From: Armatimonadota bacterium
Lineage (GTDB): Bacteria > Armatimonadota > Fimbriimonadia > Fimbriimonadales > GBS-DC
NCBI GenBank assembly: GCA_037445735.1
Contig: JBBIJY010000005.1
Span: 59,381-123,380 of the forward strand
Reading direction: 5' to 3'
DNA length: 64,000 nucleotides
The position numbers and the translations under genes were made by a program. The notes below the pieces were generated by a model. The model was given only the letters and a program-made list of their open reading frames with translations. It did no database searches and was not told where the DNA came from. Position 1 is the first letter of the stretch; the number at the start of each line of letters is the position of its first letter. Below are positions 1 through 64,000 of the stretch, one piece after another.

Positions 1-1153
<1,153 letters not shown>

Positions 1154-1166
<13 letters not shown>

Positions 1167-1783
1167 TCGGGCAGTGTCGCCCGCTCCTGCTCGCTCAGGT
1201 GGAGCTGCACTTCGGCGTCCGCCAGCTGAATCACCGTGTGTTCGTTGCTGTTGCGCAGCTCCTCTATAATCGCGTCGATCTTTTCGGGGGTGAGCTGTCG
1301 GCAGTAGATGTCGCCCACCTGCATCACGGGCGCGTCACCACAGTTGTTGAGGCATTCCACTTCGGTCAGCGTGAACAGCCCATCGGGTGTGGTCTCGCCC
1401 AGCTGGATGCCGAGCTTCTGCTGCAGATATTCCAGGATTCGGTACGCGCCGCACAGCATGCAGCTCAGGTTGGTGCAGACCTCCAGCATATATTTGCCGA
1501 CGGGCTGCTTGTTATACATCGTGTAGAAGGTGGCGACGCCTTCCACTTCGGCGCAGGAGCGTCCGAGCCGATAGGCGACTTCGGCAATCGCTTCAGGTGG
1601 CAGGTAGCCGCCGTACTCGCGCTGGGCAATCCAGAGGGCGGGCAACATCGCCGACTTGCGGTCAGGGTAGTGCTGGAGGATCAGCTCCAGCTCACGGACG
1701 GCGCGTTCGGAGAATCGCAGGGTCAGCTCCTGCGGGCGTGGTGGGCGCAGTTGCGCCGAGAGCCGAATCGGTTGCTGTTCCAT
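1154..1783 (-). CDS. nuoE: NADH-quinone oxidoreductase subunit E (2Fe-2S)
   Basis: YPDRKSAMLPALWIAQ, VATFYTMY, VCTNLSCMLCGA and ECLNNCGDAP. Start set at ATG 1783, 7 nt after a TACAAT -10 box. Confidence 0.93.
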
Positions 1784-1810
1784 CGCTGGAATTGTACCTG
1801 ATAGGGAGAT

Positions 1811-2138
1811 AAAAAAGAGCCCGAGCGAATCGGTCTGCCCTTTTCGGTTCCGCCTGGCTTGCTGCCGTCCTGCGGACTCGGTGCCCCGACCGACATTGCT
1901 GCCGATCCTGAGGCGCCGCCACTCCACGAGTGAGCAGCAGGCTTCGGGCGGTTCCTATCCGCCGTTCACGCGCGCCCAACACTGGGGCGCGGGCTGCGCG
2001 TGTTGCTCCCCGCACGGTCTCTCCATCGGCTGCCCGTCGCCGGCGCAACGGGCGTCGATGGCTCCGAGCAAGGCTCCCGACGGCAGGGACACCTGCCTTC
2101 GCTCGGGCGACGGTCATCGAGTTTCCCCGATAACCATC
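1811..2138 (-). ncRNA. Unassigned large structured ncRNA candidate (~330 nt)
   Basis: Own TTGACA-18-TATAAT promoter; 5' 13-bp hairpin with GAAA loop; 11-bp long-range helix GCCCGAGCGAA/UUCGCUCGGGC followed by UCUUUUUU; many internal hairpins whose G-U pairs and GNRA loops work on the minus strand; no credible ORF. Confidence 0.7.
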
Positions 2139-2141
2139 CCT

Positions 2142-2171
2142 ATTATACCACACCGATGACGGCTTTGTCAA
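2142..2171 (-). promoter_or_regulatory. Consensus sigma70 promoter with extended -10, driving the ncRNA candidate
   Basis: Minus strand reads TTGACA aagccgtcatcggtgTGg TATAAT (18-nt spacer). Confidence 0.85.
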
Positions 2172-2180
2172 GGGGTCGAG

Positions 2181-2241
2181 GGGGAATCGGGGGGTTTTCG
2201 AGGGCGAATCGGGGGAAATTTCGGGCAAAATCGGGAGTTTC
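2181..2241. repeat. Three imperfect direct repeats with 22-bp period (core AATCGGG...TTTC)
   Basis: AATCGGG starts at 2185, 2207 and 2229. Confidence 0.6.
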
Positions 2242-2288
2242 GGCGCTCGAAGCCGTCGCGCAGGTGCGCGTGGGGTACACTCTGGGGG

Positions 2289-2810
2289 ATGGCGGAGGCG
2301 AGTCAACCCGTGCGGCGGGCAATCTACCCTGGCAGCTTCGACCCGCCCACGATGGGGCATCTGGATATTATCACGCGGGCAGCGCGACTGTTCGACGAAC
2401 TCATCGTCGCGGTCGCCATCAACAGCGACAAAAAGCCCCTCTTCAGCCTGCAGGAGCGGGTCGCCATGCTGGAGGAGTGCTGCAGGCAGCTGCCGAATGT
2501 GCGCGTGATGCCGCTGGAAGGTCTGCTGGCACGCTTCGCGCAGCAGGCAGGCGCATGCGCCATCGTGCGCGGGCTGCGAGCCGTATCCGACTTCGAATAC
2601 GAGTTCCAGATGGCGACCATGAACCGCCAGCTGGCGCCCGAAGTGGACACCTGCTTCCTCATGACGCATCAACAGTACGCCTTTCTGTCGTCGTCCATCG
2701 TGAAGGAGGTGGCGCGGCTCGGCGGCGATGTGAGCCAGCTGGTGCCCCCCAATGTGCAGACCCGCCTGCAACAAAAATTTGCTCCACCATCGGCAGGAGA
2801 CGGTCACTGA
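2289..2810 (+). CDS. coaD: Phosphopantetheine adenylyltransferase
   Basis: AIYPGSFDPPTMGHLDII, IVRGLRAVSDFEYEFQMA and SSSIVKEVA. Confidence 0.97.
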   Translation: MAEASQPVRRAIYPGSFDPPTMGHLDIITRAARLFDELIVAVAINSDKKPLFSLQERVAMLEECCRQLPNVRVMPLEGLLARFAQQAGACAIVRGLRAVSDFEYEFQMATMNRQLAPEVDTCFLMTHQQYAFLSSSIVKEVARLGGDVSQLVPPNVQTRLQQKFAPPSAGDGH

Positions 2811-2859
2811 ACCGCGAATCAACCATTTAACCCTGGCGCAAGCGACGGAGGATCGGGCG

Positions 2860-3411
2860 ATGATTAACACGGATGTCATAACTATCAGGCGATGGCTGCG
2901 TGAGCTGGATCAGATGCTGGAGAACAGTCGCAGTTTCGGACCCATCGTGTTCGGCTTGAACAAAGGCGAATGCCTGAACCTGGTCCAGCAGATTCTGGCG
3001 AATCTGCCGTCGGATCTGGACAAGGCGGAGCGGGTGCTGCGCGAGTCGGATCGGCTGGTGGGCGGTGCGCAGGCGGAGGCGCGCATGACCCTCGAACAGG
3101 CGCGGGAGGAAGCCCAGCGGATTATCGAGCAGGCGCGACAGCAGGCGGAGGCGATTCTGGAACGCGCCCGCGCCGAGCAGGAGCGCATGCTGGCGCAGAC
3201 TGAAGTCTACCAGCTGGCAGAGGCGCAGGCGCGCGAAATCGTGGAGACCGCCCGCCAGAAGGCACAGCAGATTCGACAGGGCGCCGATGAGTACGCCTAT
3301 GAGGTGCTGACCCAGCTGGAGGGCGCACTCGCCAAAGTGATGAGCACCGTGCAGAACGGTAAGGCGCTCCTGGAAGACCATCTCAAGCAGCGCGTGGGCG
3401 CACGCCGCTGA
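2860..3411 (+). CDS. Coiled-coil protein of the type commonly found after coaD (DivIVA/SepIVA- or F0-b-like)
   Basis: A/E/Q/R-rich heptads and GADEYAYEVL motif; directly downstream of coaD; start at ATG 2860 inferred. Confidence 0.7.
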   Translation: MINTDVITIRRWLRELDQMLENSRSFGPIVFGLNKGECLNLVQQILANLPSDLDKAERVLRESDRLVGGAQAEARMTLEQAREEAQRIIEQARQQAEAILERARAEQERMLAQTEVYQLAEAQAREIVETARQKAQQIRQGADEYAYEVLTQLEGALAKVMSTVQNGKALLEDHLKQRVGARR

Positions 3412-3442
3412 CGGCGCAGGGCAGGCATCCCCTGCCCTGCCG

Positions 3443-4135
3443 CTAAATCAGCCGCAGCCAGTCGCGCAACAGGAACTCCACGCGCTCCAGAAACACTGCC
3501 AGGCGCGTCATCACCGTGTTGCCGAAAAACGCGCCAAAGCTCAACATCAGCAGCCATCGCCCAGCTCGCGCTGCCCCCCGCACCGGCTTCGAACGATGCT
3601 CAAACGAAAAGAGGAAATAGACCATCACGCACACCAGCGTCGCCACGAAGATAAGGTTATTCAGCGACATCGCCAGCGAGAAGGGCGCGGGCGAGTCGCT
3701 CACCAGCGGGGAGCCGTCCGCACGCGCCAGCAACGGGCGCAACGAATCGGCAAACTGCGGCATGTTGAGCAACAGCTGCTGCTTGAACACCACGCCCGCG
3801 CTCGCGCCCAGCATCAGCCCGATCACGATCCGCGCCAGCCAGAAGTAGCGACGGCTCAGCTGAAAGTACCAGAGCAGACCCAGCAAGCCCACCAGCAGCC
3901 ATAGCGCCTGTGCACTGCCCGGCGCGAACCCCTGCCCGATCGCCGCAAAGCCCGCCACCATCGGCTGCCACCACAACGGCGCCAGCACCTGCTTCCAGGT
4001 AATCACGAAGTTGTAGCCCACGCCCAGCCCGATCATGAGATGTAGCAGCAGGCGATAGAATCGATTCTCGCGCCACAGATACGAATAGATGCCCAGCGTT
4101 ACAATCGCCGCCAGCCAGACCCCGACCCGTTCCAT
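3443..4135 (-). CDS. Uncharacterised multi-pass membrane protein
   Basis: About 6 hydrophobic segments; WLAAIVTLGIYSYLWRENRFY and GRWLLMLSFGAFFGNTVMTRL; GAGG before ATG 4135. Confidence 0.8.
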   Translation of the reverse strand: MERVGVWLAAIVTLGIYSYLWRENRFYRLLLHLMIGLGVGYNFVITWKQVLAPLWWQPMVAGFAAIGQGFAPGSAQALWLLVGLLGLLWYFQLSRRYFWLARIVIGLMLGASAGVVFKQQLLLNMPQFADSLRPLLARADGSPLVSDSPAPFSLAMSLNNLIFVATLVCVMVYFLFSFEHRSKPVRGAARAGRWLLMLSFGAFFGNTVMTRLAVFLERVEFLLRDWLRLI

Positions 4136-4155
4136 CTCCACAGGCAGCACCTCCT

Positions 4156-5022
4156 CTAACGCGCGCGCCCGCGCGCACCCCAGTAGCCCAGATTGCCAAT
4201 CAAAATCGCCAGAATCACCATCAGATGCCCGAACGATTGAGGCACAATCAGGCGTGTGGCGCGACTGGTGCGCTCGCGCGGGTTCGGATGCAACAGCGCG
4301 TCGTATTCCGCCGCGCCCCGCACGCCCACCAGCATCCCCGTCAGCTGACCCGACAGCAGATAGCGGTAATAAGTGGTGGACTGAATGCCCGCGCACCCGA
4401 AGGCAATCGGCGTGCCGTAGACCTCATGCACGAACGAAATCCAGTCCTCCATCGGCGAGTAGGTCACCGAGTAGATGAGGTAGATGTCGTTGATGTTGCG
4501 CACGCGCTGCATCAGGGGCAGGTGCCGGGCGTCGTCCAGTGAATAGCCGCGCGTGTCCTGCCGGTACTGCAGGCGAATATCTTTGGCGATTTGCTGCATC
4601 GCGCGCCAGCCGCCCCGCGTGTAGCCCAGATTGACCCAATCGACGCCGTAGCGTCGGTCAGGGAACTTCTCGCGCACGAGGCGCTCAATCACCCGATCGG
4701 CGAACTGGGGTCCAAGCGGCGTGATCTCCACCGAGATGACCACGAACTTGATGCGCCGACGCAACAGATGCTCGAACACGACCTCCACCTGCCCTTCATT
4801 CTCGCCCATACTGCCCGCGTCCCACGCGCTATCCACCAGCACCACCTTATCGGGTGGACAGCGCTCGATAAACTCATACAGGCGACGGGTTTCAGGCGTA
4901 ACATAGATGGGCAGGCGCATCGGAATGAGCAACGGCAGGCAGGCAGCGAGCCATAGACCCAGATAGAGCCAGCGCCGATCGATGTCCTGTAAACCTGCCA
5001 GACTGCTCATCAGGCGCTGCAT
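4156..5022 (-). CDS. Uncharacterised membrane protein with terminal TM helices and a central soluble domain
   Basis: DRRWLY, YGVDWVNLGY and SGQLTGMLVGVRGAAEY; GGAGG RBS before ATG 5022. Confidence 0.8.
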   Translation of the reverse strand: MQRLMSSLAGLQDIDRRWLYLGLWLAACLPLLIPMRLPIYVTPETRRLYEFIERCPPDKVVLVDSAWDAGSMGENEGQVEVVFEHLLRRRIKFVVISVEITPLGPQFADRVIERLVREKFPDRRYGVDWVNLGYTRGGWRAMQQIAKDIRLQYRQDTRGYSLDDARHLPLMQRVRNINDIYLIYSVTYSPMEDWISFVHEVYGTPIAFGCAGIQSTTYYRYLLSGQLTGMLVGVRGAAEYDALLHPNPRERTSRATRLIVPQSFGHLMVILAILIGNLGYWGARGRAR

Positions 5023-5026
5023 CGAC

Positions 5027-5890
5027 CTACCTCCCTTCCGAATCGCCGAAGAAGGCGCCGCGCTCCAGCGAGAGCCAGTAGCGCAAGCCCGTCGCGATTG
5101 CGCCCAGCATAATGCCGAACCACATCGCGCGCACCGCCGCCGTGTTGACCACATAGAGCAGCCACTGGCTCATGGAGGGCAACCACAGCGATTCAGGCAG
5201 CGCATGCGTGAGCCATAAGCCAATCGGAATCTGACCCAGCATCACAATCAGCGCCGCCCCAATCATCACCAGCGCTTCGGCGGAGCGCACCCGAAACGCG
5301 CGATAGGCGGCGGTGGTGATATGAAAGGCGAGTAGCGAAAAAACCGTGGACCCCATCGGGCGCAACATCGAGTTGAACACCAGCTCGTTCACCGATTTAA
5401 GCCAGCCACCAGGCAGACCATAGCCCATCCCCGCAATCATGCCAACCGCCACCGCGATAAAGAACGCGACGCTGTTGTACCATTCAGGTCGTCGCCGACG
5501 GATGGTGTTGCCGTGAACCACAGCGAGGCTGATTAGCCCCATGCCCCACGCCATCGCCATCAGCACCACGAAGAAGTTGTTCACGGCGGGCAGCCAGTCG
5601 CTGAGGTAGGTGGTGGGACCCGCTCGCAAACGGTCGCCGGGCGTCAGCTGGGCTGGCTCCACGCGCTCATAACTGCCGTTCGGGCGCTGGCGATAGAACG
5701 CCATACCGGGCTGAAGGGGCACACGCGCGGTCGCCCCATCCGTTCGCAGCAGCACCGAATCGGCGCGTATTTCCACCACCGTGCCCTGCACGGTGCGCCA
5801 CGGCACAGTCGGCGGCACCACGAACTCCAGGAAATAGTACAACCCCGTGATGAAGGTCAGCCCCGCAATCAGCAGGCGTTTCGTGTCCAT
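5027..5890 (-). CDS. Uncharacterised multi-pass membrane protein with an inserted small beta-rich domain
   Basis: FSLLAFHITTAAYRAFRVRS and LSLERG motifs; GTVVEIRADSVLL...LTPGDRL insertion after TM1. Confidence 0.8.
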   Translation of the reverse strand: MDTKRLLIAGLTFITGLYYFLEFVVPPTVPWRTVQGTVVEIRADSVLLRTDGATARVPLQPGMAFYRQRPNGSYERVEPAQLTPGDRLRAGPTTYLSDWLPAVNNFFVVLMAMAWGMGLISLAVVHGNTIRRRRPEWYNSVAFFIAVAVGMIAGMGYGLPGGWLKSVNELVFNSMLRPMGSTVFSLLAFHITTAAYRAFRVRSAEALVMIGAALIVMLGQIPIGLWLTHALPESLWLPSMSQWLLYVVNTAAVRAMWFGIMLGAIATGLRYWLSLERGAFFGDSEGR

Positions 5891-5899
5891 CCGCCACCT

Positions 5900-6673
5900 C
5901 TATCGCCCCGTGAGGGCATGAACAATCGGGTTCTCCGCGCCGAAAAGGGTGGTCGCCAGCACGCTTAGCAGCAACAGGCACAACAGCCCGATTTTGGCGT
6001 AGTCCTGACCCACCAGACTGCCCAGCATGGTTGGCTCGTGCGTGAGGTAGGCGCTCGCGGCGTACAGCTCCTCACCGATAATCGTGTAGTCGCAGCTGGC
6101 GATGAAGAAGGGCACCTGAAAATAGTCGTCAGTGCCCGCAATCTGCATCGCGCCCGTGCGCTGACCCGGCTCAGCGAGCAGCAGCGAGGTGTAGTCGTAC
6201 ATGCCGAAGAAAAAGTGCGAGGCGGTCTGCTCCTGCAGCATCAGGTCGGCGGTGGCGAGGGCGAGCTGGTCGCTCTGGGCAGCGATGAAGCGGATGTCGG
6301 ACGGCTCAAACCGTTCGGGATGCCCCACGCTCTCGCATGCCTGGCGAATGACCGCTTCGAGAATGGGCACCATCACGGGGAAAGCCGTGACGGTCAGCAG
6401 GCGCAGGTTGAGCCGTGCGGCTTGCCGCGCGACATGGCTCAGCACGCCGAGCGCGGCGAGCGTGCTGATTGCCTGCACATCGCCCACGCCCGGGTGAAAC
6501 AGCAGCGGTCTGCCCGTTTCGGCGGCGCGCCCAATCGCTTCGTCGATGGCGTTCAGCCCCGCGATGCGCCGGATAAAGATAGGACGCCCGCGCCGCGCCG
6601 CCCCGATGCCCCACAGAATCAGCCCGCCAATCGCGCCAATCGCTATCAGCATCTGCAGGTTCGCATGCTCCAT
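5900..6673 (-). CDS. DUF6754-like membrane-anchored protein
   Basis: FIRRIAGLNAIDEAIGRAAETGRP and GAMQIAGT...PFFIASCDYTIIGEELYAASAYL...GSLVGQD; family name from recall; GGAGG RBS. Confidence 0.75.
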   Translation of the reverse strand: MEHANLQMLIAIGAIGGLILWGIGAARRGRPIFIRRIAGLNAIDEAIGRAAETGRPLLFHPGVGDVQAISTLAALGVLSHVARQAARLNLRLLTVTAFPVMVPILEAVIRQACESVGHPERFEPSDIRFIAAQSDQLALATADLMLQEQTASHFFFGMYDYTSLLLAEPGQRTGAMQIAGTDDYFQVPFFIASCDYTIIGEELYAASAYLTHEPTMLGSLVGQDYAKIGLLCLLLLSVLATTLFGAENPIVHALTGR

Positions 6674-6767
6674 GCCACCTCCTGCTTACGACCGGGCACG
6701 CGATTTTCCTGTCGGACTCCCAGCGTGGCAGGAGAGTGAAATCGGGGGGCGAACCAACGGGATTTGT

Positions 6768-8756
6768 ATGGCGGTGCTGGACGAGTTGCAACGGGCGCGG
6801 CGCACGGCGGAGGAGGTCGCCGCCGAAGAGCGCCGATTCGAAGACGGGTTCACCTTCCGCACCTTTCTGGGTCTGCTGTTCGTGGCGTTCGTGATGTTGC
6901 CCGGCAGCATCTATATGGGGCTGGTGGCGGGTGTGGGGCTGGGTTCCGCTGCCGAATGGGTCACCATCGTGCTGTTCGCGGAGGTGATGCGCCGCTCGCT
7001 CCAGCCGCTCAAGCGGCAGGAGATTTACATGCTGTTTTATATTGCGTCCGCGCTCACCGCGATGGGGCTGTACGGGCTGTCGGGCGGACCCCTGCAGTGG
7101 AAAATCTGGGACCAGTTCTTCATTCAGTCGGCGCCTGCCACGCCCTTCGCGAAGGAAATCCCGCACTGGGCGGTGCCCGCGCCCGATTCGGTCGCCCTGC
7201 GCGAGCGCACCTTCTTCCATCCCGACTGGTTCCTTCCGCTGGGGCTGCTGATACTGACCGAGATTCTGGGGCGTGCCAGCTGGATGAGCATGGGCTACCT
7301 GCTCTTTCGGATGACCTCCGATGTGGAGCGGTTGCCGTTCCCGCTGGCGCCCGTGGCGGCGTCGGGCGCACTCGCGCTGGCAGAGGCGGGACGACGCGAA
7401 GAATCGTGGCGCTGGGGCGTCTTCTCCACCGGCGCCGTCGTCGGCATGGCGTTCGGATTCTTCTATCTGGCGATCCCCGTGTTCACGGGCACGCTGTTCG
7501 GCGACGCCGTGCAGATTATCCCCATCCCGTTTCTGGATTTGACCCAGAATGTGGAGAATCTCCTGCCGACCGCCATCATTGGCGTCTCGCTCAATCTGGG
7601 CGAGGTGCTGCTTGGCTTCGTGCTGCCCTATCAGATTGTGCTGGGTTCAGCCATCAGCTCCGTTCTGACCTATGTGCTGGCGAACCCGCTGCTGTATCAG
7701 ATGGGGCTGATCCGGAGCTGGCAGCCGAACTCGCCCGCGCTGCAGACCAAAATCTCCGTCGATATCGACTTCTGGCTGGCGATTATTGTGGGGTTGCAGC
7801 TGGCGGTGGCGGCGATTGGCGTCGGAATGGTGATTCGCACTCTGCGCGAGCATGGTCGCCAGCGGGCGTTGCAGGCACGCGGGCTGATGCCGCCCCCTGC
7901 TGGACGCGGCGACCCGCCCCTGTGGATACCCGTTGTCATCTGGCTGGTTTCGGTGGTGTCCTACATTCTGCTGTGCCGCTGGCTGGTGCCGGAGTTCCCC
8001 CTCTGGATTGTGGTGCTGTTCGGGCTGTTCTGGAGCCCGCTCAACAGCTATGTGTCGGCGCGAATGATCGGGCTGACGGGTCAGGGCGTGTCGGTGCCGT
8101 TTTTGAAGGAGGTGGCGGTCATCAGCAGCGGCTATCCAAAGGTGGACATCTGGTACGCGCCGCTGCCCCTGCAGGACCACGGCTGGGCAGCCCAGCGGTT
8201 CCGCGAGGTGGAACTCACCGGCACACGGTTCACCAGCATCCTGAAAGCCGAGCTGGTGATGCTGCCGACGATTTTCATCGCCAGCTTCCTGTTCTGGTCG
8301 TTCTTCTGGAAAGCCAGCCCGATCCCATCGTCGCTGTTTCCCTATGCGATGCGGATGTGGCCCTACTTCGCGCAGATGGACGCCGTGTGGAAGCAGATTA
8401 ATCGCCCGGAGAGTGAGATGCGCGAGCTGGTGCTGGGCGCGTTGAACCTGCCGCGCATCGGGATCGGCTTTCTAATGGGGCTGGGGCTGTACGGGCTGTT
8501 CAGCGCGTTCAAGATGCCGCTGCTGCTCTTCTACGGGTTTGTGGGCGGTGTGGGTCAGTTCCCGCATTATACGCTGCCGCGCCTGTTCGGCGCATGGCTG
8601 GGCATGCGCTACTTCCGCCGACGGTTCGGCGAGGACAACTGGATCCGCTATGCGCCCGTGCTGCTGGCAGGCTTCTTCTGCGGCATGGGGCTGATCGGTA
8701 TGTTCGCGATTGCGCTCGCACTGATCGCCAAATCGGTCTCCGTGCTGCCGTTTTAG
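6768..8756 (+). CDS. OPT-like / peptide-transporter-like integral membrane protein
   Basis: About 660 aa with many TM segments; FEDGFTFRT and SDVERLPFPLAPV; divergent from the four-gene membrane operon. Confidence 0.7.
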   Translation: MAVLDELQRARRTAEEVAAEERRFEDGFTFRTFLGLLFVAFVMLPGSIYMGLVAGVGLGSAAEWVTIVLFAEVMRRSLQPLKRQEIYMLFYIASALTAMGLYGLSGGPLQWKIWDQFFIQSAPATPFAKEIPHWAVPAPDSVALRERTFFHPDWFLPLGLLILTEILGRASWMSMGYLLFRMTSDVERLPFPLAPVAASGALALAEAGRREESWRWGVFSTGAVVGMAFGFFYLAIPVFTGTLFGDAVQIIPIPFLDLTQNVENLLPTAIIGVSLNLGEVLLGFVLPYQIVLGSAISSVLTYVLANPLLYQMGLIRSWQPNSPALQTKISVDIDFWLAIIVGLQLAVAAIGVGMVIRTLREHGRQRALQARGLMPPPAGRGDPPLWIPVVIWLVSVVSYILLCRWLVPEFPLWIVVLFGLFWSPLNSYVSARMIGLTGQGVSVPFLKEVAVISSGYPKVDIWYAPLPLQDHGWAAQRFREVELTGTRFTSILKAELVMLPTIFIASFLFWSFFWKASPIPSSLFPYAMRMWPYFAQMDAVWKQINRPESEMRELVLGALNLPRIGIGFLMGLGLYGLFSAFKMPLLLFYGFVGGVGQFPHYTLPRLFGAWLGMRYFRRRFGEDNWIRYAPVLLAGFFCGMGLIGMFAIALALIAKSVSVLPF

Positions 8757-9586
8757 CCCTTCAGCCCCGTGAGCGTGATGCCGCGAATGAACGCCCGCTG
8801 GGTAAGCAGAAACACGACCACCAGTGGTGCCGTGACCACGACCGCCGCCGCCATCAGCAGGTTCCACTGCTCGCCGTGCCGACCCAGAAAATATTGCAAG
8901 CCGACCGCCAGTGTGAACTTGCTGGCGTCGTTGAGGTAAATCAGCGGCGCCATGAAGTCCGTCCACGCCCACACGAACGCAAAAAGCGCGACGGTCGCAA
9001 TCGCGGGTCGCGCCAGCGGCGCCACCACCCGCCACAGGATCGTCCAGTCGGTCGCGCCGTCCAGATAAGCCGCGTCGATCAGCTCCTGCGGCAGGGTCAG
9101 AAAGAACTGGCGCAACATGAAAATCAGGAAGGCGTTCCCGAAGAAGGCGGGCACAATCAGCGGCAGGAAGGTGTCCACCCAGCCCAGCCAGCGAAAGAGC
9201 AGAAACACGGGCAGCAGTGTGACCTGCGGGGGCAACATCAGCGTGGCGAGCATCACCCAGAACCAGAAGTTGCGTCCGCGCCAGCGCATCCGCGCGAACG
9301 CATAGGCGGGCGGCAAACAGCTCAAAACCGTGCCCACCACCACGAAGCCCGCTATCAGCAGGGTGTTGCGCAGATAGAGCCAGAAGGGGAAGGCGTTCAG
9401 CGCCTGCCGATAGTTCTCCCACGCGACGCGCGACGGGATCCACACGATGCGCTCCGTGAACAGCTCGTTATCGGGCTTCAGCGAGGTGGAGACCATCCAC
9501 GCAATCGGCAGCAGAAACAGCGCCGCCAGCCCCATCAGCACCAGATGCGCCGCCGCCACACGCGCCCAGCCACGCCCGAACCGCAT
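8753..9586 (-). CDS. Carbohydrate ABC transporter permease (MalG-like), orphan
   Basis: EAA-type loop LPQELIDAAYLDGA and AYAFARMRWRGR. Confidence 0.9.
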   Translation of the reverse strand: MRFGRGWARVAAAHLVLMGLAALFLLPIAWMVSTSLKPDNELFTERIVWIPSRVAWENYRQALNAFPFWLYLRNTLLIAGFVVVGTVLSCLPPAYAFARMRWRGRNFWFWVMLATLMLPPQVTLLPVFLLFRWLGWVDTFLPLIVPAFFGNAFLIFMLRQFFLTLPQELIDAAYLDGATDWTILWRVVAPLARPAIATVALFAFVWAWTDFMAPLIYLNDASKFTLAVGLQYFLGRHGEQWNLLMAAAVVVTAPLVVVFLLTQRAFIRGITLTGLKG

Positions 9587-9603
9587 GCCAGAATTAAACC
9601 CAC

Positions 9604-9738
9604 TGAGGCTGTTCGAAAATTTGGGGGCGTCGTATCCACCTGGATGCAGAACCCCCTCACCCGTACCCTCTCCCCCAAAGGGGGAGAGGGTTTTTTATTC
9701 TCCCTTCTCCCCGCTGGGGAGAGGGTCGGGGTGAGGGG
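9604..9738 (+). repeat. Dispersed repeat: conserved head plus an inverted pair of BoxC-like palindromes
   Basis: tgaggctgttcgaaaattt...cccctcacccgtaccctctcccccaaagggggagaggg, then an inverted unit ending gggtgagggg. Confidence 0.8.
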
Positions 9739-9754
9739 CATCTTTCCCAACCCC

Positions 9755-9784
9755 TTGACAAGAGGGATTAAAGGTGGGTACAAT
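9755..9784 (+). promoter_or_regulatory. Sigma70 promoter for the 9819 gene
   Basis: TTGACA-18 nt-TACAAT, followed by a GGAGG RBS at about 9806. Confidence 0.75.
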
Positions 9785-9818
9785 AGTAGACATCTGTATA
9801 CCGACGGAGGGTAAGAAG

Positions 9819-10349
9819 ATGGCGTTCAATGTGAGGCGGTACCTGATTCGGGTGCGTGGCGGGCAGGCGTACCTGCCAGTTGCCGCGCGCGTCGCATGGT
9901 TCAGAGATGAGCATCCCGACTGGAGCATCGAGACCGAGCTGGTGGAGTTGAACCTTGAGCGGCAGATAGCGGTCTTTCGCGCAACAATCAAGGACAATAA
10001 CGGGCGCGTGATTGCGACCGCCACCCGCATGGAGACGGGCAACGACTTCGCCGACTTTCTGGAGAAGGCGGAGACGGGCGCGGTCGGGCGTGCGCTGGCG
10101 TTGTGCGGCTACGGCACACAGTTCGCGCCCGAGCTGAGCGAAGGTGAACTTGCCGAGGGACGGGTTGCCTACGCCGATTCGCCGCTGCCCGTGCGGGGCG
10201 AGCCAGCCCCACCTGCCGAAGAGCTGGTCTGCGCCGAGTGCGGGCGACCGCTGCGCCGCGCCCAGTATGACCTGAGCGTCACCAAGTTCGGGCGACCGCT
10301 GTGCCCCAGCTGCCAGCGACAGGCACAACCGCGCACCGCGCAAACCTGA
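9819..10349 (+). CDS. Rad52/Sak-like single-strand annealing protein with C-terminal Zn finger (putative)
   Basis: YLPVAARVAWFR, EKAETGAVGRALALCGYG and C-terminal CAECG...CPSCQ. Confidence 0.6.
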   Translation: MAFNVRRYLIRVRGGQAYLPVAARVAWFRDEHPDWSIETELVELNLERQIAVFRATIKDNNGRVIATATRMETGNDFADFLEKAETGAVGRALALCGYGTQFAPELSEGELAEGRVAYADSPLPVRGEPAPPAEELVCAECGRPLRRAQYDLSVTKFGRPLCPSCQRQAQPRTAQT

Positions 10350-11356
10350 TGGTAAAGCAGATCGCCACCGAAAGCGGCATCCGACTCGATAAGTGGCTGG
10401 CGGAGCAGGTGCCCGAAATCAGTCGTCAGCGGTGGCAGGAGTGGATTGAGGCGGGCGGCGTGCGGGTCAACGGTCAGCGCGTCAAGCCCGCCTACAAACT
10501 GCACGCGGGCGACCGAATCGAGTTCAGCCTGCCGCCCGACCGACCGCCCCCGATCGACCTTCGCCCGGAGCCGATCCCGATAGAGATTGTGTTCGAAGAC
10601 GAGCATCTGCTGGTGGTGAACAAGCCGCGCGGGCTGGCCGTCCATCCCGCGCCGGGTCATCCGCATGGCACGCTGGTGAACGCTTTGCTGGCGTACGCGC
10701 CGCGCCTCGCACACGGCAGCGCGCCCTTTCGCCCGGGCATCGTCCATCGGCTGGACAAAGACACCACCGGGCTGCTGATCGTCGCCCGTACGGATCGGGC
10801 GCATGCGCGGCTGACCGCCGACTTACAGCGTCGTGCGATTGAGCGTCGCTACCTCGCGCTGGTGTGGGGCGAGCCGAAAGCCGATCAGTTCACGGTGGAG
10901 ATGCCCATCGCGCGTCATCCTGTGCATCGCCAGCGGATGGCGGCGTTCTCGCCGGAGCGAGCGCCTGCGAACGCGCGTCCCGCCCGCACGCACTTTGGTG
11001 TGCGCCAGCGGTGGCGCGGCTTCGCCCTGCTGGAGGCGAAGCTGGACACGGGACGCACGCATCAGGTGCGCGTTCACGCCAGCGCCATCGGGCATCCCGT
11101 GGTGGGCGACCCGCTCTATGGCGGGCGGCGACGGCTGCCCGCCGGGCTGTATCCTCCTGACGCCAGCGCCCGCCTGCAAGCCGCGCTGGACGCCCTGCAG
11201 GGTCAGCTGCTTCACGCCCACGCGCTCGCCTTCACCCACCCCATCACCGCCGAGCCGATGCGCTTCACTGCACCCCTGCCCGACGATTTCCAGCAAGTTC
11301 TCCATCTGCTGAATAAGCAAGTTAAAGATAATACACCTCTATATCAACAACCGTGA
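10349..11356 (+). CDS. rluD: RluA/RluD-family pseudouridine synthase
   Basis: S4 domain RLDKWL, NKPRGLAVHP, HRLDKDTTGL and GRTHQVRVH; TGATG overlap with the upstream gene. Confidence 0.92.
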   Translation: MVKQIATESGIRLDKWLAEQVPEISRQRWQEWIEAGGVRVNGQRVKPAYKLHAGDRIEFSLPPDRPPPIDLRPEPIPIEIVFEDEHLLVVNKPRGLAVHPAPGHPHGTLVNALLAYAPRLAHGSAPFRPGIVHRLDKDTTGLLIVARTDRAHARLTADLQRRAIERRYLALVWGEPKADQFTVEMPIARHPVHRQRMAAFSPERAPANARPARTHFGVRQRWRGFALLEAKLDTGRTHQVRVHASAIGHPVVGDPLYGGRRRLPAGLYPPDASARLQAALDALQGQLLHAHALAFTHPITAEPMRFTAPLPDDFQQVLHLLNKQVKDNTPLYQQP

Positions 11357-11388
11357 GAGACGATGAGGTATGCCCCTTCAGGTACAAC

Positions 11389-13350
11389 ATGGAGCCGATG
11401 ACAGTGACGGAGTGGCTGGTATGCCGAGTGAAGCGAGCGATTCTGGACTGGTTTCGGTATCGCTGGTACGGAGCGCTGGAGGTTTATAGCCCGCTGGGTG
11501 AGTTGCGCTTGCCAATGACGGGCACGATTGCCCAGTGGTTTTCGAAGGATGAAACGGTGCTGGTGCAGCTAACGCCGCAGGCGAACCCGCAACAGTTAAG
11601 CTTTGACTCATATATGCTTCTGCGTCAGATTGGGGGCGAGAGGGTGCCTGTGTGGCCGCTGTTTCAGCAGTCCTACACTCTGGAGCGCACCTCGGCTTTG
11701 TCCACACAACCACTCTATCACTATAGAGTGCTGGCGCGTGAAGCGTGTCTGGAAAGCGATTTTGAAATGATTGTTGAGCTGGAACAGTATCACTATGCGT
11801 CCCCGCAGGAGTTATTGGCACGCTGGTGGTGTCCTGTAGATCGGGTGTGGCAGGGTGCGAATGTGCGTCCGCTGTGTCCACGCTGCGGTTCACCGATGCG
11901 GTTCGGCGATCTGACGGATGCCACGCGTGCTTCGCGCTTTTTAGTGCTGCAACTGCAGCATCGCCAGCCGTACGAGCCGACTTACATCGGCTATGTGCGT
12001 GTGGATCCGCCCATTCCGCTCATGCATCGGCTGTTGCCCGATGGTACAGTTCAGCCCCACATTCGGCAAGCCGTGTTTCCCGTCGACTGGTTCGAGCCAT
12101 CGTTTTCAGTGGAGCGCCTCTTGCAAATGGGTGCAGGCGCACGGGCGCGCTCCCGCTTTGAGCAGTGGTGGCAGGCACAGGAGCAGGCTTTAGCTCTCTG
12201 CAATACCCGGGTGGCGCGACTGGCACGGGTAGTGGTCCACCCTGATTATCGGGCTGATGGGCTGGGGCAGCTCGCACTACGAGCAATGACCGATTGGATT
12301 AGCGAGCGGCGCGTGCCCGAAATGCGGCGCTCCAAAGTGATGGTGGAGACCGTAGCTCAAATGACCCGGTATAACCCCTTTATGGAGCGAGCAGGCTTCC
12401 GCTATGCGTGGGAGACGGCATCCGGGCGCCCTGTGCTATTCCTGCCGCTCACGCCTGAAGCCAGAGAGTATCTGGAACGCTTTCTGACAACCGATGCTGT
12501 TGCTCGCGTGCATCAAGGTCGGCTCTACCAACCCCGCTTGAAGCCTGTCAAGCCACTGGAAGCTCCTATCCAGCTGGAACGACTCGAATATCGCTATGAG
12601 AACCGGATCACACTCAAGCGGCTGGCGCCGGCTGTGCTGGCATTGCTGGAGGCATTCAATCTCCAGAGGCGTTCCATTCAGAAGATAGTGCTGAGGAATC
12701 TCTCGCTCCTGATCGAGCCACGCCAGATTGTAGTCATCGTTGGCGCATCAGGTGTGGGCAAGACCACTCTGCTGCGTTTGATCTACGGTGCGGCAATGAG
12801 TCAACAAAAGCCGCTCCACCAGCTGCAGGCGGGCAGAATCGTGATGCCCGCCAATGTGCAGGTCGCTGCCTATTTGCCAGGCGAAGTGGAACCCCGGTTT
12901 GGACGGACAAATCTGCTTGAAGTGCTCTATCGCCTCACCAATGACGAGGTATTGGCAGTGGAGATTCTGAACACGACGGGTCTATCGGATGTCATGGTCT
13001 ATCGTGCCCGCTTTCAGGAGCTGTCCACCGGTCAGAAGGAGCGGGCGCGGCTGGCTTATTTACTGGCACAGCGCCCGAACTTACTGCTTATCGATGAGCT
13101 GGGTGCACATCTGGACCCCAGCATGGCAGCGCGCGTGGCTCGCAGGTTGGCGCGCGTGTGCCGGGAGTTAGGCATCACCCTGCTTACCACCACCCACCGC
13201 TCAGAGGTCGTGGATGCCCTTGAACCCGATCAGAAGATTATTCTGGGCTATGGGACCTGTCGGGTAGTGCCTCGTTCAGCCGAACCCACACAACCGACCC
13301 GGGTGGGCGCCTCAGCGGAATCGGCTCCTCAAACAGCTCGGGATCTGTAA
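11389..13350 (+). CDS. GNAT acetyltransferase fused to an ABC-type ATPase, with Zn-ribbon-like insert (COG2401-like)
   Basis: ELEQYHYAS; CPVD...CPRCG; GNAT motif A RVVVHPDYRADGLG; Walker A GASGVGKTT; signature LSTGQKER; Walker B LLLIDE; no TM segments. Confidence 0.85.
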   Translation: MEPMTVTEWLVCRVKRAILDWFRYRWYGALEVYSPLGELRLPMTGTIAQWFSKDETVLVQLTPQANPQQLSFDSYMLLRQIGGERVPVWPLFQQSYTLERTSALSTQPLYHYRVLAREACLESDFEMIVELEQYHYASPQELLARWWCPVDRVWQGANVRPLCPRCGSPMRFGDLTDATRASRFLVLQLQHRQPYEPTYIGYVRVDPPIPLMHRLLPDGTVQPHIRQAVFPVDWFEPSFSVERLLQMGAGARARSRFEQWWQAQEQALALCNTRVARLARVVVHPDYRADGLGQLALRAMTDWISERRVPEMRRSKVMVETVAQMTRYNPFMERAGFRYAWETASGRPVLFLPLTPEAREYLERFLTTDAVARVHQGRLYQPRLKPVKPLEAPIQLERLEYRYENRITLKRLAPAVLALLEAFNLQRRSIQKIVLRNLSLLIEPRQIVVIVGASGVGKTTLLRLIYGAAMSQQKPLHQLQAGRIVMPANVQVAAYLPGEVEPRFGRTNLLEVLYRLTNDEVLAVEILNTTGLSDVMVYRARFQELSTGQKERARLAYLLAQRPNLLLIDELGAHLDPSMAARVARRLARVCRELGITLLTTTHRSEVVDALEPDQKIILGYGTCRVVPRSAEPTQPTRVGASAESAPQTARDL

Positions 13351-13645
13351 ACACCCACACATAAAGCGGTCTACCCTGCGCATAGGCTTCCAGAAAGCGC
13401 GGGTCAGCTTGATGCAAAGCCTGAGCCGCGGGCTGCATCAATTCTGCCAGGGTCAGCGGTCCCAGTACCTTTTCAAGCGTCGCCGAGCCAATCCAGCCAC
13501 GATGACTAACTATTCCGACGCGCCCACGCACACGCGTGGGGTATCGCCGCAGCTCCCAGCTTTTGCGCCCCGACGCCAGATAGGTGGCATACGGTTCGCG
13601 CACGATCAACCCGTGCTTCGGCAGCAGGAGAACCCGGTCGCTCAT
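13238..13645 (-). CDS. ASCH-domain protein
   Basis: GLIVREPYATYLASGRKSWELR (GxKxxExR) and YVWVF...PGSVVWV; TATGAT -10 box 7 nt before the ATG. It is the C-terminal part of listed ORF 13238..14734. Confidence 0.85.
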   Translation of the reverse strand: MSDRVLLLPKHGLIVREPYATYLASGRKSWELRRYPTRVRGRVGIVSHRGWIGSATLEKVLGPLTLAELMQPAAQALHQADPRFLEAYAQGRPLYVWVFTDPELFEEPIPLRRPPGSVVWVRLNEALPDRSHSPE

Positions 13646-13690
13646 CCTTCCAATCATACCCGCTCTCAAACCGGCATAACGGGTAGACTC

Positions 13691-14701
13691 ATGATGGCGA
13701 TGCAGAGCGAGCTGTACGACATCACCTTCATCGGTGGGGGACCTGTCGGGCTGTTCGGCGCGTTCTATGCGGGACTGCGGGGCATGCGCACCAAAATCAT
13801 CGACAGCCTGCCCCAGCTGGGGGGTCAACTGGTCGCGCTCTACCCCGAAAAGTATATCTACGACATGCCCGGCTTCCCCGAAGTGCTGGCGAAGGACCTG
13901 GCGGAGCAGCTGATTCGGCAGGCGATGCGCTTCCAGCCGACGGTGTGCCTGGAGGAGCGCGCCGAAACGCTGATTCGCGAGGGCGATTACTGGGTCATTC
14001 TCACCAGCAAGGGCGTTCGGCACGCGACGCGCACGGTGGTCATCTGCGCGGGCGCGGGCGCGTTTACACCGCGCCGCCTGAACGCCGAGGGCATCGCCGA
14101 GTTCGAAGGACGGGGCGTCTACTACGGCGTGCGCGAGAAGGCGCTCTTCGCCGATAAACGCCTGCTGATTGTCGGCGGGGGCGACTCCGCTGTCGACTGG
14201 GCGCTCAACCTCTACCCGATTGCCCGCGAAACGACGCTCATCCATCGCCGCCACGAGTTCCGTGCGCACGAGCAGAGCGTGCGCCTGCTGCGCCAATCGC
14301 CCGTGCGCGTCCTCACACCCTACGAACTGCGCCGCGTCAAAGGCGACGGCAGCGTGCAGTCCGCCGTCATCTTCCATAATCAAACGCACACCGAGCTGGA
14401 GCTGCCCGTCGACGCCGTGATTCTCAATCTCGGCTTCGTCGCCAGCCTCGGTCCCATCAAGCAGTGGGGGCTGGAACTCGAAGGCAACGCCATCAAGGTC
14501 GACCGCTTCATGCAGACGAACCTGCCCGGCGTGTATGCTGCAGGCGACGGCTGCACCTACGAGGGCAAGCTCAAACTGCTGGCGACGGGCGTCGGCGAGG
14601 TCTGCATCGCTGTCAACCACGCCAAGCATCGGCTCGACCCCAGCGCGAAGATGTTCCCCGGACACAGCAGCGATATGACGCTCCCACCGCTCACAGGCTG
14701 A
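13691..14701 (+). CDS. Ferredoxin-NADP+ reductase (TrxB/YumC type)
   Basis: IGGGPVGLFGAFYAG, LYPEKYIYDMPGFP, GGGDSAVDWAL and C-terminal PGHSS; no CxxC. Start could be 13691, 13694 or 13700. Confidence 0.9.
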   Translation: MMAMQSELYDITFIGGGPVGLFGAFYAGLRGMRTKIIDSLPQLGGQLVALYPEKYIYDMPGFPEVLAKDLAEQLIRQAMRFQPTVCLEERAETLIREGDYWVILTSKGVRHATRTVVICAGAGAFTPRRLNAEGIAEFEGRGVYYGVREKALFADKRLLIVGGGDSAVDWALNLYPIARETTLIHRRHEFRAHEQSVRLLRQSPVRVLTPYELRRVKGDGSVQSAVIFHNQTHTELELPVDAVILNLGFVASLGPIKQWGLELEGNAIKVDRFMQTNLPGVYAAGDGCTYEGKLKLLATGVGEVCIAVNHAKHRLDPSAKMFPGHSSDMTLPPLTG

Positions 14702-14732
14702 TAACACTGCTTCAGGTATACTGCTATTGACC

Positions 14733-16826
14733 ATGAGTGTGGCGACCCGCTATACGCTGGAGACCGAGGTCAAGTATGTGAAAGGTGTGGGCGAGAAAAT
14801 CGCGCAACTGCTGGCGAAGCTCAACATCCACACGCTGAACGACCTGCTCTATCACCTGCCGCGCCGCTATGAAGACCGCACCCAGTTCCGCAAAATCCGC
14901 CACGCGCGCCCCGGCGAAGCCGCCACCTTCGCTGGCAAGCTCATCACCGTCGACAACATCAAGGTGCGCAACAACATGACCCTCACCAAAGCCTTCATCG
15001 ACGACGGCACAGGCGCCATCGAACTGGTCTGGTACAACCAGCCCTACATGAAGGACACCCTGCTGCGCGTGCGCGACCGCCGTCTCGTGGTCTACGGCGT
15101 GGTCAAGGAGAGCGGCTGGGGACTGCAAATCGAAACGCCCGAATGGGAAGATATCGGCGACGACACCGACATGAGCGAGCTGCTGCACGCAAATCGCGTG
15201 GTGCCCATCTACCCGCTGACGGAGGGGCTGGGACAGAAACGGATGCGCCAGATTCTCTATAACGCGCTCCAGCATGCGCACCTTGTGCCCGAACTGCTGC
15301 CCGCCGACCTGCGCACGCGCCTGCAGCTGATGCCCGTTCAGGAAGCCATTCAACAGGTTCACTTCCCCGACAGCATGGAGCGTATCGAACCCGCGCGGCA
15401 ACGGCTGGTGTTCGAAGAGTTCTTTTTATTGCAGTTAGGCATCGGGCTTCAGCGTCAGCAGCTGATGCAGGAGCGCGGGATTGCGATGCGCATCGACGCC
15501 GAACGGCTGATGGCGCGGTTGCATCAGCTGGCGCCGTTCGAACTCACGAACGCGCAGGTGCGCGTGATTCGCGAAATCTGGGACGATATGGCGCGTCCGC
15601 ACCCGATGAACCGCCTCCTGCAGGGCGATGTGGGGTCGGGCAAGACGATAGTCGCCGCCGCCGCGATTATGGCAGCGGTGGACAATCAGTATCAGGCGGC
15701 GATTATGGCGCCCACCGAGATACTGGCGGAACAGCATTATATTGTGTTGCATCGGCTGTTCCAGCCGCTGGGCATCACGGTGGAGCTGCTGGTGGGTCGG
15801 CTGACCCCGCGCCAGCGGGCGCAGGCGCGCGAGCGCATCGCCACCGGGCGCGGCATGGTCGCCGTCGGCACCCACGCACTCATTCAGGAAGGGGTTGAGT
15901 TCGCCCGACTGGGGCTGGCAATCATCGACGAACAGCACCGTTTCGGCGTGCTGCAGCGAGCCGCCCTGCGCGATAAGGGTGTCATGCCCCATGTGCTGGT
16001 GATGACCGCCACACCCATCCCCCGCACGCTCACGCTCACCCTCTACGGCGAACTCGATGTGTCCATCCTGGATGAGATGCCACCCGGACGCAAGCCCGTC
16101 AAAACGCACTGGAAACTGCCCGAAGAGCGATTGAAGGTGTACGCAGGCGTACGCCAGCTGGTGGAGCAGGGGCGCCAGGCGTATGTCATCTGCCCGCTGA
16201 TCGACGAATCGGACAAGCTGCAGGTGCGCGCCGCCGAAGAGATGGCGGAACATCTGCGCAAGGATGTGTTTCCCGACCTGCGCGTGGGACTTCTGCACGG
16301 GCGCATGCGCCCCGCCGAAAAGGAGGAAGTCATGGAAGCCTTCCGCGCGGGCGAGCTGGATATTCTGGTCTCCACCACCGTGATTGAAGTGGGCGTCGAT
16401 GTGCCGAACGCTGCCGTGATTGTGATTGAGGACGCCGACCGATTCGGGCTGGCGCAGCTGCACCAGTTGCGCGGGCGCGTCGGGCGCAGCATCCATCAAT
16501 CCTACTGCGTGCTGATTGGCAACCCGAAAGGCGAGGAGGGGCGACGCCGACTGGAGATTCTGACCCGCACCAATAACGGTTTCATCATTGCGGAGGAGGA
16601 TTTGCGCCTGCGCGGTCCGGGCGAGATTTACGGCACGCGCCAGAGCGGAATGCCCTCGTTCCGTGTGGCGGATCTGGTCAAGGATATGCGGCTGCTGGAA
16701 GTGGCGCGTCAGGAGGCGTTCCGTCTGCTGGAGCGCGACCCCGACCTCAGCCGCCCGGAGCATCAGCCCCTTCGCGAAGCCGTCGAACGCTCTCGCCACC
16801 GCTTCGCGATAGCAACGGTGAGTTAG
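14733..16826 (+). CDS. recG: ATP-dependent DNA helicase RecG
   Basis: LLQGDVGSGKT, DEQHRFGV, MTATPIPRTL and QLHQLRGRVGR. Confidence 0.97.
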   Translation: MSVATRYTLETEVKYVKGVGEKIAQLLAKLNIHTLNDLLYHLPRRYEDRTQFRKIRHARPGEAATFAGKLITVDNIKVRNNMTLTKAFIDDGTGAIELVWYNQPYMKDTLLRVRDRRLVVYGVVKESGWGLQIETPEWEDIGDDTDMSELLHANRVVPIYPLTEGLGQKRMRQILYNALQHAHLVPELLPADLRTRLQLMPVQEAIQQVHFPDSMERIEPARQRLVFEEFFLLQLGIGLQRQQLMQERGIAMRIDAERLMARLHQLAPFELTNAQVRVIREIWDDMARPHPMNRLLQGDVGSGKTIVAAAAIMAAVDNQYQAAIMAPTEILAEQHYIVLHRLFQPLGITVELLVGRLTPRQRAQARERIATGRGMVAVGTHALIQEGVEFARLGLAIIDEQHRFGVLQRAALRDKGVMPHVLVMTATPIPRTLTLTLYGELDVSILDEMPPGRKPVKTHWKLPEERLKVYAGVRQLVEQGRQAYVICPLIDESDKLQVRAAEEMAEHLRKDVFPDLRVGLLHGRMRPAEKEEVMEAFRAGELDILVSTTVIEVGVDVPNAAVIVIEDADRFGLAQLHQLRGRVGRSIHQSYCVLIGNPKGEEGRRRLEILTRTNNGFIIAEEDLRLRGPGEIYGTRQSGMPSFRVADLVKDMRLLEVARQEAFRLLERDPDLSRPEHQPLREAVERSRHRFAIATVS

Positions 16827-16843
16827 AGATCCCGCTCCCAACT

Positions 16844-16923
16844 CCCTCCCACGCTGCGGGAGCGAGTACGGGTGAGGGGCTGCCACAGGCGGACGCTATG
16901 CCCTGAATTTTCGAACACCGTCA
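16844..16923 (-). repeat. Second copy of the head plus BoxC-like dispersed repeat
   Basis: Minus strand tgacggtgttcgaaaattcagggcatagcgtccgcctgtggcagcccctcacccgtactcgctccc aligns by eye with 9604-9673. Confidence 0.7.
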
Positions 16924-16969
16924 GGGATCGGCTTTTAAAGGGCGGCACGCAGGGTATAATTAAGGCGGT

Positions 16970-17046
16970 CGGGGCGTAGCTCAGCATGGTAGAGCGCTCC
17001 TTTCGGGTGGGAGAGGTCGGCAGTTCGAATCTGCCCGCCCCGACCA
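16970..17046 (+). tRNA. tRNA-Pro(CGG)
   Basis: Acceptor stem CGGGGCG/CGCCCCG plus ACCA; anticodon arm CTCCT-TT CGG GT-GGGAG; T-loop TTCGAAT; TATAAT at 16955-16960. Confidence 0.97.
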
Positions 17047-17050
17047 TGCC

Positions 17051-18061
17051 TCAGGGCACAATCGCCACCTTCAGCCCGATGCCCCGATCCAGCGCTTCAA
17101 ACACCTGCGGCAGCTCCTTTAGCGGGCGCGTGTCGGTGATCAGCCGTTCGACGGGCAGCGACGGGTCATGGAGTATCTGGAGCGCGTCCTGCGCGTCCTG
17201 CGTGGTGTAGTGGAAACTGCCCAAGAGAGCGATTTCGTCGTAGTGCAGGCGTTCGGCGTCGAAGCAGACCGGCTCGCCCTTCGCCAGCCCGCTGTAGAGC
17301 AGCACCTTGCCCCCAGGCGCACAGAGCTGGGGCGCCAGCTCCCAGATGGCGCGGGCGCCCGTGGCTTCGATCACCACATCCGCGCCGCCGTCGGTCGCTG
17401 CCTGCACGCGCACGGGCAGTTCCGCAGGGTCCGCCACCAGCGTTTCCGCGCCCAGCTCCTGTGCCAGCTGCAGGCGTTCAGCGCGCCTGCCAATCATCAG
17501 CGCCTCGCAGCCGCGTGCGCGGGCAACCATCAGGTGCAGGTAGCCCATCGCGCCCGTGCCGAGAATGCACACGCGCCTGCCCGGCAACGGCTCCAGCACG
17601 CGCCATGCGTGCAGCACGCACGCCAGCGGCTCGGTGAACGCCCCACGCCGATAGTCCAGCCCCTCGAGCGGAAACAGATGCACCTGTGCCACCCGCGCGT
17701 TAATCAGCAGATACTCCGCATAGGTTCCCAGCACCACTGCGTCGAACAGCTGTCGGCACAGGTTGGGTCGCCCACGCTGGCAGGGGGAACACTCGCCGCA
17801 TGGCGCCGTGGGCAGCCAGGTGACGGGCTGACCCACGCTCAGGTGCGACACGCCCGCGCCGAGCGCCGCCACATCGCCCGCGCCCTCGTGCCCGAACGCG
17901 CCAAACGGCAATCGCGCGTGCCCGCGCCGATAGGTCTTCAAATCGGTGCCGCAGGTGAGCGCGACGCGCACTCTGACCAGCACCTCGCCTTCACGCGGCT
18001 GCGGAATCGGCACCTCGCGCAGCACCAGCTCGCGGGGGGCAAGCAGTTGCGCCTGCAGCAT
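17051..18061 (-). CDS. Zinc-dependent alcohol/polyol dehydrogenase
   Basis: [27 protein letters not shown] and GTGAMG. Confidence 0.9.
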
Positions 18062-18115
18062 GGCATGGAGTGTACCCGCTTGTGAAATCGGGTACAATCG
18101 ATATGGTGGTGAACC

Positions 18116-18727
18116 GTGAGCAAGCGTATTGAAGAGGTGGCACTGCACGATTCGGCGACGCCGAGCCTGCCGGGGCTGGCGATGGGGGGCGGCGTGCTGC
18201 TGGCACGGCTGGACGATCTGGTCAACTGGGCGCGGCGCAACAGCCTCTTCCCGCTCACCTTCGGGCTGGCGTGCTGCGCGATCGAGATGATGTCCGCTGC
18301 CGCCTCGCGCTTCGATATCGCCCGCTTCGGCTCGGAAGTGTTCCGCGCCTCGCCGCGCCAGGCGGATGTGATGATTGTGGCGGGGCGCGTCAGCAAGAAG
18401 ATGGCGCCCGTGCTGCGCCAGATCTATGACCAGATGCCCGCACCCAAATGGGTCATCTCGATGGGCGCATGCGCCTCCTGCGGCGGCATCTTCAACAACT
18501 ACGCGATTGTGCAGGGCGTGGACCAGATTGTGCCTGTGGATGTGTATGTGCCCGGTTGCCCGCCCTCGCCCGACGCCCTGCTCTACGCCCTCATCAAACT
18601 CCAGCAGAAGATTCGGGCGCAACGGCTGGGCATGCTGCTCGAACTCAAACCGAAGGAGCAACCTGCCATTACCGCAGGCGACCACACGCGGGCTTTGGGG
18701 CCCGCATCCAGTAATGAGACGCAGTGA
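18116..18727 (+). CDS. nuoB: NADH-quinone oxidoreductase subunit B
   Basis: [28 protein letters not shown] and VPGCPP. Confidence 0.96.
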
Positions 18728-19112
18728 GGATTGGCTCGAACAGGCACAACGCGACCTGCAGGGCGCGGAATGGGCAAAGCAGGGCGCCTTCTATGAATGG
18801 GCATGCTTTATGTGTCAGCAGGCTGCCGAGAAGGCGCTGAAAGCTGTGCTGGAGTCGATGGGTGCGGAAGCTTGGGGTCATTCAGTGGAAGCGTTGCTCA
18901 AGCCACTGGCGACGAACCTGCCAGTGAGTGAATATCGCGCCCTGCGCCGCTGTGCGCGACGACTGGATCAGTTTTATGTGCCAGCCCGTTATCCGAACGG
19001 CTGGCAGGAGGGCAGTCCCTATGAACACTACACTCAGGAAGACGCTGAAGAAGCGCTCGATTGTGCGCGAAGAATCGTACGGCTCTGTGAGAATCTTCTG
19101 GCTGAACCGTGA
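18714..19112 (+). CDS. HEPN-domain protein (toxin of a HEPN/MNT pair)
   Basis: [29 protein letters not shown] and YVPARYP. Confidence 0.9.
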
Positions 19113-19443
19113 AGCCGCTTTACAGCAGGTTCGCGAGGCGGCGGCGCGGCTGGTGCAGACGCGCCCCGAAGTGGTGGCGGTCTACCTGTTCGGCTCGCTG
19201 GCGCGGAATCAGGCGACTCCGCGTAGCGACGCCGACTTACTGATTGTATTACGCCTTAGCTCTCACCCACGCTGGTTTGACAGGGCGATGGAGTACGCCG
19301 ATTACTTTGAAGAAGTGGAGCTGCCCTGCGAGCTGTTCTGCTACACGCTGGATGAACTGCCCAGGGTCCCCCTGGCGCGTCACGCCCTGCGTGAGGCGAT
19401 TCTCATGGCAGGCACGCCCATAGCAGTGGAGGTGTCCCGATGA
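19063..19443 (+). CDS. Minimal nucleotidyltransferase (MNT antitoxin)
   Basis: VYLFGSLARNQATPRSDADLLIV; GTG start at 19063 inferred. Confidence 0.88.
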   Translation: MREESYGSVRIFWLNREAALQQVREAAARLVQTRPEVVAVYLFGSLARNQATPRSDADLLIVLRLSSHPRWFDRAMEYADYFEEVELPCELFCYTLDELPRVPLARHALREAILMAGTPIAVEVSR

Positions 19444-19910
19444 TAGGCGAAGTGGTTCGCGATGTGCTCAAGCCCATCGGCAAAGGGCTGAAAATCACCC
19501 TGCGCCACTTTCTCGGTCCGAAGCAGACGGTGTTCTATCCCGAAGAGCGCAAGGAGCAGTTCCGTCGCACGCGCTGGCGCCATGTGCTGCTGCGCTACGA
19601 GAACGGGCTGGAACGGTGCATCGGCTGCTCGCTGTGCGCAGGTGCGTGCCCCGTGCGCTGTATCTATGTGGAAGCCGCCGAGAACACCGACGAGGAACGC
19701 TATTCGCCTGGCGAACGCTACGCCAAACGCTATGAGATCAACCTCCTGCGCTGTATCTACTGCGGCTACTGCCAGGAGGCGTGCCCCACGGGCGCGATTG
19801 TGCTGCGCGAAGATTACGAGCTGGCAGACTACACGCGCGAGTCGTTCATCGCGACCAAAGAGATGCTGCTCGAACCCATGCCTGTCCGTGACCCCGTGCG
19901 CTCGCCTTAG
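19440..19910 (+). CDS. nuoI: NADH-quinone oxidoreductase subunit I
   Basis: CIGCSLCAGACP, YSPGERYA and CIYCGYCQEACP. Confidence 0.96.
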   Translation: MIGEVVRDVLKPIGKGLKITLRHFLGPKQTVFYPEERKEQFRRTRWRHVLLRYENGLERCIGCSLCAGACPVRCIYVEAAENTDEERYSPGERYAKRYEINLLRCIYCGYCQEACPTGAIVLREDYELADYTRESFIATKEMLLEPMPVRDPVRSP

Positions 19911-19934
19911 GATATACTCGGGGTGGCAAGAGTC

Positions 19935-20273
19935 ATGAAGCCCGACAATTGGTTGCCCGATTTTTTGCGTCCGCTGTTCTGGGAGGTGGAGTTCCGACGC
20001 CTGTCGCCTGAGCGGGATCGGGACTACCTCTGTGTGCGGATTATGGAGCATGGCGACCTGCCCGCGATTCGCTGGCTGATAGCCACCTACGGCAAGCCTG
20101 CCCTGCGCGCGTGGTTGATTCAGCGTGAGGGGCGTGGGCTGAGCGCCCGCGCGTTGCGCTTCTGGGAAGCCCTGCTGGACCTGCCCCACCGCCAGGTTTC
20201 ACGCTGGATTCGCGCGCGCCCGACCGACCTATGGGAACGCCGCACGCACCGAGCCTCCACGAAACGGCGCTGA
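19935..20273 (+). CDS. DUF6922-like putative antitoxin
   Basis: LRPLFWEV...RIMEHGD...IRWL...YG...FW pattern; directly upstream of an AbiEii gene. Confidence 0.7.
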   Translation: MKPDNWLPDFLRPLFWEVEFRRLSPERDRDYLCVRIMEHGDLPAIRWLIATYGKPALRAWLIQREGRGLSARALRFWEALLDLPHRQVSRWIRARPTDLWERRTHRASTKRR

Positions 20274-20875
20274 ACGCGCGGGTGCGCTCTGCCCTGCGCG
20301 CCGTCGCGCCTTTCACGCGCCAGCATGGTTTCTACCTGGCGGGCGGCACAGCGGTCGCCCTCTACCTGGGGCATCGCCGCTCGGTTGATCTGGGCTGGTT
20401 CCGTGCCGAACCCCTGCCTGACCCCCTGCGACTGGCAGAGGCGTTCAAAGAGCACCTCGCATCGGCGGAAGCTATCCAGATTGCGGAAGGTACGCTCGCG
20501 CTGCGTGTGGCGGGTGTTCGCGTGAGCTTCTTCGAGTATCGCTACCCCCTGTTGCGCCCACCGCTCCACTGGGTAGATTACGGATGCTCGCTGGCTTCGC
20601 TGGAAGACCTCGCCTGCATGAAACTGCTGGCGATTGCCCAGCGCGGCACAAAGCGCGACTTTATAGACCTCTACGCGCTGATGTCGGTTATCCCTCTCTC
20701 GGAAGCACTGGCACTGTATCAACAAAAGTACGGGGTATCCGACACGACGCACATGCTGCGTGCGCTGACCTACTTCGACGATGCGGACGCCGAGCGCATG
20801 CCCGCTATGCGCCAGCGCATCCACTGGCGCGAGGTCAAGCGCACGCTGCGAGCGGCTGTCAAACAGCTTGCCTGA
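20231..20875 (+). CDS. AbiEii/AbiGii-family nucleotidyltransferase toxin
   Basis: FYLAGGTAVALYLGHRRSVDL, MKLLAIAQRGTKRDFIDLY and LTYFDDA. Confidence 0.88.
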   Translation: MGTPHAPSLHETALNARVRSALRAVAPFTRQHGFYLAGGTAVALYLGHRRSVDLGWFRAEPLPDPLRLAEAFKEHLASAEAIQIAEGTLALRVAGVRVSFFEYRYPLLRPPLHWVDYGCSLASLEDLACMKLLAIAQRGTKRDFIDLYALMSVIPLSEALALYQQKYGVSDTTHMLRALTYFDDADAERMPAMRQRIHWREVKRTLRAAVKQLA

Positions 20876-20895
20876 GGCGCGGAACGGCTGGCTTT

Positions 20896-22170
<1,275 letters not shown>

Positions 22171-22201
22171 GGTTCTGACCTCCTCTTTTGTCGGGTCTGC
22201 G

Positions 22202-22305
22202 CCCTCTCCCCCGCAGGCGGGGGAGAGAGTACGGGTAAGGGGGCAGACTTTCTCGCGCTGACAGGCAAACCCCTCACCCTGACCCTCTCCCCAGAGGGGA
22301 GAGGG
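22202..22305. repeat. Pair of BoxC-like palindromes between aceB and aceA
   Basis: ccctctcccccgcaggcgggggagagagtacgggtaagggg ... cccctcaccctgaccctctccccagaggggagaggg. Confidence 0.8.
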
Positions 22306-22321
22306 CTGAATGAACTGCCTC

Positions 22322-23932
22322 TCAATCAAGGTACTCATACGCGACGAGCGTGACGAAATCGATGAACTGGGGCGTCAGCACCACGCGCTCCAGGATCGCC
22401 GCCGCGTCGGTATAGCGGCTCCGCCGATAGGCGTCGGCGCTGATCTCGGCTTCGATCTTCGCCAGCTCCTCGCGCAACATCTGCTGGAACAGGTCGGGCG
22501 TGAAGGTGCGCCCATCGGCAAGCGTCGCCCTGCGCCAGATCCACTGCCACAGCTGCGAGCGCGAAATCTCCACCGTGGCGGCGTCCTCCATCAGATAGTT
22601 GATGGCAACGCAGCCTGTGCCACGCAGCCACGATTCCAGATAGCGCAGGCTGACCCCGATATTGGTGCGCACACCCCGTTCAGTGATGTCCCCACGCGGA
22701 AAGTTCAGCAACTCCTGTGCCGTAATCGCTCGCTGGGGACGCACATTCAGCTGGTTCACCCCGCGCAGGTTCTTTTCGAACACCTCCAGCACGATGGGCA
22801 CCAGACCCGGATGCGCGACCCATGTGCCGTCGTAGCCCTCGCTGATCTCGCGCTCCTTGTCGGCAACCACCTGCGCAATCGCGGCGGCGTTCGCTTCGGG
22901 GTCGTCGCGACGGGGGATGTATGCGGACATGCCGCCAATCGCATGAATCCCGCGCCGATGGCAGGTCTGCACCACCAGCTCGGAGTACGCCTTCATAAAG
23001 GGCACGGTCATCGTCAGCGTGGCACGGTCCGGCAGCACAACCTCGGGATGGTTGCGGAACTTGCGGATGACGCTGAACAGATAGTCCCACCGCCCGCTGT
23101 TGAGACCTGCCGAATGCTCGCGCAGCTCGTACAGGATTTCATCGCACTCAAACGCTGCCAGAATATTCTCGATCAGCACAGTGGCGCGAATCGTGCCACG
23201 CGGGATGCCCAGCTGCTCCTGCGCCATCGCAAAGACCTCGTTCCAGAGGCGCGCCTCCAGATGGCTCTCCAGCTTGGGCAGGTAGAAGTAGGGACCCGTG
23301 CCGCGCCGAAGGAGTTCCGCCGCGTTATGATAGAAATACAGCCCGAAGTCAAACAGCGCCGCAGGGGCAGGCTCGCCGTCAATAAACAGATGCTTTTCCA
23401 CCAGATGCCAGCCGCGCGGGCGCACGCACAGCACGGCGATCTGCTCGTTCAGGCGGTACTGCTTACCTTCGGGACTGGTGTATTCAATCGTGCGGCGCAC
23501 GGCGTCGTAGAGATTGATCTGCCCCTCGACGCAGTTCGCCCATGTGGGCGAGTTGGCGTCCTCGAAGTCCGCCATGAACACCTTCGCGCCTGAGTTGAGC
23601 GCGTTGATAATCATCTTGCGCTCCACGGGACCTGTGATTTCCACCCGCCGATCCATCAGATCGGGAGGTGGCGGTGCGACCTGCCAGTCACTGTTGCGAA
23701 TCGGTTCCGTTTCGGGCAGGAAGTCGGGCTTGTTGCCCGCATCGAGCCATGCCTGGCGCTCCTCACGCAGGCGCAGCAGCTCCTTTCGGCGGGGGTTGAA
23801 CGCGCGCGTAAGCGTCGCCACGAAGCGCAGGGCATCAGGCGTGAGAATCTGCGCATAGGCGGGTGGAACCGCGCCTCGAATCTCAATCCCTTCCGCCTGC
23901 AACTGCCGATTCAGCGTCTCACGATAATCCAT
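22322..23932 (-). CDS. aceB: Malate synthase A
   Basis: [31 protein letters not shown] and [18 protein letters not shown]. Confidence 0.97.
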
Positions 23933-24243
23933 CCATTGCCTCCCTTCTCCTCGTTGAGCCTTGACCGACTGTTCGGTTAATAAGAAGATACCCCATCGGT
24001 CTATGGGTTAAAGGATACCCCAGAAACAGGGCGATCATGCATGCGATTCGAGGCGCGAGTCTGTAGATTTGTACAGAGAGCGTACCGCTTTCTCGCACAG
24101 AGATTGCTGACCAGGGCAACGATGCCAATCAAACACTCAAAGTGGCTCAGAGACCTGTCCGCTTTTGGCAGTCTTTCGAGTCTATACAGTACGGTATCGC
24201 GGGATGATACGATGACACTCAAATGATGGATGCAAGAGGTAGA

Positions 24244-25122
24244 ATGATGATGAGGTACAAAAGCATACTGATCGCATGGGCGGCTCTGCTGGCGGTCAAT
24301 GCCAGCGCACAGACGGTCTATTCGCAGAACACCGCTCCGGGTGACCTGTTCACCAACTCAGGCGCTACGAATCAGGGTCAGAGCTTCGGGCATCCCAACT
24401 GGGTCTACAACAATACGCGCGGGGGCGGCAGCGTCGGTATCCGCACTAACTACCCGCGCAACGGCAACGGCTCAGTCTACTTCAACAGCCCCAGCGGCAC
24501 AGGCAAGGCGGATATCGAGTATTTCGCCGATCCTGTGAACGCAGGCGGGAACTTTGTACCCAATCCGTTCAATCCCGCCTCGATTCTCGGCAACCTTGCG
24601 CAGCTTACCGCGCTCCGTTACGAATGGTATCGGGATGGTAGCTCGACGGTGATTGGGCACTTACACCCCGTGCTGCGGCTGGGGATCCTGCGGGTCAACC
24701 CGGATAACTCGGTCAACACAGGCTACCTGACCTTTGAACGGGTCTATAACGGGTTTTCTGGTGCCGCGCCGACCAACACCTGGGTGTCCGACGACATCAT
24801 TGCAGGCAACTACAAGCTCTGGGCGACCGCCTCGCTGGGCTTCGGCGACCCGAATGTCAACATCAACAATGTGCTGAAAACCATCTCCGAGTGGGTTGCC
24901 GCCGCGAGTGCAGTGAACGCCCAGCTGTTTGTTATCTCGGTGAACGCAGGCATCGGCTCTGGCTGGAATGGGCAGTTCACAGGCGCCGTTGATACCATCA
25001 CTTTCGGCTTTGGCGGCGCTTCCAGCACCTACAACTTCGAGGTTGTGCCTGAGCCGGCGAGCATAGCAGCACTGGGTATGGGTCTGGCAAGCCTGCTGGG
25101 TCTGCGCCGGCGCAGGATGTAG
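24244..25122 (+). CDS. PEP-CTERM sorting-domain surface protein
   Basis: Signal peptide ending ASA-Q; C-terminal VPEPASIAALGMGLASLLGLRRRRM. Confidence 0.9.
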   Translation: MMMRYKSILIAWAALLAVNASAQTVYSQNTAPGDLFTNSGATNQGQSFGHPNWVYNNTRGGGSVGIRTNYPRNGNGSVYFNSPSGTGKADIEYFADPVNAGGNFVPNPFNPASILGNLAQLTALRYEWYRDGSSTVIGHLHPVLRLGILRVNPDNSVNTGYLTFERVYNGFSGAAPTNTWVSDDIIAGNYKLWATASLGFGDPNVNINNVLKTISEWVAAASAVNAQLFVISVNAGIGSGWNGQFTGAVDTITFGFGGASSTYNFEVVPEPASIAALGMGLASLLGLRRRRM

Positions 25123-25137
25123 CATCCTTGCCCCGTA

Positions 25138-25188
25138 TCCCCGCACGCGGGAGAGAGGGTCAAAAATCCCTCTCACCCGTGTGCGGGG
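25138..25188. terminator. Long GC-rich hairpin (possible terminator, BoxC-related)
   Basis: tccccgcacgcgggagagaggg-tcaaaaat-ccctctcacccgtgtgcgggga. Confidence 0.55.
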
Positions 25189-25191
25189 AAG

Positions 25192-25360
25192 TTATCCCGC
25201 CTTGAGCGAGGCGATGACCTTCTCAAGATCGGGGAAGCTGGTCTGCACGCATTCCACATCGCGGCTCACCGTCTCCCCGATTGGGCGACCAGCCCCACTA
25301 TCGCCAGCATCATCGCGATGCGGTGCTCGCCATAACGCTGCACCCCCACGCGCCATTCAG
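25192..25360 (-). pseudogene. aroA: Frameshifted C-terminal remnant of EPSP synthase
   Basis: Minus-strand translation gives VQRYGEHRIAMMLAIVGLVAQ, then after a frameshift GETVSRDVECVQTSFPDLEKVIASLKAG*, matching the AroA DHRIAM...SFP terminus. Confidence 0.75.
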
Positions 25361-25457
25361 GAACGCGGGTCCGATCAGGCGGGGCTGACCGTTCAACCGC
25401 GCAGGTCGAAGCCCAGAAAACCCCGCAAAAAGCAGAGTCCAGTCTCCTTCCATGCCT

Positions 25458-25465
25458 GCCGATAA
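25458..25465 (+). promoter_or_regulatory. Sigma28 (FliA) -10 element upstream of fliD
   Basis: Perfect GCCGATAA 46 nt before the fliD ATG; the -35 is degenerate. Confidence 0.65.
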
Positions 25466-25511
25466 TCGGTCAGGGAACAGAGCCGGTGACACAGGGGGAG
25501 GGAGAATCGCT

Positions 25512-27797
25512 ATGTTCGGAGGCAGTATCACAGGCATCAACTTTGCCGGGCTGGCATCGGGCATCGACACGGAGGCGATTATCCAGAAGCTGATCGAGCT
25601 CCAGTCGCGCCCGCTCCAGCGGCTGATGGTGCGCAAGTCGGAGCTGAGCGCGCGTATGAGCGCGTTCGATCAGTTTCGCGGGCTGGTCAACAATCTTCAG
25701 ACCGCTGCGGGCGCGCTCTCCGTTAAAAACGCCTTCAATCTGATTCGCGCCACCTCGTCGGATACACAGGTCGCCACTGTAACAGCGTCCACCGACGCGC
25801 TGCCTGGCACCTACGAGCTGCGCGTCAGCAAGCTCGCGCAGGCGCATAAGATTATCAGCGGTGCGCACGCCTCCGCCACCGCTGAGCTGGGTGCCACTGG
25901 ACAGTTCATGGTGAACGGTAAGATTATTGAGGTCAACCCCAGCGACACACTGACCACCATCGCCAGCAAGATCAATGCTGCGAATGCCGGTGTCACGGCT
26001 TCCATCCTGAACGGCGATAACGGGCAGGTGTTCCTGACGCTCACTGCCACCCACACGGGCGCGGAGAGCCGAATCCAGCTTGCCGATGTGGGCGGCTACA
26101 ACATTATCGTGCCCACGCTCAAGCTGGTGAGCTACGCCGAGTTCATTCGCAACCAGCAGGGCAACGCCGCCCTCTCCGAACGGTTCACCGATTCGGGCAC
26201 GCCACTCGGCACCCTGTTCCAGATGAGCAGCCCCACCAGCGGCACCATCCAGATTAATGGCGTTGCTGTCTCTATCGACTTCGCAACCGACAGCCTCAAC
26301 ACCATCGCCAGCCGAATCAACAACGCGGGTATCCCGGGCGTCACCGCGTCAGTGGTCAGCGAGACGGTCAACGGCACAACCTACTACCGCCTCAAGATCG
26401 AAGGTGCCAGTGGTGTGCCCACCTTCACCGATAATAACAACATCCTCAAAAATCTGGGCATTCTGCAGAACCAGTACGAGCGCGAGCTGGTGCAGGCGCA
26501 GGATGCCGAGTTCAGCGTCGACGGCATCAACTTCAAGCGCAGCACCAATCAAATCACCGATGTGATTCCGGGTGTGACGCTCAATCTGCTCAGCGCGGAT
26601 GCCACCAACCCCAAAACGGTAACCATCACCCTCTCGCGCGATTACGACGGCATCAAAGGCTCCATCACCAGCTTCATTAATGCCTTCAACAGCCTCGTCG
26701 ACTTCATCAAGCAGAACGCCTCGTTTGACAAAGAGACCCTGAAGGGTGGCATCCTGTTTGGGGATAGCACAATCAGCCTGATTCAGGACACACTGGTGCG
26801 CCAGATCACCGATGTGGTGCAGGGTCTGGACGGCACGCTGCGGGCGCTCAGTCAGGTCGGGGTTCAGCTGGGGCAGGATGGCAAGCTCACGCTGGACGAA
26901 GGCAAGTTGATGCAGATGCTCAACAGCGATTTGACGGGCGTGAGCCGCCTTTTTATTGCGAACGGCACCACCACGAACACGCAGATCGCCTTTGTGTCGG
27001 CGACCGATGCGACGCGCCCCTCGCCCGCGACTGGCTACGAGGTGGTCATCACGCAGGTGGCAACCCGTGCCACCGCCAGCGCCAGCATCGCGCAAACGGG
27101 CGCCAGCACCACCGACGAACGGCTCACCTTTTCGGGCAGCCTGTTCGGCAATGAACCCTACACGCTGGTCATCCCTGCTGGCAGCACCATCGACGACACA
27201 ATCGCCCGCATCAATAGCGATGCCCGCCTCAAGAATCTGGTGGTCGCCAGCAAAGATAGCGAGGGCAGGCTGGTGATTCAGGCACGCAACTACGGCTCCG
27301 CCAGCAGTTTCACCGTCGTCTCGGACCAGGCAGCCAGCGCGACCAGCTCCGGCATCGGCACCACCGCCATTAACGCGCAGGGTCAGGATGTGGCGGGCAC
27401 TATCAACGGCGAACCCGCCACCGGTCAGGGACAGTTCCTCACAGGCAACAGCGGCAACCCGAACACCGCAGGCTTGCAGATTCGCGTGCTGGCGACCACG
27501 CCCGGCACCTACGGCGCGGTCATCTTCACGCGCGGCGTCGCCGACCAGGTGCGCCAGTACGCCAAATCGATCACCGATATCGTGAACGGCGACCTCACAC
27601 TGGCAACCAATACGCTTCAGGACCAGATTAAAGCCATCGACGAGCAGATGCAGAGCATTCGTGAGGAGATCAGCCGTCGCGAGCAGATGCTGCGTCAGCA
27701 GTTTGCTCGCCTGGAAAGCGCCCTCAGTCAGATGCAGTCGCAGAGCATGCGACTCTCCGCCATGCTGGGCGGCATGCCAGGACTGAGAATCGCCTGA
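25512..27797 (+). CDS. fliD: Flagellar filament cap protein (long form)
   Basis: FAGLASGIDTEAIIQKL, AQDAEFSVDG...RSTNQITDVIPGVTLNL and C-terminal QFARLESALSQMQSQ. Confidence 0.93.
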   Translation: MFGGSITGINFAGLASGIDTEAIIQKLIELQSRPLQRLMVRKSELSARMSAFDQFRGLVNNLQTAAGALSVKNAFNLIRATSSDTQVATVTASTDALPGTYELRVSKLAQAHKIISGAHASATAELGATGQFMVNGKIIEVNPSDTLTTIASKINAANAGVTASILNGDNGQVFLTLTATHTGAESRIQLADVGGYNIIVPTLKLVSYAEFIRNQQGNAALSERFTDSGTPLGTLFQMSSPTSGTIQINGVAVSIDFATDSLNTIASRINNAGIPGVTASVVSETVNGTTYYRLKIEGASGVPTFTDNNNILKNLGILQNQYERELVQAQDAEFSVDGINFKRSTNQITDVIPGVTLNLLSADATNPKTVTITLSRDYDGIKGSITSFINAFNSLVDFIKQNASFDKETLKGGILFGDSTISLIQDTLVRQITDVVQGLDGTLRALSQVGVQLGQDGKLTLDEGKLMQMLNSDLTGVSRLFIANGTTTNTQIAFVSATDATRPSPATGYEVVITQVATRATASASIAQTGASTTDERLTFSGSLFGNEPYTLVIPAGSTIDDTIARINSDARLKNLVVASKDSEGRLVIQARNYGSASSFTVVSDQAASATSSGIGTTAINAQGQDVAGTINGEPATGQGQFLTGNSGNPNTAGLQIRVLATTPGTYGAVIFTRGVADQVRQYAKSITDIVNGDLTLATNTLQDQIKAIDEQMQSIREEISRREQMLRQQFARLESALSQMQSQSMRLSAMLGGMPGLRIA

Positions 27798-27831
27798 ATC
27801 GAACCCGCACGGGTTCTAAATGGAGGAACCT

Positions 27832-28257
27832 ATGTACGGTGGCGTGAACGGACAGCAGCGCTACTTGCAAACGGCGGTGGAGACGGCGCATCCCGCCCGA
27901 CTGGTGGTGATGCTCTATGATGGCGCCCTCCGCTTCCTGAACCTGGCAGTAGAAGCCATCGAACAGCGCAACTACGAACAGCAGAATCTCTATCTACAGA
28001 AAGCGCAACGCATTCTTAGCGAGCTGATCAGCAGCCTCGACTTCGCGCAGGGCGGCGAAATCGCCGAGAACCTGTTCCAGCTCTACACCTATCTTTACAA
28101 CCAGCTGGTGCAGGCGAACATCAGCGACGATAAAGCAAAGGTTCAGCACGCAATTGCTCTGCTGAGCGAGCTGCGTGAGGCGTGGGACACCATCGCGAGC
28201 CAGGTGGAAGCCCCGCCCCAGACCTGCACGCCAGGGAAGGTGCATCTGCATGGCTAA
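27832..28257 (+). CDS. fliS: Flagellin chaperone
   Basis: VETAHPARLVVMLYDGALRF, LDFAQGGEIAENLFQLY and ELREAW. Confidence 0.95.
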   Translation: MYGGVNGQQRYLQTAVETAHPARLVVMLYDGALRFLNLAVEAIEQRNYEQQNLYLQKAQRILSELISSLDFAQGGEIAENLFQLYTYLYNQLVQANISDDKAKVQHAIALLSELREAWDTIASQVEAPPQTCTPGKVHLHG

Positions 28258-28588
28258 GAGCCTGATCGAGACCCTGCTGGATGATTTCTGGCTGCTGAGT
28301 CTGTCGCTGGAGCAGGCGCTGCAGGAGGACGACTGGGATCAGGTGGTGGGGCTGCTCCAGCGGCGAGAAGAGGTGCTGCGCACGCTGGAGTGTCTGGAGC
28401 CAGACCCCGCGTGGCTGCCCAAATTGCACCGCGCCCTCGAAGCCGACCACCGTTGCCAGCAACTCATTCAGCGCAAGCAGCGTGCCCTGCTGCTTGAACT
28501 GGAGGAGGAGAGCCAGCAACGCCGCTGCAGCGAACATTACCGCCCCACCCCCTTCGAACCACAAACCCGTTTCGAGCAAGAGGGATAG
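28250..28588 (+). CDS. FliT-like small helical chaperone
   Basis: Follows fliS; EDDWDQVVGLLQRREEVL pattern. Confidence 0.6.
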   Translation: MAKSLIETLLDDFWLLSLSLEQALQEDDWDQVVGLLQRREEVLRTLECLEPDPAWLPKLHRALEADHRCQQLIQRKQRALLLELEEESQQRRCSEHYRPTPFEPQTRFEQEG

Positions 28589-28664
28589 CGGCGGAATCAC
28601 CCCACAGCGGCCGAGGGGCACGCCGCTCTCTGGTGAGCGGGTCAAGCCGTGAGCGATGCGCGGA

Positions 28665-28690
28665 ACCCTCTCCCCAAGGGGGGAGAGGGT
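28665..28690. repeat. BoxC-like palindrome core between convergent genes
   Basis: accctctccccaagggggagagggt-type hairpin. Confidence 0.65.
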
Positions 28691-28696
28691 ACGCTC

Positions 28697-29758
28697 TCAC
28701 AGCGGAATGAAGCTCATATCGGGTGTGAGGCGGCGGGTGAAGGCAGCGAGCAGACGCACCGCGTTCTCCACATCCTCCAGCGAGAGCAGCTCGCAGGGCG
28801 TGTGCATGTAGCGCAACGGAACCGAGATCAGCCCCGTTGCCATCCCTGCGCGACTGATCTGCATCGCGTTCGCGTCGGTGCCTGTGCCGCCACCCACGGC
28901 GTCAATCTGATAGGGGATGCCCTCCTCTTCGGCGGTCTGCAACAGCAGGTCGAACACGCGCGGGTTGATGTTCGCGCCCCGGCAGAGAACGGGTCCCTTG
29001 CCCGGGATTACCTCACCGACGCGCTTTTTGTCCACGCTCGGGTAGTCGGAGGCGTGCGTGACATCGACGGCGATACCCACCTGCGGGTCGACGCCGTACG
29101 CGCTGGTGCGGGCGCCACGCAGCCCGATCTCTTCCTGCACGGTGGCGACGGCGAACACGGCAGCCGTCGGGCGATTCTCGCTGAGCAGGCGCAGCGCCTC
29201 CGCCACAATAAATGCGCCCATCTTGTTATCGAACCCGCGCGCGGTCGCAAAGCCGTTCATCAGCGGGGTGAACTCGGCGGCAATCGTGATGGGGTCGCCG
29301 ATGCGCACCTTCTCCTGCGCGGCGGCGCGACTGCCCGCGCCGATGTCCACCCACAGATCGTGCAGTTTGGGCGCCTTGCTGCGCTCGTCCTCCTCCAGCA
29401 GGTGGATCGGCTTGCGACCGATGACGCCCGGAATCGCGCCCGATGCGGTGTGCACATAGACGCGCTGCCCGACAGGGATGACCGCGTCGTGCCCGCCTAT
29501 CGGACCGAAATAGAGGAAGCCCTCGTCGGAGATATAGCGCACGATGAAGCCGATTTCGTCCATATGTCCGGCGAACATCACGCGCGGCTTGCCCGATGGG
29601 TTCAGCGCTGCAATCACATTGCCCATCACATCGGTGGTCACTTCGTCGGCGAACTCGCGCGTGTAGCGGCGATACACCTCTGCCGCCCGATACTCATAGC
29701 CGGATGGCGACGGTGTGTTCACAATCGTTTTGAAAAACTCCAGCGATTCGGGTCTCAT
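28697..29758 (-). CDS. M42-family metallopeptidase
   Basis: GHMDEIG, FDNKMG, VQEEIGLRGA, GTDA and LRYMHTP. Confidence 0.92.
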   Translation of the reverse strand: MRPESLEFFKTIVNTPSPSGYEYRAAEVYRRYTREFADEVTTDVMGNVIAALNPSGKPRVMFAGHMDEIGFIVRYISDEGFLYFGPIGGHDAVIPVGQRVYVHTASGAIPGVIGRKPIHLLEEDERSKAPKLHDLWVDIGAGSRAAAQEKVRIGDPITIAAEFTPLMNGFATARGFDNKMGAFIVAEALRLLSENRPTAAVFAVATVQEEIGLRGARTSAYGVDPQVGIAVDVTHASDYPSVDKKRVGEVIPGKGPVLCRGANINPRVFDLLLQTAEEEGIPYQIDAVGGGTGTDANAMQISRAGMATGLISVPLRYMHTPCELLSLEDVENAVRLLAAFTRRLTPDMSFIPL

Positions 29759-30228
29759 TTTGTGCCTCCTGATAGTCGATGAAGGTTCGCCATTTCGATG
29801 GCGCTGAGCGCGGCTTCGGCGCCCTTGTTGCCCGCTTTGCCGCCCGCGCGTTCGAGCGCCTGCTCGAAGGTGGCTTCGGTGAGGATGCCCAGTGCGACGG
29901 GCACACCCGTGTCCAGCATGGTGCGCATCAGCGCGTTGCAGACCGCGGCGCTGATATGGTGAGCATGGGCGGTCTCGCCCTGCAGCACCGCGCCGAGACA
30001 AATAATGGCGTCATACTGCTGGCTTCGGGCGCACGCCTGCGCCGCGAGGGGTATCTCCCAGCTGCCCGGCACAGAGTAGAGGTCGATCGCGTTCGGGTCA
30101 GCGCCGTGCTGCAACAGGGTCTGGACTGCGCCCTCGCGCAGGCGGTCCGTGATGAGCGCGTTATAGCGGCTGACAATCAGTGCGAACCGCAATCCCTGCG
30201 CCTGCAAACCGCCCTCGTAGCTTGCCAT
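29755..30228 (-). CDS. ribH: 6,7-dimethyl-8-ribityllumazine synthase
   Basis: VPGSWEIP, ICLGAVLQGETAH and RAGGKAGNKGAEAA. Confidence 0.95.
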   Translation of the reverse strand: MASYEGGLQAQGLRFALIVSRYNALITDRLREGAVQTLLQHGADPNAIDLYSVPGSWEIPLAAQACARSQQYDAIICLGAVLQGETAHAHHISAAVCNALMRTMLDTGVPVALGILTEATFEQALERAGGKAGNKGAEAALSAIEMANLHRLSGGTK

Positions 30229-30248
30229 CGCGGTCGAGTATACCCTCT

Positions 30249-31808
30249 TCAATCCGCCTGGGTCATCAGCGTGTTTCTGGTGAGGATCAGGGCGCGGCTG
30301 AGTTCGTCAGCGGTGCAGGTGCGTTGTCCCGATTGAGCGAGGTGTGCGCCCGCGGCGGCGTGCAGATAGGCGCCTGCGAGGCTCGCCTCTAGCGGCGGCA
30401 ACCCCTGCGCGAGCAGACCCGCTATCGCGCCTGTCAGCACATCGCCTGAACCGCCCGTTGCCAGGCTCGGCTCGGCAAAGGGTATCAACCACACGCCAGC
30501 GCCGTCCGTCACGATGCTGTACGCACCCTTCAGCACTATGGTCGCCTCATAGCGTTCGTTCAGCAGGGCAGCCGCGCTGAGACGGTCCTCCTGCACCTGG
30601 CGCGTTTCGAGCTGGAGCAGTCGCGCTGCCTCGCCCGGATGCGGGGTCAGGACGGTGCGTGGTGGTAGCGACACGGCGTTGCCCAGTCGCGCCAGCCAGT
30701 TCAAGCCGTCGGCGTCGATCACCAGCGGTCGCCCCGTCTCGCTCCATCGCTCCAGCAGCTCCAGCATGGCGTTGCCCGTCGGCTCATGCTGACCCAGCCC
30801 GGGACCGAGTGCCAGCACATCGAATCGGCTCCACTGCTCGCTGAGGTAGCGCACGCCGTCGCGTGTCAGCGCGCCCAGCTCGCCATCAGGCAGGGGTAGC
30901 GTCATCAGTTCGGGATAGAAGGCGGCAACCTGCGGCTGGATGCGGGATGGCACAGCGACCGTTGCCAGCCCTGCACCGATTCGCAGCGCGGAGATGCCCG
31001 CCAGCGCAGGGGCGCCCACCATACCCACCGAGCCGCCCACCACCAGCACGGTTCCGCGCTGACCCTTATGCGTGTCGGGCGACCACACCGGCAGCATCGA
31101 AGCCACATCCTGCGGGCGCAGCAGTCGCGCCGTGCATTCACACGCCTGCAGGCGTTGCGGCGCGATGCCTATCGGCACCGCCACCCACTGCCCCACACAG
31201 CGCGGCCCCGCGTTCAGGAAGAAGCCGATTTTGGGCAGTCCCATCGTCACGGTGCAGGTCGCCCGCACGGCGACGCCCAGCTCGCGCCCCGTGTCGGCGT
31301 CCAGCCCGGAGGGGATGTCCACCGCCACAATCGGGCGGTTCGAGCGGTTCATCGCTTCAATCAGCGAGCGGTACGGCTCGCGCACCTCGCCCGTCAGCCC
31401 TGTGCCAAGCAGCGCGTCGACCAGGATGTCCTCGCCCTGAAACAGTCCTGGGTCGGGCTGGGCAGGCGTCGCCAGCGCGGGGATGCCGTACGCGCGCACC
31501 ATCTGCCACTGGATGGCGGTGTCGCCCGTGAACTCGTTCGGCTCCGCCATTAGCCACAGATGCACCTGTGCGCCCGCCTCATGCAGATAGCGGGCGACCA
31601 CCATGCCGTCGCCCCCATTATTGCCCTTGCCCACCAGCACAGCGATATGGCGACCCTGTATCGGGCTGAACCGCTCGCACAGGTAGCGGAACACGCCCTG
31701 ACCCGCCCGCTCCATCAGGATCAGCGACGGGATACCGTCCTCTTCGATGGTGAGCCGATCGAGGGCGCGCATCTCCGCCGCGCTCACCACTGGCACGCCC
31801 CAGCGCAT
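30249..31808 (-). CDS. nnr: Bifunctional NAD(P)H-hydrate epimerase/dehydratase
   Basis: LMERAG, GKGNNGGDG, DIPSG, HKGQRG, LTPHPGE and ATGGSGDVLTG. Confidence 0.95.
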   Translation of the reverse strand: MRWGVPVVSAAEMRALDRLTIEEDGIPSLILMERAGQGVFRYLCERFSPIQGRHIAVLVGKGNNGGDGMVVARYLHEAGAQVHLWLMAEPNEFTGDTAIQWQMVRAYGIPALATPAQPDPGLFQGEDILVDALLGTGLTGEVREPYRSLIEAMNRSNRPIVAVDIPSGLDADTGRELGVAVRATCTVTMGLPKIGFFLNAGPRCVGQWVAVPIGIAPQRLQACECTARLLRPQDVASMLPVWSPDTHKGQRGTVLVVGGSVGMVGAPALAGISALRIGAGLATVAVPSRIQPQVAAFYPELMTLPLPDGELGALTRDGVRYLSEQWSRFDVLALGPGLGQHEPTGNAMLELLERWSETGRPLVIDADGLNWLARLGNAVSLPPRTVLTPHPGEAARLLQLETRQVQEDRLSAAALLNERYEATIVLKGAYSIVTDGAGVWLIPFAEPSLATGGSGDVLTGAIAGLLAQGLPPLEASLAGAYLHAAAGAHLAQSGQRTCTADELSRALILTRNTLMTQAD

Positions 31809-31869
31809 ACTCTCCCGATTCACCTTCCGCAACGGCTCTCCTGCCTGTGCGTGGGGTATCCTTCTAACC

Positions 31870-34197
31870 ATGGTGAACGCTAATCGTCGCAAGGGGCACG
31901 CGGTGGTGCTGGGCGCGGGCACGATGGGCAGCGGCATCGCCGCGCTGTTAGCCAGCGTCGGCTGGCGCGTTACCCTGCTCGATGTGGGCGAGGTCGCCCT
32001 CCACGCGCTGGAGCGACTGAAACAGAGCGGCGCGTTCTATCACCCCGATGACGCGATGCGAATCACCCCTGGCAATGTGGACAGCCAGCTGGACGCGGTG
32101 GAGAGCGCAGACTGGGTGCTGGAAGCGATTATCGAGCGCATCGAGCCGAAGCGGGAGCTGTGGGCGCGCGTGGCGAAGCGGGTGAACCCCGACGCCGTGT
32201 TAAGCACGAATACTTCGGGGCTGGGCATCGCCGAGATTGCCGAAGCGCTGCCACCGAACCTGCGCAGCCGCTTTCTGGGCACCCACTTTTTCAACCCGCC
32301 GCGCGTGATGCACCTGCTGGAGATTATTCCCACCGCCGACACCGACCCCGACCTGGTGGTGCAGTTCACTGCCTTCGCGGAACGGCTGCTGGGCAAGCGC
32401 GTGGTGCTGGCGAAGGACCGACCTGGCTTCATCACCACGCGAATCGGCATCTATGCGCTGATGCGGGCGCTGGCAAGCGCAATTCAATTTCGCATCACGC
32501 CCGAAGAGGCGGATACCCTGCTGGGTCCGCTGGTCGGTCGCCCGCGCAGTGGGGTCTTTCGGCTCGCCGATCTGGTGGGGCTCGATGTCGCGCATAACAT
32601 TATTCTCAATCAGAAGGAGCGCCTGCCCGACGATTTTTATATTCAATCGCTGCAGTTGCCGCCTGTGTGGCACGCGCTGATAGAGCAGGGTCGGCTGGGC
32701 GAGAAGGCGGGCGCGGGCTTTTATAAGCGTGAAGGGCGCGAGATCCTGACCCTCGATTTCGACACGCTCACCTATCGCCCGCGTCGGGAGCCGCAGCTGC
32801 CGCTGGAGCCGTCCGTTCCACAGCTGCCGCTGCCAGAGCGGCTGCAGGCGCTGCTCAATCTGCCCGATCGGTACGGCGCCTTCTTCCGCGAGGCGTTCCT
32901 GATGCCGCTGGCGTACGGCGCGGAGGTGATGCCCGAAGTCGCCTACGACATCCCATCGCTCGATATGGCGATGCGACTGGGCTACAACTGGGAGCTGGGC
33001 GTGTTTGAGAGCTGGGACGCGCTGGGTGAGGCGGGGCGCGACGCGCTCGCCCAGCTGAACCTGCCCGGCGAACCCGCCACGCTGCGAGCGTTGCGCAACG
33101 CGGGATTCAACCGCTTCTATACCACCCTCGGCGCCACGCGCGTCTACTTTGAACCGCGCGATGATGAGGGCGACTATGTGCCCTTCACCACACCCCACTT
33201 CTTCATCCAGCTGGACGACCTCGCGCGCGGCGGCAAACTCATCGAAGAGCATCCTGAAGCCCGCCTGATCGATCTGGGCGACGATGTGGTCTGCATCGAG
33301 TTCCGCACCAAAGCGAATGTGCTGACGCCCGATTTGATGCGCTTCCTCCACCATGCGCTGGAGCGGGCGGAGCGTGAGTTCGCAGGTGTCGTGATCGGCA
33401 ATCAGGGACGCATGTTCTCGGCAGGGTTCAATCTGAACCTGTTCGTGGAGTATATCACGGCGGAGGACTGGCAGGGTCTGGACGCGGGTCTGCGCCTTCT
33501 GCAGGGCTTGAGCCAGCGCATTCGCACCTGCGGCGTGCCAGTGGTGGCGGCGGTGCACGGTTATGCGCTGGGCGGCGGGCTGGAGGTGGCACTGCCCTGC
33601 GCCCATGTGCATGCGCATGTGGATGCCAGCCTCGGTCTGCCCGAAGCGCTGGTCGGGCTGATCCCCGCCGGGGGCGGCACCACACTGATGACCCGCCGCG
33701 CACTGGAGAATCTCCCACCCGAGGACGACCCACTGCCCCACCTGCGCCCCGTCTTCCAGACGCTGGCGTTCGGCAAGCGCTCAAATAACGCCTTCGACGC
33801 CTGCACGCTGGGCTTCCTGCGACCGCACGACACGCTCTGCTGGAACATCGACCGCCTGCTGTACGAAGCCAAGCAGCATGTGCTGGCGCTGTCGCGGGCA
33901 GGCTACCGACCACCTCAGCCCACGCCCATCCTCGCCACAGGCGAGAACGGCTTCGCGCGACTGATGATGGAGGTTCACTGGGCGCACAAAGCGGAACAGA
34001 TCAGCGACCACGACCGCCTCATCGCCGAAAAGATTGCTTATGTGATGACCGGCGGCGCGGTCAAATCGGCTACCCCCCTGCCCGAAGAGCATTTCCATGC
34101 ACTCGAACGCGAGGCGTTCATCGAACTCTGCCGCACGCCCAAAACGCTGGAGCGTATCCGCCACATGCTCGAAACGGGCAAACCGCTGCGCAACTGA
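31870..34197 (+). CDS. 3-hydroxyacyl-CoA dehydrogenase / enoyl-CoA hydratase (FadN-like)
   Basis: VLGAGTMGSGIA, STNTSG, THFFNPPR, crotonase ALGGGLE and C-terminal GKPLRN. Confidence 0.92.
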   Translation: MVNANRRKGHAVVLGAGTMGSGIAALLASVGWRVTLLDVGEVALHALERLKQSGAFYHPDDAMRITPGNVDSQLDAVESADWVLEAIIERIEPKRELWARVAKRVNPDAVLSTNTSGLGIAEIAEALPPNLRSRFLGTHFFNPPRVMHLLEIIPTADTDPDLVVQFTAFAERLLGKRVVLAKDRPGFITTRIGIYALMRALASAIQFRITPEEADTLLGPLVGRPRSGVFRLADLVGLDVAHNIILNQKERLPDDFYIQSLQLPPVWHALIEQGRLGEKAGAGFYKREGREILTLDFDTLTYRPRREPQLPLEPSVPQLPLPERLQALLNLPDRYGAFFREAFLMPLAYGAEVMPEVAYDIPSLDMAMRLGYNWELGVFESWDALGEAGRDALAQLNLPGEPATLRALRNAGFNRFYTTLGATRVYFEPRDDEGDYVPFTTPHFFIQLDDLARGGKLIEEHPEARLIDLGDDVVCIEFRTKANVLTPDLMRFLHHALERAEREFAGVVIGNQGRMFSAGFNLNLFVEYITAEDWQGLDAGLRLLQGLSQRIRTCGVPVVAAVHGYALGGGLEVALPCAHVHAHVDASLGLPEALVGLIPAGGGTTLMTRRALENLPPEDDPLPHLRPVFQTLAFGKRSNNAFDACTLGFLRPHDTLCWNIDRLLYEAKQHVLALSRAGYRPPQPTPILATGENGFARLMMEVHWAHKAEQISDHDRLIAEKIAYVMTGGAVKSATPLPEEHFHALEREAFIELCRTPKTLERIRHMLETGKPLRN

Positions 34198-34210
34198 GAG
34201 GGAGCACACC

Positions 34211-34579
34211 ATGCGGAAACGCGCACAGGAGACACGGCTCTATCGGCTGGAGATGAACGAGCGAATCTTAAACAGCGGCTTCAAGCCGTTCCAGCGGTTC
34301 TTCGCGCTGGACGCCGCCGCCTACGAATCAGGCGCCATCCCCGTCAAATACAAAGAGCTGATGGGGCTGGTTGGATCGATGGTGCTGCGCTGTAATGACT
34401 GCATCTTCTATCATCTGGATCGCTGTGTGCAGGAGGGCGCCACGCGCGAGGAACTGCACGAGGCGATGAACATCGCGCTCATCATCGGCGGCTCCATCGT
34501 TATCCCGCACCTGCGCTATGCCTACGAGGTGATGGATGAGCTGTTCGAGGAAAAAGCCCAGCGCGAGGGAGGTGCATAG
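34211..34579 (+). CDS. Carboxymuconolactone decarboxylase / AhpD-like protein
   Basis: KELMGLVGSMVLRCNDCIFYH and GGSIVIPH. Confidence 0.88.
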   Translation: MRKRAQETRLYRLEMNERILNSGFKPFQRFFALDAAAYESGAIPVKYKELMGLVGSMVLRCNDCIFYHLDRCVQEGATREELHEAMNIALIIGGSIVIPHLRYAYEVMDELFEEKAQREGGA

Positions 34580-34822
34580 ATGGCAACCGTGCATATGAAG
34601 ATAGCGACCGTCACGCGCGACCAGGTGAAGGTGCCATGGCTGTGGCGACTGGGACGCGATTTTGAGCTGCAGGTGAACATTTTGAAGGCGAACATCGATG
34701 ACGATTTCGGCTGGGCACTGATCGAGCTGCAGGGTCCCGTCGAGGAGATTCAGCGGGCAACGGCGTGGCTCCACACGACGGGACTGCATGTGGAGCCTGT
34801 GGAGCGCTCCGTTTCGGAATAA
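34580..34822 (+). CDS. NIL-domain protein
   Basis: VNILKANIDDDFGWALIELQG. Confidence 0.8.
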   Translation: MATVHMKIATVTRDQVKVPWLWRLGRDFELQVNILKANIDDDFGWALIELQGPVEEIQRATAWLHTTGLHVEPVERSVSE

Positions 34823-34825
34823 GCG

Positions 34826-35746
34826 ATGCCTGCGGTTTTACTGAAGCGACCGTCGCCGCCGCCCGACTTTGAAGCCTTCTGGCGTGAGGTGGTCGCCGAG
34901 AGTGACACCCTGCCCCTGATCTCTGAGCGTGTGCATCAGCCCTCGGATGACACGCTCACCCATAAGGTGTTTCGTTTGCGCTGGCGGGGCGCTGATGGCA
35001 AAGGGCGCGAGGGCTGGTACGCCGTGCCGCGCACCCCTGCCACCGAAAAACGGGTGGGACTGCTCTACCTGCCCGGCTACGGCATCGGCACCACCCCCAT
35101 CAACGAGAACACGGCTTTTGACCGCTTCGTCACCCTGTCGCCCAATCTGCACGGCTATTCGGTGGAGCCGAACATTCCCTATAGCCCCGAACACGGCTAC
35201 TTCACGCAGGGCATCGAATCGCCGCACACCTATGTGTATCGGCGTATCATGCTGGATTGCCTGCTCGCTGTGCGCGTGCTGAGCGCTCAGCCGGAGGTCG
35301 ATTCGAGCCGGATTGTTGCGGCGGGGTTGAGTCAGGGAGGTGGTCTGGCGGTGATGCTGGGCGCATGGTGCCCGCTGGTGCGCGTGGTGGTTGCGGAACT
35401 GCCTGCGCTCACCTACTGGGAGTATCTGCTGAACGCCACCGCGTGGCGCTACCCCATCAAAGAGTTCGCCGACTACATGCAGGCAACGGGGCACCGCCCC
35501 GAAACGCTGCTGCAAACCCTGCAATATTTTGATACGGTTAACCATGCGCCCTTTGTGCGCGTGCCAGTGCAGCTGAGCCTCGCGCTGAAAGACCCCGGCA
35601 TCCGCGCACCAGTGGTCTTTTCGCTTTATGACGCCCTCCCCCACCCCAAACGCCTGCTGATTTACGAAGATTTAGGGCATGACTGGTCACCCGAGATGCA
35701 CATACGCCTGCAGGAGTGGGTGAATCAGCACCTTTTGCAGAGATAA
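34826..35746 (+). CDS. Acetylxylan esterase / cephalosporin-C deacetylase (CE7-like)
   Basis: PPDFEAFW, GLSQGGGL nucleophile elbow, YFDTVN and C-terminal GH. Confidence 0.88.
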   Translation: MPAVLLKRPSPPPDFEAFWREVVAESDTLPLISERVHQPSDDTLTHKVFRLRWRGADGKGREGWYAVPRTPATEKRVGLLYLPGYGIGTTPINENTAFDRFVTLSPNLHGYSVEPNIPYSPEHGYFTQGIESPHTYVYRRIMLDCLLAVRVLSAQPEVDSSRIVAAGLSQGGGLAVMLGAWCPLVRVVVAELPALTYWEYLLNATAWRYPIKEFADYMQATGHRPETLLQTLQYFDTVNHAPFVRVPVQLSLALKDPGIRAPVVFSLYDALPHPKRLLIYEDLGHDWSPEMHIRLQEWVNQHLLQR

Positions 35747-35767
35747 GGTGGTGAGGTTCGCGAGCCC

Positions 35768-35928
35768 ATCAACCCTGTTATCATAATCGCACTGGTTGCG
35801 CCAGATTCGCAAATCTCTAAGGAGAGCGGCGACCGTGGGCTGCCCCTTTTGTCGAAGGAGTCCGCCGAAAGTGTCTCCATCAGCACATGCTGAAGATCCG
35901 GACTAACTGTTCGTGCTTGCAGGGTGAT
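35768..35928 (-). ncRNA. ssrS: Probable 6S RNA
   Basis: Rod fold: closing ACCCUG/CAGGGU, CCGGAU/AUCUGG, central bubble, GGAGA/UCUCC and CGGCG/CGCCG. GGGGCAGCCCAC resembles the 6S GGGCACCCAC motif. G-U pairs favour the minus strand; TATATT -10 at 35935-35940. Confidence 0.65.
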
Positions 35929-35950
35929 CTCCTAAATATAGGCTCCAATC

Positions 35951-36574
35951 TCATTCCTGTGGCGGCAACAGGTCATCGACGGCAATCACGCTTTCTGGTT
36001 TGGCAACGGGCGTCAGCACCTCCCCCGCGCGATACACCCCCTGCTGACGATAGCCGTACCCATAGGGACGCCCACTCATCGGCACCGGCTCACGAAACAC
36101 CTCCACCACCCGCTCCGCAAGATTGATAATCCAGTATTCGGGGATGCCTGCCCATGCATACAGGCTGGCTTTGGTGTGGCGATCCAGACGCAGCGTGGTC
36201 TCGCTGACCTCCACCACCAGCACGGCGCGGGTGGGATGTGCACGAGCGAAGTCGCGAATGGTGCCCTCCACCACCGCGACATCGGGCAGGGGTTCATCCC
36301 GCTCGCTCAAGGTCAGGGGCAGCTGGGTGTCGACAAGGTAGCCTGCCTCTTCAGGAAAGACACTTCGCAGGGCACGCACACATAAGCGAATCGCGGTCGC
36401 ATGGGCACTTTTCATCGGTAGCTCCTTTGCGATGAGTTCGCCGTTGATGAGCTCGATCTTCTCGTCGGGCTGGATGATGCCCGCCTCAATCATGCGCTCC
36501 AGATCGGCGCGGGTGAACTTGCGTCGGTAGCCCGCACGGTATGCCGGCGAAACACGGGGTAGTGTCTTTGCCAT
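35951..36574 (-). CDS. Uma2/DUF820-family endonuclease-like protein
   Basis: KIELINGEL, EPLPDVAVV, LVVEVS and KASLYAWAGIPEYWIINL. Confidence 0.9.
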   Translation of the reverse strand: MAKTLPRVSPAYRAGYRRKFTRADLERMIEAGIIQPDEKIELINGELIAKELPMKSAHATAIRLCVRALRSVFPEEAGYLVDTQLPLTLSERDEPLPDVAVVEGTIRDFARAHPTRAVLVVEVSETTLRLDRHTKASLYAWAGIPEYWIINLAERVVEVFREPVPMSGRPYGYGYRQQGVYRAGEVLTPVAKPESVIAVDDLLPPQE

Positions 36575-36665
36575 ATCTCCAGTATACCCTGTGCAGCCGT
36601 CGCACACGGAATCCGCCTGAATCGCGTATAATATCTTCTGGCGAAGACGCCAGGAGGGAACAGCT

Positions 36666-38279
36666 ATGAGCCAGCAACTGATTACGGAACGCAAGACACG
36701 GTTCGTATCGCTGTCGGGCATCGAAATCAAGCGTTACTATACGCCCGACGATATTGCTCAGCTCGATTACCAGCGCGATCTGGGCAATCCGGGCGAGTAC
36801 CCCTTCACGCGCGGGCTGTATCCGACAGGCTATCGCACCAAACTGTGGACGATTCGCCAGTTTTCGGGCTTTGCCACACCTGAAGAGACCAACCAGCGCT
36901 ATAAATATCTCATCTCACAGGGTCAGACGGGGCTGTCGGTGGCGTTTGACCTGCCCACGCTGATGGGCGTTGATCCTGACGATCCCGAAGCGGAAGGGGA
37001 GGTGGGCAAGTGCGGGGTAAGCGTCGCCTCACTCAAAGATATGGAGATCCTGTTCGATGGCATCGATCTGGGCGCCATCACGACCTCGATGACCATCAAC
37101 GCGCCTGCGATCATCATCTGGGCGATGTATCTCGCCGTCGCCGAGCAGCAGGGCGTGCCGTTAGACAGACTCTCGGGCACCATTCAGAACGACATTCTCA
37201 AGGAGTTTATTGCCCAGAAAGAATGGATTTTCCCGCCTGAACCGCATATGAAGCTCATCGTGGACACGGTGGAGTTCGGCTGTCGTTATGTGCCGAAGTG
37301 GCATCCCATCAGCATCAGTGGCTATCATATTCGTGAGGCAGGCTCCACCGCTGTGCAGGAGCTGGCATTCACCTTAGCCGACGGCTTCGAATATGTGCGC
37401 TGGTGCCTCGATAGAGGGCTGGACATCGATGAGTTCGCGCCGAAGTTGTCCTTTTTCTTCAACGCGCATATCGACTTCTTTGAGGAGATCGGCAAGTTCC
37501 GCGCAGCCCGGCGCATCTGGGCGCAGGAGATGCGTGAGACCTTCGGCGCGAAGAACCCGCGCTCCTGGTGGCTCCGATTCCACACGCAGACCGCTGGCTG
37601 TTCCCTCACCATGCAACAGCCCTATGTGAATATCATTCGCTCCACGATTGAGGCGCTGGCGGCGGTGCTGGGCGGCACGCAGTCGCTGCATGTGAACTCG
37701 TTTGATGAGGCATGGGCACTGCCCACCGAAGAAGCCGCCCTGCTCTCCCTGCGCACCCAGCAGGTGATTGCCGAAGAGACGGGCGTTGCCAGCACGGTCG
37801 ACCCGCTGGGTGGCGCGTACTTTGTGGAATGGATGACCAGCAAGATGGAGGAGGGCGCCCGCGAATACTTCCGCCGTATCGAGCAGCAGGGCGGCGTCAT
37901 CCCTGCCATTAAGAACGGCTTCTTCCAGCAGGAGATTGCTGATGCCGCCTATCAGTTCCAGCGGCGTGTGGAAGAGCGCGACTTTATCTGGGTCGGTGTT
38001 AACGAGTACCAGCTGGACGAGGAGCCGATCCCGTTCCGCATCCTGAAGATCCCAGAGGAGACGCGCGAGAAGCAGGTTCAGCGCATGCAGGCGCTTCGGC
38101 GGGAACGCGACAATCGGGCGGTGGCACAGGCGCTGCGAGACCTGCAGTCCGCCGCGCGCCGCGAGGAGAACCTGATGCCGCCCATTCTGAACGCTGTTAA
38201 AGCCTACGCTACACTGGGCGAGATCGTGAACGCGCTCAAAGAGGTCTACGGAACCTACACCGAGAGCGCGATTATCTGA
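36666..38279 (+). CDS. B12-dependent acyl-CoA mutase large subunit (isobutyryl-CoA mutase-like)
   Basis: [37 protein letters not shown] and GGTQSLH; no B12-binding domain; RQF and AQKE specificity residues. Confidence 0.9.
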
Positions 38280-39627
38280 TGGCGCCCGAGGCTGTCAGGG
38301 AACTGAGCCTGGCGCGAATCTTGTCGGGTTCGAGCGTGTGCCAGGTGCCCTCCTGATAGAGGATAGCACCTTCCACCATCGTGAGGGCAATATCTTCGCT
38401 GCGGGCGACCAGCACCAGCGCGGCGTATGGGTCGGGCATCTGGCTGAACGCCAGGCGATGCGTGCGCACGGCAATCACATCGGCGCGTTTACCCACCTCC
38501 AGCGAGCCAATCTGTTCAGCAAGCCCCAGACTGCGTGCGCCCTCCAGAGTGGCGATTGCCACCCAGTCGCGCCAGCTCGGTTGGGCGGTGTAAGCGTGCG
38601 CCCGCTGCGCCAGCGCCGCAAAACGCAGCTCCTCCCACAGATCCAAACTGCCGCTGCTGACCACACTGTCAGTGCCCAGCCCGATGCGCACCCCGCGCCG
38701 CCGCAGCTCATAAATCGGCGCGATGCCCGTCAGCAGCCGCGCGTTGGAGCGCGGACAGTGCGCCACCGCTGTATCGCTTTCAGCAATGAAACGCATCTCG
38801 TATGGTTCCACCCGCACGCAATGCACCAGCTGCGTATCCGCGCCCAGCACGCCCGCCTGATTCAGGTACTCCACGGGCGGCACGCGCGGATGCAAATAGT
38901 CAATCCCGCGCTGGGCGAACAGCTCGGCGAATGCGCCTGAACCTGAGCGGGTGAGCGCGACCTCCTCCGACGATTCCGCCGCATGAATGCTGAGCGGCAG
39001 GCTCTGACTGCGTGCGTGCTGCACCAGTGCCTTCAGCAGGCTGTCGCGCACGGTGTAGACGGCGTGCGGTGCGATGCCCAGCGACACGCGCTCCGTCGCC
39101 TCGTGCTTCGCCAGCGTCCTGCGCAGGGCGTCGAGCTTCTCCTTGAGCTGGTTCAGGATGGTCTCGTCATCGGGTTCCGATTCGATGCCGAACACCTCCT
39201 GATAGATGCGCCCGCGCAGTCCGCTCCGCGCCAGCGCCTCCACGCTCACGCCCGAATCGGTGTTGTCCGCTATGAAAGTGATGCCGCTGGCGATACACTC
39301 GGCGGCGCCCAGCAGCGCGGAGGGCAGCCAGAGGTCGACAGGCGTCTGTGCTTTCAGCTCCACCAGCGCCCGAATCCATGCAAAAAAGGGCACACGGTCG
39401 TTCAGCCCGCGCAGGGCGGTGTACTCCAGATGGCAGTGCGCGTTCACCAGCCCCGGCATCAGAATCGCATCGCCAAAATCCAGCACATCGCTCGCCCTGC
39501 GCGTGCCGCTCTGCGAACGCACCTCCACAATCTGCCCGTTTTCCACCACCACCTCGCCATTCGGCAACGGCTCGCCACTGATGGGCAGCACCCAATTCGC
39601 TCGCAGGATCAAAGCGGGGTGTTCCAT
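38272..39627 (-). CDS. Amidohydrolase (MTA/SAH deaminase-like)
   Basis: [36 protein letters not shown] and [10 protein letters not shown]. Confidence 0.88.
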
Positions 39628-40259
39628 GCGCGCCACATCTCCTCCAGAGTGATATTTTTCACATGCAGGTCGGCAAACAGGCAGTTGTAGCGGTAGCCCG
39701 GATCGGGCGGATAATCACCAGAGAACCAGCTCCTGCTGCCGTGCCACTTGCCCGTGCCATCGAACAGCATGTTAATCTGGGAACTGTACTGGAAACTGCC
39801 GACGCGCATCTGGCGGAAGGCGATCTCGGTGCGGAACAGATAGCTGGTGCCGTAGCGCTTGTAGGAAGAGGGGCGAGTGTCAAACGGTTCACCCGTGAAG
39901 TCCTGAATGGTGTAGCCGATATCGGAGGGGCATCGCCAGATTTCGCGGCTCTTCTGATAGGGTTGCAGCACCTCGTGCAGAAAGGGCATCGACGGGATCA
40001 GTTGTTGCCACTGCGGGTAGTCGCGCCAGATTTGCGGCGTGTAGTAGTCGGTCGGGTCCACCGCGAACGGGTAGAGGTCGTCGTGATCGGTGGCATACAT
40101 CTCGATGGACATCCCGATCTGGCGCAGGTTGGAAAGACACTGGCTCTGACGGGCTTTGGCACGCGCTGTCGCAAACACAGGGAACAGCAATGCCACCAGC
40201 ACGGCAATAATCGCGATCACCACCAGCAGCTCAATCAGGGTGAACCCCGTGCGTTTCAT
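39609..40259 (-). CDS. Prepilin-type N-terminal cleavage/methylation protein (DUF1559-like)
   Basis: [49 protein letters not shown] and [10 protein letters not shown]. Confidence 0.9.
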
Positions 40260-40473
40260 CGTTCAGCACCTGTTGCATGATACCCTCATGTTGCCTCTCC
40301 CTTGCTGAAGGCGTTCCTGCACAAGCCGAGCCGACCTGCGCGGGCTTTATTCATCAGAAATGGTACTGCCCCTCGGCGTCGGCGCGGAAGCGAGGGCTTG
40401 CCTTTTTCGGAACTTTTCAGCAGGAGAGTGGCAGGCAATCGCGAATCGAAAGGGCACGGGAGGATAGCAAGCG

Positions 40474-41772
40474 ATGACATGGCGCAAATGGCTCTTATGG
40501 CTGATGGCGATGGCGATAATTGTGATGCTGAGTGCCTGCACCAGCCGTCCTGGCGGCTCTGCAGGCGGCACAGGCACAGCGGGCAGTTCAGGGATGGTGA
40601 ACCCCGCTGCGCGGCTGGCGAAACGCAACGCGGCGAAGGTGGTACAGCCGGCGCCAGAACCCGACCAGAATCGAATCGTGATTGGCGTCTATGCCGACCT
40701 CACAGGCGATAACTCCACCTTCGGCGAGGAGACGCGCAACGGTGTCACGCTGGCAGTGGAGGAGGCTAATCGCGCAGGCGGCGTGCTGGGCAAACCGGTG
40801 GTTGCCCGCTTTGAAGACACCCGCTCCGATCCCCAGCAGGCACGCAATGTGGTCACCAAGCTCATTCAGCAGGAGCGCGTGCTGGCAGTCATTGGCGAGG
40901 TCGCCAGCACCATGAGCCTGGCAGGCGGACCCATCTGCCAGAAGTACGGCGTGCCGATGATCTCGCCCTCATCCACCAACCCCGCCGTGACCGATCAGGG
41001 CAACTACATCTTCCGCGTGTGCTTCATCGACCCGTTTCAGGGCTATGTGATGGCGAAGTTCCTTGCCGAGAACCTGAAGGTCAAGCGGGTCGCCATCCTG
41101 TACGACAACTCCAGCGACTACAGCAAGGGGCTGGCGGAGTTCTTCCAGCAAAGTTTCCGCAAGATGGGCGGCGAAATCACCGATGTGCTGAGCTACAAGC
41201 CGCAGGACACCGACTTCCGCTCGCAATTGACCACCATTCGGGCAAAGAACCCCGAAGCCATCTATATTCCGGGCTATTACAAATCGGTGGGGCTGATTGC
41301 GCGTCAGGCGCGGGAACTGGGCATTAAGGTGCCGCTGGCAGGGGGTGACGGCTGGAGTTCGCCGAAGCTGGTGGAAGGCGCGGGCGGTCCCGGCAAAGCC
41401 ATCGAAGGCTGCTACTTCAGCGACCATTATGCACCCGACGACCCCGCCCCGCAGATTCAGGAGTTTGTGAAGAAGTATCGCCAGCGGTTCGGGCAGACAC
41501 CGGGCGGGCTGGCAGCGCTGGCGTATGACGCCGCGCGGGTGCTGTTCGCCGCCATCGAAAAAGCGGGCAAACTCGACCGCGCCGCCATCCGCGACGCAAT
41601 CGCCAATACCAGAAATTTCCCCGGCGTCACGGGCGTGATCACCATCAACGAGTTCGGCGATGCGGACAAGTCGGCGGTCGTGCTGCAGGTGAAAGGCAAC
41701 CGATTCGTGTTCGTCACACGCATCACGCCCGAAACTGCCACCACTGCCGCGAGCGCACGACAGGTAAAATAG
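40474..41772 (+). CDS. livK: Branched-chain amino acid ABC transporter substrate-binding lipoprotein
   Basis: Lipobox LSAC; PMISPSSTNP, FRVCFIDPFQG and GGDGW. Confidence 0.88.
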   Translation: MTWRKWLLWLMAMAIIVMLSACTSRPGGSAGGTGTAGSSGMVNPAARLAKRNAAKVVQPAPEPDQNRIVIGVYADLTGDNSTFGEETRNGVTLAVEEANRAGGVLGKPVVARFEDTRSDPQQARNVVTKLIQQERVLAVIGEVASTMSLAGGPICQKYGVPMISPSSTNPAVTDQGNYIFRVCFIDPFQGYVMAKFLAENLKVKRVAILYDNSSDYSKGLAEFFQQSFRKMGGEITDVLSYKPQDTDFRSQLTTIRAKNPEAIYIPGYYKSVGLIARQARELGIKVPLAGGDGWSSPKLVEGAGGPGKAIEGCYFSDHYAPDDPAPQIQEFVKKYRQRFGQTPGGLAALAYDAARVLFAAIEKAGKLDRAAIRDAIANTRNFPGVTGVITINEFGDADKSAVVLQVKGNRFVFVTRITPETATTAASARQVK

Positions 41773-41787
41773 AAGCCTGGCTATACG

Positions 41788-42699
41788 ATGGAACTGTCGA
41801 CGCTCGCACAGCAGCTGGTGAACGGTATTCAGAGCGGTGCGATCTATGCGCTGATTGCCGTCGGCTACACGATGGTCTACGGCATTCTGCGCATGATCAA
41901 TTTTGCGCACGGCGAGGTTTATATGGTGGGCGCGCTGGTCGCCTGGCTGGGCACCTCGCGCGACTGGTATGGCGTGGTGTCGCACGCCAGCACGGGTGGG
42001 CTGGTGCTGCTGATTGCGACAGCGATGCTGGTTTGCATGACGCTGGGCGTGCTCATTGAACGCTTAGCCTATCGCCCCCTGCGCCATGCGCCACGCCTGA
42101 TCGTGCTGATCACCGCGATTGGAATGTCGTTCCTGCTGCAGAACCTCGCGCTGATTTTATTCGGCGCGGATCCCAAGACGGTGCCGCTCACCTGGCGCAC
42201 GGTGCAGCTGGGCGGCATCAGCGTCAGTCTGGGGCAGCTGGTGCTGTTGATTGCCTCACTCTCGTTTATGGCGGGTCTGCAACTGCTGGTGAAGCGCACG
42301 CAGTTCGGGCGGGCGATGCGCGCAGTGTCGGAAGATTTTCAGGCGGCGGCACTGATGGGCGTGCCGTATGATCGGGTGATTGTCGGCACCTTTGCGATCG
42401 GGGCGGCGCTGGCGGGCGCAGGCGGCGCGATGACCGCCATCTTCGTCGGCGCACCCGTCACGCCCACCTTCGGCTTTATGCCCGGCGTCAAAGCGTTCGT
42501 GTCAGCCGTGCTGGGCGGGATTGGCAATATCCCTGGCGCGGTGCTGGGCGGGCTTCTGCTGGGCGTGATTGAAGCGCTGGTGGGCGGCAATCCGACGCTC
42601 AGCCCGTTCCGCGATGCCGTCGCCTTCTGCCTGCTGATTGCGGTGCTGCTGTTCCGCCCCGCAGGGCTGTTGGGGCGCGCGGTTCAGGAGAAGGTGTGA
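41788..42699 (+). CDS. livH: Branched-chain amino acid ABC permease
   Basis: YALIAVGYTMVYGILRMINFAHGE and AVLGGIGNIPGA. Confidence 0.93.
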   Translation: MELSTLAQQLVNGIQSGAIYALIAVGYTMVYGILRMINFAHGEVYMVGALVAWLGTSRDWYGVVSHASTGGLVLLIATAMLVCMTLGVLIERLAYRPLRHAPRLIVLITAIGMSFLLQNLALILFGADPKTVPLTWRTVQLGGISVSLGQLVLLIASLSFMAGLQLLVKRTQFGRAMRAVSEDFQAAALMGVPYDRVIVGTFAIGAALAGAGGAMTAIFVGAPVTPTFGFMPGVKAFVSAVLGGIGNIPGAVLGGLLLGVIEALVGGNPTLSPFRDAVAFCLLIAVLLFRPAGLLGRAVQEKV

Positions 42700-42700
42700 G

Positions 42701-43816
42701 ATGGTGCGGCAGGCTCTCTGGTGTGGGGTTGCGATTATCATCTGCTGGGCGCTGGATCGCCTGCTACAGGCGGCGGTCTACGGGCAATGGTTCGGCTGGC
42801 TCACCGACTACACCTATCGCGCGTTTATTCTGGTGCCGTTGCTGTTCGTCACGCTGGCGGTGAGCCTCAATTTGATTAATGGCATCACGGGTCAGTTCTC
42901 GCTGGGGCACGCGGGCTTCTTTGCGGTGGGCGCGTATCTTTCGGCGGGCTTCTCGGTTTATTTTGCGTCGGGCTGGCTGGCGCAGGTGCCGCCCGCATGG
43001 CAGGGTATGGCGCAGTTCGGCTTGCTGCTGATGGCAGCGCTGATCGGTGCAGGGGCAGCGGCACTGTTCGGCTTGATTGTGGGCATTCCGACATTGCGCC
43101 TGCGCGGGGACTATCTGGCGATTGCCACGCTCGGCTTCGGCGAGATTGTGCGCGTGCTGTTTGAGAACCTCGATCTGTTCGGCGCTCAGCGCGGCTTCAC
43201 GGGCATCCCCACCTGGGTGGGCTTCGGATTTTGCTGGTACGCGCTGCTGGCGATAGGCTGCATCGCCGTCTCGCGCAACCTGCTCAAAAGCACGCACGGG
43301 CTGGCGTTCCTCTCAGTGCGTGAAGACGAGACCGCTGCCGAAGTGATGGGTGTGCCCACCACCTACTACAAAGTTGCCGCCTTTGTGATTGGCGCGATGT
43401 TCGCGGGCGCGGCGGGCGCTCTGCTCGCCCATCGTGAAGGCTCCATCTATCCCGTCGATTTCAAGATGGACATCTCGATTATCGTGGTGACGATGGTGGT
43501 GCTGGGCGGTCAGGGCAGCATCACGGGTTCGGTGCTGGCGGGCGCGGGGCTGAAAATGCTGGAGGAGCTGCTGCGCCTGCTGCCTGTGGTCACCCTGTTC
43601 GGGCGTGAGTTCCAGCCGAGCGATTTCCGCATGCTGGCGTTCGCGCTGGTGCTGATCCTCACGATGATTTTCCGTCCGCAGGGTCTGCTGGGTCATCGGG
43701 AGCTGAGCTGGGCGACCCTGCGCCGCTGGCTGTGGCGCTCGCCGAAGCGGGTCAGTGCGCCGCCAGCTGAAGCCATCTCGATCAGTGGCGAAGGGGAGCA
43801 GATGCGACAGCCATGA
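42701..43816 (+). CDS. livM: Branched-chain amino acid ABC permease
   Basis: GQFSLGHAGF and LRLRGDYLAIATLGFGEI. Confidence 0.93.
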   Translation: MVRQALWCGVAIIICWALDRLLQAAVYGQWFGWLTDYTYRAFILVPLLFVTLAVSLNLINGITGQFSLGHAGFFAVGAYLSAGFSVYFASGWLAQVPPAWQGMAQFGLLLMAALIGAGAAALFGLIVGIPTLRLRGDYLAIATLGFGEIVRVLFENLDLFGAQRGFTGIPTWVGFGFCWYALLAIGCIAVSRNLLKSTHGLAFLSVREDETAAEVMGVPTTYYKVAAFVIGAMFAGAAGALLAHREGSIYPVDFKMDISIIVVTMVVLGGQGSITGSVLAGAGLKMLEELLRLLPVVTLFGREFQPSDFRMLAFALVLILTMIFRPQGLLGHRELSWATLRRWLWRSPKRVSAPPAEAISISGEGEQMRQP

Positions 43817-44583
43817 AGACGCCGCTACTCCAGCTGCAGCAGGTGACGATGCGTTTCGGGGGGCTGATCGCCGTGCGCAGCCTCTCGCTCGAAGTGTATT
43901 CGGGCGAGCTGGTGGGGCTGATCGGTCCCAACGGCGCGGGCAAGACCACCGTGTTCAATGTGATTACGGGCATCTATCGCCCGACGGAGGGCGACATCCG
44001 CTTTCAGGGTCGCTCGCTGGTGGGACTGAAACCGCATCAGATCACGCGGCTGGGCATCGCCCGCACCTTCCAGAACATTCGGCTCTTTCGCGGGCTGACC
44101 GTGCTGGAGAATGTGCGTGTCGGCGCGTTCGTGCGCCATCGCACGCGCCTGTGGCAGGCAGCATTACGCCTCAAAGCGGTGGAAAAAGAGGACGCCGAGC
44201 TGGAAGCGTACGCCCGCCACTGGCTAAAAGTGCTGGAACTGAGCGAGGTCGCCGATGTGCGCGCCTCCGCGCTGCCCTACGGACTGCAACGCCGCGTGGA
44301 AATCGCCCGCGCACTCGCCACCCAACCCCAGCTGATCCTGCTGGACGAACCTGCCGCAGGCATGAACCCGAACGAGAGCGAGGAACTGATGCACCTGATT
44401 CGTCGCCTGCGCGACGAGTTCGGCGTCACGGTTCTGCTGATTGAACACGACATGCGCGTGGTGATGGGCATCTGCGAGCGCGTGCTGGTGCTGGACTACG
44501 GCGAGCTGATCGCCGAGGGTCCGCCCGAAGCGATTCGCAACGACCCGCGCGTGATCGAAGCCTATCTGGGGGAACCTGTATGA
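43813..44583 (+). CDS. livG: Branched-chain amino acid ABC ATPase
   Basis: GPNGAGKTT, ARTFQNIRLF, LDEPAAG and VIEAYLG. Confidence 0.95.
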   Translation: MKTPLLQLQQVTMRFGGLIAVRSLSLEVYSGELVGLIGPNGAGKTTVFNVITGIYRPTEGDIRFQGRSLVGLKPHQITRLGIARTFQNIRLFRGLTVLENVRVGAFVRHRTRLWQAALRLKAVEKEDAELEAYARHWLKVLELSEVADVRASALPYGLQRRVEIARALATQPQLILLDEPAAGMNPNESEELMHLIRRLRDEFGVTVLLIEHDMRVVMGICERVLVLDYGELIAEGPPEAIRNDPRVIEAYLGEPV

Positions 44584-45293
44584 GCGAGACGATTCTGGAG
44601 GTGCGCGACCTGCATGTGGCGTACGGGGCGATTCAGGCGTTGAAGGGCGTGTCGCTCACCGTTCAGCGCGGCGAGATCACCACGATTATCGGGGCGAACG
44701 GCGCGGGCAAAAGCACGCTGCTGCGCGCGATCTCCGCGCTGGTGCGCCCGACGCGGGGCACCATCCGCTTCGAAAATAGCGACATCACGCGCCTGCCGCC
44801 GCACCGCATTGTGCAGATGGGCATCATCCATGTGCCGGAGGGGCGGCGCATCTTCGCCGAGATGAGCGTGTACGAGAATCTACTGCTGGGCGCGTATAGC
44901 CAGTGGGGTCGCGACCTGAACGAGCGGCTGGAGCGCGTGTTCGCCATCTTCCCGCGCCTCAAGGAGCGGCTCAATCAGCGGGCAGGCACACTTTCAGGCG
45001 GCGAGCAGCAGATGCTGGCGATTGGACGCGCTTTAATGGCGCGACCCCGCCTGCTGATGCTGGATGAACCCTCGCTGGGGCTGGCGCCCTTCCTGGTGCG
45101 CGAAATCTTTCAGATTATCCGTCAGATCAACCAGCAGGGCGTGCCGATCCTGCTGGTGGAGCAGAACGCGCACATGGCGCTGGAGATTGCCCATCGGGGC
45201 TATGTGCTGGAGACGGGGCGCGTGGTGCTGACCGACACGGCGGCGAACCTGCTGCGCAACCCTGCCGTGCGCGAAGCCTACCTCGGCGGCTGA
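44580..45293 (+). CDS. livF: Branched-chain amino acid ABC ATPase
   Basis: GANGAGKST, VPEGRRIF, LSGGEQQM and LDEPSLGLAP. Confidence 0.95.
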   Translation: MSETILEVRDLHVAYGAIQALKGVSLTVQRGEITTIIGANGAGKSTLLRAISALVRPTRGTIRFENSDITRLPPHRIVQMGIIHVPEGRRIFAEMSVYENLLLGAYSQWGRDLNERLERVFAIFPRLKERLNQRAGTLSGGEQQMLAIGRALMARPRLLMLDEPSLGLAPFLVREIFQIIRQINQQGVPILLVEQNAHMALEIAHRGYVLETGRVVLTDTAANLLRNPAVREAYLGG

Positions 45294-45304
45294 CTGACAA
45301 TCAT

Positions 45305-46417
45305 GTGGCTGTGATGGAGATCGAAACCTACCGTGAAGGGGCAGTGGAGTTTCGGTTGCCGCGCGAGAAGCGGCTGTTTTATAATCCGCGGGCGCGGCTG
45401 GGTCGCGATCTGGGCGTGCTGGCGATGCGGGCGGAGGCGGAACGGCTGGAGCGCCCGCTGGAGGTGCTGGAGCTGATGGCGGGCGCGGGACTGCGCACGC
45501 GCCGCTACCTCGCCGAGGCGCCCGTCGCCCACATCGTCGCCAACGACGCCAACTACGATGCCTTCGCCGTCCTCCAGCAAGCCCTGCAGGACGAGCCGCG
45601 CGCCGAACTGCATCACGAGTTAGCCCAGCGACTGCTCGCCCGATTCTATCTGGAAGACCGCCGATTCGACTGGATCGACCTTGACCCGTTCGGCTCGCCC
45701 GCGCCGTTTGTGGCGTGGACAACGGGCGTCATTCGCTGGGAGGGGCTGCTCTATGTGACGGCGACCGATGCGCCCGTGCTGTGCGGCGCCCAGCGCGGCG
45801 AGGCGATGAAGTCATACGACGCCGTGTCCGCTCTGGGGCGCGAGTGCCACGAGTTCGGACTGCGAATCCTGGTGGGCTTCCTGCAACGGCGACTGGTGCA
45901 GGCGAATATGCATGGCGTTCCCCTGTTCAGCCTGTTCGATGGCTACTGCTGGCGCGTGCTGATGCGCGCCTTCAAGGGCACGCGCGCGTTCAACGCCGAA
46001 CATCTGGGCTTTATCGCGCAGATGCCCGACGGCGAGTATCGGGTGGCGCACGCGGGCGTGCCCGCACCCGTGATTCACGAATATGACCCGTCGCGGACGG
46101 TGCGCTGGATCGGTCCCCTCTGGCTCGGACCCCTGCACGACCACGCTTTTCTGGGCGCGATGTTCCGCCAGGCGCACGAGGAGCATTTCGCGGACGCCCG
46201 CCGCATGCTGACCAAACTCAATCGGGAGCTGGACGAGCTGCCGATTGTGTATAGCCTGCCCGCGCTGGCGGATCAGTTAGACCGTTCGGTGCCGCCGACG
46301 CGCGAGGCGGTTCGTTTTTTGCGCGAGCAGGGCTACCGCGCCTCGCCCGTACATCACTCTGGCAACTCCATCCGCACCGACGCGCCCTTCTCCGTGGTGC
46401 TGCGCCTGTGGGAGTAA
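45305..46417 (+). CDS. trm1: tRNA (guanine26-N2)-dimethyltransferase Trm1-like
   Basis: FYNP...RDL, AGAGLRTRRY, ANDAN, IDLDPFGSPAPF, VTATD, GPLWLGPLHD and RTDAP. Confidence 0.85.
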   Translation: MAVMEIETYREGAVEFRLPREKRLFYNPRARLGRDLGVLAMRAEAERLERPLEVLELMAGAGLRTRRYLAEAPVAHIVANDANYDAFAVLQQALQDEPRAELHHELAQRLLARFYLEDRRFDWIDLDPFGSPAPFVAWTTGVIRWEGLLYVTATDAPVLCGAQRGEAMKSYDAVSALGRECHEFGLRILVGFLQRRLVQANMHGVPLFSLFDGYCWRVLMRAFKGTRAFNAEHLGFIAQMPDGEYRVAHAGVPAPVIHEYDPSRTVRWIGPLWLGPLHDHAFLGAMFRQAHEEHFADARRMLTKLNRELDELPIVYSLPALADQLDRSVPPTREAVRFLREQGYRASPVHHSGNSIRTDAPFSVVLRLWE

Positions 46418-46464
46418 GGTGAGCGATCTTCTGGGGCGGGGACACCCCCGCCACGCGAAGCCCA

Positions 46465-47712
46465 TCACTCACTCAGGTGAGCGGGTTCCTGAACGGTTTC
46501 CAGCGGTGGCAGGGTGAGGCGGTCGCGCAGGTTGTCCACCGCATGCTGCCACGGGCGCACCTCGTCGTCCGTCGCGCCGTACAGAATGATGCGGTCGATG
46601 AAGGCGTTCTCATGTAGCAGGAAGTCGCTGATGGCATCGATGACGGTCTGGGCGAAGTCGTCGCGTGCCAGACCGTCTTCCCATGAGGGTGCGGGTATCA
46701 GCAGGGTGCGCATCGCCTGCTCATGCGCGAGTTGCATCGCGGCGGTGGTCGCCTGATGCAGGGTCTCGCGTTGCACGGGCGTCTCTTCATCGTGGATGGC
46801 AAGATGCACCACCCAGCGGATGGGCAGGTTGCCGCCGGGGGTGTAGGTGGCGCTGCCAGGCAGGATGGGCGCGACCTCCTTTATCTTTTCACACAGCGGC
46901 TTGCCCCCGAACCGGATGAGGGGCGCACCGAGCGACGAGATGGGCACGAACGCCGCGCCGCGCATCAGCAGCCCTATCGCGTTCAGCTGCGGATCGGTGA
47001 AGTGCCACAGCCCATCGGCGGGGATGGACAGCCAGCCTGGTTTCTTGCGCCACCAGCCAGTGGGAGGCGATTCCTCCACATGCAGCAGTGTATGGCGTAC
47101 ACGCAGCATATAGGGATACGGCTCGAAGCCTGCGTCGGCAATCCAGCCCAGTATCTGCCGATACGCCCAGGCGTTCGCAGGCTCGAAGCAGAGCAGGCGA
47201 ACACGACGGATGCTCTCCGGGCGGTGGTGCGCTATCACTTCGGCGAGCGTCCAGGCGGTCTCTTCGGCGAAGGCGCGACACAGGTGGGGCGTATAGTCGG
47301 CGATGGCGACAGTATGAGCATTGAGTTCGGCGGCTTTTTCGAGCGCGGCGGTCAGCGCCTCCCGCTGCAGTTCGGCGTCGGTGGTCTGCAGCTCGTCAAA
47401 GATGTTCACATGCACGATTTTTTTGAAGCGGGTGCGTCCGCCGCTGGTGACGGCGACCCCTTTTGGGGGCAGGGGCGCCAGGCGCACCGCTTCGTCCTCC
47501 ACCAGATTGAACGCCGCCAGGTCGCGCACCTGCTTGCGGACACCCTTCACCATGCGGAGCGTCTGGTCGGCAGCCAGGATCAGCGCGTCGGCGGGTAGAC
47601 GGTGCAGGCTGGTGTGCGCAAAGGCATACAGTTCGACCGTCGCGCCGCCAATCTCATAGCGGGCAATCGGCGCCATCCGTGTCAGCCATGGATGCTGCTG
47701 CATCGTCCACAC
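46465..47712 (-). CDS. Protein with two degenerate macro domains
   Basis: ADALILAAD...VAVTSGGRTRFKKIVHV and ATYTPGGNLPIRWVVHLA...LLIPA. Confidence 0.65.
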   Translation of the reverse strand: MWTMQQHPWLTRMAPIARYEIGGATVELYAFAHTSLHRLPADALILAADQTLRMVKGVRKQVRDLAAFNLVEDEAVRLAPLPPKGVAVTSGGRTRFKKIVHVNIFDELQTTDAELQREALTAALEKAAELNAHTVAIADYTPHLCRAFAEETAWTLAEVIAHHRPESIRRVRLLCFEPANAWAYRQILGWIADAGFEPYPYMLRVRHTLLHVEESPPTGWWRKKPGWLSIPADGLWHFTDPQLNAIGLLMRGAAFVPISSLGAPLIRFGGKPLCEKIKEVAPILPGSATYTPGGNLPIRWVVHLAIHDEETPVQRETLHQATTAAMQLAHEQAMRTLLIPAPSWEDGLARDDFAQTVIDAISDFLLHENAFIDRIILYGATDDEVRPWQHAVDNLRDRLTLPPLETVQEPAHLSE

Positions 47713-47881
47713 CTCCTATCGCAGGTTCCAGAGGGGGATTATACCTGCTGTGAGGTGGATTGGAGCGCAGCGGGGTCTGGGTGAAGGTTTTTGCGAGGGC
47801 GAGCGGGGCGTGCCGGCAAAGCGGCGCTTTTGCGTACCGGCACGCTGCGTCTCCCTGACAGCGATCTCCGAGGCGGTGAAC

Positions 47882-49090
47882 TCAGAAGCCGTCACCAACC
47901 TGCCCGAAATTGAACAGCACAATCAGCAGGTCGGCGTCGTCAATCACCGCGTCACCGTTCACATCTGCGGGCTGGTTCGAACCCGTCTGCCCGAAGGCGA
48001 ACAGCACCTGCAGCAGATCGGCGTCGTCGACCACATTATCGCCGTTCACATCGCCGTTGATGAGCGTGAAGTTTTGCGTGGTGGTGCCGTTCAGGGTCAG
48101 GCTCACCTTGCGGGCTAAGCCCGGAGGCGCCTGCATCAGCACTTCGGCAGCGCCCTGCTCGCGAACCTGCACTGAGTAGATACCCGAATCGCTCAAGGTG
48201 GTGGTGTAGGTGTTGATGGTACTGCCCTGTCGGATGCGGATGGTCGCCTGACGCCCCGCATAGCTGCCCACAAAGCCGTCGATGCTCACAACGCCCTGCA
48301 GAGTGGTGGCGGGTGTGGCATCGCCCCAGATGCGCAGCCCGAAGGTCGCCTGCACGCCGCCCTCCAGACCGTAGTACTGATACACATCCTCCTGATTGTC
48401 AGGTTCGTACTGAATAAAGTAATCAAAGTTCGGGTCGCCGGGCAGGTTGCCGCACACCCACGCGCCGGGGCTGGAGACGCGCAAGCCGAGATAGAACACG
48501 AACATGTTGTTGAAATCCTGCCCCAGCTGACCCGCCTGCACGGTGAACACCTCGTTGTTCGGGTCGGGGTTCGTGCCGAGCCGCCATACGCCTGCCTGCG
48601 GCACAAAGAGGTTATGCGGTCCCTCATTGCTTCGCAGGAAGGTCGCCGGCGGCGCGAAGCTCGGATAGGGCGGAAAGTCGTTATCGGCGCCCGTCCAGAA
48701 GCCCTGAATCGTGTAGTAGCCTATGCGCGGGAAGTAGACCATCACCTCCACGCGGCTGACGCGGAACCGTCCCTGCCCGCTCGGATCCAGATAGGGATAA
48801 ATCTGCACATCGTCCAGCGCGATTTTGCCCTCGCTGTCATAGGCGTAATATTGACCCGAGGTCGCCCAGCGGTAGTAAAGCAGCTGGTCGGCAGGGAAAA
48901 AGTCGCCACGATCGCCGGGTTGCCAGCGCGGAAGCACGGGCTGAAAGAGGTTGCCGGGACGAAAGACCTGGATCACCTTCACATTCTCCAGTCGTTCGAT
49001 CAGCTCCCACCCGCCCAGCGGCTGCCAGCCGCTTTGCGCCAGGAGCATCGCCGCCATCACGCTCAATAATCCCGCTATGAGTTGTCGCAT
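47882..49090 (-). CDS. Secreted protein with C-terminal dockerin/EF-hand-like duplicated motif
   Basis: Signal peptide; GDVNGDNVVDDADLLQVLFAFG...ADVNGDAVIDDADLLIVLFNFG. Confidence 0.85.
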   Translation of the reverse strand: MRQLIAGLLSVMAAMLLAQSGWQPLGGWELIERLENVKVIQVFRPGNLFQPVLPRWQPGDRGDFFPADQLLYYRWATSGQYYAYDSEGKIALDDVQIYPYLDPSGQGRFRVSRVEVMVYFPRIGYYTIQGFWTGADNDFPPYPSFAPPATFLRSNEGPHNLFVPQAGVWRLGTNPDPNNEVFTVQAGQLGQDFNNMFVFYLGLRVSSPGAWVCGNLPGDPNFDYFIQYEPDNQEDVYQYYGLEGGVQATFGLRIWGDATPATTLQGVVSIDGFVGSYAGRQATIRIRQGSTINTYTTTLSDSGIYSVQVREQGAAEVLMQAPPGLARKVSLTLNGTTTQNFTLINGDVNGDNVVDDADLLQVLFAFGQTGSNQPADVNGDAVIDDADLLIVLFNFGQVGDGF

Positions 49091-49162
49091 GCTGTGCCTC
49101 CTTCCGATGCGCCGTGTGGAACACGGTCGCCGTCTCTATTATATCCCAATTGCTACCGTTTA

Positions 49163-50638
49163 TCAGGGATTGGACGGCTCGTGATGGTGCGGGGGTTCCC
49201 TGTGCTCCAGGGGCAGGATGCCGAATCCCACATACTTGGGCACGCTCATGCGCTCGATGCGCTGGAGCATATCCTCAAAGCACATGTGATGCTCCTGCAG
49301 GTCGCGCCGCACGATGGGGTCTAAATGCAACGCAGGCAGATCATTAATATGCACGCTCAGCGCTCGCACGCGCCGCGCGAAGGTGAACGCCTCCGTCAGC
49401 TCGCAGGTGTAGATAGCGGTGTGAAGGTCGATATCGAACTGATTGAGGCGTTCGATCACCTCGTCCAGCATGCGATACGACTGCAAAATAATCACGGGAC
49501 CGAACACGGCTTCGCGATAGATGCGAATCTCGCTGGACACATTCTGCAGCAGCGTGGGCAGGTAGAATGGCGACTGGCTGCTGCCGCCTGTCAGCACCGT
49601 CGCGCCGTTTTGCAGAGCCTCCTGCACCCACTCTTCGATGCGCTGGACGGCTGCAGGGTTAATCAGTGGCGCGAGCGTGGTGGTCTCTTCGAGCGGGTCG
49701 CCAGGTCGCAGCGCTTCCACTTTGGGCACCAGATGCTGGAGCAGCGGTTCATAGAGGCTTTCGTGCGCCAGCACATGCTGGATGGCGGTGGGCGTCTGAC
49801 CGCTGAGGGCGAACCCGCTCTGGGTAATCAGTTCGGCGACGGCTTCGGGATCGGCGGAGGGCGTGACAACGAGCGCGCTCATCGCGTCCAGCTCCATCTC
49901 GATGCGTTTGGCGCCGCCGAGCGCAGGCAGGCTGAGACCGACCTCACGGCTGCCCGTGAACACGAGCAGGTCAACCTCGGGTTCGGCTGCGAGCGCCTGA
50001 CCGACCTCCTCGCCTGTGCCCGTGATAACGCTGAGCGCTTCGGGCGGCACGCCTGCGCGATAGAGCAGCAGCCCCAGTCGCAGGCAGGTCAGCGGCGCCT
50101 CGCGCGACGGCTTGAGAATGACGGCATTCCCCGCTGCCAGCGCGGGCGCCACCTTCTGCGCGGCGTGCGCCAGCGGCAGGTTGAACGCCAGAATCGATGC
50201 CACGACGCCCATCGGCTCGCGACCCCAGAAGCCGAACCGCGCCGCGCCGTCGGTGAATGATTCGGGCGGGAACTGATAGGCGCGCGGATGCATGCACGCC
50301 TCCGCGCCCAGCTCGAACAGCGTGATAGCGCGTTCCACCTCCGCGCGCGCCTCGCTGATGCGCTTGCCCGTCTCCTGCACCAGCAGCGTTGCCAGCGACG
50401 CCCGCTCCTGCCGCAACAGGTTCGCCACCTGGCGCAAAATCGCCGCCCGCTGCGCCAGCGGCATCCGTCGCATCTGCTCCGCGCCGTAGCGAGCCAGCTT
50501 CACTGCCTGCTCCACATGGGCAGCCGTGCCCCGCGCTATGTGATCAATCACCTCGCCCCGATAGGGGTCCAGCACCTCCAGCCACTGGTCTGCCCCCACC
50601 AGATGTCCACCTATCAGCATCTTTTGCATCGTTCTCAC
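49163..50638 (-). CDS. Aldehyde dehydrogenase-fold protein lacking the catalytic Cys
   Basis: KVAPALAAGNAVILKPS, FTGS and EAVFGPV present; GQxC reads GQTP and ELGG reads ELDA. Confidence 0.85.
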   Translation of the reverse strand: MRTMQKMLIGGHLVGADQWLEVLDPYRGEVIDHIARGTAAHVEQAVKLARYGAEQMRRMPLAQRAAILRQVANLLRQERASLATLLVQETGKRISEARAEVERAITLFELGAEACMHPRAYQFPPESFTDGAARFGFWGREPMGVVASILAFNLPLAHAAQKVAPALAAGNAVILKPSREAPLTCLRLGLLLYRAGVPPEALSVITGTGEEVGQALAAEPEVDLLVFTGSREVGLSLPALGGAKRIEMELDAMSALVVTPSADPEAVAELITQSGFALSGQTPTAIQHVLAHESLYEPLLQHLVPKVEALRPGDPLEETTTLAPLINPAAVQRIEEWVQEALQNGATVLTGGSSQSPFYLPTLLQNVSSEIRIYREAVFGPVIILQSYRMLDEVIERLNQFDIDLHTAIYTCELTEAFTFARRVRALSVHINDLPALHLDPIVRRDLQEHHMCFEDMLQRIERMSVPKYVGFGILPLEHREPPHHHEPSNP

Positions 50639-51018
50639 CCAATCCAGGCAATCGCTTCGATCTCGACCAGCGCTCCGCGCGGCAGCTGGGCGACCTGCAC
50701 CGTTGCGCGCGCGGGATAGGGCGGGCGGAAGTAGGTCTCGTAAACCGCGTTCATCGGCGCAAACTCGCTCAGGTCGACCATATAGATAGTGGTCTTGACG
50801 ATACTATCAAGGCTGGCGCCAAGCGCGGTCAGCACCGCCTGCAGATTCTGCAGAACCTGACGGGTCTGCGCCTCGATGCCCCCTGATACAATCTCGCCCG
50901 TGTTCGGATCGACAGGTATCTGCCCCGACAGGAACACCCAGTTGCCGACGCGCACCGCCTGCGAGTAGGGACCGATCGGCGCGGGCGCATCGGGCGACAA
51001 CACCGCCTCTTTACCCAT
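50635..51018 (-). CDS. ridA: RidA/YjgF-family enamine deaminase
   Basis: APAPIGPYSQAV, SGQIP and YPARATVQVAQLP...VEIEAIA. Confidence 0.92.
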   Translation of the reverse strand: MGKEAVLSPDAPAPIGPYSQAVRVGNWVFLSGQIPVDPNTGEIVSGGIEAQTRQVLQNLQAVLTALGASLDSIVKTTIYMVDLSEFAPMNAVYETYFRPPYPARATVQVAQLPRGALVEIEAIAWIG

Positions 51019-51074
51019 GCCTCACCTCTGCCCCGAAGTATACCCCGCACCTGTCGGGTATGCTGTTATTGAGC

Positions 51075-52061
51075 ATGGTTCTTGTCGTTGGCGGGGCGGG
51101 CTATATCGGCTCGCATATGGTGAAGCTGCTCCTGCAAAAGGGCGAGCGGGTCGTCGTGCTGGATAACTTCTCCACAGGGCATCGGCAGGCGATTGTGGGC
51201 GGAATCGTCGAAGAGGGCGACCTGAACGACCCCGAATCGCTGAACCGCGTCTTTCGGCGCCACCCGATTGAGTGCGTGATGCACTTTGCGGCGTTCATCT
51301 TCGCGGGCGAATCGATGCGCGAACCGGCGAAATATTACGCCAACAATGTGCTGGGCTGCTATCATCTGCTGGAGGCGATGCGGGCGCACGGCGTGAAGCA
51401 GATTATCTTTTCGTCCACCGCGGCGGTGTACGGCGAGCCGCAGCAGCTGCCCATCCCGGAGGAGCATCCGCTGAACCCCACGAACGCTTACGGCGAGACC
51501 AAGCGCGTGATGGAGGGCATGCTGGGCTGGTACGGTCCGGCGTATGGGATTCGCTCGATAGCCCTGCGCTACTTCAACGCGGCGGGCGCCGACCCCGACG
51601 GTCAGCTTGGCGAGGATCACCGCCCGGAGGAGCATCTGATCCCGCTGGTGCTGTTCGCCGCGATGGGCAAGCGCGACGCGATCGCCGTCTTCGGCACCGA
51701 TTACGACACGCCCGACGGCACCTGCATCCGCGACTATATCCATGTGATGGACTTATGCGAGGCGCACTATCTGGCGCTGCAGCGGTTGCGGAGCGGCGCG
51801 CCCAGCACGGTCTATAATCTCGGCAACGGCACAGGCTATTCGGTGCTGGAAGTGATTCGCACGGCGGAGCAGGTGGTGGGCAAGCCGATTCCTGTGCGGT
51901 ACGCGCCGCGGCGAGCGGGCGATCCTGCACGGCTGGTCGCTTCTGCCGAGAAGGCACGGCTCGAACTCGGCTGGCAACCCCGCTATCCCGAACTCACCAC
52001 CATGATCGAACACGCCTACCGCTGGTTCCTTCGCCATCCCGATGGATATCCAGACGGGTAG
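51075..52061 (+). CDS. galE: UDP-glucose 4-epimerase
   Basis: GGAGYIGSH, FSSTAAVYG, YGETK, LRYFNAAGA and DGTCIRDYIHV. Confidence 0.95.
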   Translation: MVLVVGGAGYIGSHMVKLLLQKGERVVVLDNFSTGHRQAIVGGIVEEGDLNDPESLNRVFRRHPIECVMHFAAFIFAGESMREPAKYYANNVLGCYHLLEAMRAHGVKQIIFSSTAAVYGEPQQLPIPEEHPLNPTNAYGETKRVMEGMLGWYGPAYGIRSIALRYFNAAGADPDGQLGEDHRPEEHLIPLVLFAAMGKRDAIAVFGTDYDTPDGTCIRDYIHVMDLCEAHYLALQRLRSGAPSTVYNLGNGTGYSVLEVIRTAEQVVGKPIPVRYAPRRAGDPARLVASAEKARLELGWQPRYPELTTMIEHAYRWFLRHPDGYPDG

Positions 52062-52070
52062 AATCGGGGC

Positions 52071-53066
52071 GTGCGTCGGATGGAGTGGCAGAGCCGTGTG
52101 GCTGGGTTTCGGTTTCGGCTGGAGGGCACGCCCGACGCGCTCCAGCCGCCCGTAGAGGATCCGCTGTACGGCTTGCGCTTCGCCTATCGGGTGAAAGGCT
52201 ATTTGCTGGAGTCGAGCCCCGCTCTGCTGATAGAGGTGCTGGCGCCTGCTCAGCCGCTCTATCCGTTCGCCGAGCGTGCCGCCCGTCTGCTCCTGCACTG
52301 CTATGAGCTGGTTCGCACGCGGCTCGGTCTGGAGCATCCCCTGCGCTACGACCGCCTGCTGCGCGTGTTCCTCTGTCAGCATGGCAGAGCAGGCGCGGAA
52401 CAGCAGCGCAACCTTATCTACCTCTATCAGGTCAGCGAACGGTTGCCGCCTATCGAATGGCTGCGTGAGCTGACCCACGAATACGGGCACTGGATTATCC
52501 CGCCCATCAACTCGTTTCGGGAGCCAGAGGCGTGGGCGAACGGCGATCTGGGCGAACGGCTATTGAGCCGATGGCTGTTGCAGGCACTCGAACGCCAGCA
52601 GCTCGATTCCAGCACTGTGATGGGCGCATCCCTTCAGGACTTGCGCGCCTATGCACGCCAGAAGATCGAGCCGCTGATCGAACGGATGGCGCGTGAGGGG
52701 CTGTCGCTGACGCGCTGGCGCTCGCGCCGACGCGACGGATATGAAGAGTACCTTGCACTCGCGCTCTACGCCGAACAGCTCTATGGTGCGGAACGGCTCA
52801 GCCGTGCGATGCTGCTGTCGGGCGGTGTGGAACCCGACGATTTTCTGAACGGCTTGCGCCAGAGCCTGCAGGAGCCAGCTCGCCTGCAGGTTCAGCTGCC
52901 GCGCAATCCCGCATGGATTCTGCTGCCAGGCGGCGTCCAGCGCTGGCGTATCCTCTCACCCATGAGTGCCCGCCTGAAGCCCGATCCCAAACGCCCCGAA
53001 TGGGCGCTCTGCACCTGCGCCGAGCGCACTCTCCAGCTCCAGCAGGTCAATCGCACGGAGGGATGA
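52071..53066 (+). CDS. Hypothetical protein with HEXXH zincin-like motif
   Basis: ELTHEYGH followed by EAWANG; sits between galE and a Gfo/Idh/MocA gene. Confidence 0.65.
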   Translation: MRRMEWQSRVAGFRFRLEGTPDALQPPVEDPLYGLRFAYRVKGYLLESSPALLIEVLAPAQPLYPFAERAARLLLHCYELVRTRLGLEHPLRYDRLLRVFLCQHGRAGAEQQRNLIYLYQVSERLPPIEWLRELTHEYGHWIIPPINSFREPEAWANGDLGERLLSRWLLQALERQQLDSSTVMGASLQDLRAYARQKIEPLIERMAREGLSLTRWRSRRRDGYEEYLALALYAEQLYGAERLSRAMLLSGGVEPDDFLNGLRQSLQEPARLQVQLPRNPAWILLPGGVQRWRILSPMSARLKPDPKRPEWALCTCAERTLQLQQVNRTEG

Positions 53067-53078
53067 ATCGGAACGCCT

Positions 53079-54125
53079 ATGGAGAGCCTTCGTTTCGCCC
53101 TGATAGGGGCAGGTGGTATCGGCAAGCATCTAACACGGCAGATTAAGCGGCTGGAGCAGGGGCTGGAGGTGCCTGAACCGCAGCGTGCGCTGCCGCACTT
53201 CCCGCCGCCAGAAGGCGTGCAGGTTCAGCTTGCAGGCGTGTATGATGAGTCGCCCGAAGCCGCCCAGACCGCCGCGAACGAGCTGGAGACCAGCGTCTAT
53301 CCCTCGTTGTCAGCATTGCTGGAGGACGAGACAGTGCAGGTGGTGATTATCGCGACGCCGCCCTTCACGCATGGCGAGCTGGCTCTGCAGAGTCTGGCGC
53401 ATGGCAAGCATGTGTTTTGCGAGAAACCGATGGCGTTGCAGGTGGAGCAGTGCGATGCGATGCTGGAGGCGTCCCGCCGTGCCCGGCGCCTGCTGATGGT
53501 CGGGCAGGTGCTGCGCCTGTTCCCCGCCTTCTGGCATTCGAATCAGCTCCTTCAGCAGGGGCGTATCGGCGCGGTGTGGGCAATCAGCGTCCGTCGCACG
53601 GGGTTCGATCTCCCGCTCTTCGGCAAGGGCTGGCGACGCGACCCCGCTCGAAGCGGCGGGCTGGTCATCGAGATGAATGTGCACGAGCTGGACTACATGC
53701 GCTGGATAGGGGGCGAGGTGCAGCAGGTATTCGCGCAGGGCATCCGCCCGATGCCCGACACCGACTCGATCCAGCACTGGCAGGGCGTGCTGCGCTTCGC
53801 CACGGGCGCGATTGGCGCCCTCGAAGCGAGCATGCTCGACACGCTCGGACGCTACACGGTGACCATCATCGGCGAGCGGGGCAGCATCGCGCACACGGGC
53901 TTTGCGGGCGAACTGCTCCTGCGCACGCACGACGGGCAGCAGGAGCGGTTTGATGCCGAATCGTTGCAGCTGCCGGACCCGTACCTGTGGGAGCTGACGG
54001 CATTTGTGCGCGCGATCGCGCTGGGCGAGCCGCTGCCGTTTGATGGCTGGGACGGTCGTCAGGCGGTTGCCCTCGCCCGCGCCTGCCTGCGCTCCATCGA
54101 GACGGGTCAGGTTGTGGCGTGCTGA
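53079..54125 (+). CDS. Gfo/Idh/MocA-family oxidoreductase
   Basis: IGAGGIG, HVFCEKPMA and SGGLVIEMNVHELD. Confidence 0.9.
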   Translation: MESLRFALIGAGGIGKHLTRQIKRLEQGLEVPEPQRALPHFPPPEGVQVQLAGVYDESPEAAQTAANELETSVYPSLSALLEDETVQVVIIATPPFTHGELALQSLAHGKHVFCEKPMALQVEQCDAMLEASRRARRLLMVGQVLRLFPAFWHSNQLLQQGRIGAVWAISVRRTGFDLPLFGKGWRRDPARSGGLVIEMNVHELDYMRWIGGEVQQVFAQGIRPMPDTDSIQHWQGVLRFATGAIGALEASMLDTLGRYTVTIIGERGSIAHTGFAGELLLRTHDGQQERFDAESLQLPDPYLWELTAFVRAIALGEPLPFDGWDGRQAVALARACLRSIETGQVVAC

Positions 54126-54129
54126 CCCC

Positions 54130-55245
54130 TCAGTTGCAGCGCCGCCCAAAGTTGAACAGCACTATCAGCAGGTCGGCGTCGTCCACAACCCCATCACCGT
54201 TCACATCGCCCTCCACATGGCAGCGTCCAGTGTCCAGCAGGAACGCCTCTACCCTCCGGGTTCTGCCGTTGTAACCTTCACCCACGATGAAACGCCCGTT
54301 CGGAGAGATAGCCTGCGCTCGTAAAAGCTCGGAGCCGCAGCCCTCTGCCAGCAGCAGGCAAGCATAGGTCACATTGAGGTCCTCCATTCCCCCGGTGGCG
54401 GTCCACCGAAAGGCACGCCACCTACTGCTGACGGAAGCCGCCCCGACCACCACTGAACCATCCGCGGAGACAGCATAAGCGGTATAAAGACCCGGATCAA
54501 AGGCGCCCAGGTCCTGCATCCCCGTAGCAGCCGTCCAGCGAAAGGCGCGAGTCTGAGCGCTGGCGTTCCATGCCGCGCCCACCACCACTGAGCCATCCGC
54601 CGAGACGCCGTAGGCAACACTGTAATTGCCTCCCAGTGTGCCCAGGTCCTGCATCCCCGTAGCAGCCGTCCAGCGAAAGGCATGAGTATGCTCGCTGGTG
54701 GTAGAAGCATTCCCCACTATCACCGCGCCGTCCGCCGAGACGCCATAAGCATAGCTAAAAGCGCCGCCGAGCGTGCCGAGATCCTGGCAGCCTGTGGCAG
54801 CCGCCCAGCGAGTGGCACGACCGTTCGCCACGCCCACCACCACCGAGCCATCCGCTGACACATCCATGCCCCGTACACAAATTAGCTGCTGCCCGCCCGA
54901 CTCGGTCCAGTGGAAGCCCTGACCATATACTTCACCAACCACCACGGTGCCATCCGATGACACGCCACGAGCAGTGCCATAGCCGATGTCGCGTATGCCT
55001 GTGCGAGCTGTCCAGTAGAAGGCATGATCAAGCTCCTGATTATAGAACACCACAGGAGCCGCTCCAACAACGACGGAGCCATCGAACGATACATCGTAGG
55101 CGATACTGCGCCTGTCCAGCACTCCGAGCCATCTCAGGCTCTGTGCGGTAAGCGGGTTCATGCCGAGACTTAATCCCAGCATCACGAAAACAACCAGCCT
55201 CTTCAGCGCGTTGAATCGCGTCTGCCTCTGCAAGCATCGTTGCAT
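54130..55245 (-). CDS. Secreted HAF-repeat protein with C-terminal dockerin-like motif
   Basis: Repeats AYGVSADGSVVVG...AFRWTAATGMQDLG; ends GDVNGDGVVDDADLLIVLFNFG; GGAGG before ATG 55245. Confidence 0.88.
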   Translation of the reverse strand: MQRCLQRQTRFNALKRLVVFVMLGLSLGMNPLTAQSLRWLGVLDRRSIAYDVSFDGSVVVGAAPVVFYNQELDHAFYWTARTGIRDIGYGTARGVSSDGTVVVGEVYGQGFHWTESGGQQLICVRGMDVSADGSVVVGVANGRATRWAAATGCQDLGTLGGAFSYAYGVSADGAVIVGNASTTSEHTHAFRWTAATGMQDLGTLGGNYSVAYGVSADGSVVVGAAWNASAQTRAFRWTAATGMQDLGAFDPGLYTAYAVSADGSVVVGAASVSSRWRAFRWTATGGMEDLNVTYACLLLAEGCGSELLRAQAISPNGRFIVGEGYNGRTRRVEAFLLDTGRCHVEGDVNGDGVVDDADLLIVLFNFGRRCN

Positions 55246-55431
55246 TGTTGACCTCCCGTATCCGAAAGGAGCGTCGCGAATCATCCATCAGGTGCGATCC
55301 GCGCAACTCCTCTCATCCTGTATTATACTCCATGGACGATCATAAAAATAGAGCGATGTGAAAGATGATGCAAACACGCTTGATACAAGTGCCCGTATTG
55401 TCTGGTGAATTTCGAACACCCATTCACCCAC

Positions 55432-55461
55432 TTGACAAAATGCCCGCAGGTGTGGTATAGT
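55432..55461 (+). promoter_or_regulatory. Sigma70 promoter for the 55502 gene
   Basis: TTGACA-18 nt-(TG)TATAGT. Confidence 0.75.
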
Positions 55462-55501
55462 GAGGGTGCTGTATAAATTCAGCGGAAGGAGGTCAAGCAC
55501 A

Positions 55502-56629
55502 ATGAGAGTCGCTTGTGTGGTAGTGGCGATGATGTTGTGTGGCGCGTGGATGAACGCGCAGGTGCCGATTAGTAACGGCATCGTCGGTGACGGCGCCCTT
55601 ACCATTCCCGTCGACAACCTCGGTGCCTGGTATGTGAACTTCAGCACAGGCGCTGGAGGCGACCTTTACGACCCGGCAGGAGCAACTTATGGACCAGGAA
55701 CCCCTACCTTCGCTGTTGGCACCTACCTGTTCAGCGGAACCAGCTACCGCGAAGCTCTGGTGGAAGAAGCGACCTGGTATCAGTTCTGGAACGACGCCTC
55801 GCTCAGTCGCACGATAACGAGTCCAGCAACAGGCTTTGACTACGCTTACGGCGATGGCATCAACGACACGGCGAAATCGAGCTTCAATGTATCCAGCGGC
55901 GATGGCGTGGTGAACCTGAGCATCAACCTGACGACGGCGGTGCGACGCACCTCGAACCCCGCCATCTCCTATGTGGTGCAGATTTATCGCATCACGAACA
56001 ACGCGAGCAACCCGATCAACCTCAAACTTTACCGCACCTGGGATATGGACCTCGTGTGGGATTTCAACTATGAGAACGACGAGGTGTGCGGGGGCACTTT
56101 TGGCGGTCAGGGCTATGCTTCACAGGGCGAGGCAGGCATCCCTGAGCTGACCTTCACCCTGAGCAGCCTGAACACGACCAGCTGCTTCGTCGCCTCCAAA
56201 CGCACCTTTAACCCCAATCCGAACGATCCTAACTGTCCAGCGATGGGCTATGGCACCGACTTCCAGGAGTGGAACGCCTACGGTGTGCCCGCCTGCTGGT
56301 GCAACTTCGTGGCTTACTTCGGGACTGGCACGGGTTGCAGCGGTGCCAGCTTTGGCGATGGGCACATCGGTGTGGAGGTGCCGGTCTCGCTGGCTGCAGG
56401 CGCGACCACCGAGGTGGTGTTCACCCAGACTTACGGCAGCGGTCAGCCCGCGCTGTGCAATCTGGCGGATGTGAACACCGATGGCGTGGTGGACGATGCT
56501 GACCTGCTGGCGGTGCTGTTCGCCTTCGGCAACAGTGCGCCGAACGCCGATGCAGACATCAACTTTGATGGGGTTATTGACGACGCCGATCTGCTGAATG
56601 TGCTGTTTGCGTTTGGCAGCTCGTGCTGA
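55502..56629 (+). CDS. Secreted Cys-containing protein with C-terminal dockerin-like duplicated motif
   Basis: GGAGG RBS and signal peptide; ADVNTDGVVDDADLLAVLFAFG...ADINFDGVIDDADLLNVLFAFG. Confidence 0.85.
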   Translation: MRVACVVVAMMLCGAWMNAQVPISNGIVGDGALTIPVDNLGAWYVNFSTGAGGDLYDPAGATYGPGTPTFAVGTYLFSGTSYREALVEEATWYQFWNDASLSRTITSPATGFDYAYGDGINDTAKSSFNVSSGDGVVNLSINLTTAVRRTSNPAISYVVQIYRITNNASNPINLKLYRTWDMDLVWDFNYENDEVCGGTFGGQGYASQGEAGIPELTFTLSSLNTTSCFVASKRTFNPNPNDPNCPAMGYGTDFQEWNAYGVPACWCNFVAYFGTGTGCSGASFGDGHIGVEVPVSLAAGATTEVVFTQTYGSGQPALCNLADVNTDGVVDDADLLAVLFAFGNSAPNADADINFDGVIDDADLLNVLFAFGSSC

Positions 56630-56635
56630 GTCGTG

Positions 56636-56792
56636 CCCTTGCACCCTTGCCCCCTCTCCCACGAGCGTGGGAGAGGGGAGTCTAATCCCTCTCCCCCTGA
56701 AGCGGGAGAGGGTACGGGTGAGGGGCTGAGTGTCTCACACCTGCGAGAAACCCCTCACCCCCAGCCCCTCTCCCCACAGGGGAGAGGGTGAG
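56636..56792. repeat. Cluster of three BoxC-like palindromes between convergent genes
   Basis: cccctctcccacgagcgtgggagagggg; ccctctccccctgaagcgggagagggtacgggtgagggg; cccctcacccccagcccctctccccacagggggagaggg. Confidence 0.85.
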
Positions 56793-56797
56793 GAGGC

Positions 56798-57646
56798 TTA
56801 CTGCCTGAAGACCACCTCCGTTTGAGCGACGGCGTTCGCTTTCGCCTCCACCTCGACGGTGCGCGTGCCCAGCTTCTCGTGGACGAACTCCAGCGTGTAT
56901 TTGCCAGGCGGGAGACCCTTGATGGTGAAGCTGCCGTCCTCGCCCGTCACGGCGAAGAAGGGGTTCGACAGCACATGGATGTAGCTGACCATCCACGGAT
57001 GCACATCACACACGGTTTTGATGCCCAGTTCAGGGTTTTTGAACACATGGCGGGTTTCTTCACCCTGCTTCGGCTGGGTGTAGTTGAAGCTGCCGTTGTT
57101 TCTGGAGGTGCCGCGTGTGTTGTGCAGCACGGGATCGCTGTTGCGGAAGATAACGGGCTGCCCCGCCATCACGGCTGCCACATGGGGAATAAACATACAC
57201 CCTTTCTGATCCAGCACCACTGGCTCAGCGGGCGGGGTGGGCTTATAATTGGCGGGTAAGCCCGCTTTCACATAGACCAGCGTCCAGCGCAGGGTGCCGT
57301 TAGGGTTCACCACCAGGTCTTCTTTGGTGGGCGGTGTGGGGTGCATGGCAGCGCACTGCAGTTCCGCGCCGAAGCTGATGGGTTCCGGCTTGGGCGGCGT
57401 GCCTTCGAACCTGACCAGCCCGAAGATGGTGGCTGTGCCATCGGTGGGGGCAGGTGGCGGCGTCGGTGCGGTTGCAGCCGGTTGACCGGTTGGCGCCGAC
57501 GGCGCCTGCGGAGCAGCAGGCTGCTGACCCTGTTGCTGCTGCTGACCGCCTCTGCAACTGGTGAACATCACGACCATCAGCGCGATTGCGCCCCAGAGGG
57601 CGACGCGCTTCGCCCAGAAATATGTCCCTCGTTCCATCCTCTTCAC
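56798..57646 (-). CDS. nos-associated lipoprotein with cupredoxin-like and carboxypeptidase-regulatory-like domains
   Basis: Lipobox FTSC, Q/P-rich linker, LDQKGCMFIPHV, NSDPVLHN, CDVHPWM and FTIKGLPPGKYTL. Confidence 0.78.
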   Translation of the reverse strand: MKRMERGTYFWAKRVALWGAIALMVVMFTSCRGGQQQQQGQQPAAPQAPSAPTGQPAATAPTPPPAPTDGTATIFGLVRFEGTPPKPEPISFGAELQCAAMHPTPPTKEDLVVNPNGTLRWTLVYVKAGLPANYKPTPPAEPVVLDQKGCMFIPHVAAVMAGQPVIFRNSDPVLHNTRGTSRNNGSFNYTQPKQGEETRHVFKNPELGIKTVCDVHPWMVSYIHVLSNPFFAVTGEDGSFTIKGLPPGKYTLEFVHEKLGTRTVEVEAKANAVAQTEVVFRQ

Positions 57647-58092
57647 CTCCTGCTCTCTGAAGGTTGTTTTTTCGGCAGGAACTCCTGCCGAATCTGCTCG
57701 AAAGTGAACACCCTGCCGTTGAGGTCGCGCGCTTTGCGCGCCGCCTGATCGCGCGTCGCAAGAGCAATCGTGCGGCTGCCCATCGGCGTCTGAAGATTGT
57801 CCGCCCGCACATAGAACGCCCGCGTGCCGTCCAGCCAGCGGTCAGGCTTTTCGAAGTCATGCACCCAGTAGCGCCGGGGCTGGATGCGTGCGCTATCCAG
57901 CACCATGCAGTTGAGGTCGTCGTATTTGCGCAGTTCGCCCTGCTCGGTTTCAACGGCGCAGGCGTAGGGCGGCTCGTTGATTATCATGCGGCAGTTCGCG
58001 CAGGCGTCCTCCCCGTAGCGAATGGTGGGCGGGCGATCCGCTGGCTGGCAGCCCGCGATCAGCACCAGTATCAGGAGCAGGTAAGCCCTCAT
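57643..58092 (-). CDS. nosL: Copper chaperone lipoprotein NosL
   Basis: Lipobox IAGC; CANCRMII, YDDLNCM, WVHDF and TPMG. It is the C-terminal part of listed ORF 57643..58467. Confidence 0.9.
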   Translation of the reverse strand: MRAYLLLILVLIAGCQPADRPPTIRYGEDACANCRMIINEPPYACAVETEQGELRKYDDLNCMVLDSARIQPRRYWVHDFEKPDRWLDGTRAFYVRADNLQTPMGSRTIALATRDQAARKARDLNGRVFTFEQIRQEFLPKKQPSESRR

Positions 58093-61000
58093 TCGATTGC
58101 CCCCCTGCGCACGAACCAGAGCAGCGCGAGCAGCAACGGAACCGCGACCCACATCAGAAGGATACCCGACAGGATGGGTAAAGTCGCGTCGCCCATCACC
58201 TCGCGCGCGTACAGCCCTGCCGAACCCAGCACCTCCAGATTGCCCTCTATCCCCTGAATCACGGCGAGCTTGAACACCTGCAGCGGGTTGAGCAGGGTCA
58301 GCCAGAGCAGGGTGGACGCCCTCAGCTGGAGCGCGATGGCTGTGCCGATCAGCCCCAGATCGCTGACGAACACCAGCATCAGCCACAGCAGGAGGGCGAT
58401 GCCGACCGCCGTCGCGCCCCGCTTCACCAGCACCGACACGAGCGTGCCCAGCGCCAGACAGCTCCATCCCAGCAGGATGGTGAGCAGGAGCTGGGTCAGG
58501 AAGGGCGCCAGGGGCAGATTCGCGCCCGCCATGTAGATGAGCAACCCGCTGCTGCCGAAGCCAATCAGGATGGCGGCGCTGAGGGTAAGCATGGCGCCGA
58601 GCAGCTTGCCCGCAAGAATCGCTGCAGGGGTGAGCGGCTGAGCCAGCAGGGTGTCGAGCGTGCGCTGATCGCGTTCGGAGGCAATGCTCAGCGCGCCCAT
58701 CAGCAGCCCCATCAGCGGCACAATCAGCAGCGATAAGTTGAGCAAGCTGGCGAAGGTACGCCCGAAGCCTGCTGAACCGCCTGCACCCGTGCCCGTCAGC
58801 CCGAACAGGGTCAACAGCAGCGACAGCAGAATAAAGACACCCATCAGCAGCACCAGCCAGCGGTTGCGGCGGGCATCGCGTATCTCTTTGCCTGCGATTA
58901 ACCCCACCACACGCCGCAGTGGGGTTGTCTCTCCTTTATGCTGGGGGTTGGGGTGGGTATCGTCAAGTGAGGAGGTCAGCGTCGCGAAGCGTCCCGATTC
59001 GGGAATCTGGCTCCAGTCGGGCGGCTCGCTGGGCGGACGCCACTCGTAGTCCAGCACCTCGATGCCTGCCTGCAGCAGTCGGCTAAGCGGCTCCACCTGC
59101 TTCGCCTCCAGCTGGCGAATCAGCAGGGCGCCGTCGAGGGCTTGTGCGTCATAACCCGCTTGCCTGAGAATCTCGATGGCGACCTGCACCTGCTGCGGGG
59201 GCACAGACAGTCGCAGGCTGCCATGCCGTTGCCAGAGCGCGACGAACTGCGCACCTGTCAGCTCCGCCACCTTGCGCCCGCGCTCCAGTACCACCACCCG
59301 ATCGGCAAGCGTGCGCACCTCGTTGAACTGGTGCGTGCAGAACAGCAGCGTTTTGCCCTGCGCTTTGAGCCGCTGCAGCAGCTGGAGCCATTCGGCGCGG
59401 GCAGCGGTGTCCAGATGGGCGGTCGGCTCATCCAGTAGCAGCACAGGCGGGTCGGACAGCAGCGCCAGCACCAGCGCGAGCTTCTGCTTCATGCCGCCCG
59501 ACAGCGCGCTCACGGGCTTGTCAGCATGCTCGCTCAAGCCCCACTCCTGAAGAAGGGCATCGGCACGCTCCGCTGAAACGCCGCGCAACTGCGCATAAAA
59601 CTGGGCGGTCTCCTGCACGCTCATATCGGGATGCAGGTGAACGAGCTGGGGCACATAGCCGACCTGCTGACGGACAGCGGTGCCCCGCTGTTTGACCGAA
59701 TAGCCCAGCACCGACGCTTCGCCCTCAAAGCGCAGCAGTCCGAGCAGGCAGCGCAGGATGGTGGTCTTGCCTGCGCCGTTCGCGCCCCAGAGCGCGACCG
59801 TCTCACCGGCGCGCACGCCGAAGCTGAGATCGTTCACCGCCACCAGCCTGCCAAATCGGCGGGTCAGATGCTCCACTCGAATCACCATTGCGGACTGCGC
59901 TGAACGGCTCGTGAACGCCATCTGGGATGGCTTCCCGGTCGCGATAGGGTGGTATTTTCCCGCTCGCGGGGTGCCCGGCGCCCGCAGGCTCAACAGAGCC
60001 AGCGCGAGCAGCCCCGCCATGAACAGCAGACCCTTCGCTCGCGCGGGCGTCGAAGGTGGACTCATCAGATGAGGCGGCTCGCCCGCCCGCACCAGCGGAC
60101 GCGCGTCCGTCACCAGCGGTTGAGGCGCAAAGAGCGGGAACAGCCGCGCCCCGAAATCGAGCGCCTGCGCCGACGGGCTGTACGCCAGCACGCGCAGCGC
60201 CGCGTTCTGCGCCGTAATCTGATCAAAAACCTTCACCGCCCGATAGGGCACATCGCCGATGCCGTCGCCGTCCGCATCATAGCCCGTGTAATCGCTCCAG
60301 AAGTTGCCTGCCCAGCCTGCACCCACCACCGAATCGGGGCGATCCATCCGCACCGTCTCGATGTTCTCCACCATCCGATTCGCCTCAAAACGGTTCGGCT
60401 TCACCGCCAGCACCAGATGGATGCCCACATCGTTGCGAACAAACCAGTTGCCCCGATAGAGACCCTCGCCGTTGTCAATAAATAGCCCTACGCGATTGTG
60501 CGCCACCAGATTCTTTTCAATCAGCAGGCGGTAGCCATCTTTAATGCCCAGCCCCATGCCGCTCGGTCCGCGCGAGTTCAGAATCTGATTCCCGCGCACC
60601 TGCACCCCCTCGCTATACATAATGTAGATGCCCACCGAGTTGCTCTCCAGCAGGTTGTTCTCCACATGGCTATTGTTGCAATACATGAAGTGGATACCGT
60701 AGCGGCTGTTGCGCACGCGGTTGTTGCGGATGGTCAGCCCCTCCGAATACCAGAAGACCAGATCGCGCCCGCCCACCACCTGATTGCCTTCGATTCGGGC
60801 ATGATGGCTATACCAGAGGCGAATCTGGTCACCGCGTCGGGCGATGGGCAACGCGTGGGAGCGTATCGTGTTGTTGCGAATCAGGGCGCGGTGCGCATTC
60901 TGCAGGTGCACCCCGAATAGCACCTGTTCCAGCCGATTGCCTTCCACGATGCAGTCGGGCGCGGAGACCTGCACGCCGCTATCCTGGGCGCTGAGCGTGG

Positions 61001-61916
61001 TGCCGCTGTTGCGAATGATAAATCCCTTGAGGACGCATCGGGGCGCTTTGAGGTGAATGACGCTCCCCCGCCGCTCGCCGTCGAGGACGGGGGAGCGCTC
61101 GCCCACCAGTGTGAGCGTCTTGTCAACGATGAAGTTGCCCCGATATTCGCCGCCAATCACCCGAATGGTGTCGCCTGCCCGCGCCTGCTGGATGACCGCC
61201 TGCAGGCTCTGGTCGCTTTGCGGGCGCACCACCCACTCATGCGCCCAGCCGTGCAGCAGTGAAGCCATCAGCAGAAGTGTGGCGGCGGCTTTCGCCGCCA
61301 CCGGCACCCGCTGCCGCAACTGCTCGCATCGCAACCGCCGCCGGATGGCGATCAGCGTCAGCACGCCCGCTGCGATCACCACAAAGTAGCCGATGTGGAA
61401 CCACGCAATCACCTGGAACTGTCCCACCCTGCCAGGTCCGACCAGCGGCGGGATAAAGGGCTTAATCATCGCGCTCAGCGGCGCCTTGGGGTCCAGATTC
61501 AAGCCGTACTCGCGCAGCCAGTAATAGAGGTCGCCCGCGAACACGAACGGAACCGCCCACACGGGCAACGCCAGCAGAATCTGGAACCAGCGTGGGGCGC
61601 GCGGAATGAGCATGATGAAAAGCAACGCAAGCGCAATCGCGCTCAGACCGGGCACCGCGATTTTGCGTTCAAAAGGCGCCGCTTCACCCAGCGGACGCAT
61701 GCCGATGTAGTGGTTCAGTCCATCCACCTCGCGCACATCGCCGCCTGCGCCCGTTACATAGACAATCACCTTCAGCCCTTTCGGGTACTGCGGCGCAACG
61801 ATGTGAATCTGCCAGTAGGGCAGCCAGATGGAGGCGAGCACCAGCAACGCCGCGACGCCCAGCATCACTTTGTTTCGAACCTCTCCCGAACAGTGAACAG
61901 TTGTCCGCATCGTCAT
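58089..61916 (-). CDS. NosB-NosD-NosF-NosY fusion protein (1275 aa)
   Basis: NosB-like APQYPKGL...LNHYIGM; NosD beta-helix with SRYGIHFMY and [22 protein letters not shown]; NosF [17 protein letters not shown] and LLDEPT; NosY [11 protein letters not shown] and [14 protein letters not shown]. Confidence 0.9.
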   Translation of the reverse strand: [1275 protein letters not shown]

Positions 61917-61941
61917 TCCTCCTCATCAGACTCTTTTGTCA

Positions 61942-61993
61942 GTCGCACAGGCATCTTGCCTGCGAAATCCATCGAACAGGATGCTCCAGCTAC
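61942..61993 (-). repeat. Degenerate GTAG-type REP doublet
   Basis: Minus strand gtagctggagcatcctgttcg...cgcaggcaagatgcctgtgcgac. Confidence 0.5.
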
Positions 61994-62055
61994 TTTTGGA
62001 CACGCGCGTCTAAAAAGTGGGGCAGGGGGCATCCCCTGCCCCCAGTGGAGAGGTC

Positions 62056-64000
62056 TCACGGCTCCACCAGCAGATAGCCCATCATCTCCAGGTGCAGCGC
62101 GGAGCAGAACTCCGAGCAGTAGAAGGAGTAGACCCCTTCCTTATCCGCCACGAACTCGATGGTGACGGTCTCGCCGGGTTCGATGCTCGCGCCGATCCCG
62201 TAGCTGGGCAGGGCGAAGCCGTGAGTGGCGTCGCGCGTGCGCTCCAGGTTGGTAAGATGCCAGAGAACCCGCTGACCCTTTTTCACCCTGATATGCTCCG
62301 GATCGAAGTGGCTGCGGATCAGTGTCTGGTAAATCGTGACGGTGTTGCCGCGCACCTCGACGCGCCCCTTGGTCGTGGCATAAGGGCTTTTTGCCTGCTG
62401 GTGCGCGTCCCAGCCGACTTCGGGATAGACCTCCCAGCTTTTCAGGCGGTCCGCCCGGATCATCTGGGCATAGTGCGGCTCACCGATGCCCACAGGCATA
62501 TCGTATAGCAGACGCATGCGCTCGCCTGGGGCGCTGATGTCGATCAACTGCAGGTTCTGCGGCAGCAGCGGACCGGTGTTCAGAAAGCGGTCGACCGACC
62601 ATTTATTGAGCGCGACGAGGTACTTGCCCTCGGGCTTCACCGTGTCGCCTTCCGCCACCGTCAGGTGTCCAATGTTGTAGTGGGTCTGAATCTTGCCCAC
62701 CAGCTTCCACGGCTCTTCGGGCGCCCTGTATTTGCAATCGCCCAGCGTCCAGCGGGCGACCGCCGTGTCCAGGAACAGGCTGGTGTAGGCGTAGCCCTTG
62801 TCGTCGAACTGGGTGTGCAGCGGTCCCAGACCCACCTCCACCTGAGCCTCCTTCACCGCGTCGAATCGCAGCACAGGCACGCCATAGGGGTCAACCTTCT
62901 CGTAGTCCTTGCGGGCAATCGCCTGCTTGATCTTCTCGATGTTGTAGACGGTGACATGCGGGTCTAACTTGCCGCCGACCACGATATGCTTCCCGCAGGG
63001 GCACACATCGACGCCGTGCGGGCTTTTCGGCTCAGGGGTGAAGTAAAGCACGCCACCGGCGACCGCCTCCTTCAGCGGCAGCACCTTGAAACCGTTGACG
63101 GTGACGAACTTGCCCTGCTGAACCAGTTTCTCGGCTTGCTTCCAGTTAATCAGGTGCAGATAGTCCATGTCGTTCTGAGAGGCACCCGCTTCGAAGGGCG
63201 GCTTACCCTCCTCGATGCCACCCGTTGCCAGCTCGGTGTTAAAGGAGTTCACGAACACCCAGCCGTCGCTGGCAGCCTTGCCGCAATCGGCGAGGTCCTG
63301 CCAGTAGGGCGGCACCTCGATGCCGAACGACTGCTCCGGGATAATCCGACCCTTCCTGCGGTCGAACTTCCAGAAGGTGATCAGCCCGCGATACTCCTCC
63401 CTGTAGCGCTCGATGGGCGCATATCTGTTGCCCAGCGGTAAGCCGTATTGCGAGACCTCCACCACATACTCGGTGTTCGGGGTAACAAACGCCGCGCCGT
63501 GGTTGTTCTCGAACACAGGGTTCTTCACAATCTGCTTGGTCTCCCAGTCGCGCAGGTCGATGACGGCAACACGCCCGTTCACCTTATCGCCGATGAACAG
63601 GAACTGCCCGTCATATTCGCCGTTGGTCTCACTCAAGGCGGGATGATGCGTGTCGGAAGTTGGATAGGGACCTCGCCCGTACAGCTCGTAAAGCGGGTTC
63701 TCCTTCACGCCATAGCCGTAGCCCTGCCACGGCTCAGGTGCAAACACAGCAATCACCTTCAGCAGGCGCATCGATGGCACACCAATTGCCAGCACCTGCC
63801 CACCATGCCCGGCAGAGGCGAACAGCACATACTCGTCGGGTTTGCCGCCCGGCACATAGGTCGCCAGCGCAGCGTACACATCGTCAGGGGTCAGACCGCG
63901 TTCACGCGCGACAGTGAGAGCATCGGTCGGTAATCCCGCCGGCAAAGCCGATTGACGCGCACTGCGCACGATCACCGCGATCGCGACCATCACAATCAAC
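62056..64000 (-). CDS. nosZ: Nitrous-oxide reductase, clade II type, 5'-truncated by the window edge
   Basis: CuZ His motifs DTHH, NNHG, PHG, GPLH and EPH; CuA CSEFCSALHLEM; hydrophobic N-terminus; no C-terminal haem c; followed by nosB. Confidence 0.96.
   Translation of the reverse strand, partial: LIVMVAIAVIVRSARQSALPAGLPTDALTVARERGLTPDDVYAALATYVPGGKPDEYVLFASAGHGGQVLAIGVPSMRLLKVIAVFAPEPWQGYGYGVKENPLYELYGRGPYPTSDTHHPALSETNGEYDGQFLFIGDKVNGRVAVIDLRDWETKQIVKNPVFENNHGAAFVTPNTEYVVEVSQYGLPLGNRYAPIERYREEYRGLITFWKFDRRKGRIIPEQSFGIEVPPYWQDLADCGKAASDGWVFVNSFNTELATGGIEEGKPPFEAGASQNDMDYLHLINWKQAEKLVQQGKFVTVNGFKVLPLKEAVAGGVLYFTPEPKSPHGVDVCPCGKHIVVGGKLDPHVTVYNIEKIKQAIARKDYEKVDPYGVPVLRFDAVKEAQVEVGLGPLHTQFDDKGYAYTSLFLDTAVARWTLGDCKYRAPEEPWKLVGKIQTHYNIGHLTVAEGDTVKPEGKYLVALNKWSVDRFLNTGPLLPQNLQLIDISAPGERMRLLYDMPVGIGEPHYAQMIRADRLKSWEVYPEVGWDAHQQAKSPYATTKGRVEVRGNTVTIYQTLIRSHFDPEHIRVKKGQRVLWHLTNLERTRDATHGFALPSYGIGASIEPGETVTIEFVADKEGVYSFYCSEFCSALHLEMMGYLLVEP

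Follow-up and report, generated by a model that had tools for sequence, protein, structure and literature searches.

Large bacterial RNAs with complex folds are rarely discovered, and those examined to date (RNase P RNA, tmRNA, 6S, OLE, ROOL and GOLLD) each showed unusual biochemistry. The OLE RNA (RF01071), the raiA motif RNA, ROOL and GOLLD are large, intricately folded, lineage-restricted RNAs that stand alone, carry invariant nucleotides in their junctions and loops, and have functions that cannot be read from the neighbouring genes. The RNA described here resembles these four in all of these respects and differs from them in having no model match, no conserved adjacent partner gene and no match in phages or plasmids. 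It lies at 2136-1811 on the minus strand of the window (the whole stretch of 64,000 nt that was analysed). We consider it likely, with a probability of about 0.72, that this region is a stand-alone gene for a highly structured non-coding RNA (ncRNA) of about 325 nt that belongs to an uncatalogued family, acts in trans, is stable and is probably protein-bound. The locus combines a promoter, a 3' end, covariation, frame-breaking indels and changing flanks, as a stand-alone structured ncRNA would, and transcription itself is a prediction. The features that delimit the gene are as follows.

2172..2184, minus strand: C-rich element abutting the -35 hexamer upstream (CCCCCTCGACCCC here; CCCCTTAACCCC in most homologues)
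2166..2171, minus strand: -35 hexamer TTGACA (12/12 consensus matches together with the -10 hexamer)
2142..2150, minus strand: extended -10 element TGgTATAAT (TG at 2150-2149, TATAAT at 2147-2142)
1811..2136, minus strand: predicted RNA of about 320-326 nt, its ends placed from the promoter and the U-tract
1811..1818, minus strand: U-tract UCUUUUUU, directly after helix H2; likely transcription stop and 3' tail (predicted termination)

The two hexamers are separated by a spacer of 18 nt, and no other such promoter site was found within 1500-2600 (1.1 kb), where shuffled sequences average 0.1. The promoter (TTGACA, 18-nt spacer, TAnnnT) is conserved in 40 of 42 distinct upstream regions, and the C-rich element recurs in most of them. 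Elsewhere in the source genome only the promoter recurs, the ncRNA region being single copy. The 5' end of the RNA was placed 6-8 nt past the -10 box and the 3' end inside the U-tract. A terminator scan of the locus returned 0 local hairpin terminators, and U-rich tails come after H2 in all aligned homologues. Read from the sequence, the 3' end is predicted to consist of the long-range closing helix H2 and the U-tract. The earlier note on this DNA had proposed a minus-strand TTGACA-18-TGnTATAAT promoter, which proved correct in all coordinates, and a 3' U-tract belonging to the RNA itself, which does lie at 1818-1811 immediately after the closing helix.

A BLAST search for homologues was positive for 17 of 24 genomes from the same family and for 0 of 16 from elsewhere in the order. 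Covariance model R1, which takes in flanking bases and matches the source locus at window positions 1808-2140 with 252.5 bits, gave matches in 25 of 28 family genomes, one full copy each, and in none of 122 genomes from the order's other four families. Among 150 further genomes from the phylum, none was matched by model R2. As far as detectable, the ncRNA is restricted to one uncultured family of Fimbriimonadales (Armatimonadota), with one copy per genome. A loose pattern matched at least 120 stretches of the genome_contigs collection; among the 80 matches listed 9 were genuine, all of them titled Fimbriimonadales, Bacterium HR15 or Armatimonadota. Another match in an Armatimonadota-type record (L088) was rejected as a chance match within an ABC-ATPase-like coding region. 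In the case of metagenomes, 39 of 49 pattern matches were genuine copies and 10 were due to chance (best score 5.2 bits). The phage and plasmid collections gave no match to the ncRNA.

Four sequencing runs contain the stretch, all of DNA (one study, labelled subsurface metagenome), and this DNA may itself derive from one of them. A literature search on structured or noncoding RNA in Armatimonadetes, Armatimonadota or Fimbriimonadales found nothing relevant. Words beginning with Armatimonad, and the names Fimbriimonas and Chthonomonas, are absent from the main text of PMC11109978, PMC8632094, PMC5737381 and bioRxiv 10.64898/2026.10.21.760802; the supplementary motif lists of these papers, which may bear on novelty, lie outside this scope.

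The 4227 models of Rfam 15, applied to the whole window at the gathering threshold, gave a tRNA at 16970-17043 as the sole match. In E-value mode over 1700-2300 the best match was c-di-GMP-II-GAG, with 18.7 bits against a threshold of 40. Six diverse homologue loci had no Rfam match on the ncRNA either, and ARAGORN found no tmRNA or tRNA on it in 19 loci. The family is new in that none of the 4227 Rfam families matches it; whether its mode of action is new is a separate question. The earlier note had inferred that the RNA is structured, stands alone and possibly represents an undescribed class. This is borne out by the Rfam result and by the homologues, which exist and carry strong compensatory changes (see below).

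It is extremely improbable that the models overlooked a divergent housekeeping RNA (RNase P, 6S, SRP, tmRNA or Y RNA). The size and the closing helix recall RNase P RNA, GGAAAGUCC is present in some sequences of genus g3, and the genome has a Ro60/TROVE protein and no recognised Y RNA. However, the genome carries RNase P RNA (RF00010) on a different contig (C3:109574-109914, 263.1 bits), SRP RNA (RF00169) at C21:39547-39645 (70.3 bits), tmRNA (RF00023) at C26:3978-4328 (177.8 bits) and a weak 6S-like candidate (RF00013) at C25:13084-13265 (31.3 bits), and nhmmer detected no similarity of the ncRNA to any of them. At the ncRNA locus, RF00010 gave no match even at E up to 10 and RF00013 gave none; 6S-like candidates occur in relatives too. 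A lack of RNase P, SRP, tmRNA or 6S identity had already been noted, in agreement with the location of the first three genes elsewhere and with the missing 6S model match. We also considered GGAAAGUCC as an RNase P-like word and rejected it, as it is not conserved across genera. A Y RNA partnering Ro60 was likewise rejected: within the family, 6 of 24 genomes have TROVE versus 25 of 28 with the ncRNA, and TROVE is also present in family f3 (4 of 6 genomes), where the ncRNA is missing. In the source genome the TROVE gene is on contig C4 and the ncRNA on C5, and no Rfam match was found near the TROVE gene.

The minus strand of 2140-1811 folds with a minimum free energy (MFE) of -189.4 kcal/mol, compared with -151.1 +/- 5.9 for shuffled sequences (z = -6.5), and 0 of 100 shuffles folded as stably as the native sequence. 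The consensus fold is multi-branched and contains 13 helices. It was evaluated on two alignments, A1 (17 sequences, aligned with MAFFT and built without the model) and A4 (55 distinct sequences aligned to the covariance model). In A1, 96.1% of cells pair and two-sided changes occur in 32 of 74 pairs (6-11 with slid partners), and in A4, where alignment to the model favours its structure as it does not in A1, 93.1% of cells pair and two-sided (compensatory) changes occur in 51 of 83 pairs (19-22 slid); since all sequences come from one family, the independent compensatory events are fewer than such cell counts imply. The observed covariation was attained by 0 of 500 shuffles for A1 and 0 of 500 for A4. 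GNRA loops persist despite sequence change, 64 columns are invariant and concentrated in junctions and loops, and the fold has conserved wobble pairs.

Against this background there is next to no probability that the region holds no RNA gene and is instead a small coding region or a conserved DNA element (regulatory or a mobile-element remnant). Long stop-free frames do run on both strands, e.g. a 395-aa frame at 1692-2879, and the sense strand is open for at least 100 codons in 28 of 55 sequences. Such frames are, however, expected given 62-68% G+C, and of 468 indel runs relative to the source sequence, 401 are not multiples of three and disrupt the frame. Compensatory changes across the helices, loops that stay GNRA, the single copy and the absence of phage or plasmid matches also speak against this reading.

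The 5' end of the RNA forms a hairpin outside the closing stem:

2113..2134, minus strand: H1, 5' hairpin with a GAAA (GNRA) loop; 9 conserved bp, 13 bp in the source genome
2100..2108, minus strand: H2 closing helix, 5' strand GCCCGAGCG (A4 pairing)
1819..1827, minus strand: H2 closing helix, 3' strand CGCUCGGGC (A4 pairing and MFE fold)

H1 pairs in 99.4% of cells, with compensatory changes in 4/9 pairs (A4), and its loop is GAAA, GAGA, GCAA or GGAA in 54 of 55 sequences. H2 pairs in 100% of cells, with compensatory changes in 5/9 pairs (A4). Both had been drawn longer, as a 13-bp GAAA-capped hairpin (2138-2109) and as an 11-bp helix (2108-2098 with 1829-1819). These longer forms are in the MFE fold, and nine base pairs of each are kept comparatively.

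Inside H2, the first predicted domain is a three-way junction:

2084..2096, minus strand: possible local hairpin GCAGG-UGU-CCCUG, an alternative to lower H3
2078..2087, minus strand: H3, 5' strand (CCUG + CCGUCG), closing the three-way junction (A4 pairing)
2008..2073, minus strand: H4-H5-H6 arm, with a conserved H4 base CCUUGC/GCGGGG and a length-variable distal hairpin, mostly GNRA-capped
1967..2002, minus strand: H7 (CACG/CGUG) and H8 (GCCC/GGGC), bearing the near-invariant loop GYGCCCCAG (1990-1978)
1954..1964, minus strand: H3, 3' strand (CGGCGG, A, UAGG) (A4 pairing)
1951..1957, minus strand: conserved UAGGAAC (47 of 55 distinct sequences)

H3 pairs in 97.3% of cells, with compensatory changes in 5/10 pairs (A4); the pair at columns 63/195, for example, is CG in 31 sequences, UA in 22 and GC in 2. 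A local hairpin with the 3' strand of 2084-2096 can be folded in 52 of 55 distinct sequences, in varying registers, and shows no two-sided covariation because this strand is invariant. A pairing between columns 325-328 and the 5' strand of H3 was also tried. It initially appeared more than 90% paired and covarying; it was rejected because it is lost in every sequence in which one of the two sides varies (L198/L230, L053, L214, L057, L196, L189, L048, L042 and L039/L227). In the arm, H4 pairs in 95.1% of cells (compensatory 4/6 pairs), H5 is weak (74.8%) and H6 pairs in 90.7%, with compensatory changes in all 8 of 8 pairs (A4). H7 pairs in 99.1% of cells (compensatory 4/4) and H8 in 93.6% (compensatory 2/4; A4). 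The loop motif GCCCCAG (columns 165-171) is invariant in 54 sequences and is retained in the divergent L059 too.

The second predicted domain is enclosed by H10 and is listed here with H9 and the conserved CCGAAAAGG:

1947..1951, minus strand: H9, 5' strand CCGCC, pairing with GGCGG at 1854-1850
1933..1938, minus strand: H10, 5' strand GCUGCU, pairing with 1866-1861 and enclosing H11, H12 and a short hairpin
1920..1932, minus strand: H11, hairpin CACU(C)/(G)AGUG (A4 pairing)
1883..1914, minus strand: H12, 13-bp hairpin GCCUC-AG-GAUCGGCA-GCAA-UGUCGGUC-GGGGC (A4 pairing)
1867..1877, minus strand: short hairpin GUCC-GCA-GGAC; in other genera GCU-UCGA-AGC or GCU-GUAC-AGC at the same place
1861..1866, minus strand: H10, 3' strand GGCAGC (A4 pairing)
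1850..1854, minus strand: H9, 3' strand GGCGG (A4 pairing and variants)
1839..1847, minus strand: conserved CCGAAAAGG (41 of 55 sequences; CUGAAAAGG in 8 more)

H9 has compensatory variants in genera g1, g4 and g5 (CCGCC/GGCGG, CCGCU/AGCGG and CUGCG/CGCAG), and it is absent in genus g3, so that just 63.9% of cells pair overall. H10 pairs in 81.2% of cells, with compensatory changes in 5/6 pairs (A4); by eye, its variants include CGAGCG/CGCUCG, CAGAGCG/CGCUCUG, AUCGCC/GGCGAU and GACCGU/ACGGUC. The helix that RNAalifold drew as its number 11 on A1 (AGC.UC/GA.GCU) was superseded by H10, which has 6-8 bp in all genera, together with the short local hairpin. As the registers of the latter differ, it was left out of the pair counts. 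H11 pairs in 99.1% of cells (compensatory 3/4 pairs) and H12 in 97.2% (compensatory 6/13; A4). In H12 a bulged G and the U-G and G-U wobble pairs are invariant. Its GNRA loop reads GCAA, GAAA or GCGA in 54 of the 55 sequences, and all 55 have NG at the bulge. Only 2 bp (H13) are predicted in the CCGAAAAGG region.

Several of the internal pairings first drawn by the earlier note were kept by this comparison: CCAUCG..GCCCGUUGC/GCGACGGGC..CGAUGG is the variable arm, CACGCGC/GCGCGUG retains 4 conserved bp, CACUC/GAGUG corresponds to H11, and the GAUCGGCA-GCAA-UGUCGGUC hairpin to H12. The proposed GGCAGG/CCUGCC pairing can form locally in the 52 of 55 distinct sequences mentioned above and competes with the lower 4 bp of H3. 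Others had to be redrawn. GGCGG and CCGCC, taken for a local hairpin, pair with CCGUC (H3) and with a downstream GGCGG (H9), respectively, and GCUGCU, taken for an extension with GGCGGC, pairs with the distal GGCAGC (H10). GUCGG/CCGAU and CUCGG/CCGAG found no comparative support as drawn. A pseudoknot or switch had been suggested from competing pairings, which are accounted for by the conserved H7 and H8.

The placement of conserved motifs in this fold also bears on whether the RNA is a base-pairing or protein-titrating sRNA (Hfq-dependent or CsrB-like), acting via single-stranded loops or GGA motifs, which we judge very unlikely. The genome encodes Hfq and CsrA, the RNA terminates in a stem and U-tail, and GGA is found within the highly conserved UAGGAAC, GGAUCGG and GGAG. 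However, these motifs are mostly inside helices H3, H4 and H12 and outside hairpin loops, and by estimate their number is about that expected from base composition. Moreover, Hfq and CsrA are widespread, whereas the ncRNA is found in one family, and CsrB/RsmZ RNAs are not known for such an elaborate long-range, covarying architecture. A CsrA sponge of the CsrB/RsmZ type was rejected on motif placement, as the predicted hairpin loops are GNRA or GYGCCCCAG.

Among 26 loci, the ncRNA is flanked by coaD in 4 and by nuoE in 2. The downstream gene varies by genus (NuoE, an MBL/Ada-Zn protein, a T2SSE ATPase or a baeRF-like protein), and no neighbour gene is conserved across the loci compared. Thus, with flanking genes that vary between genera, the ncRNA is not a nuoE leader, in line with the earlier view that it probably was none; nuoE is downstream at those 2 loci only. 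A more general cis-acting leader, i.e. a very large riboswitch-like element or attenuator in which H2 and the U-tract form a conditional terminator of the downstream co-directional gene, is quite unlikely. In every genus-level arrangement seen, a gene on the same strand begins within a few tens of bases past the U-tract (in this window the nuoE ATG is 28 nt past it), so that read-through or a cis role may occur, and the junctions are strongly conserved in sequence, which is also a feature of aptamers. Against such a leader, the downstream genes are functionally unrelated across genera and do not form the coherent set expected of one, a TACAAT box lies 7 nt ahead of the nuoE ATG, and no antiterminator pairing withstood sequence comparison. 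We also know of no riboswitch with about 290 nt inside its terminator stem.

Under the preferred reading of a stand-alone, trans-acting RNA, the gene would be transcribed constitutively and strongly, and transcription would end at H2 and the U-tract. H1 and H2 would shield both ends and make the RNA stable. The body would be composed of two domains, the three-way junction (H3, H4-H6, H7-H8) and the H10-enclosed bundle (H11, H12 and the short hairpin), and the GNRA tetraloops of H1 and H12 probably dock and compact the fold. The H8 loop GYGCCCCAG, UAGGAAC, CCGAAAAGG, the junction strands and the H12 wobbles and bulged G may together offer a binding surface for a trans partner, which is most likely at least one protein, and the ncRNA would then be part of an RNP like those of OLE, 6S or Y RNA. 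The neighbouring gene is apparently not regulated by the ncRNA.

The same conserved junctions and loops could instead be the active site or pocket of a large protein-independent ribozyme or ligand-sensing RNA, which we regard as unlikely. Such an RNA would fit the multi-branched fold with GNRA loops on H1, H12 and mostly H6, as well as the 64 invariant columns and the conserved wobbles, and the text of PMC5737381 describes catalytic or otherwise unusual functions as frequent among large bacterial RNAs. On the other hand, the ncRNA resembles no ribozyme or riboswitch model in Rfam, and neither a substrate nor a cleavage site nor a set of associated genes hints at a chemistry.

There is a small but appreciable chance that the ncRNA is the core of a novel RNP machine, or a new large ribozyme, that arose in one uncultured Armatimonadota family. 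If this is true, the H8 loop, the wobble and bulge platform of H12 and the three-way junction would form a centre without counterpart in known RNA classes. In any case, the gene marks an RNA-based function that is retained family-wide in single copy behind a near-perfect promoter, which suggests an important role in these organisms. Its narrow distribution limits the immediate reach of the finding. Since 55 distinct natural sequences are available, the secondary structure is well supported and the promoter and 3' end are defined, the RNA is amenable to synthesis, probing, cryo-EM and pull-down.

When compared with individual known systems, the ncRNA shares with 6S RNA (RF00013) and the actinobacterial Ms1 RNA a single-copy gene, a strong promoter, paired ends and a likely high constitutive level, and binding to a core machine, as in these RNAs, is conceivable. 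Unlike 6S RNA, it is multi-branched and not a rod with a central bubble, and the genome has a separate 6S-like candidate. It is like RNase P RNA (RF00010) in its length, a closing helix that joins the ends, several arms with GNRA caps and a single copy in each genome, and unlike it in the extra 5' hairpin outside the closing helix and the absence of an RF00010 match. In the case of bacterial Y RNAs, which associate with Rsr/Ro60, the likeness consists of a closing stem made from the 5' and 3' regions, a U-tail, a branched body and the presence of TROVE in the genome; however, the ncRNA is not adjacent to the TROVE gene, TROVE is patchy in the family, and known bacterial Y RNAs have only about a third of the ncRNA's size. 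Compared with OLE RNA, the ncRNA is roughly half as large and its host belongs to the Armatimonadota and not to the Firmicutes, the Actinobacteria or phages. By analogy with OLE, a role within an RNP is plausible for this RNA too.

When the minus strand of the window from 2171 to 1811 was re-read, the sequence description in the earlier note was borne out. A promoter scan of 1500-2600 returned a single sigma-70-type site (0.1 +/- 0.4 in shuffled sequence), which matched the claimed consensus at 12 of 12 positions and has the following parts:

2171-2166, minus strand: -35 box, TTGACA
between the two boxes, minus strand: spacer of 18 nt, ending in TG
2147-2142, minus strand: -10 box, TATAAT

The predicted fold contained both the 13-bp GAAA-capped hairpin (H1) and the 11-bp closing helix (H2, 2108-2098 with 1829-1819) that had been described, the latter followed by UCUUUUUU. 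When 2140-1811 was folded as RNA, the energy was -189.4 kcal/mol, against -151.1 +/- 5.9 kcal/mol for 100 dinucleotide shuffles (z = -6.5), and none of the 100 was as stable.

Homologues were found within one family of the Fimbriimonadales (f1). Using BLAST, the region was detected in 18 of 41 genomes including G000, the genome holding the window; without G000, these were 17 of 24 f1 genomes and none of 16 from other families of the order. All 17 loci (L001-L017) gave full-length nhmmer matches and were used to build a covariance model, R1, which matched 25 of 28 f1 genomes, with one full copy in each. R1 found nothing in 122 genomes of four other families (f2 0/3, f3 0/98, f4 0/1, f5 0/20), nor did a second model, R2, in 150 other genomes across the phylum; these large scans used stricter Infernal filters that weak relatives could escape, E-values from both models are rough (short calibration), and R2 matches to the sequences on which it was trained hold by construction. 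Three f1 genomes, G008 (94% complete), G010 (87%) and G021 (85%), were negative, also in a more thorough search with E up to 1. Genome G004 carries a divergent copy of 279 nt (C9:9465-9743, L059; 31 bits with R1, which was built without it). This copy has retained H1, H2, H12 and the GCCCCAG loop and is without the consensus promoter and the greater part of the 3' domain; it may represent either a minimal version occurring in nature or a copy in decay. G080, a 69%-complete bin, has an additional partial match at the end of a contig (C93:1523-1639, L060; covering model positions 181-295), which might reflect duplication during assembly or a mixture of strains.

A motif scan of 185,579 species genomes gave nine real loci among the 80 matches listed, from uncultured Fimbriimonadales (7), Bacterium HR15 and Armatimonadota bacterium. 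Among metagenome contigs, a tighter scan picked out 49 loci; 39 are real, scoring 191 bits or more, and the other 10 are due to chance. In total, 61 full or near-full copies were collected (55 distinct sequences; 21 clusters at 88% identity). No match was found in phage and plasmid collections.

On comparison of these homologues, as the earlier note had proposed, compensatory changes far exceeded the slid controls in two alignments. For A1, a structure-blind MAFFT alignment of 17 sequences, RNAalifold gave 74 pairs; 96.1% of cells were paired (88.0% in shuffles) and 32 pairs changed on both sides, against 6-11 when partners were slid by 1-3 columns. The structure was then refined by cross-genus comparison: H8 became GCCU/AGGC with a loop of 12-13 nt, and the long-range H10 supplanted RNAalifold helix 11. 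H10 occurs, for example, as CGAGCG/CGCUCG, CAGAGCG/CGCUCUG, AUCGCC/GGCGAU, GACCGU/ACGGUC and UGCUGCU/GGCAGCA. H9 occurs as CCGCC/GGCGG, CCGCU/AGCGG and CUGCG/CGCAG, and is formed in genera g1, g4 and g5, not in g3. In A4, the 55 distinct sequences aligned to the model and thus leaning towards its structure as A1 does not, 93.1% of cells were paired over 83 pairs, of which 51 showed two-sided changes (19-22 in slid controls). None of 500 shuffles reached the observed values in either alignment; because every sequence derives from a single family, counts of compensatory cells are higher than the number of independent events. In A4, pairing was weak in H5 (74.8% of cells) and H9 (63.9%), and the stretch from H10 to H2 was also weak. 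In 52 of 55 sequences an invariant CCCUG can take part in a local hairpin, which rivals the lower four pairs of H3.

Long open frames across the locus were considered as protein-coding and rejected: they are expected at the local G+C, and 401 of 468 indel runs, counted relative to the window's sequence, were not multiples of three. A stop-free frame of 395 aa (1692-2879, minus strand; antisense to coaD and running through the RNA) was likewise regarded as a high-G+C by-product. Given the frame-breaking indels and the compensatory helix changes, it is hardly conceivable that the locus encodes no RNA at all.

The promoter is conserved with the RNA. TTGACA, an 18-nt spacer and TAnnnT were present in 40 of 42 distinct full-length upstream regions, most of them with TG before the -10 box. 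The first H1 pair lies 6-8 nt past the end of the -10 box, so the transcript probably starts at H1 or just before it. A search of indexed sequencing runs turned up no RNA run from these organisms. At the other end, a scan for short local hairpin terminators found none; the RNA ends in the long-range closing helix followed by U's. Most of the 42 regions also carry a C-rich CCCCTTAACCCC element ahead of the -35 box, in most cases abutting it (CCCCCTCGACCCC in the window, 2172-2184), which resembles a half-repeat of CCCTTGAC. Elsewhere within G000 the promoter recurs without the RNA (31-34 bp including the spacer, AAGCCGTCATCG.TG..; 88-94% identity to window 2141-2171) at three places:

C20:41231-41261 (L019): promoter recurrence
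C27:10692-10725 (L021): promoter recurrence
C20:49293-49322 (L022): promoter recurrence

All three precede ORFs with signal-peptide-like starts that appear secreted or membrane-like (read by eye from the DNA), and Rfam models gave no match there. The RNA thus seems to use the clade's strong housekeeping-type promoter, which may be a strong-promoter cassette common to these genes or the site of a regulator.

The neighbouring genes differ. The RNA had been proposed not to be the nuoE leader, and indeed nuoE lies downstream in only 2 of 26 loci (G000 and G002), while coaD is upstream in only four, all in genus g1. Elsewhere the downstream gene encodes an MBL-fold protein with an Ada zinc domain (G003, G006), a type II/IV secretion ATPase (g3) or a baeRF-family protein (g5). 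In the window, TACAAT (1796-1791, minus strand) stands 7 nt before the nuoE ATG (1783-1781) and no Shine-Dalgarno sequence is evident by eye (1781-1796, minus strand), which suggests a separate, possibly leaderless nuoE start. A cis attenuator is quite unlikely because flanking genes change between genera; the downstream gene is on the same strand in all cases, which leaves some room for read-through. As judged from these comparisons, the RNA is a gene of its own, positioned independently of its neighbours. Of 19 loci examined, four have a tRNA-Glu(CUC) gene in the same orientation as the RNA, some 100 nt ahead of its promoter (L034:587-663, L035:1324-1400, L038:1625-1701, L048:1318-1394).

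Across 54 sequences, 64 columns are invariant. The loop of H1, the 5' hairpin, is GNRA in 54 of 55 sequences (GAAA 41, GAGA 9, GCAA 3, GGAA 1), and CCCGAG/CUCGGG in H2 is invariant. H3 closes a three-way junction with a length-variable H4-H6 arm and an H7-H8 arm; in the GYGCCCCAG loop of the latter the last seven bases do not vary, and the arm is followed by UAGGAAC in 47 of 55. H10 encloses H11, the 13-bp hairpin H12 (GNRA loop in 54 of 55; invariant bulged G, U-G and G-U pairs) and a short hairpin. CCGAAAAGG (41 of 55) lies 5' of the H2 3' strand and U-tail.

The suggestion that the RNA may belong to no known class held against Rfam 15. At gathering thresholds the sole match in the whole window was a tRNA (16970-17043), and with permissive filters the best three scores in 1700-2300 were 18.7, 15.6 and 14 bits (thresholds 40, 60 and 43.7); a permissive search of six diverse homologue loci found nothing on the RNA. 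G000 (2.78 Mb, 59 contigs) has the classes that the earlier note had set aside, or a candidate, elsewhere:

other G000 contig: RNase P RNA, 263.1 bits
other G000 contig: SRP RNA, 70.3 bits
other G000 contig: tmRNA, 177.8 bits
C25:13084-13265 (L024): 6S-like candidate, 31.3 bits (Rfam threshold 46.4)

Compared with these four, the RNA shared at best an 11-nt word (blastn-short, E = 0.11), and nhmmer found nothing. A known RNA that was missed is therefore extremely improbable. Weak 6S-like matches (33-38 bits) also occur in other f1 genomes, so 6S RNA seems to be divergent in the clade.

A Ro60-bound Y RNA was considered because of a TROVE (Ro60) protein gene in G000 (C4:47412-48296, L237; 627-aa open frame). 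It was rejected, as TROVE does not follow the RNA: it is found in 11 of 41 genomes of the order, in only 6 of 24 from f1, yet in 4 of 6 from the RNA-less f3. No Rfam Y RNA was matched within about 1.5 kb of the TROVE match, near which an unrecognised one may lie.

The analysis establishes that the fold is conserved and compact and covaries, that the consensus promoter is nearly invariant, that the ends pair and lead into a U-tail, and that the RNA is single-copy and independent of its neighbours. The RNA would be made constitutively and terminated at H2 and the U-tract; H1 and H2 would shield it from 5'- and 3'-end-dependent decay, GNRA-loop docking would compact it, and the invariant unpaired or wobble-paired elements would together make up the surface to which a trans partner binds. 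We favour, as a conjecture, a protein partner (RNP), because the invariant elements lie scattered over the RNA, its helices are free to covary and there is no coherent set of genes to suggest a metabolite. A ribozyme or ligand sensor is unlikely; a base-pairing or titrating sRNA is very unlikely.

Nothing relevant was found in literature on Armatimonadetes, Armatimonadota or Fimbriimonadales RNA, and these taxa are absent from the main text of the RNA-discovery papers covered. Since membership in every testable known family among the nearest candidates also fails, we rate this predicted RNA as a new family. Its nearest known counterparts, by a likeness drawn from general descriptions, are the orphan 'ornate' RNAs (OLE, raiA, ROOL and GOLLD), 6S/Ms1, RNase P RNA and Y RNAs.

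Follow-up and report, generated by a model that had tools for sequence, protein, structure and literature searches.

A two-gene unit inserted at the 3' end of rluD in an Armatimonadota genome is probably a horizontally moving candidate system by which thermophilic microbes would add an acetyl mark to nucleic acid and take it off again. The unit lies within the 64,000-nucleotide stretch analysed here (the window) and encodes a GNAT acetyltransferase fused to an ABC ATPase (GNAT-ABC) and, convergent with it, an ASCH protein. The preferred explanation, to which about an even chance of being correct is given, is that GNAT-ABC is an ATP-driven nucleic-acid acetyltransferase, probably acting on RNA cytidine, with the ASCH protein as its dedicated deacetylase or reader. 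The features of the region are listed in Table 1.

Table 1. Features of the inserted unit and its junction with rluD (window coordinates).
Feature	Position	Strand	Basis or remark
Inserted two-gene unit, 2371 bp	11311..13681	.	indel vs same-genus genome
New AT-rich 3' end of rluD made by the insertion	11311..11356	+	junction alignment
GNAT-ABC gene	11389..13350	+	ORF, Pfam, homolog alignment, AlphaFold
N-terminal all-beta domain, residues 1-105	11389..11703	+	predicted secondary structure; invariant R25, G28, G45, Q49, W50, W89, P90
GNAT acetyltransferase domain, residues about 106-385	11704..12543	+	VIA, Foldseek
Zn-ribbon-like insert (CPVD ... CPRC) in GNAT	11818..11913	+	invariant C148, C163, C166
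Acetyl-CoA binding motif VVVHPDYRADGLG (RxxGxG)	12229..12267	+	R288, G291, G293 invariant
Single ABC-type nucleotide-binding domain	12568..13281	+	Pfam, fold matches, motifs
Walker A	12742-12765	+	within ABC domain
LSTGQ	13021-13035	+	within ABC domain
Walker B	13081-13098	+	within ABC domain
H-loop	about 13186-13200	+	within ABC domain
Unconserved disordered C-terminal tail of GNAT-ABC	13282..13350	+	antisense to ASCH gene
Overlap of convergent GNAT-ABC and ASCH frames, 113 nt	13238..13350	.	coordinates
ASCH gene, 139 aa; alternative start 13645	13238..13657	-	ORF, Pfam, ortholog profile
ASCH octapeptide GRKSWELR (GxKxxExR)	13547..13570	-	K32, E35, R37 = K23, E26, R28 of TthASCH

GNAT-ABC and ASCH form one horizontally acquired, self-contained unit. 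A same-genus genome (G002) matches the window at 9745-11310 (95%) and 13682-16800 (96%) on one contig, the two matches lying 39 bp apart where the window has 11311-13681. The two sequences diverge exactly past 11310, at the AT-rich junction in the rluD tail that an earlier note on this DNA had picked out, and the rluD product, ending ...LLVS* in G002, ends ...LLNKQVKDNTPLYQQP* in the window. The greater use of A/T-ending codons reported in that note is also real: GC3 is 0.644 for GNAT-ABC and 0.650 for ASCH, whereas the six neighbouring genes lie at 0.77-0.87 and the genome-wide median is 0.766. Ranked among 1622 long ORFs of the genome, the pair comes at the 12th-15th percentile, and the GC of the cassette is 0.582 vs 0.622 for the genome, with 8.5% of 2371-bp genome windows lower still; its composition is clearly below that of the flanks, yet a mild outlier genome-wide. 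A true GNAT-ABC match occurs in only one of 40 relatives, and the gene is absent from two of the three other same-genus genomes; it is dispensable within the genus. Another same-genus genome carries the module at a different site, adjoining pheT (locus L009). Because of the clean 2371-bp indel, the rarity among relatives, the lower GC3 and a GNAT-ABC gene tree that cuts across phyla, the proposal of horizontal acquisition can be retained, and it applies to the two genes as a unit. The further claim that no permease lies nearby holds for the inserted unit but not for its surroundings, as a BPD_transp_1 permease gene (8756-9586, - strand) lies about 1.8 kb upstream, outside the unit.

The GNAT-ABC frame is open from a GTG at 11353 (11353..13350, + strand, 665 aa). 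Both the database cluster and the aligned homologs begin at the ATG at 11389; this start, adopted here, yields 653 aa and leaves the gene clear of the rluD stop at 11356. The protein is soluble: its AlphaFold model is globular (pLDDT 91.6, pTM 0.87) and hydropathy, taken over 19-residue windows, peaks at the Walker A strand. A beta-rich N-domain is followed by the GNAT domain with its Zn-ribbon-like insert and then by one complete ABC ATPase domain. Structure searches, which barely covered the N-domain, gave no fold match for it. In the insert three Cys are invariant, while the fourth ligand position is variable and is Asp in the window. Pfam places ABC_tran (E 1.7e-16) at residues 447-582 in the numbering of the 665-aa form and matches the GNAT domain weakly (Acetyltransf_1, E 6e-4, 20.4 bits, narrowly missing the cut-off of 20.7). 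Among 70 homologs the Walker A, LSTGQ, Walker B and H-loop motifs and the acetyl-CoA motif are invariant or nearly so; the Q-loop region is also present, its position occupied by Glu-rich LPGEVEP. The size, solubility, Zn-ribbon-like insert, acetyl-CoA motif and complete ATPase described earlier are thus all borne out. Basic residues outnumber acidic ones (82 K+R vs 66 D+E), and the tail of the protein has pLDDT < 50 for residues 632-653; homologs stop shortly past the GYG motif. An RxxGxG GNAT followed by a single ABC domain, together with full-length similarity, places the protein in a family with many members at 46-72% identity over 87-98% of its length. This family is slow-evolving, archaeal and bacterial proteins being 46-50% identical.

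The association of the two genes is recurrent. In a survey of the best 80 related loci, ASCH is fused to the C-terminus of GNAT-ABC as one ORF in 28 and adjacent in 21 (convergent in 19, directly upstream in 2). At the other convergent loci the two genes are up to 104 nt apart or overlap by up to 167 nt, and the 113-nt overlap of the window, confirmed as first described, is lineage-specific. One related locus (L016) has no ASCH despite enough flank, and its GNAT-ABC has an in-frame stop. Fused ASCH domains match that of the window at 48% and 45% identity (E 3e-35 and 7e-32). Among 301 genomes of one phylum, five carry both genes, none GNAT-ABC alone, and one ASCH alone (weaker-scoring); in the two carriers newly met in this set the genes are adjacent or fused. 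The co-occurrence check proposed at the outset accordingly came out in favour of the pairing. On the GNAT-ABC tree the arrangement states need no more than the minimum of 3 changes, with the fused forms in one clade (100% support), and this, with the 2371-bp indel, indicates that the pair moves together. The pattern supports the view that the two would act as a functional pair. ASCH is nearby in none of 29 archaeal loci, four of which have < 400 bases downstream, and its subfamily was found in none of the three crenarchaeal GNAT-ABC carrier genomes searched. No defence, metabolic, target or permease gene recurs beside the 80 related loci.

The window ASCH scores 22.7 bits against PF04266 (Pfam cut-off 21.2; 23.1 bits in a whole-genome search) and is the sole ASCH of its genome. 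A profile of 33 ASCH orthologs matches PDB 1wk2/2dp9 (TTHA0113) with E 2e-44, covering 118 of 121 residues and identifying the protein, as judged from sequence, as the ortholog of TthASCH (TTHA0113 of Thermus thermophilus HB8; PDB 2DP9, 1WK2). Y14, K23, E26, R28 and Y81 of TthASCH, the residues probed in the preprint cited below, are conserved as Y23, K32, E35, R37 and Y92. The G, K, E and R of GxKxxExR are invariant in all 33 orthologs, as are K32, E35, R37 and Y92, in fused and split forms alike. A preprint (bioRxiv 10.64898/2026.02.27.708502) reports that TthASCH hydrolyses free N4-acetylcytidine (ac4C), lowers tRNA ac4C in E. coli, deacetylates tRNA in vitro, and binds both tRNA and ssDNA, tRNA binding persisting at 300 mM NaCl; K23 and E26 are said to be essential. 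The substrates described in the available text of that preprint are E. coli and wheat tRNA and free ac4C, none of them native. These reports lend outside support to the eraser role suggested earlier for ASCH. The ac4C amidohydrolases YqfB (E. coli) and EOLA1 (human) have the ASCH fold and a K...R pocket in common with the window ASCH, and the GxKxxExR form is common to EOLA1, TRIP4 and the window protein; its Pfam score and octapeptide would place it in the GKER (TRIP4/EOLA1/TthASCH) group. YqfB and EOLA1 are remote from it, however, the ASC-1/TRIP4 ASCH match reaching only E about 0.01, and, unlike the paired window ASCH, they are standalone proteins that the EOLA1 preprint, in its available text, argues to act mainly on the free nucleoside.

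Known ac4C writers of both types are missing from the genome of the window: neither a TmcA/NAT10-type gene (PF13718) nor a TmcAL-type gene (PF05636) was found in this 99.2% complete assembly, a B. subtilis positive control being matched in the latter search. PF13718 is likewise found in none of five other bacterial GNAT-ABC carriers, and a NAT10-type gene is present in all five archaeal carriers. A catalytic mutant of TkNat10 in T. kodakarensis is reported to be without RNA ac4C detectable by dot blot. GNAT-ABC would then not be required for bulk RNA ac4C in archaea, provided that this strain is among the carriers in its family (57 of 81 genomes).

Searched with the N-terminal model, Foldseek ranks NAT10/Kre33/TmcA structures first to thirteenth in the PDB (E 6e-6 to 2e-4), generic GNATs coming lower. 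In VIA, Kre33/NAT10 give the longest alignments (177-187 residues, Z 10.0-10.4) but are tied with dozens of unrelated GNATs (Z 10-11 over model residues of about 90-380), among them protein acetyltransferases and Mom of phage Mu. Like TmcA/NAT10/Kre33, GNAT-ABC joins a GNAT to an ATPase in one soluble protein, but in those enzymes a RecD-like helicase precedes the GNAT, whereas here an ABC domain follows it, and the N-terminal beta-domain and Zn-ribbon are extra. No PF13718 match was obtained at E 0.01 or better in a Pfam scan, which also gave no PF05127, TmcA N-terminal or tRNA-binding domain. The chances seem evenly poised that GNAT-ABC works like TmcA/NAT10 while not being a member of that family. 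According to the EOLA1 preprint, as far as its text is available, TmcA lies in an operon with a YqfB-type ASCH in some prokaryotes, and the window also links an ASCH to a putative writer; the ASCH there is of the GKTR type, that of the window of the GKER type. The (PIN)-GNAT-EVE operons (Bell et al. 2020, PMC7641849), as described in the text available, similarly combine a GNAT, a PUA-like domain and an ASCH gene, often with an ATPase, but those operons join the GNAT to EVE, encode the AAA_17 ATPase as a separate protein and occur in restriction-modification or toxin-antitoxin settings; the window locus has no EVE, PIN or restriction-modification gene. The protein lysine acetyltransferases Pat/PatZ share the fusion of a GNAT to a large nucleotide-binding-type domain; their partner domain differs, and they are without ASCH and Zn-ribbon. 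That partner domain is acyl-CoA-synthetase-like. Two further candidates were tried and rejected: toxin-antitoxin systems of the TacT/AtaT type, consisting of a small GNAT and a small DNA-binding antitoxin, for which a 653-aa multi-domain enzyme with an ASCH partner and 28 fusions is no match, and an ABC transporter subunit with its own permease or binding protein, given a unit of two genes only and no permease recurring in 80 loci.

In the mechanism proposed here, the GNAT domain, with the Zn-ribbon in its acceptor region and the beta-domain in front, would transfer acetyl from acetyl-CoA to a nucleic-acid base, most probably to N4 of an RNA cytidine. Dimerising on ATP, the single ABC domain would do the clamping or remodelling that falls to the RecD-like helicase domain in TmcA/NAT10. 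ASCH, which many bacteria carry as the C-terminal domain of that polypeptide and which is presumably in physical association with GNAT-ABC here, would take the flipped-out acetylated base into its GxKxxExR pocket, where, as eraser or proof-reader, it may hydrolyse the acetyl group or, as reader or substrate adaptor, may hold the site for the writer. Writing and erasing one mark from a single polypeptide would be futile cycling, unless ASCH serves as reader or proof-reader or has a different target.

The same parts could serve another substrate. An unlikely reading is that GNAT-ABC acylates DNA (cytosine at N4 or adenine at N6), the resulting mark, which ASCH reads or removes, differing between strains and serving an epigenetic or anti-restriction purpose. 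A precedent for acylation of a nucleic-acid base by a GNAT is Mom of phage Mu, which has the GNAT fold and acylates adenine in DNA. It ties for the top VIA score (Z 10.6-10.9, 169-172 residues aligned), although it lacks ATPase and ASCH, is 11% identical, and matches no better than other GNATs. The module is indeed strain-variable and mobile, with the second site next to pheT, and viral-contig relatives, about 28% identical and with ABC before GNAT, have the gene for the terminase large subunit as a neighbour in 16 of the 20 loci inspected; these proteins are remote and permuted, however, with the ASCH subfamily nearby in none of 37 loci (E 1 or better). The ssDNA binding reported for TthASCH (bioRxiv 10.64898/2026.02.27.708502) and the wording "DNA or RNA" in the available text of the EOLA1 preprint would fit DNA, but the ASCH activity demonstrated in the reports, as available, is on ribonucleoside and tRNA. 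A two-gene unit without nuclease or restriction partner or recurring defence neighbours, from a highly conserved family carried by 57 of 81 genomes of one archaeal family (that of T. kodakarensis), is also unlike typical restriction-modification or anti-restriction genes. Rather unlikely, too, is a protein or small-molecule acetyltransferase like Pat/PatZ, with ASCH hydrolysing an N-acyl compound or free ac4C in salvage or detoxification. In VIA no RNA enzyme matches better than S. lividans PAT (Z 10.6-10.9), YhbS, Naa80 and RimI do, Foldseek also picks up E. coli PatZ (E 8.5e-4), and action on the free nucleoside is both argued for YqfB and EOLA1 and reported for TthASCH (bioRxiv 10.64898/2026.02.27.708502). 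GNATs need no ATP for small acceptors, however, and the fused, fully conserved ATPase points to a macromolecule as substrate; the Zn-ribbon in the acceptor region, the net basic charge, a fused PUA-like nucleic-acid-binding partner, the reported hold of TthASCH on tRNA at 300 mM NaCl (bioRxiv 10.64898/2026.02.27.708502) and the lack of a recurring metabolic or target gene beside the pair all argue the same way.

The anti-phage role raised in the earlier note gains no support from these data. The PADLOC matches of GNAT-ABC are generic, confined to the shared ATPase fold (e.g. residues 553-640; mad3 9e-23, AriA 8.5e-14, GajA 3e-9, all ABC-type ATPase models); PADLOC gave no full-length system match for GNAT-ABC and none for ASCH, and the system partner genes are absent at the locus. 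It is very unlikely that the two are a toxin-antidote or abortive-infection pair, in which the GNAT acts as a toxin and acetylates aminoacyl-tRNA or another translation component once the ATPase senses infection, with ASCH as antidote. The tRNA-acetylating toxins TacT and TacT1 do occur among the weaker fold matches (E 8.5e-4 to 2.5e-3), the module is accessory, and the stop codon in the GNAT-ABC of L016, which lacks ASCH, would fit such an arrangement. Fusion of both into one protein at 28 loci does not fit toxin-antitoxin logic, though, and the 29 archaeal loci have the supposed toxin with no ASCH nearby; evolution is slow and no defence-island context is seen. As for an ordinary transporter ATPase with a regulatory GNAT domain, the C-terminal half of GNAT-ABC is most similar, in sequence and in fold, to importer ATPases such as MetN, FbpC and PotA, and a permease gene lies upstream. 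That gene is on the other strand and outside a unit that holds no permease or binding protein, no permease recurs at the related loci, and all NCBIfam transporter matches are far under their cut-offs (e.g. 79.8 vs 266 bits), so this reading is highly improbable.

A full-text literature search found nothing on GNAT-ABC proteins, experiments included, and zero papers for COG2401, the type to which the family is taken to belong. Database labels for the family are 'ABC-type ATPase with predicted acetyltransferase domain' (JGI) and 'GNAT family N-acetyltransferase' (RefSeq), and thermophile taxa dominate its record titles. The pair is also present in a cultured organism, Thermomicrobium roseum DSM 5159, where TRD_RS12820 and the convergent ASCH gene TRD_RS12825 overlap by 7 nt.

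The GNAT-ABC gene and its convergent ASCH partner lie between rluD and an oxidoreductase gene, and are one inserted unit. G002, a same-genus genome without the insert, matches window 9745-11310 (95%) and 13682-16800 (96%) on the same contig, and the gap between the two matched stretches is 39 bp in G002 vs 2371 bp in the window. Alignment of the junction with G002 places the left break inside the last rluD codons, and the AT-rich junction that the earlier note had pointed out in the rluD tail is this break. The rluD product ends ...LLVS* in G002 and ...LLNKQVKDNTPLYQQP* in the window, two residues and the stop having been rewritten into a 14-residue tail from AT-rich inserted DNA (11311-11356). 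A small hairpin within the 39 bp of G002 is lost in the window. The ends of the 2371-bp unit have no conspicuous direct or inverted repeats, all those found being short and chance-like, and there is no integrase, transposase or recombinase gene beside the window copy or beside the copy in L009, a related locus (72% identity) where the gene pair adjoins pheT. The lower GC3 of the pair relative to its flanks, also seen earlier, holds (0.644 for GNAT-ABC and 0.650 for ASCH vs 0.77-0.87 for six neighbours, with a genome median of 0.766), yet these values stand at the 12th-15th percentile of the 1622 long ORFs in the genome, and 8.5% of equal-sized genome windows have a GC lower than that of the unit.

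Features of the inserted unit and its surroundings (nucleotide positions are those of the window; residues are those of the GNAT-ABC protein)
Feature	Position	Strand	Details
Palindromic element	9650-9742		G+C-rich, ~90 nt, upstream of the 191-aa ORF
191-aa ORF	9774-10349	+	Cys-rich C-terminus
rluD	10301-11356		PseudoU_synth_2 and S4 domains (Pfam)
GNAT-ABC gene	11389-13350	+	653 aa from ATG at 11389
ASCH gene	13657-13238	-	139 aa; Pfam ASCH 22.7 bits vs 21.2 cut-off
Pyridine-nucleotide-disulphide oxidoreductase gene	start near 13692		other flank of the gene pair
All-beta N-domain	residues about 1-105		AlphaFold model
GNAT domain	residues about 106-385		AlphaFold model
Zn-ribbon-like insert	inside GNAT domain		C148, C163 and C166 invariant
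ABC nucleotide-binding domain, single	residues about 394-631		AlphaFold model
Disordered tail	residues 632-653		pLDDT under 50

The frame of GNAT-ABC is open from a GTG at 11353, and both the database cluster and the homolog alignment start at the ATG. Its 113-nt overlap with the convergent ASCH gene, reported in the earlier note, is confirmed. Since the overlapped part of GNAT-ABC is the unconserved, disordered tail and the overlapped part of ASCH is conserved, the tail looks like a product of reading on into the ASCH antisense strand. At the other end of the ASCH gene, only ~35 nt (window 13657-13692) separate its start from the divergent oxidoreductase start, so both genes must be controlled from this very short shared stretch, which in part arrived with the insert. 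No promoter-like site was found, and the three terminator-like sites are within shuffle expectation. Upstream of rluD, the sole match of the 191-aa ORF is a weak one to a double zinc ribbon (E 0.008), and nothing in Pfam matches it at E 0.001 or better. The palindromic element next to it resembles dispersed repeats of the REP or MITE kind: a query of window 9640-9800 gave 285 matches across the window's own genome (blastn-short), and the first 40-50 bases of the element match ~25 places in a same-genus genome.

The AlphaFold model of GNAT-ABC, built on 70 homologs, is of high predicted quality (pLDDT 91.6, pTM 0.87), with a linker joining the GNAT and ABC domains. The acetyl-CoA motif was located, as were Walker A with K458, the LSTGQ signature, Walker B with E570, and the H-loop; all show no or almost no variation across the 70 sequences. 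The only hydrophobic segment is the Walker A strand, the protein is net basic, and the inserted two-gene unit carries no permease. In Pfam the GNAT domain is matched weakly, by generic GNAT models only, and GNAT-ABC has no match to PF13718. Fold searches used a separate model of residues 1-395 (pLDDT 94). With Foldseek, the 13 best PDB matches are NAT10, Kre33 and TmcA (E 6e-6 to 2e-4), with RimI, TacT and others ranking below them. In VIA-align there is a broad tie of GNAT proteins at Z 10-11, among them Kre33/NAT10, YhbS, S. lividans PAT and phage Mu Mom; alignments are longest for Kre33/NAT10, at 177-187 residues. The modeled fold of the acetyltransferase domain is thus that of a GNAT, and the matches suggest, but do not prove, that it is particularly close to the RNA cytidine acetyltransferases. 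No usable ESM Atlas match was obtained for the N-terminal beta-domain, and the fold searches with residues 1-395 were filled by GNAT matches. A Foldseek search with the full-length model returns ABC transporter ATPases only; the ATPase half matches ABC importer ATPases as well as ABCF/ABCE proteins, and falls far below every NCBIfam cut-off.

Only 83 proteins match residues 1-395 at E 0.001 or better among 1.84 billion cluster representatives. They include more distant proteins of 550-890 aa (P0153-P0199) that share the GNAT-then-ABC order, so the architecture is wider than the window's subfamily. These wider proteins are without the N-terminal part of the window family, and among them are one weak PF13718 match and one weak DruA match.

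The window ASCH is the only ASCH in its genome. Across 33 aligned orthologs, of which 17 are split and 16 are fused, G30, K32, W34, E35, R37, H82 and Y92 are invariant. A profile of the subfamily matches PDB 1wk2/2dp9, the structures of TTHA0113 from Thermus thermophilus HB8 (TthASCH), over the full length at E 2e-44; the next match is the ASCH of human ASC-1/TRIP4 at about 0.01. According to a preprint, TthASCH hydrolyses free N4-acetylcytidine (ac4C) completely in four hours, deacetylates tRNA in vitro, lowers tRNA ac4C when expressed in E. coli, and binds tRNA and ssDNA even at 300 mM NaCl (bioRxiv 10.64898/2026.02.27.708502). The same source reports K23 and E26 as essential on tRNA, with Y14, R28 and Y81 also mattering for the nucleoside (10.64898/2026.02.27.708502). 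All five residues are kept in the window ASCH. A second preprint (10.64898/2026.08.01.741249) describes a K/E/R pocket in EOLA1, and the word 'ATPase' is absent from its text. The ASCH half is thus newly characterised, in preprints; both genes are annotated only generically in public records, and a full-text literature search for the GNAT-ABC family found no paper and no biochemistry.

The association of the two genes, which the earlier note had proposed to check by co-occurrence, extends well past the window. Protein searches give many homologs of 725-772 aa with a C-terminal ASCH domain, and such fused domains share 48% and 45% identity with the window ASCH. In the species-genome collection, relatives were found in 317 stretches. 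Among the best 80 of these 317 loci, GNAT-ABC and ASCH are one ORF in 28, a convergent ASCH lies just downstream in 19, an ASCH directly upstream on the same strand occurs in two (both Thermoproteales-labelled), and no ASCH was found in 31. Convergent loci are spaced variably, the extremes being a gap of 104 nt and an overlap of 167 nt. The same convergent pair, with a 7-nt overlap, is present in the RefSeq annotation of the Thermomicrobium roseum DSM 5159 megaplasmid, where the GNAT-ABC gene is TRD_RS12820. Archaeal labels are carried by 29 of the 31 ASCH-less loci, four of which have under 400 bases downstream. Three loci were excluded from the tree: L050, of the convergent group, with an irregular ORF; L076, of the ASCH-less group, where the sequence ends 2 bases past the match; and L016 (6001-7875, Thermoflexus), which has an in-frame stop in GNAT-ABC and is without the usual convergent ASCH, and may reflect a sequencing error or a module that is decaying as a whole.

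The tree, of 78 GNAT-ABC sequences, has the archaeal sequences on one side and the bacterial on the other, with phyla mixed within bacterial clades. All fused forms fall in a single clade (100% SH-aLRT), the arrangement labels need only three changes, which is the minimum, and the window sequence branches with L009, the two being joined next by sequences of Thermoflexus and Bipolaricaulota. In a search of 40 relatives, ranging from members of the genus to members of the order, a true GNAT-ABC match occurs in one, G001 (74% identity), where it is on a contig other than that of rluD, the oxidoreductase gene and recG; a G017 match (E 8.7e-4, 43 residues) was judged spurious. By comparison with this 1/40, GNAT-ABC is present in 57 of 81 sampled genomes of the Thermococcaceae, the family with the Thermococcus carriers.

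Co-occurrence was counted in 301 genomes from the phylum of one carrier, kin that are not independent of one another. The ASCH subfamily profile (E 1e-10 or better) matches six and the GNAT half five, the five being a subset of the six; the ASCH match in the sixth is much weaker (5e-18). In the two newly found carriers the genes are adjacent (G221) or fused (G260). Of the five archaeal carriers searched, the two Thermococcus genomes encode a strongly matching ASCH ortholog away from GNAT-ABC (E 1e-47 and 1e-42), and the three crenarchaeal genomes have none of this subfamily. The unlinked Thermococcus ortholog has PRPP synthetase, DUF1614, metallo-beta-lactamase and RadB genes as neighbours.

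To our knowledge, no RNA acetylation other than ac4C has been described, and the known writers of this mark are one enzyme family (NAT10/TmcA) and the unrelated TmcAL. In the window's genome, which is 99.2% complete, nothing matches PF13718, and nothing matches PF05636 (TmcAL-type) in a search that was positive in the B. subtilis control; PF13718 is likewise found in none of five other bacterial carriers. Judged from fusion, co-transfer and near-exclusive co-occurrence, the GNAT-ABC and ASCH proteins very likely share a target. In the simplest model, given the in vitro activity of the ASCH subfamily on N4-acetylcytidine, GNAT-ABC would make ac4C, or a close relative of that mark, on nucleic acid, with RNA roughly twice as likely as DNA to be the target. 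ATP-driven dimerisation of the ABC domains would be the counterpart of the helicase-domain work in TmcA/NAT10, and ASCH would remove, proof-read or read the mark. Such a three-part model, of writer, motor and eraser or reader, has in our view about an even chance of being correct. Against it, the tie in fold includes enzymes that acetylate proteins, the fusion of a writer with its own eraser calls for an explanation, and many archaeal copies are without a nearby ASCH. Moreover, archaeal carriers keep NAT10 (PF13718 in 5/5), and a catalytic mutant of TkNat10, from the family in which 57 of 81 sampled genomes have GNAT-ABC, is reported to lose all RNA ac4C detectable by dot blot. Readings as a defence system, as put forward in the earlier note, or as a toxin and antidote have little support. 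No neighbour family other than ASCH recurs across lineages in the 80 loci, the most frequent occurring in at most 9 and all being lineage-bound (CysRS, FKBP, AGOG, thiamine genes and others).

A fuller version of the writer-motor-eraser model is possible, with the chances somewhat against it: a second ATP-driven machine for cytosine acetylation, assembled independently, in which an ABC motor replaces the helicase of NAT10/TmcA and an ASCH deacetylase is built in. It would have spread horizontally as a 2.4-kb plug-in among heat-loving bacteria and archaea, and would provide thermophilic bacteria without TmcA or TmcAL with an acetyl mark, on RNA or DNA, that is regulated and reversible. If GNAT-ABC does write ac4C, it would be a third route to this mark, driven by another kind of motor, and the first to combine writer and eraser in a single unit. 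ASCH erasers would gain a native partner and substrate, showing where they meet their natural substrate, and GNAT-ABC would be a candidate for what thermophilic bacterial carriers without known ac4C writers might use instead. The pair could also serve as a small thermostable tool for site-directed acetylation of RNA or DNA. The clean indel between near-identical genomes is a natural with/without comparison, which the window offers together with a host without known ac4C writers and with fused and convergent forms mapped on a tree; cultured carriers for tests include Thermomicrobium roseum and Thermococcaceae.

In viral contigs there are 37 remote relatives with the reverse order, ABC then GNAT (L101-L137; 24-45% identity), and phage records gave no match to the GNAT half. 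The viral proteins are ~480-510 aa long, and the ASCH subfamily profile matches near none of the 37. In 16 of 20 loci examined the gene is directly beside that for the terminase large subunit, and a Pfam ASCH adjoins two of the 20 (L101, and L110 below cut-off). At another viral locus, L112, a gene for a Piwi-domain protein comes after the ABC-GNAT gene.
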